DNA from: Conexivisphaerales archaeon
Lineage (GTDB): Archaea; Thermoproteota; Nitrososphaeria; Conexivisphaerales; DTJL01
Length of the DNA stretch: 19,176 bases
Direction of reading: 5' to 3'
Assembly (NCBI GenBank): GCA_049509455.1
Contig: JBEKZX010000029.1
Coordinates: 1-19,176, forward strand
Positions 1 to 19,176 of this stretch are shown here, one piece after another. A program made the position numbers and the translations under genes. The notes beneath the pieces are model-generated. The model had not been told where the DNA came from. It did no database searches and saw only the letters and a list, made by a program, of their open reading frames with translations. The stretch's first letter is position 1; every line of letters starts with the position of its first letter.

Positions 1-492
1 GCCGAGCAGGACTCCCAGCGCGACAGCGCTCACTGCGTATCCGATGGGGTTGACGAATCCCACTATGTGGGGGTGGACTTGGCCGGCGGTAAGCCCTCCG
101 CCGCCCGAAGCGGTCGAAAGGAGCCCAGTGCCTCCTATATAGCCGGCATACATCAACATCCAGGTCGCCGCGGCGACCCCCACGTTCATCAGCACGAAGT
201 GAGCCCAGGCGAGGCCGTTGCTTATTCCGGTGACCGCCTTGTGAAGCCCGTCCTCAATGAGGTGATAGAAGAGCGCGGTGACGGCCACCCCCATCACGCC
301 CACGACGAGGTATGACAGGTAGCCCACCGTTAGCCAAGTTCCGGCGCTCCCCCCGGCGATTAGCATGGTGGGGCTGGGCTTGAGTATTGGAAGGACTATG
401 AGTGCGGTGATGACGAAGGCAGCCAATCCCTGCGCTATGGCAGCATACATGAATCTGGTCGTCCACTTTCCGACTGTTTCGTTCGTAGTCAA
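1..492 (-). CDS. Multi-pass membrane protein, 3'-truncated by window edge
   Basis: Not in the ORF track because it runs off the edge. Hand translation from TTG 492: MTTNETVGKWTTRFMYAAIAQGLAAFVITALIVLPILKPSPTMLIAGGSAGTWLTVGYLSYLVVGVMGVAVTALFYHLIE...AWAHFVLMNVG...MYAGYIGG; 164 codons, no stop, several hydrophobic helices. Resembles from memory a conserved Nitrososphaerota hypothetical membrane protein (unverified). Confidence 0.85.
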   Translation of the reverse strand, partial: MTTNETVGKWTTRFMYAAIAQGLAAFVITALIVLPILKPSPTMLIAGGSAGTWLTVGYLSYLVVGVMGVAVTALFYHLIEDGLHKAVTGISNGLAWAHFVLMNVGVAAATWMLMYAGYIGGTGLLSTASGGGGLTAGQVHPHIVGFVNPIGYAVSAVALGVLLG

Positions 493-548
493 ACGTATGT
501 CATCAATAGGTGGTACTATTGAATGATATATAGCTTTAGTGATTATAA

Positions 549-572
549 ATCATGCCATGATCATGCCATGCA
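549..572. promoter_or_regulatory. 11-bp tandem repeat forming overlapping palindromes next to a TATA-like element; candidate operator
   Basis: ATCATGCCATG x2 (549-559, 560-570); ATCATG-C-CATGAT (549-561) is a perfect inverted repeat; TTATAAA at 543-549. Confidence 0.5.
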
Positions 573-719
573 TACTTCCTTGGGCACGATCCAGTAAGGT
601 AAATCATCGCATTACAGGCAGGCTGCGGCATGGATTGCTTGACTCTCGCCCGCCCAGGGGAGAGGAAGAGCAAAGGCTCTATGCCCTTTCAGCCTGGCGT
701 CGATGGAATCTGCGTCTCG

Positions 720-727
720 GATAAATA
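720..727 (+). promoter_or_regulatory. TATA-like box for sod
   Basis: GATAAATA about 25 nt upstream of ATG 751. Confidence 0.5.
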
Positions 728-750
728 CAACAGGTATGAAGGTCTTTCAA

Positions 751-1356
751 ATGTCAAAGAAGTATAGCCTACCGGATTTGCCGTACAAGTACGACGCCCT
801 CGAGCCATATATCTCCAAGGAGATCATGACTCTGCACCACGACAAGCATCACCTGGCCTATGTAAACGGGGCTAACGCCGCCTTGGACAAGCTAGAGATG
901 GGTAGGAAGAACAACTGGCAAGGGGTCGACCTCAAGGCCACAGAACGGGACCTGAGCTTCAACCTGGCCGGCCACGTCCTCCATTCGATCTTCTGGCCGA
1001 ACATGAAGTCTGGCGGCGGAGGCAAGCCGGGAGGGAAGCTCGCGGACATGATCAACTCGGATTTTGGGTCCTTCGAAGCGTTCAAGGCCCAGCTGTCCTC
1101 CGCCTCAAAGAGCGTCGAAGGCTCTGGTTGGGGCCTCCTGATCTACGACCCCACGAGTGATCAGCTCCTAACGATGCAGTCCGAGAAGCACAATCTCCTC
1201 GCCACTCAGACCTCCGTGCCCCTCCTCGTCTGCGACGTCTGGGAGCACGCATACTACCTGCAATACAAGAACGACCGCAGTGCCTACGTCGATGCCTTCT
1301 GGAACGTAATCAACTGGGAAGATGTGGACAGAAGGCTGACCAAGGCGAAGATATAG
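751..1356 (+). CDS. sod: Fe/Mn superoxide dismutase
   Basis: LPDLPYKYDALEPYIS, HHDKHH, GHVLHSIFW and DVWEHAYY motifs; ATG 751 (MSKKYSLP) preferred to the track's 703 start because it matches the family N-terminus and TATA spacing. Confidence 0.97.
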   Translation: MSKKYSLPDLPYKYDALEPYISKEIMTLHHDKHHLAYVNGANAALDKLEMGRKNNWQGVDLKATERDLSFNLAGHVLHSIFWPNMKSGGGGKPGGKLADMINSDFGSFEAFKAQLSSASKSVEGSGWGLLIYDPTSDQLLTMQSEKHNLLATQTSVPLLVCDVWEHAYYLQYKNDRSAYVDAFWNVINWEDVDRRLTKAKI

Positions 1357-1366
1357 AGGGATTCGA

Positions 1367-1416
1367 CCCGCGATTCGGCGCGGGCCCGTCAGCCCTGCGA
1401 CCTGATGCATTTTTTT
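1367..1416 (+). terminator. Putative sod terminator (hairpin then oligo-T)
   Basis: CCCGCG-ATTCGG-CGCGGG hairpin 1367-1384 and T7 tract 1410-1416. Confidence 0.55.
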
Positions 1417-1718
1417 GCTCTCCTTCACCAACGCTAGCGGCGGCCTTGGATAGCCTGTGCAGATGTGTCAAGAGAATCCCCACAACATGGTTCGAAGGTT
1501 CAAGCTCTGTGTCGTTGTCGGTTCTTCTGCGATGGCATGAGTGGGGCAGCAACTGAAGGCGTCCCAGAGCCTCCTGCTCTACTCAGACCCCAGGAACCTG
1601 ATGGCGCTCTCAAGGGAGTCCATGGGGTGCCTGTCCGCGTCCTGCCAGATAAAACGGTGTTTGGTGCCCAAAGTTGGCCCGTAACGGTTATTTTCACCTC
1701 CGCAAGGGTGATACTGCT

Positions 1719-2480
1719 ATGGAGCTAAGCCAGAAGACCCTCACCGCTCTCCAGGAGCTGGGGCTCACTGACTACGAGGTCAAGGCCTACGTTTCTCTCT
1801 TGCAGTACGGGGCCCAGACCGCTGCGGAAGTCAGCAGGCAGTCGACGGTCCCTTATTCCAAGGTCTATGACGTCCTCGGCAGATTGGAGGCGAAGGGTTG
1901 GGTAGAGAGCGACCTCAGCCGGCCCAGCCACTACTACCCCAAACCTCCCAACGTCGCGCTAGAGGCGTTCAGGATGAAAAGGGAGAGCATGTACGAGAGT
2001 TACGAGAAGATGGTCTCGGAGGAGCTCGTTCCGATCTACGAAAAGCGGGACATCAAGGAGAGGCCGGAAGTGTGGATCGTCAAGGGGGACGTGAACATCT
2101 TCGGCAAGCTCATGGAGGCCATGGGCTCCTGCCGCCAGGAGCTCATGATAGCCCTTCCAGGGGAGCTCAAGGACTTCTCCCGCGGGGCGATCTCGATAGT
2201 GAGCACGCTCCTCGACAGAGGGATATCCGTCTCCGTCCTTCTCTCCGATGAGCAGACGGCCAGGGAGATCAGGTCCTCTCTCCCAAAGGCCGAGATCAGG
2301 GTCAAGGACGGGATGTTCGGCGGGGGCCTCGTCTGTGATGCAAAGGAAGTGGTCCTCCTGCTGGGCCGCAGCGGCGAGGGGATGCCTCAAATAGCCATCT
2401 GGGCGGACCACCCCGGCCTCGCCATGTTCGGGAAGAGCTACTTCGAGTCGCTGTGGAGCACTTCGAAGGTCCTGATATAG
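1719..2480 (+). CDS. TrmB-family transcriptional regulator (wHTH plus effector-binding domain)
   Basis: LQELGLTDYEVKAYVSLL...AAEVSRQSTVPYSKVYDVLGRLEAKGWVE...RPSHYYPKPP, then a C-terminal effector domain; ATG 1719 with TTATTTT at 1688-1694. Confidence 0.93.
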   Translation: MELSQKTLTALQELGLTDYEVKAYVSLLQYGAQTAAEVSRQSTVPYSKVYDVLGRLEAKGWVESDLSRPSHYYPKPPNVALEAFRMKRESMYESYEKMVSEELVPIYEKRDIKERPEVWIVKGDVNIFGKLMEAMGSCRQELMIALPGELKDFSRGAISIVSTLLDRGISVSVLLSDEQTAREIRSSLPKAEIRVKDGMFGGGLVCDAKEVVLLLGRSGEGMPQIAIWADHPGLAMFGKSYFESLWSTSKVLI

Positions 2481-2503
2481 TCCTTCCTGGTCCGTAGTCG
2501 ACC

Positions 2504-2842
2504 TTGAATAAGTCACAGCTAGACGGCCTCACCGAGGAGCTGGCGGCCCTCCTGGAACGGGAGCCACTGGTCCTCATGGCCTGCACCTTCCTTCTCACCA
2601 GGAGCGAGGAGACCACCAAGGAGGAGCTGGCCGTGGGCATGGGGTCGTCGGACGAAGAGGTGAGGGACCTCCTTAGCCGGCTTGACGCAGACGGCCTGAC
2701 CATCAGGGGCGAGGCAGGATTCTATCCGGTGCATCCCAGCCTGGGGATCGGCAACGCGTCCAGGCTGAGCACCGCGGAGGGCCCGGCCGTGAAGGCCAGG
2801 CGCCAGAAGGTGGATTCGCCGATGCCCATCCTGGCGAGCTAA
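2504..2842 (+). CDS. Small winged-helix protein resembling the TrmB N-terminal domain
   Basis: TKEELAVGMGSSDEEVRDLLSRLDADGL...FYPVHP parallels the HTH-wing-YxPxxP pattern of the upstream TrmB; TTG start. Confidence 0.7.
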   Translation: MNKSQLDGLTEELAALLEREPLVLMACTFLLTRSEETTKEELAVGMGSSDEEVRDLLSRLDADGLTIRGEAGFYPVHPSLGIGNASRLSTAEGPAVKARRQKVDSPMPILAS

Positions 2843-2891
2843 CGCGACCACATAGAAGACAGAAGCTTCGCCACGTCGCCCAAGGAAGGGG

Positions 2892-2911
2892 GGATGACGT
2901 CTAGGTCATCC
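2892..2911. promoter_or_regulatory. 7-6-7 inverted repeat upstream of the Cas4-HAD promoter
   Basis: GGATGAC-GTCTAG-GTCATCC, about 10 nt before GATTAAAT (2921-2928). Confidence 0.4.
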
Positions 2912-2953
2912 GTTCCAAACGATTAAATGTGCGGAAGTGCCTTCGTTACGAAG

Positions 2954-4144
2954 TTGACCGACAGCGGAGGGGCCGACGAACGGAAGCTCGTGGACGCTCT
3001 CAAGGAAGGCCTGGTGTCACTTTGGCGGGAGGAGTCCGAGCAGCACGTGCGCCCTGACGGCGCCTACTACCCGAGCTCGATAGGGAGCTGCCTCCGGAAG
3101 CAGTTCTACATGTACACGGTGGAGGCGAAGCCCGACCCAGAGAAGCTCGCCGTGTTCGCCACCGGTAAGGGAATTCATGTCGCCGTCGCCGAGGCCCTTC
3201 GCAAGAGCGGTATCGTTACGGTTGACGCCGAAGAGTACCCCGTCGAGCTGAAGATCAGCGACGAAGTGCGGCTTACGGGGAGGGTGGACGTCCTCCTGGT
3301 CGAGCTGGACGGCACGAAGGTGGTGGTGGAGGTGAAGTCGACCAGCAGGATGCCAGAAAGCCCCCACGAGACCCACATCCTGCAGCTCCAAACCTACCTT
3401 CATTCGATGTCCCTCCCCCGAGGCTTCCTGCTCTACTGGGACAAGAGGACGGGCGAGACGCGGGCCTATCGGGTGGACAGGGACGAAGGATCTCTACAGA
3501 AGATCGGCGAGCGGGCGATCCTCCTGCACGAGCATCTGAAGTCGGGGAGGCCGCCCTTCAAGGAGGCCGTGGTGGAGAACCGATACTGGGAGTGCGATTT
3601 CTGCGAGTACTATGATATCTGCGCCCCCTTCGTTCTCGGCGGGATTGCGAAGGGCTCCACGATCTCCATCTTCGACGTGGATGGCGTCATGGTGGACGAT
3701 CGTGAAAGGATCGAGTCGGCGCTGTCATCGATGGGCCTTCCCCGCGACCTCAACCCTGGAGACCTGAGGGGTCCCGCGAAGGATCGGTTCGTCTCAGTCA
3801 GTTTCGAGCCGAAGCGCCTGGCCATGGACAGGCCCCTTGCTGCGAGCATCCAGATGGCGCTCGCAGACAGGAAGGCGGGGGCATTTGTGGTCCTGGTGTC
3901 GGAGCGACCCTCCTCTCTTCGAGAAAGGACGGAATCGGAACTACGGCGTTTCGACGTTCCCTTCGACGTGCTCTTGATGTTGCCTTCCGACTATGGCAAG
4001 CCGTACTTCTGGAAGACCGACACGCTTAGGCGTCTTCATGACGTTTACACGGTCAAGCGGTTTGTGGACGGCTCCTCTTATGCTCGCTCGGAGGCGGCGA
4101 AGCTGGGGATCGCTGCGGACTCCCCTCCTTCCCCGCCAGCTTAA
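2954..4144 (+). CDS. Solo Cas4-like PD-(D/E)XK Fe-S nuclease fused to a C-terminal PNKP-like HAD phosphatase
   Basis: YYPSSIGSC, GKGIH, GRVD, EVKS, QLQTY, CDFCEYYDIC (C...CX2CX5C); then IFDVDGVMVD, LVSER, FWK, FVDG. TTG 2954 preferred (TATA at 2921-2928); in-frame ATG 2927 is the alternative. Confidence 0.88.
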   Translation: MTDSGGADERKLVDALKEGLVSLWREESEQHVRPDGAYYPSSIGSCLRKQFYMYTVEAKPDPEKLAVFATGKGIHVAVAEALRKSGIVTVDAEEYPVELKISDEVRLTGRVDVLLVELDGTKVVVEVKSTSRMPESPHETHILQLQTYLHSMSLPRGFLLYWDKRTGETRAYRVDRDEGSLQKIGERAILLHEHLKSGRPPFKEAVVENRYWECDFCEYYDICAPFVLGGIAKGSTISIFDVDGVMVDDRERIESALSSMGLPRDLNPGDLRGPAKDRFVSVSFEPKRLAMDRPLAASIQMALADRKAGAFVVLVSERPSSLRERTESELRRFDVPFDVLLMLPSDYGKPYFWKTDTLRRLHDVYTVKRFVDGSSYARSEAAKLGIAADSPPSPPA

Positions 4145-4169
4145 ATAAACGAGGAGGTCATCGTAGGTC

Positions 4170-4907
4170 GTGCCTGAGATTGCCCTGATGGTGGGTAGCG
4201 GGGTCGAGAAGGCGTTCAAGGTGAGCAGGGACATCAGGATCAAGACCCCCTATGGAGTGGTGACGGCGTCGGAGCTGGAGATATTCGACATCCCCGTAAT
4301 CTTCCTCCCTCGCCACGGGCGAGAGCACAGCGTTCCGCCCCACATGATCAACTATCGGGCCAATGTCTTCGCGCTGAAGGAGGCTGGTGTGAAGGTGGTC
4401 GTCTCCACGAACGCCGTGGGAAGCCTCAGGGTCGGCATCAAGCCTGGCGACTGCGTAGTGCCCGACCAGCTCATGGATTTCACGAAGGCGAGGCCCTCCA
4501 CGTTCTTCGACGGATCCAACGGGGAGGTGGTCCACACAGATGTCACTGAGATATACTCGTCCGAAGTCAGAAAGGCCCTTATCCGCTCGTTCTCCGGGAA
4601 GAAGATGCCCCTTCACAGGAAGGGAGTTTACGTCTGCACCGAAGGGCCGCGCTACGAAACTCCGGCGGAAATCGCCATGTACAGGAAGCTGGGGGGAGAC
4701 GTGGTCGGCATGACCGGCTATCCAGAAGCGGTCTTGGCGAAGGAGCTGGGGTTGAAATACGGCACCGTCTGCGTCGTGACGAACTATGGCGCTGGAATGC
4801 AGGACCGGGTCCAGCACTCGGAGGTTGTGCGCCTGATGGACTCTGCCATGGAGGACGTCCGGCACCATATCAAGGCGACCGTCCTCCTGCTCGCCGGTTC
4901 GAAGTAG
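4170..4907 (+). CDS. MTAP/MTIP-family purine nucleoside phosphorylase, likely 6-oxopurine-preferring
   Basis: FLPRHG, INYRAN, NAVGSL, EGPRYET, VVGMT, VTNYGAG; GTG start, GAGGAGG at 4151-4157 and TTAAATA at 4141-4147. Confidence 0.93.
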   Translation: MPEIALMVGSGVEKAFKVSRDIRIKTPYGVVTASELEIFDIPVIFLPRHGREHSVPPHMINYRANVFALKEAGVKVVVSTNAVGSLRVGIKPGDCVVPDQLMDFTKARPSTFFDGSNGEVVHTDVTEIYSSEVRKALIRSFSGKKMPLHRKGVYVCTEGPRYETPAEIAMYRKLGGDVVGMTGYPEAVLAKELGLKYGTVCVVTNYGAGMQDRVQHSEVVRLMDSAMEDVRHHIKATVLLLAGSK

Positions 4908-5050
4908 GCCCTCGGAGGCCACGGGTGAGAGCCTGCTCGGGTCCATTGGTTCTTCCGTCCGATTCTCCCCAATCATCCATAATGTCGCCATGCGGAGGCC
5001 CAGAATCCGTGGCCAAACGACCTTTCGCCGGGGGGTCTTGCCGTAAGTGC

Positions 5051-5119
5051 ATAATATGTGAGTATTTACATAGGCTGCGACAAACATATTATAAATATCT
5101 TAACTGGTTACGTTTATAT
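5051..5119 (+). promoter_or_regulatory. AT-rich hdr-mvh promoter region with two TATA candidates and nested inverted repeats
   Basis: TTATAAAT 5089-5096; TTTATAT 5113-5119 (25 nt before ATG 5144); ATAATATGT (5051-5059)/ACATATTAT (5084-5092) inverted pair; TAAC-TG-GTTA 5101-5110. Confidence 0.6.
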
Positions 5120-5143
5120 TCTGCTTGGCAGATGAGTCAATGA

Positions 5144-5740
5144 ATGCCTGAACTCTCATGGTGGGACTCGAATAAGCTTTCGTTCGTCTACGAACGAATC
5201 TTGAGCCTGCCGGAGGGAAAGCGAATCTTCGAATGCATGCAGTGTGGCACCTGCGGCGGCGCTTGCCCGGTGAGCTTCGCCATGGACCGGACGCCACGGC
5301 AAATCATCAACCTGGTGAGGTCCGGGAGGATGGACGAAGCCTTGCGCAGCGAGACGATTTGGCTCTGCGCATCTTGCTACAACTGCGCCGCCCAGTGTCC
5401 CGCCGGAATCAGGATCACCGACGTGATGTACACCCTGAAGGTCGCCTCCACGGAGCTGGGGATTCACCATAAGAATTCCCTCGGCCCCATCTTCGCCAAG
5501 ACCATGGTGAAGCAGCTGGAGGCTAACGGCCGTATCTCCGAGGTGAGCTTGATCCTCGGTGTGGCTAAACACAAGCTGAGCCTCCTCACGACGCTCAATC
5601 CCTTGATCTACGTGAAGCTCTTCCTCGCCGGGCGAGTGAAGCTGCGCGGCGAGAAGGTCAAGAACATGGAACAGTTGAGGAAGATGAACGCGTGGCTTAT
5701 AGCCAGTGACTTTTCGCTTGAGGAGAAGGACCGCGTTTGA
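5144..5740 (+). CDS. hdrC: Heterodisulfide reductase subunit C
   Basis: CMQCGTCGGACP and CASCYNCAAQCP 2x[4Fe-4S] motifs with PRQII...IWLC spacing; precedes hdrB. Confidence 0.93.
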   Translation: MPELSWWDSNKLSFVYERILSLPEGKRIFECMQCGTCGGACPVSFAMDRTPRQIINLVRSGRMDEALRSETIWLCASCYNCAAQCPAGIRITDVMYTLKVASTELGIHHKNSLGPIFAKTMVKQLEANGRISEVSLILGVAKHKLSLLTTLNPLIYVKLFLAGRVKLRGEKVKNMEQLRKMNAWLIASDFSLEEKDRV

Positions 5741-6609
5741 AGACCCTCCAGTTCTTCCCCGGTTGCTCGCTTCAAGGGTTCAACACGGCCTACTACCGCA
5801 GCGCCATTACCCTCGGGAATATCATCGGGTACAAGCTGGACGAGATCGATGACTGGAACTGCTGCGGAGCCACGGCGTACTTCTCCATCTCCGAAGAAAG
5901 GACCTTCTTGGCCAACGCGAGGAACCTCGCCCTGGCTGAAAAGAAGTCCAAGGAGCTCACCGTCGCCTGCGGCGCCTGCTTCGCCTCCCTCTCCAAGACG
6001 GCCAAGTACTACACGGACTCTCGTAAGCTGGCCTACCTGATGGACAACGCCCTCAAGGAGGCGGGGATGGTTTACGACGGGAAGGTCAAGGTGCGCCACC
6101 TCCTTGAGGTGGTCTTCAACGAGTACCCCAGGGGAGAGCTCGCAGCGAAGGTCGTCAGGCCCCTCAAGGGGATCAAGATGGCGCCCTACTACGGCTGCAT
6201 GATCTTCCGGCCGGTCCCAGCACCCATCCCGCGCGACGCCCTCGAGCAGCTCATCCAGCTCGCAGGGGGAGAAGCCATCGATTTCACGGCCAAGGACAGG
6301 TGCTGCGGCGGGATGCTGGTCAACAACCGGCCCGATGTGGGCCTGGCGCTGGTGAAGGACCTGCTGTCCGAGGCGCAGCAGAAGGGCTCCCAGCTTATGA
6401 TAACCACTTGCCCCCTCTGTCAGGTGAACCTCGAGCTATACCAGGGCGCCGTGAACAGGAAGTACGGCACCGACTTCAAGATCCCCGTGATATATTTCAC
6501 CCAGATGCTGGGCTACGCCATGGGCGCTTCGGCAAAGGAGCTCATGCTGGGGAGCGAGCTGATCAACAGCCTCCCCGTGCTGCAGGGAGCAAGGGTGTCC
6601 AAGAATTGA
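5737..6609 (+). CDS. hdrB: Heterodisulfide reductase subunit B (two CCG domains)
   Basis: FPGCS, DWNCCGA, ACGAC; YYGC, CCGG, TCPLCQVNL; TTGA overlap with the hdrC stop. Confidence 0.95.
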   Translation: MKTLQFFPGCSLQGFNTAYYRSAITLGNIIGYKLDEIDDWNCCGATAYFSISEERTFLANARNLALAEKKSKELTVACGACFASLSKTAKYYTDSRKLAYLMDNALKEAGMVYDGKVKVRHLLEVVFNEYPRGELAAKVVRPLKGIKMAPYYGCMIFRPVPAPIPRDALEQLIQLAGGEAIDFTAKDRCCGGMLVNNRPDVGLALVKDLLSEAQQKGSQLMITTCPLCQVNLELYQGAVNRKYGTDFKIPVIYFTQMLGYAMGASAKELMLGSELINSLPVLQGARVSKN

Positions 6610-8561
6610 AGATTGGGGTCTACATCTGCCACTGCGGCACGAACATAGCTGGCGTCGTCGACGTGGCCAAGGTCGTCGAGTTCGCCGCCACGCTTCCTAA
6701 CGTCGCCGTGGCCCGCGACTACAAGTACATGTGCAGCGAGCCAGGCCAGAACTTGATAGGCGAGGACATCCGCCACCTGGGGCTCGATGGCGTGGTGGTG
6801 GCGGCCTGCTCTCCGACGATGCACGAGCCCACGTTCCAGACCGCCCTCTCCAGGGCTGGGGCGAACCCGTACATGCTCCAGATGGCTAGCATACGCGAGC
6901 ACGTTTCTTGGGTGACGTCCGACCCAGTCGAGGCCACCGAGAAGGCCAAGAAGCTGGTCGAAGCCGCCATCTCCAGGGTGAGCCTCCAGGAGCCGCTGGA
7001 GAAGAGGCGGATACCCGTCAAGCAGTCCGTCCTCGTCGTCGGCGGAGGGATCGCCGGCATAGAGGCCGCCCTAAAGTGTGCCGACGCAGGGAAGAAGGTC
7101 TACCTCGTTGAGAAGGAGCCAAGCATCGGAGGCCACATGGCCATGTTTGACAAGACGTTCCCCACCCTGGACTGCTCCCAGTGCATCCTCACCCCCAAAA
7201 TGGTGGAGGTCGTCCGAAACGAAAACATCGAGCTCTTGGACTACAGCGAGGTCAGGGAGATCTCTGGCCACGTCGGCGATTTCAAGGTCTCCATCGTCAG
7301 GAAGCCCCGCTACGTTGACTCGTCAAAGTGCACTGGATGCGCCGTCTGCTCCACCAAGTGCCCGGGCAAGGCCCCCGATGAGTTCAACCTAGGCATGTCA
7401 AAGAGGAAGGCGATTTACGTTCCCTTCCCCCAGGCCGTCCCCCTCAAGGCGGTCATCGACCGAGAAAGCTGTCTCTACTTCCAGAAGAATATCTGCAAGG
7501 TCTGCGTAAAGTTCTGCAGCGCTGACGCGATAGACTTTGAGCAGAAGCCCGAGGAACTCGAGCTGGGTGTCGGCGCTGTAATATTGGCTACCGGATTCAA
7601 GCCCTTCGACGCCAGGAGGGTGTCGGAGTACGGCTACGGGAAGCTCCCCAACGTCATCACCAGCCTAGAGTTCGAGAGGATGACGTCCGCCTCCGGGCCC
7701 ACCGCGGGGAAGATCGTCCTGAAGGATGGCAGGGAGCCGGAAAGCGTCGCCATCGTCCACTGCGTGGGGAGCAGGAACGTCAACTACAACGTCTACTGCT
7801 CGAAGATCTGCTGCATGCAGAGCCTGAAGCATGCCCACCTCCTCAAGGAGCATCTCCCCGGCGTCGCCGTTTACGACTTCTTTATCGACATGAGGGCGGC
7901 GGGAAAGGGCTATGAAGAGTTCTACAAGCGCGTGATGGGCGAAGGCACAATCATGGTCAGGGGGAGGCCGGCCTACATAACCGACGTCCCATCCAAGCCC
8001 GAGGAGAAGGGCAAGCTTGTCCTGGTGGCCGAGGACACGGTCCTGTCCACCGTGATGCGCTACCCCGTCGACATGGTGGTCCTGAGCGTCGGCCTAGAGG
8101 CCGGCGAAGACGCCAAGGAGCTCGCCCACACGTTCACCTGCTCAAGGACCGCCGACGGCTTCTTCCTCGAGAGGCACCCCAAGCTCGCGCCCGTCTCCAC
8201 GCCCACGGCAGGCGTGTTCATCGCCGGCGCCAGCCAGGGCCCCAAGGACATACCCGAATCCGTCGCCCAAGCCGGCGCGGCAGCCGCCGAAGCCCTGGCC
8301 ATGATGGGGAAGGGCTACTTCGAACTGGAGCCTTACGTCGCGCGCATAGACGAGGACCTTTGCTCCGGCTGCGGCATCTGCCTCGACCTCTGCGCATACA
8401 ACGCACTGGAGCGCATACCCGAAACAGGGCTGACCAGGGTGGTGGAGGCGCTCTGTCAGGGATGCGGAGCCTGCGTCGCTGCCTGCCCGTCCAACGCCCT
8501 GGACCTCGACGGTTTCAAGAACAATCAGATCATGGCCGAGCTGGAGGGGATCCTGGCTTGA
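6606..8561 (+). CDS. hdrA: Heterodisulfide reductase subunit A (FAD/Fe-S)
   Basis: KIGVYICHCG N-terminus, GGGIAG, DKTFPTLDCSQC, CTGCAVC, HCVGSR, CSKICC, CSGCGIC, CQGCGAC; real start TTG 6606 (TTGA overlap), not the track's 6300. Confidence 0.97.
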   Translation: MKIGVYICHCGTNIAGVVDVAKVVEFAATLPNVAVARDYKYMCSEPGQNLIGEDIRHLGLDGVVVAACSPTMHEPTFQTALSRAGANPYMLQMASIREHVSWVTSDPVEATEKAKKLVEAAISRVSLQEPLEKRRIPVKQSVLVVGGGIAGIEAALKCADAGKKVYLVEKEPSIGGHMAMFDKTFPTLDCSQCILTPKMVEVVRNENIELLDYSEVREISGHVGDFKVSIVRKPRYVDSSKCTGCAVCSTKCPGKAPDEFNLGMSKRKAIYVPFPQAVPLKAVIDRESCLYFQKNICKVCVKFCSADAIDFEQKPEELELGVGAVILATGFKPFDARRVSEYGYGKLPNVITSLEFERMTSASGPTAGKIVLKDGREPESVAIVHCVGSRNVNYNVYCSKICCMQSLKHAHLLKEHLPGVAVYDFFIDMRAAGKGYEEFYKRVMGEGTIMVRGRPAYITDVPSKPEEKGKLVLVAEDTVLSTVMRYPVDMVVLSVGLEAGEDAKELAHTFTCSRTADGFFLERHPKLAPVSTPTAGVFIAGASQGPKDIPESVAQAGAAAAEALAMMGKGYFELEPYVARIDEDLCSGCGICLDLCAYNALERIPETGLTRVVEALCQGCGACVAACPSNALDLDGFKNNQIMAELEGILA

Positions 8562-8989
8562 GCGAGCGTCCGAACGTCAGAATTGTGGCCCTCTTGTGTC
8601 GGTGGTGCTCCTACGCCGGGGCTGACTTGGCGGGGGTGAGCAGGATGAAGTATGCGGCCAACGTTCTGCCGATAAAGGTGCCCTGCAGCGCAAGAGTGGA
8701 CCCGCAGTTGGTCCTGAAGGCCTTCTCCGAAGGGGCCGACGGCGTGCTCCTGGCCGGATGCCACCCGGGTGACTGCCACTACCTAAAGGGGAACTACAAG
8801 GCCCTCAGGAGGTTTCAGCTCTTGAAGAAGTTCACCTCCCAGATGGGGATAGAGGACGACAGGCTCAGACTGGAGTGGATTTCTGCCAGCGAAGGAAGCC
8901 GGTACGCAGACGTCGTGAACGATATGACGACGAAGGTGGCCAAGCTGGGCCGACTGAACTGGAGGAGAGAGATAGCCATTGAAGCCTGA
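8558..8989 (+). CDS. mvhD: Hydrogenase [2Fe-2S] subunit MvhD
   Basis: CRWCSYAGAD, VPCSARVDP, GCHPGDCHY, RLRLEWISASEG; TTG 8558 overlapping the hdrA stop. Confidence 0.96.
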   Translation: MSERPNVRIVALLCRWCSYAGADLAGVSRMKYAANVLPIKVPCSARVDPQLVLKAFSEGADGVLLAGCHPGDCHYLKGNYKALRRFQLLKKFTSQMGIEDDRLRLEWISASEGSRYADVVNDMTTKVAKLGRLNWRREIAIEA

Positions 8990-9944
8990 GCGGACAAAGC
9001 CCAAGTTGGCCATAGCGCTGGGCGCCACTTGCTCTGGCTGCGACTACTCCCTGCTGGACCTCGGGGCGGGCCTTCTAGACGTGACCGACCAGGTGGAGAT
9101 CGTCTATTGGCCCACGGGCATCGACTCCAAGCTGGAGGACCTCCAAGCGGTCCCAGACAGGGGTGTCGATCTCATACTTTTCGACGGCGCCGTCGTCAAC
9201 GAGGACAACTTGGAGATGGCTCGACTCTGCAGAAAGAAGGCCAAGATGCTGGCCGCCTTCGGCAGCTGCGGGGCCTACGGCGGCATCCCCGGCCTCATCA
9301 ACAGCGGGAGCCCGAAGAAGATACTCCTCGAGGTGTACCAGGGGCTCCCCACACGCTCCGACAAGGCGGAGGCGCTCAACTTCGAAGGAGAGGATGCGCT
9401 GCCGAAGATGCTGGGGCAGGCTTACTCACTGGACCAGGTGGTGGACGTCGACGTCTACCTCCCCGGCTGCCCGCCTCCTCTGAAGCTAGTGGCCGGCCTG
9501 CTGACGGACGTGCTGGCGGGGAAGGCGATCCCGAAGGGGACCTTCTATGCTTCGAACAGGGCGGTCTGCTACGAATGCAAGCGCGTCAAGGAGAACAAGT
9601 CCATCGACGCCATCCATAGGTACCATGAGATACAGCCCGACCCGACGCGTTGCCTCCTGGAGCAGGGAATCGTCTGCCTGGGACCCGCGACAAGAGGAGG
9701 CTGCGACGCCGTCTGCTGCACCCAGAACCAGCCCTGCAGGGGTTGCATGGGGGCCCTCCCCCATTCCGAAGACAGCGGTGCGGAGATGATGTCGGCCCTG
9801 GCCTCCATAATGGAGCTCAACAACGAGAACAAGGAGGCCGACTATACCGGCATCTTCGACGGCTTGAACGACCCCCTCGGCACCTTCTACACGTTTACGC
9901 TCCCGAAGAGCATCCTGGGAAGGAGGAAGGTGGACCAATCTTGA
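8979..9944 (+). CDS. mvhG: [NiFe]-hydrogenase small subunit MvhG
   Basis: CSGC, FGSCGAYGGIPG, PGCPP, VCYEC, CLLEQGIVCLGPATRGGC, PCRGC. Confidence 0.95.
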   Translation: MKPERTKPKLAIALGATCSGCDYSLLDLGAGLLDVTDQVEIVYWPTGIDSKLEDLQAVPDRGVDLILFDGAVVNEDNLEMARLCRKKAKMLAAFGSCGAYGGIPGLINSGSPKKILLEVYQGLPTRSDKAEALNFEGEDALPKMLGQAYSLDQVVDVDVYLPGCPPPLKLVAGLLTDVLAGKAIPKGTFYASNRAVCYECKRVKENKSIDAIHRYHEIQPDPTRCLLEQGIVCLGPATRGGCDAVCCTQNQPCRGCMGALPHSEDSGAEMMSALASIMELNNENKEADYTGIFDGLNDPLGTFYTFTLPKSILGRRKVDQS

Positions 9945-11398
9945 AGAGGCTGGTGATCAACCCGGCGACGAGGCTGGAGGGTCACGCCAAGATAGCGATC
10001 ATAATGGACGACAAAGGAGAGGTGCAGGACGCCCTGTTCCAGACCGTGGAGTTCAAGGGGTTCGAAAGCTTCTGCATAGGGCGTAACGCCGAGGAGCTGC
10101 CGGTCATCACCAGCAGGATATGCGGCGTCTGCCCGTGGGCGCACCACATGGCCTCCGTAAAGGCGACGGACGCCCTCTTCAGCGCTCCTCCGCCGCCCAC
10201 GGCCCAAAAGGTCAGGGAGCTGGCCTACGACGCCTTCATGGTCCATGACCATACAGCGGTCTTCTATGCGCTGGCGGCCCCGGACCTGCTCCTGGACCCG
10301 GACACGCCCAGGGCGCAGAGGAACATCCTCGAGCTAGTAAAGCGGATCGGCAGGGACACCGGCGCGAAGGTGCTGGCCCTGAGAAAGGCCGCCGCGGACA
10401 TACTCACCATAACTGGAGGGAGGGCCACCCATCCCATCTTCGGCTGCCCCGGAGGAATCACTAGAGGCCTCAGCCAGGAGGACATCTCCGCCATCAGGGA
10501 TCGGAGCCGTCAGCTCGTCGAGCTGGCGGAGTTGACCAATAAGGTCTTCCAAGACAGCGTGGCATCCAAGAAGGAGTTCATCGACCTCTTCAACACCGAC
10601 GCCTTCGTCAACAGGTCGTACTACGCTTCGCTAGTGGGAAAGGACGGCCGGATCAGCTTCCTTGACGGCGACGTCAGGGTGGTCAAGCCCGACGGCTCCA
10701 CCTACGAGGAGTTCAAGCCGGCCTCTTACATGGACCATTTTGAGGAGGCCTCCCTCCCCTGGACCTACATGAAGTTCCCCTACCTGAAGAACGTGGGCTG
10801 GAAGGGGCTCCAGGAGGGGGAGGACAGCGGGCTCTACCGGGTGGGACCTCTTGCGCGCTTCAACGTCGCCAAAGGGTTCACGACGCCTAGGGCCCAAGAG
10901 AAGTTCGAACTGTTCAGGGAGACGCTGGGCAGCCCAGCCCATCAGACGCTGGCCTACCAGTGGGCGAGGGTCATCGAAATACTCTATGCGGCAGAAAGGA
11001 TCACGGAGCTTGTGGACGACCCCGAGCTGGGCGGCAAGGAGATCAGGTCGCAACTGGGCAAGATAGGGGAAGGGGTGGGAGTCGTGGAAGCCCCCAGAGG
11101 GCTCTTGGTACACCACTACAGGGCCGACGAGCGCGGCGTGGTGACCTTCGTCAACCTCATCGTCCCCTCCACGCACAACAACTCGGGGATATGCCTCTCC
11201 GTCAAGAAGGCCGCGAAACACCTCATCAGGGGGACCGAAATCCCCGAGCCTGTCTTCAATCGCGTCGAGATGCTCTACAGGGCCTACGACCCCTGTCTGG
11301 CCTGCGGGACTCATAGCCTTCCGGGGGCGATGCCGTTGAAGTTCGAGCTCTACGACTCTGCGGGTAGGCTCCTTGGTAGCGAGTCCAGGGGCTTGTAA
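9941..11398 (+). CDS. mvhA: [NiFe]-hydrogenase large subunit MvhA (group 3c by context)
   Basis: TRLEGH, L1 RICGVC, EAPRG, L2 RAYDPCLACGTH plus a cleavable C-terminal tail; TTG 9941 overlapping the mvhG stop. Confidence 0.96.
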   Translation: MKRLVINPATRLEGHAKIAIIMDDKGEVQDALFQTVEFKGFESFCIGRNAEELPVITSRICGVCPWAHHMASVKATDALFSAPPPPTAQKVRELAYDAFMVHDHTAVFYALAAPDLLLDPDTPRAQRNILELVKRIGRDTGAKVLALRKAAADILTITGGRATHPIFGCPGGITRGLSQEDISAIRDRSRQLVELAELTNKVFQDSVASKKEFIDLFNTDAFVNRSYYASLVGKDGRISFLDGDVRVVKPDGSTYEEFKPASYMDHFEEASLPWTYMKFPYLKNVGWKGLQEGEDSGLYRVGPLARFNVAKGFTTPRAQEKFELFRETLGSPAHQTLAYQWARVIEILYAAERITELVDDPELGGKEIRSQLGKIGEGVGVVEAPRGLLVHHYRADERGVVTFVNLIVPSTHNNSGICLSVKKAAKHLIRGTEIPEPVFNRVEMLYRAYDPCLACGTHSLPGAMPLKFELYDSAGRLLGSESRGL

Positions 11399-11404
11399 GC
11401 GGCC

Positions 11405-11875
11405 TTGGAACAGAAGCAAGCCATAGCCTGTCTCGGGAACCCAATCCTGGGCGATGACGCATTCGGCCTGCTGGTGGCGAAGGAGCTCGAGGGGACGGCA
11501 GGGGCCAAGGTGATTACGATGGAGGGAGGGGGCCTTGACATGGCCGTTCAGCTCATCCCCTACTCTCGGGTCCTCATCATTGACGCCCTGGAGACTGCCT
11601 CCGGGGAGGTCGGCGAGCTCGTCTCACTGACCATGGAGGAGCTGTCCTCCATGAAAGGGCTGGAAGGCCATGCCCTGAGCCTCGCGCAGGCCGTGGAGGC
11701 CCTTCGGCTTCTCTCGGGGGACAGCCCGAGGACGGTGGACGTGCTGGCTTGCCGGATTAGGCCCGTGACGACCTACGGCGAGACAATTTCGCCTGCGGTC
11801 TGCGCGGCCGTTGCGCCTTGCGCGAAGAGGGCTAGGGGATGGATCTCCTCGGGCCACCTTAGCCGAAACCCTTAG
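11405..11875 (+). CDS. Hydrogenase maturation endopeptidase 1
   Basis: CLGNPILGDDAFG, VLIIDA, GH; directly after mvhA. Confidence 0.9.
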   Translation: MEQKQAIACLGNPILGDDAFGLLVAKELEGTAGAKVITMEGGGLDMAVQLIPYSRVLIIDALETASGEVGELVSLTMEELSSMKGLEGHALSLAQAVEALRLLSGDSPRTVDVLACRIRPVTTYGETISPAVCAAVAPCAKRARGWISSGHLSRNP

Positions 11876-11894
11876 CTATCCCTCCGGCGTGTTC

Positions 11895-11928
11895 CGGGTT
11901 TGGATTGAAGGCGGGTTTGGATTGAAGG
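11895..11928 (+). repeat. Perfect 17-bp tandem duplication over the start of protease 2
   Basis: CGGGTTTGGATTGAAGG at 11895-11911 and 11912-11928. Confidence 0.95.
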
Positions 11929-12443
11929 TCAACGGGAAGGTCCTCATCGTGGGCTGCGGCAACAGGCTGCTGGGCGACGACGGCTTCGGCCCCTCCGCGG
12001 CCGAGAGGTGCCGGCGGTTCAAGCTCGGCGACTCCATTCTCGCAATGGACGTCGGAACCCAACTCAGCCCCCTGATCATGGAGTTGATCTACAGCGAGGA
12101 GAAGCCAAAGGGGCTCATAATCCTGGATGCGTCGGATGGTGGCCGCGCCCCCGGGACGGTCTTCCAGTTGTCCGTCGACGACCTCGAAGGGCGCTCGACG
12201 GATACCTTCAGCCTCCATGACTTCCCTTCGCCGGCCGTGTTTAGAGAGCTCCGCGACGGAAGGGGGGTGGAGGTGCGCATCATCTCATGCCAACCGGCGA
12301 CGGGCCTCGATGGAGTGAAGATGAGCCTCTCCCCAGAAGTGGAGGCCTCGGTCGGAGAGGCTGCCCGCACGGCTGTGATGATGGCTCGCGAGATGCTGGC
12401 GAGGAGCAGGCCCTCTCGCTCTGGCAGCGGACGGCGCTCATAA
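11922..12443 (+). CDS. Hydrogenase maturation endopeptidase 2
   Basis: KVLIVGCGNRLLGDDGFG, IILDA, FSLH; TTG 11922 fits the family N-terminus better than the track's 11811. Confidence 0.9.
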   Translation: MKVNGKVLIVGCGNRLLGDDGFGPSAAERCRRFKLGDSILAMDVGTQLSPLIMELIYSEEKPKGLIILDASDGGRAPGTVFQLSVDDLEGRSTDTFSLHDFPSPAVFRELRDGRGVEVRIISCQPATGLDGVKMSLSPEVEASVGEAARTAVMMAREMLARSRPSRSGSGRRS

Positions 12444-12490
12444 CCCGTCTATTAGGCTGTTTATAAGGCTGGCCGGCGGCTCCTCATCTG

Positions 12491-13045
12491 ATGTGCCCTG
12501 ACGAGGCCACCGAGGCCATAAAGCCTGCCGTTCGCACTAACCGCACATACATCCTCGCCGAAGCGCTCGTGATGATAGCCCTCGCCGCCGCCCTCTACAT
12601 GTTCAAGCTCTTCACCTTCCCAGAGGGCGGCTCGATTACGCTGGGCTCCATGGTCCCCATTTTTGTGTTGTCCCTCAGGAGGGGCCCGAAGGTCGGCATC
12701 GTCGCCGGCGCGTGCCTGGGCATCATCGTGCTCCTCATAGAGCCCTTCGTCTACAACCCGGTCCAGTTCATCCTCGACTACCCACTGCCCTTTGCGCTCC
12801 TCGGTGTCTCCGGGTTCTTCAAAAAGTGGCCCATCGCGGGCGTGGGCGTGGGCATCTCGCTGCGTTTCGTCTGTCACTTCCTGTCCGGTGCCCTCTACTT
12901 CTGCGGATACATGCCCACGTATTACAAGAGCTGCCCCGTCTACTCCGCGGTGTACAACGCCAGCTACCTGATCCCAGAGTTCGCCATCAGCGCCTTGATG
13001 ATATTCATTCTGTCGAGAAGGCATATACTCACCGTCAGCGCATGA
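12491..13045 (+). CDS. thiT: ECF-type thiamine transporter S component (ThiT/YuaJ family)
   Basis: PEGGSITLGSMVPI, RRGPKVG, PVQFILDYPLPF, RFVCHFLSG, YSAVYNASY; TTTATAA at 12460-12466. Confidence 0.88.
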   Translation: MCPDEATEAIKPAVRTNRTYILAEALVMIALAAALYMFKLFTFPEGGSITLGSMVPIFVLSLRRGPKVGIVAGACLGIIVLLIEPFVYNPVQFILDYPLPFALLGVSGFFKKWPIAGVGVGISLRFVCHFLSGALYFCGYMPTYYKSCPVYSAVYNASYLIPEFAISALMIFILSRRHILTVSA

Positions 13046-14142
13046 ATCGGCCTGAGCGGTTCATGACATCGCAAACGGGCGGGCAGAAAGGACCTGCAAA
13101 GTACGGTAAGCCGAACGATTCTTCCTTCGAGGCCGTCTTCAGGCACCTGGGCGCCAGGGCAGAGGGCATCCTCGTTCCGCCTGCCAGGGGCTTCGACAAC
13201 GGGGTGCTCAAACTAGGGCCAGACTCGGTCCTCGTCTTCACAGCCGACCCGATTTCGTTCATCCCTTCTTTGGGGGGCCGCATGTCCGCCTGGCTCAGCC
13301 TCCATCACCTGGCCTCCGACCTCGCCACGAGCGGAGTGAAGCCCCGCTACGCCATGATGGATTACAACCTCCCCGGCGACTTCAGTGACGCGAACCTTCG
13401 CGGCTATCTGTCCGCCTTCAGCGACGAATCCCGCAGCCTCGGCATCTCCATCGTCGGTGGGCACACGGGAAGGTACCCTGGTTGTGGCCTTACGGTGATA
13501 GGTGCGGGGTTCCTGTTCGCTGAGGCGCCCTCCACCGGCTACATCACGCCCTCCATGGCGCATGGAGGCGACAGGGTCTTGATCACCAAGGGGCCGGCAA
13601 TCGAAGCCACGGCGGTCCTCGCCCTCTCCTTCTCTTCGAGGACGAAGGAAGCCCTGGGTCCCGGCGTCCTCGCGAAAGCGAAGAAGAGGTTGCTCGAATG
13701 CTCGACGGTGGAGGATTCCTTGCTCGCCGCTTCGGTCGGCCTTAGGGACGACGGCGTCACCTCTATGCATGATGCCACCGAGGGAGGAGTAGTCACGGCC
13801 CTAGGTGAGATGGCGGCCGCGTCCGGCAAGGAAATAGCCGCCGACCTCAGTCTCCTCCCCGTCCCCGAGGACATAGGTAAGGTTTGCTCCCTTTTCGGAC
13901 TGAACCCCTACGAAACCCTGAGCGAGGGGACGCTAGTCATCACATGTAGACCTGCCAAGGTCGGCCGGCTGATGGGTGCCTTCAGGCGCCGCGGGATAGG
14001 TTGCTTTGAGGTCGGCGAAGTGAAGGAAGGAATGGTGGGCGACCTGAGGAAGGAGAGAGGGGTCCGCTTGGCGCCCAAGAAGTCCCCTGTCGAGCGATAC
14101 TGGGACGTCTACGCCCGCGGCATCGAAGAAGGGTGGAGCTAG
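13042..14142 (+). CDS. AIR synthase/ThiL/HypE-fold (PurM superfamily) protein of unknown function
   Basis: GFDNG, TADPI, SDLATSG, IVGGHTG, MHDATEGG, SEGTL; no C-terminal PRIC of HypE; ATGA overlap with thiT. Confidence 0.85.
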   Translation: MNRPERFMTSQTGGQKGPAKYGKPNDSSFEAVFRHLGARAEGILVPPARGFDNGVLKLGPDSVLVFTADPISFIPSLGGRMSAWLSLHHLASDLATSGVKPRYAMMDYNLPGDFSDANLRGYLSAFSDESRSLGISIVGGHTGRYPGCGLTVIGAGFLFAEAPSTGYITPSMAHGGDRVLITKGPAIEATAVLALSFSSRTKEALGPGVLAKAKKRLLECSTVEDSLLAASVGLRDDGVTSMHDATEGGVVTALGEMAAASGKEIAADLSLLPVPEDIGKVCSLFGLNPYETLSEGTLVITCRPAKVGRLMGAFRRRGIGCFEVGEVKEGMVGDLRKERGVRLAPKKSPVERYWDVYARGIEEGWS

Positions 14143-15746
14143 GAAGGCGGTGCCGGAGCGATGGGCTTCGCCATGTAGGGCCCCTTTCTGGAGTAGCCCA
14201 GCTTCGCGTAGTACTCCCTGGTGCCCACCGCGCTCGTGACGACCATCTCCCGCTTGTCAAATTCCTCCGCTGCCAGCCTCTCCGCTTCGGCCATGAGCTT
14301 CGCGCCAAAGCCGCGGTGCTGCCAGCCGTCGGACCTCCTTTGGCCGACGTCGACGAGCCTCCCGTAGACCCTGAGCTCCCTGATAACGGCTGAGCCAGGG
14401 TCTATGCACAGCGCATGGGCTCCCGGTCCCGGTATCCGCATGCGGGAGAACCCTGCTATGCTGTCGTTTTCGTCAACATAGGAGAGGAAGACTTCCTCTC
14501 CTCCTGACGCTTCATATCTCGAGACTTGGAGCCCGAAGGCATCTTGGGTGCTCGGCGGCAGAGACCTGACGCCGACTTCACGGCACCTGATACAGCTGCA
14601 CTTTTTACCCTGTTCCTCGAGCCTGCGGCGTGCCAGCTCTCTCAGGTTGCTCACCTTCACGCCAGCCTCTATCATATAGGCCGGGATGTCCCTCTGGACC
14701 CGCATGATTCTGATCCACGGGGGCGTCATCTCCTTAGCCTTCGCCACCAGCTCCACCGTCTGGTCCAGCGTATAGGGGACGTACTTTCCTTGTTCGTAGA
14801 GGCGGTGGAGGGGAGCGGACCCTATCACGAGGGTTGGATAGATCTTCAGCATATCTGGCTTGAACCGCTCGTCTTCGAAGAGCATCCTAAATGACTTCAG
14901 GTCCTTCTCGACGGAGGAGCCCGGCAGGCCGGGCATCATGTGAGCGACGACCTTCAGTCCCGCGTCCTTCGCCTCCATGAACGCCCTCGCCGTCTCCTCG
15001 ACGCCGTGGCCCCTGTTCACGAAGGCGAGGACTCCATCGTCCAAACTCTGGACACCGATTTCAACTCTGGTGGCGCCATACCTAAGGAGGAGCTTCAGCT
15101 CCCTCCCGCCAAGGCAGTCCGGCCTGGTCTCCAAGGTGAGCCCGACGCAACGCCTCCCAGCCGTCTCGTTGACCCGGATGGCCTCCTCCAGGGACGGCGA
15201 GCGCTCTCCGTTAAGCCCTTCGTAGAGGCCCTTCACGAATCCCTCCTGATACGACGGGTCGAAGCTTAGGAAGGTCCCGCCCATTATGATGAGCTCCGCC
15301 TTCCCCGTGCTGTGTCCTATCTCCTCCAGCTGCCGAAGCCGGTTGCGGACTTCGCGGAAGGAATCGTAGTCGTTCTGGGCCCCCCGGAGGGCTGCCGGCT
15401 CCTTTCCCGTATAGGACTTCGGGGATCCGAACGCCACCCCCCCCGGGCAGTAGATGCACCTAGCCTGGGGAGGGCAGGGGGCAGGCCTCGACATCGCCGC
15501 GATGACCGCGACACCCGATATGTTTCTGGCCACCTTGATGGTCAGAAGCGTCCGAAGGTCCTCCTCACCGGGTGCGAGGTATTTCAAGAGCTCCGAGTTC
15601 CGCGGAATGGAGGGGCTTCCGCTCTCCGAGGCCGCCCTCTGCTTGATGACCTGGACGTCCCGATGAGAGGGGCTCTGCATCTTCCTGAGCTCCTCCACGG
15701 CCGTCCGGGCGGCCAGTTCCAATCTATCCTGGGGAAGCTCCTGCAA
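14139..15746 (-). CDS. elp3: tRNA U34 acetyltransferase Elp3 (radical SAM plus GNAT)
   Basis: RNISGV, CPPQARCIYCPGG, KSYTGKEPA, ETRPD, RVQRDIP, QHRGFG, GTREYYAKLGY; TTG start; 4-nt convergent overlap with the AIRS gene. Confidence 0.96.
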   Translation of the reverse strand: MQELPQDRLELAARTAVEELRKMQSPSHRDVQVIKQRAASESGSPSIPRNSELLKYLAPGEEDLRTLLTIKVARNISGVAVIAAMSRPAPCPPQARCIYCPGGVAFGSPKSYTGKEPAALRGAQNDYDSFREVRNRLRQLEEIGHSTGKAELIIMGGTFLSFDPSYQEGFVKGLYEGLNGERSPSLEEAIRVNETAGRRCVGLTLETRPDCLGGRELKLLLRYGATRVEIGVQSLDDGVLAFVNRGHGVEETARAFMEAKDAGLKVVAHMMPGLPGSSVEKDLKSFRMLFEDERFKPDMLKIYPTLVIGSAPLHRLYEQGKYVPYTLDQTVELVAKAKEMTPPWIRIMRVQRDIPAYMIEAGVKVSNLRELARRRLEEQGKKCSCIRCREVGVRSLPPSTQDAFGLQVSRYEASGGEEVFLSYVDENDSIAGFSRMRIPGPGAHALCIDPGSAVIRELRVYGRLVDVGQRRSDGWQHRGFGAKLMAEAERLAAEEFDKREMVVTSAVGTREYYAKLGYSRKGPYMAKPIAPAPPS

Positions 15747-15839
15747 GGTACTGGCCTCTCAAACGGCCGGCATTATTTGAACCTCGCTAGGGCAAGTTGA
15801 AGAAGGTATATCTCGCCCGGTCTCGAAACACTCCGCGCA

Positions 15840-16775
15840 ATGATGAGACTGGCCGACGGCGTCCACTATCTCGGGACGGTGGGGGATCCTCAGGTCCTTT
15901 CGACCTATCTCGTAGGCCAAGGGAACGAGTTCGCCCTCCTCGAGCCTGGACCGTCCAACACCGTCGAGGAGACCCTATATCTCATCCAGTCATCCGGTGT
16001 TCCTCTTGACTCCGTAAAGTATCTCGTGGTGACTCATGTCCATCTAGACCATGCGGGTGGAGCATGGAAGATGATCGGTCGCCTTCCCAACGCCGATGTG
16101 GTCGTATACAAGGGCGGCGGCAAGCACATGGCCGACCCGCAGAGGCTGTCTCAGGGGGCCGAGATGGTGCTGGGGCCCCTCTACAAGCTCTGGGGGGAGA
16201 TGAAGGCCCTGCCTGCGGACAGGATACGGGAGGTCGAAGAAGGGGAGACCCTGTCGGTCGGAGGCCACCACCTTAGGGTCATCTACACTCCTGGCCACTC
16301 CCCTTTTCATATGTCCTTGATGGACCTCGAAAGCCGCTCCCTCTTCACCGGAGACGCAGTCGGCATGTACGTCGGCGAGAAGGACACCCTTTGGCCCGCG
16401 AGTCCTCTCCCCTCCTTCCGGTACGAAGACTCCATGGTGACCATCGGCGGCCTCGAATCGGAGTCCCCCCGTAGGCTCCTCATTCCACACTATGAGCCGC
16501 AGTCCGACGTCGCCCACCTGTTCGACCTCAATAAGAGAACATATCAGGGGTGGCATGACCTCCTGGATAGAGAGCCTCCTGAGAAGAGCCTCGGCCAAGT
16601 TGTGGAGGACCTTCTGGGTTCAAGCGCCTCGTATAGCTGGATCCCCTCCGACGAGCTCGCGAGGTGGGTCATCACGATGCACGCCACCGGGTTCCGACAG
16701 TATTTCCTTGACCGTAGGGATCCCCAACCACCGCCCACTGCCGGGCTTGACGGCGCCGGCAGGGGGCAAGCTTAA
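15840..16775 (+). CDS. MBL-fold metallo-hydrolase
   Basis: THVHLDHAGG, TPGHSPFH, FTGDAVG, IPH. Confidence 0.92.
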   Translation: MMRLADGVHYLGTVGDPQVLSTYLVGQGNEFALLEPGPSNTVEETLYLIQSSGVPLDSVKYLVVTHVHLDHAGGAWKMIGRLPNADVVVYKGGGKHMADPQRLSQGAEMVLGPLYKLWGEMKALPADRIREVEEGETLSVGGHHLRVIYTPGHSPFHMSLMDLESRSLFTGDAVGMYVGEKDTLWPASPLPSFRYEDSMVTIGGLESESPRRLLIPHYEPQSDVAHLFDLNKRTYQGWHDLLDREPPEKSLGQVVEDLLGSSASYSWIPSDELARWVITMHATGFRQYFLDRRDPQPPPTAGLDGAGRGQA

Positions 16776-16805
16776 ATGGACGTATATTAAGGCGAAGTCA
16801 TCGCA

Positions 16806-17462
16806 TTGGTCCGAGTAGTTTCCTTAGACATCTCTGGCACGCTGGTAGGCCCCGAACTTATGGACTACTTCTGGTTGGACCTCGTCCCCCTGCTCTACTC
16901 CAAGCGGCAAGGGATCTGGCTTTCTGAGGCCAAGGACGAGGTCTATGCGGCATACGAAGAGGTCAAGAAGGACGAGCTGCGATTTTACCTTCCCTCCTAT
17001 TGGTTCGGGAGGTTCGGCATCGCTGACCAGCTGGACCAGGCGCTAGACGAAGCCCGGAGCCGGATGCGGGTGTACTCGGACGTCGCCTCCCTGCGGCCCC
17101 TTTCGGGGAAGTACCGCCTGATCGTCTGCAGCAATATGACCGACGACTTCATGAGAGCCTTGACACCGAATCTGGGCATCGATGCCGAGGGCTGCTTCTC
17201 GGCGGTCTCAGCCTTCTCTATGACCACGAAGAGAAAGGAGTTCTACGAAAAGGTCGCCGAGGCACTTCAGGTTAGCCCGTCGGAGATAGTCCACGTGGGA
17301 GACGACCTGAAGGCGGACTTCGAAGCGCCCATCGAAGCCGGATGGAACGCTATCTACCTCGACCGCCAGCACCAACACCCCGACATCTCTCCCTCCATCA
17401 CGAATCTGGGCGCCCTTCCTTCCACCCTAGAGGGCCTCCTCGTTTCGGAAGCTCTCGGTTAG
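16806..17462 (+). CDS. HAD-superfamily hydrolase (atypical motif I DISGT)
   Basis: SLDISGTL, CSN, TKR, HVGDDLKAD...AGW; TATATTAA at 16783-16790. Confidence 0.88.
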   Translation: MVRVVSLDISGTLVGPELMDYFWLDLVPLLYSKRQGIWLSEAKDEVYAAYEEVKKDELRFYLPSYWFGRFGIADQLDQALDEARSRMRVYSDVASLRPLSGKYRLIVCSNMTDDFMRALTPNLGIDAEGCFSAVSAFSMTTKRKEFYEKVAEALQVSPSEIVHVGDDLKADFEAPIEAGWNAIYLDRQHQHPDISPSITNLGALPSTLEGLLVSEALG

Positions 17463-17516
17463 CCGAACCCATATATGGACCGTACGATGAAAGAGAGCCG
17501 TCGAGGGTGACGCGTT

Positions 17517-18167
17517 GTGGTATCGTTCACCGACGCGGTCTATGGTGTGGTCCTTCTCGGCTCTATAATCGCCGTGCTTTTCCTCTCCAAGCTGATCAAG
17601 AACCCATACGTCTCAAGGAAGTCGATTCATCTGTGGGTGGGCGTCGTCATCTTGATCATCCCCTTCCTCCTCAAGGACCCAGTCGTGGTAGGCATCCTCT
17701 GCCTTCTGCTTACTACCTTCACCATGATCCCGCATGTGCGCAAGAAGGAGCTCCCATGGTTCCAGTTCAAGGAGATCTTCGGCGAGGTATACTTCGCCGC
17801 CCTTACAACGCTCCTCCTAACCGCCTCATGGCACTACGATATCTGGCTGGCCGTGACCGCTCTGCTGTTCATGGCCTGGGGGGACGGAGTGACCGGTATC
17901 GTGAGGAACTACGTGTACAAGAGGAGGTACAAGGGCATCGCTGGAACCTACGCCATGATTGCGGTCTCCGTTCCTGTCGGTTTCATCGTCTACGGTTGGA
18001 GCCACGGCTGGGCAAACGGCTGGATAGGCGTCGTCGGGGCGCTGGTCGCCAGCTACGTGGAGAAGCTGGAGGTCATGGACGACAACGTCTCAATCCCGGT
18101 CTTCGGCTACGCAATAATGTTCGTCCTCCAAGGCCTCCTGGGCGTTTCAGCCGTCGTTAGGAACTGA
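17517..18167 (+). CDS. Dolichol/phytol kinase (CTP-transferase-like) family membrane protein
   Basis: SRKSIH, MAWGDG, KGIAGT, DDNVSIP in a polytopic membrane protein; GGTGA RBS at 17505-17509. Confidence 0.82.
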   Translation: MVSFTDAVYGVVLLGSIIAVLFLSKLIKNPYVSRKSIHLWVGVVILIIPFLLKDPVVVGILCLLLTTFTMIPHVRKKELPWFQFKEIFGEVYFAALTTLLLTASWHYDIWLAVTALLFMAWGDGVTGIVRNYVYKRRYKGIAGTYAMIAVSVPVGFIVYGWSHGWANGWIGVVGALVASYVEKLEVMDDNVSIPVFGYAIMFVLQGLLGVSAVVRN

Positions 18168-18207
18168 CGCTACCCTTATTATGAAACCGGGTTCTGTTGC
18201 TTTGCAA

Positions 18208-18444
18208 TTGGCCGCCAAAGCTTCAAAGATCTTGGACGTAAGAGGCCTTTCCTGCCCCATCCCAGTGTTCGAGGTGAACAAGAACATAGGGCAGATCAAC
18301 ATGGGGGATACGCTCGAGGTTCTCGCCACGGATCCTGCGGCCGTGCCTGATATCAAGGCGTGGGCGCAGCGTCGTGGGCACATCTTCCTGGCGGCCGAAC
18401 CAAAGAACGGCTACACGCGAATAGTGGTAAAGAGGAACAAGTAG
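18208..18444 (+). CDS. tusA: TusA/SirA-family sulfur carrier
   Basis: LDVRGLSCPIP, LEVLATDPAAVPDIKAWA...GH; TTG 18208 preferred (TTATTAT at 18176-18182), ATG 18181 is the alternative. Confidence 0.92.
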   Translation: MAAKASKILDVRGLSCPIPVFEVNKNIGQINMGDTLEVLATDPAAVPDIKAWAQRRGHIFLAAEPKNGYTRIVVKRNK

Positions 18445-18600
18445 AAATCCTCCGCCTCCTAGGAGGAGGCCGCCTGCTTGGGAATCTTCTTAAGCTCGCT
18501 GACCGGCCCCACGGCTACGAGGGTGATGGCGACGGCCGAAATGGCGCGCCCCACGTGGGGGAGCACCACTCAGGCCAGCCGGGCAGGAACTGTTCTGCAT

Positions 18601-18605
18601 AAAAA
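18601..18605 (-). terminator. Oligo-T terminator after tRNA-Cys
   Basis: TTTTT on the minus strand 4 nt after CCA. Confidence 0.55.
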
Positions 18606-18609
18606 GGCG

Positions 18610-18722
18610 TGGAGGTGGGGGTGGGACTTTCAGCCGCCCTATGCCCGCGGGGTCAGGCGCGGCTTTTGAACCCACGTGGACTCGCTCTGCAGGCGAGTTC
18701 GTAACCGCTCCGACACCCCACC
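18610..18722 (-). tRNA. tRNA-Cys(GCA) with encoded CCA and a 38-nt T-loop intron
   Basis: Minus strand: acceptor GGTGGGG/CCCCACC, U73, CCA; D loop AGCGGTTA; anticodon arm CTCGC-CTGCAGA-GCGAG; T stem GTGGG/CCCAC; spliced T loop TTCAAAT; 75 nt mature. Confidence 0.95.
18627..18664 (-). other. Non-canonical tRNA intron at 59/60 with strict bulge-helix-bulge motif
   Basis: GTGGG|TTCA|AA^A|GCCGC...GCGGC|TGAA|AG^T|CCCAC: 4-bp central helix TTCA/TGAA between two 3-nt bulges. Confidence 0.9.
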
Positions 18723-18750
18723 TTCGGTGAAACCCTACGCAGGGCTTGCT

Positions 18751-18766
18751 AATTAAAAGTTTATTA
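18751..18766 (-). promoter_or_regulatory. tRNA promoter (BRE-TATA)
   Basis: Minus strand ATAATAAAC-TTTTAATT ending 29 nt before G1. Confidence 0.65.
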
Positions 18767-19075
18767 TCGGCTACAGCGTCAACTATAACGCCTTTTCTCT
18801 TTAAAATCCGTCCGTTCTGCCAATTTTGCCTACGGGGGGTAACTCAAAGGAACTAAACCTCTTCATGATTAAGTACCTTCGCATTTGCCCCCACTCTCCA
18901 GTTTGATCTCCAAGGCCATGACGGATGGCATGAGTGCTTCTGCGGTTTCTCATGGCGCTATCCGATTTGGCTGTAGCTGAGTCGGCATGCATGCTTCATC
19001 AGCGTCTCAGAAGGCGACCGAAAGGTCTATATCTAGAAATCCTTAAAACTAGTTTCCTTCTATGCTTAGCCAGCG

Positions 19076-19176
19076 TTGGCCGAGCAGCTCTCCGTTTTCG
19101 AGTCGAGCGACGGGAAACAGCTAACTTCTCATCGGCTGTTCCTAGGACTCGATTCTCGCCGAATGCCAGAGGTCGA
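19076..19176 (+). CDS. Possible 5' end of an unknown gene, truncated by the window edge
   Basis: TTAAAA at 19043-19048, then TTG 19076 with an open frame to the edge (MAEQLSVFESSDGKQLTSHRLFLGLDSRRMPEV); no motif recognised. Confidence 0.3.
   Translation, partial: MAEQLSVFESSDGKQLTSHRLFLGLDSRRMPEV

Follow-up and report, generated by a model that had tools for sequence, protein, structure and literature searches.

A solo-Cas4-like nuclease fused to a PNKP-type HAD domain, with an eroding phosphatase site, in Conexivisphaerales archaea

Results and discussion

The fusion gene and its surroundings

The window, by which we mean the whole 19,176-nt stretch of DNA analysed here, carries in order a SOD gene, a gene for a TrmB-type regulator, a 112-aa ORF, the gene for a Cas4-HAD fusion protein, a methylthio-nucleoside phosphorylase gene, hdrCBA-mvhDGA, two HycI genes, a ThiT gene, a PurM-fold gene, Elp3, an MBL-fold gene and a HAD hydrolase gene. 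The features at and next to the fusion gene are the following.

1674..2480, + strand: gene for a TrmB-family transcription regulator, upstream of the fusion (PF01978, 4e-23)
2917..2928, + strand: AAACGATTAAAT, putative BRE/TATA element of an archaeal promoter, some 30 nt before the TTG start
2954..4144, + strand: Cas4-HAD fusion gene, 396 aa counted from TTG 2954
4170..4907, + strand: methylthio-nucleoside phosphorylase gene (MTAP/MTIP family), with a GTG start 25 nt past the fusion stop

The fusion is encoded in a single uninterrupted frame of the + strand, running from an ATG at 2927 to the TAA at 4142-4144. The 405-aa product of this longest ORF is designated P0001, and residues are numbered after it throughout. 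A reading of this DNA made earlier from the sequence alone (hereafter the sequence-only reading) had proposed an in-frame fusion of a Cas4-like nuclease with a HAD phosphatase, and had named a stop or frameshift between the domains as the finding that would refute it. The frame is open over 2927-4144, and both domains are joined without a break in more than 30 independent assemblies; the fusion is therefore real and not an assembly artefact. Every motif coordinate given in that reading was also found to be correct. Full-length orthologues share 41-78% identity with P0001, and named relatives stem from Conexivisphaerales/Nitrososphaerota MAGs.

Translation probably starts at the TTG at 2954, which the sequence-only reading had likewise chosen, as (i) an upstream-region alignment showed this TTG to be kept across five orthologous loci, (ii) it lies at a spacing of ~30 nt from AAACGATTAAAT, (iii) the alternative ATG at 2927 sits within this 12-nt element and is missing in locus L007 and out of frame in locus L001, i.e., in two of the five loci, and (iv) the ESM Atlas record of the protein begins at residue 10. 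AAACGATTAAAT is identical in the five loci, albeit their proteins are only 58-100% identical, and the window contains a single copy of it, where 0.03 would be expected by chance. We infer that the element may act as a promoter, in which case its distance from the TTG would imply a leaderless or short-leader mRNA.

Among the neighbours, the TrmB homologue is the most widely conserved, being found upstream of the fusion in the genus of the window (g1), in L001 and in five loci of another family of the order (f3). The 112-aa ORF between the two genes had no family match in the family-model scans; it was considered as a conserved partner and rejected: its counterpart in L001 is 44% identical, but a different, membrane-like ORF takes its place in L003. 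The downstream gene product matched PF01048 (2e-47) and scored 236.5 bits on the methylthio-nucleoside phosphorylase model NF006599 (cut-off 223). The gene is preceded by an SD-like sequence, GAGGAGGT, at 4151-4158, and is probably co-transcribed with the fusion gene.

The Cas4-family nuclease domain

The N-terminal half of the protein comprises the following features.

3017..3634, + strand: Cas4-family PD-(D/E)XK nuclease domain with a four-Cys Fe-S module (PF12705, PF01930, PDB 4ic1)
3089-3091: C55
3278-3289: GRVD, including D121
3329-3340: EVKS, including E135 and K137
3383-3397: QLQTY (Q153-Y157)
3593-3622: CX2CX5C, i.e., C223, C226 and C232

Residues 55-234 matched PDDEXK_1 (PF12705) with an E value of 5e-10. 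The score on Cas_Cas4 (PF01930) was 24.9-27.0 bits, above the Pfam cut-off of 22.7, whereas that on the NCBIfam Cas4 equivalog model, TIGR00372, was 58.1-60.2 bits and fell below the cut-off of 65. The only clear sequence match in the PDB was the Cas4 protein SSO0001 (4ic1; E 1.5e-7), and the same structure was the top Foldseek match of the AF2 model (E 2.6e-7, probability 1.0). The Cas4 signature, which had been recognised from the letters alone, is accordingly borne out by the catalytic motifs, by the four Cys residues and by the resemblance to 4ic1 in both sequence and fold. GRVD121, E135/K137 and QLQTY as well as C55, C223, C226 and C232 were invariant in 16 orthologues, in further loci and in forms that consist of the nuclease domain only (see below). 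The four Cys residues are predicted to be the ligands of an Fe-S cluster, a region to which the AF2 model assigned low pLDDT. A search of the ESM Atlas returned generic Cas4-like clusters only, with scores below 0.8, and these are regarded as leads only.

The domain shares its PD-(D/E)XK motifs, its fold and the arrangement of one N-terminal and three C-terminal Cys residues for the Fe-S cluster with the solo-Cas4 proteins of archaea (SSO0001/4ic1, Pcal_0546 and the Solo-Cas4 of Methanosarcina mazei), as it does their location outside CRISPR loci and their vertical inheritance at the level of orders. It differs from them in scoring under the cut-off of the NCBIfam Cas4 equivalog and in being followed by a HAD-fold domain of ~165 aa, an addition that is unreported for Cas4 proteins.

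The PNKP-type HAD domain

The C-terminal half is composed as follows.

3635..3652, + strand: linker from the last cluster Cys/Pro to the first HAD strand (AF2 secondary structure)
3653..4120, + strand: HAD-fold, PNKP-type phosphatase-like domain (AF2, Foldseek, family profile)
3674-3688, + strand: motif I, D250-V-D252-G-V (IFDVDG at 3668-3685)
3827-3829: D301
3899-3907, + strand: motif II, S325 and R327, within LVSER (S325 at 3899)
4013-4015, + strand: motif III, K363
4067-4072, + strand: motif IV, D381-G382, within FVDG at 4061-4072

In the AF2 model, residues 233-244 contain no regular elements and are followed by a strand at residues 245-250; the Cas4-only orthologues end at this point. The HAD domain was modelled with pLDDT of about 87-96, and Foldseek matched the model to AphA, to the phosphatase of T4 Pnkp (5uj0) and to many other HAD proteins with a probability of 1.0. 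The arrangement of the two domains relative to each other was not confident (pTM 0.47).

The single domain of the window scored 13.5 bits on HAD_PNKP (PF25109), below the cut-off of 27.6, and all HAD matches of residues 236-405 alone were sub-threshold. An exhaustive homologue search with the domain yielded 67 representatives. Among the 43 homologues scanned, HAD_PNKP was found in 32 and a class-IIIB acid-phosphatase model in 30, and the domain profile matched Pnkp1 (E 1.1e-16) and T4 Pnkp (E 2e-6) in the PDB. We assign the domain to the PNKP type on the basis of these 32 matches to PF25109 and of the profile match to Pnkp1; the sequence-only reading, which had seen a PNKP-type HAD phosphatase in this half, is upheld by Foldseek and the family profile, albeit with a single-sequence Pfam score below the threshold. 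Two homologues, P0068 and P0086, were considered as further Cas4-HAD fusions and rejected, their N-terminal regions being unrelated.

The phosphatase domains of Pnkp proteins (Capnocytophaga Pnkp1, 4xrp; T4 Pnkp, 1ltq and 5uj0; PF25109), which are the best sequence-profile matches of the HAD half in the PDB, have the same DxDxT-type HAD fold. Unlike Pnkp, the fusion has no kinase domain and its partner is a nuclease; the family-model scan of P0001 gave no match for a P-loop or AAA_33, whereas AAA_33 is present in two distant homologues. The fusion also differs from Pnkp in a helical insert of ~30 additional aa between motifs I and II. Among the fold matches was the LNS2 domain of Nir2 (PDB 9jtz), one of the dead HAD-like phospholigand binders in which the fold is retained for binding; it has no specific relationship to the fusion and serves solely as an analogy for a possible non-catalytic role.

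Distribution and history of the fusion

Within Conexivisphaerales, the nuclease was found in 32 of 36 genomes, including all of the 15 high-quality ones, and in all of the 11 genera. Three forms were recognised.

Complete fusion: own genus (g1), families f2 and f3
Fusion whose HAD part lacks the motif I region: genera g2-g4 of the own family
Cas4-only protein of 220-250 aa, ending right after the last Cys: family f4 (15 of 17 genomes)

The fold of the HAD domain is thus preserved in three families.

Fused forms also occur beyond the order, in the groups P0030/P0084/L050 and P0050/L051/L052/L054. The class-level genome sample included one unpublished genome (G131), on which no claim rests.

The nuclease tree recovered the taxonomic families, and the forms lacking motif I and those lacking the HAD domain clustered together. 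In the HAD tree, a single branch separated the fused from the stand-alone forms (SH-aLRT 84), and we therefore favour a single fusion; the pattern fits one old event, which appears to have preceded the diversification of Conexivisphaerales and to have been followed by decay and loss. The HAD domain is best regarded as accessory, since f4 encodes Cas4-only proteins and g2-g4 lack the motif I region. As for the nuclease, its presence across the order, its invariant sites and a tree that follows taxonomy make it look like a vertically inherited housekeeping solo-Cas4. This pattern fits the phylogenomic survey of Cas4, in which archaeal solo-Cas4 genes were found to be inherited vertically at about the level of orders (PMC5704561).

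A CRISPR-independent Cas4, as the sequence-only reading had it, agrees with the genomic data: no cas genes were found in the 19,176-nt window, and Cas1 had no match in the own genome, which is 95.5% complete, while 7 control genomes matched. Whole-genome searches with PF01930 and PF25109 missed even the window gene, and the PF25109 controls were silent as well, so that these searches are uninformative. It is conceivable that the protein is an antiviral defence or counter-defence nuclease: the Cas4-family and DruK models of PADLOC match the nuclease domain, and some Cas4-like proteins are defensive, for instance in UvrD-Cas4 contexts (PMC5704561). Nevertheless, the PADLOC matches merely restate the Cas4 fold, and no defence genes were found near the fusion and no Cas1 in the genome. 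The gene occurs throughout the order and is inherited vertically there with low dN/dS (see below), and it keeps a conserved chromosomal position, with housekeeping genes around it in every lineage examined. We consequently give a role in defence hardly any credence.

Stand-alone relatives and their linkage to uracil-DNA glycosylase

A stand-alone copy of the HAD domain with a canonical site was present in 13 of 14 genomes of a sister family in the same class (f5). In all of these 13 genomes, which span 7 genera and represent one family of related, non-independent genomes, the gene immediately follows one for a type-4 uracil-DNA glycosylase (UDG), on the same strand. On NF040953, for which the cut-off is 250 bits, the UDG reached 290, i.e., the level of an equivalog. 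Within Conexivisphaerales no such linkage was seen, nor did UDG adjoin the stand-alone HAD genes P0019, P0021 and P0025 outside f5. An AP_endonuc_2 gene lies 1.6 kb from P0019, and a DCD/dUTPase gene is found near P0025; both observations are anecdotal.

The f5 proteins, which match the fusion profile with E values of 1e-27 to 1e-34, belong to one HAD clade with the fusion; the insert and the motifs LDxP, GRP and K occur in both. The f5 proteins differ from the fused domain in being 170-220 aa proteins whose catalytic set (DxD, T, K and DD) is complete and in being linked to UDG, while the fused domain is linked to a nuclease. From the gene order, we infer that the stand-alone protein probably serves base-excision repair as a phosphatase of DNA 3' ends. 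The adjacency to UDG in 13/13 f5 genomes likewise points to an ancestry of the HAD domain in DNA repair.

The same neighbourhoods bear on a scheme of nucleotide scavenging, in which the nuclease acts as an exonuclease releasing mononucleotides, the HAD domain has nucleotidase activity and the nucleosides are then split by the downstream phosphorylase, all under the control of the TrmB-like regulator. Class B nucleotidases (AphA) are among the best Foldseek matches of the HAD domain, and a gene of the PNP/MTAP family with an SD-like sequence follows at 25 nt, an adjacency shared by the genus, L001 and L015. However, the sequence profiles group the domain with polynucleotide phosphatases, its stand-alone relatives adjoin UDG and not genes of nucleotide metabolism, and by its model score the downstream gene product is a methylthio-nucleoside phosphorylase, an enzyme of methionine/polyamine salvage. 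Moreover, the two genes stay adjacent where the HAD domain has no nucleophile, and they are not neighbours in most f3 loci or in L003; the phosphorylase is no conserved partner of the fusion. Scavenging is a very improbable explanation on these grounds.

State of the phosphatase site

D250, D252, S325, R327, K363 and D381 of the window protein align with D165, D167, S211, R213, K258 and D277 of T4 Pnkp, and Gly382 aligns with Asp278, which is listed among the Mg2+ ligands of the T4 enzyme (PMC3592404). Six of the seven key residues are therefore present, and the acidic pair of motif IV (D277-D278 in T4 Pnkp) is incomplete. The sequence-only reading had cautioned that motif IV reads DG instead of DD, and this caveat was well placed, as the glycine occupies the position of a metal ligand.

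We tabulated the positions equivalent to T4 D165, D167, S211, R213, K258, D277 and D278 in 33 fused and 15 stand-alone homologues. The stand-alone proteins have the nucleophilic Asp in 15/15 cases and an Asp at the D278 position in 14/15, whereas only four of the 33 fused forms (P0008, P0009, P0010 and P0018) possess both. The nucleophile is replaced by Gly, Ser or Glu or is deleted in 25 of the 33 fused relatives: all other members of g1 have Gly here (codon GGC against GAC in the window), f2 has Ser, f3 and the P0050 group have Glu, and in g2-g4 the position is deleted. At the D278 position, Ile, Asn, Asp, Gly, Val or Thr is found within g1, no member of which has the full set. A Gly-to-Asp reversion of the nucleophile in the window, suggested by the nuclease tree, was considered and dropped: the relationships inside the genus are not resolved by the HAD tree, and to assume that the ancestral Asp was simply kept is no less parsimonious.

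D252, D301, R327 and K363 are retained in every form that still has the motif I region, and D252, D301, R327, D347, W362 and K363 are conserved between lineages only 35-60% identical. In comparisons within the genus, the nuclease had dN/dS values of 0.06-0.10 and the HAD domain values of 0.10-0.27; both are rough, as dS is near saturation. Judged from these patterns, the HAD domain is still functional and is maintained by purifying selection, albeit not for phospho-aspartyl catalysis. As the nucleophile is replaced or deleted in most lineages and one family has no HAD domain, catalysis by the domain is evidently dispensable for the conserved function, and the HAD domain of the window is most likely a weak or inactive phosphatase.

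Should both domains be active in this species after all, the protein would be a bifunctional end-processing enzyme, in which the HAD domain clears 3'-phosphates or opens 2',3'-cyclic phosphates on damaged ends and the Cas4 domain resects, leaving clean 3'-OH ends for repair synthesis or recombination. The window protein does have the equivalents of T4 D165, D167, S211, R213, K258 and D277, its closest solved relatives are polynucleotide 3'-phosphatases, complete catalytic sets occur in the fused P0008, P0009, P0010 and P0018, and the stand-alone homologue is linked to UDG. Nevertheless, the Mg2+ ligand Asp278 is replaced by Gly382. In g1, moreover, no protein but that of the window has the nucleophile, and the second position of motif IV drifts freely, which indicates relaxed catalytic constraint in this genus. 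PD-(D/E)XK nucleases leave 3'-OH ends, and a Cas4-type nuclease therefore creates by itself no need for a 3'-phosphatase. We regard the bifunctional enzyme as possible, if on the whole unlikely; the working nuclease plus 3'-phosphatase of the sequence-only reading finds no support in the form in which it was put, given the glycine at Asp278, the fate of the nucleophile in most orthologous lineages and the family without a HAD domain.

At the other extreme, the HAD domain may be a functionless remnant heading for loss. The loss of motif I in g2-g4 and of the whole domain in f4, groups that cluster in the nuclease tree, would agree with such a course. A remnant is hard to reconcile with the dN/dS of the domain in the genus (0.10-0.27, rough as noted above), with its confident fold model and with the conservation of D252, D301, R327, D347, W362 and K363 at 35-60% identity, and we consider it quite improbable.

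Proposed function

The reading that we prefer, with a probability of roughly one half, is that of a solo-Cas4 for housekeeping repair or recombination of chromosomal DNA, in which the HAD domain is a weak or non-catalytic accessory that binds phosphates or DNA ends or plays a structural part. The nuclease would be a metal-dependent PD-(D/E)XK DNA nuclease held together by the four-Cys Fe-S cluster. Its action may resemble that of characterised Cas4 proteins, in that it would bind DNA ends or nicks and degrade one strand so as to expose ssDNA. The ancestor of the C-terminal domain would be a PNKP-type HAD phosphatase that stood alone and became joined to the nuclease once, before Conexivisphaerales diversified. 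After the fusion, catalysis may have become dispensable, while the phosphate-contacting residues D252, S/T325, R327, K363 and D301 were kept, and the fused domains repeatedly lost the nucleophile or the Mg2+ ligand. In the window, where the nucleophile is present and the Mg2+-ligand Asp is Gly, the HAD domain may now act as a phosphate- or DNA-end-binding or structural accessory, a role that is purely conjectural.

Some observations run against this preferred reading. The window protein retains DxDGV, the Ser, Arg and Lys residues and one motif IV Asp, and residual or even full phosphatase activity is possible; and the linkage to UDG is limited to one family of related genomes. Of the roles listed in the sequence-only reading, repair finds some backing in the UDG-HAD operon of f5, while defence or anti-defence and nucleotide scavenging find little support.

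A related idea is that the HAD domain senses or processes phosphorylated DNA ends and thereby directs the Cas4 nuclease to breaks with a 3'-phosphate. We hold this to be improbable. If it is the case, the fusion would be an archaeal end-cleaning enzyme not described before, derived from a 3'-phosphatase of UDG-coupled base-excision repair; it would be catalytic in some species (those of the P0008-P0010 type, and perhaps that of the window) and a pseudo-phosphatase 'reader' in others.

Novelty and significance

We found no description of a Cas4-HAD fusion in the searchable literature. The phylogenomic study of Cas4 discusses fusions with Cas1 and UvrD only, and the word phosphatase is absent from it (PMC5704561). 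The architecture, which the sequence-only reading did not know as described, turned up neither there nor in other searchable papers, and it is apparently undescribed. It is a variant built from known parts and no new kind of system. New are the series of decay across the order, the alignment of the key residues with those of T4 Pnkp, the UDG-linked stand-alone protein as the likely ancestral form, and the putative promoter with the probable start site.

If our preferred reading holds, the orthologue series may be seen as a natural experiment in which an enzyme domain turns into a non-catalytic module: a complete site is followed by one without nucleophile or metal ligand, then by a domain without motif I, and finally by the absence of the domain. 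The UDG-HAD operon of f5 suggests a candidate 3'-phosphatase for archaeal base-excision repair. Solo-Cas4 nucleases are encoded by most archaea, and one that carries a domain descended from a DNA-end phosphatase would be a concrete, testable pointer to DNA-end repair, not immunity.

Gene neighbourhood of the fusion

The gene for the fusion, a Cas4-family Fe-S nuclease joined to a C-terminal HAD domain, and its surroundings in the window include the following features:

2504-2842, + strand: 112-aa ORF between the TrmB gene and the fusion
5144-11398: hdrCBA-mvhDGA cluster between the phosphorylase gene and HycI
11405-12443, + strand: two consecutive genes for HycI-type hydrogenase maturation proteases, after mvhA
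18649-18721, - strand: tRNA-Cys (GCA), called by ARAGORN

The 112-aa ORF, for which a family search returned no match, is kept within the genus at 52-56% identity, and its counterpart in L001, a locus carrying a fusion orthologue, shares 44% identity. A different, membrane-like ORF occupies this position in L003, another locus with an orthologue. The hdrCBA-mvhDGA cluster, present in the window, is missing from the otherwise syntenic L001 (7214-8720) of a 58%-identical relative, where HycI directly follows the phosphorylase gene, suggesting that the cluster was inserted or lost as a whole.

Other contexts of the HAD clade

Two JGI metagenome proteins of 408-413 aa (P0068 and P0086) carry a HAD domain of the fusion's clade with the canonical DLDG motif. 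Their N-terminal ~225 aa, labelled as CdvB/ESCRT-III-like in one source, are unrelated to the nuclease part of the fusion. A distant clade member lies inside a large multidomain metagenome protein (P0074, 1289 aa), alongside domains of the aldo/keto reductase, NUDIX and YbjQ types.

The fused form, with Glu at the nucleophile position, coexists with a separate canonical HAD copy in one genome of the Conexivisphaerales family f3 (G010):

L037:2463-3359 (G010:C33): canonical HAD copy with motifs DLDG, SGRP and HDD, within a 298-aa ORF with a C-terminal extension

Gene order is kept in the sister family f5, in which a type-4 uracil-DNA glycosylase (UDG) gene is followed on the same strand by that for a canonical stand-alone HAD_PNKP-like phosphatase. 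The pair was found in all f5 genomes with the stand-alone HAD (13/13, seven genera), namely those of the four loci below and nine more:

L033:2486-3762, UDG-HAD pair
L034:1779-3058, UDG-HAD pair
L035:2441-3643, UDG-HAD pair
L036:2425-4115, UDG-HAD pair

The UDG-linked stand-alone HAD of f5 is a candidate 3'-phosphatase of base excision repair.
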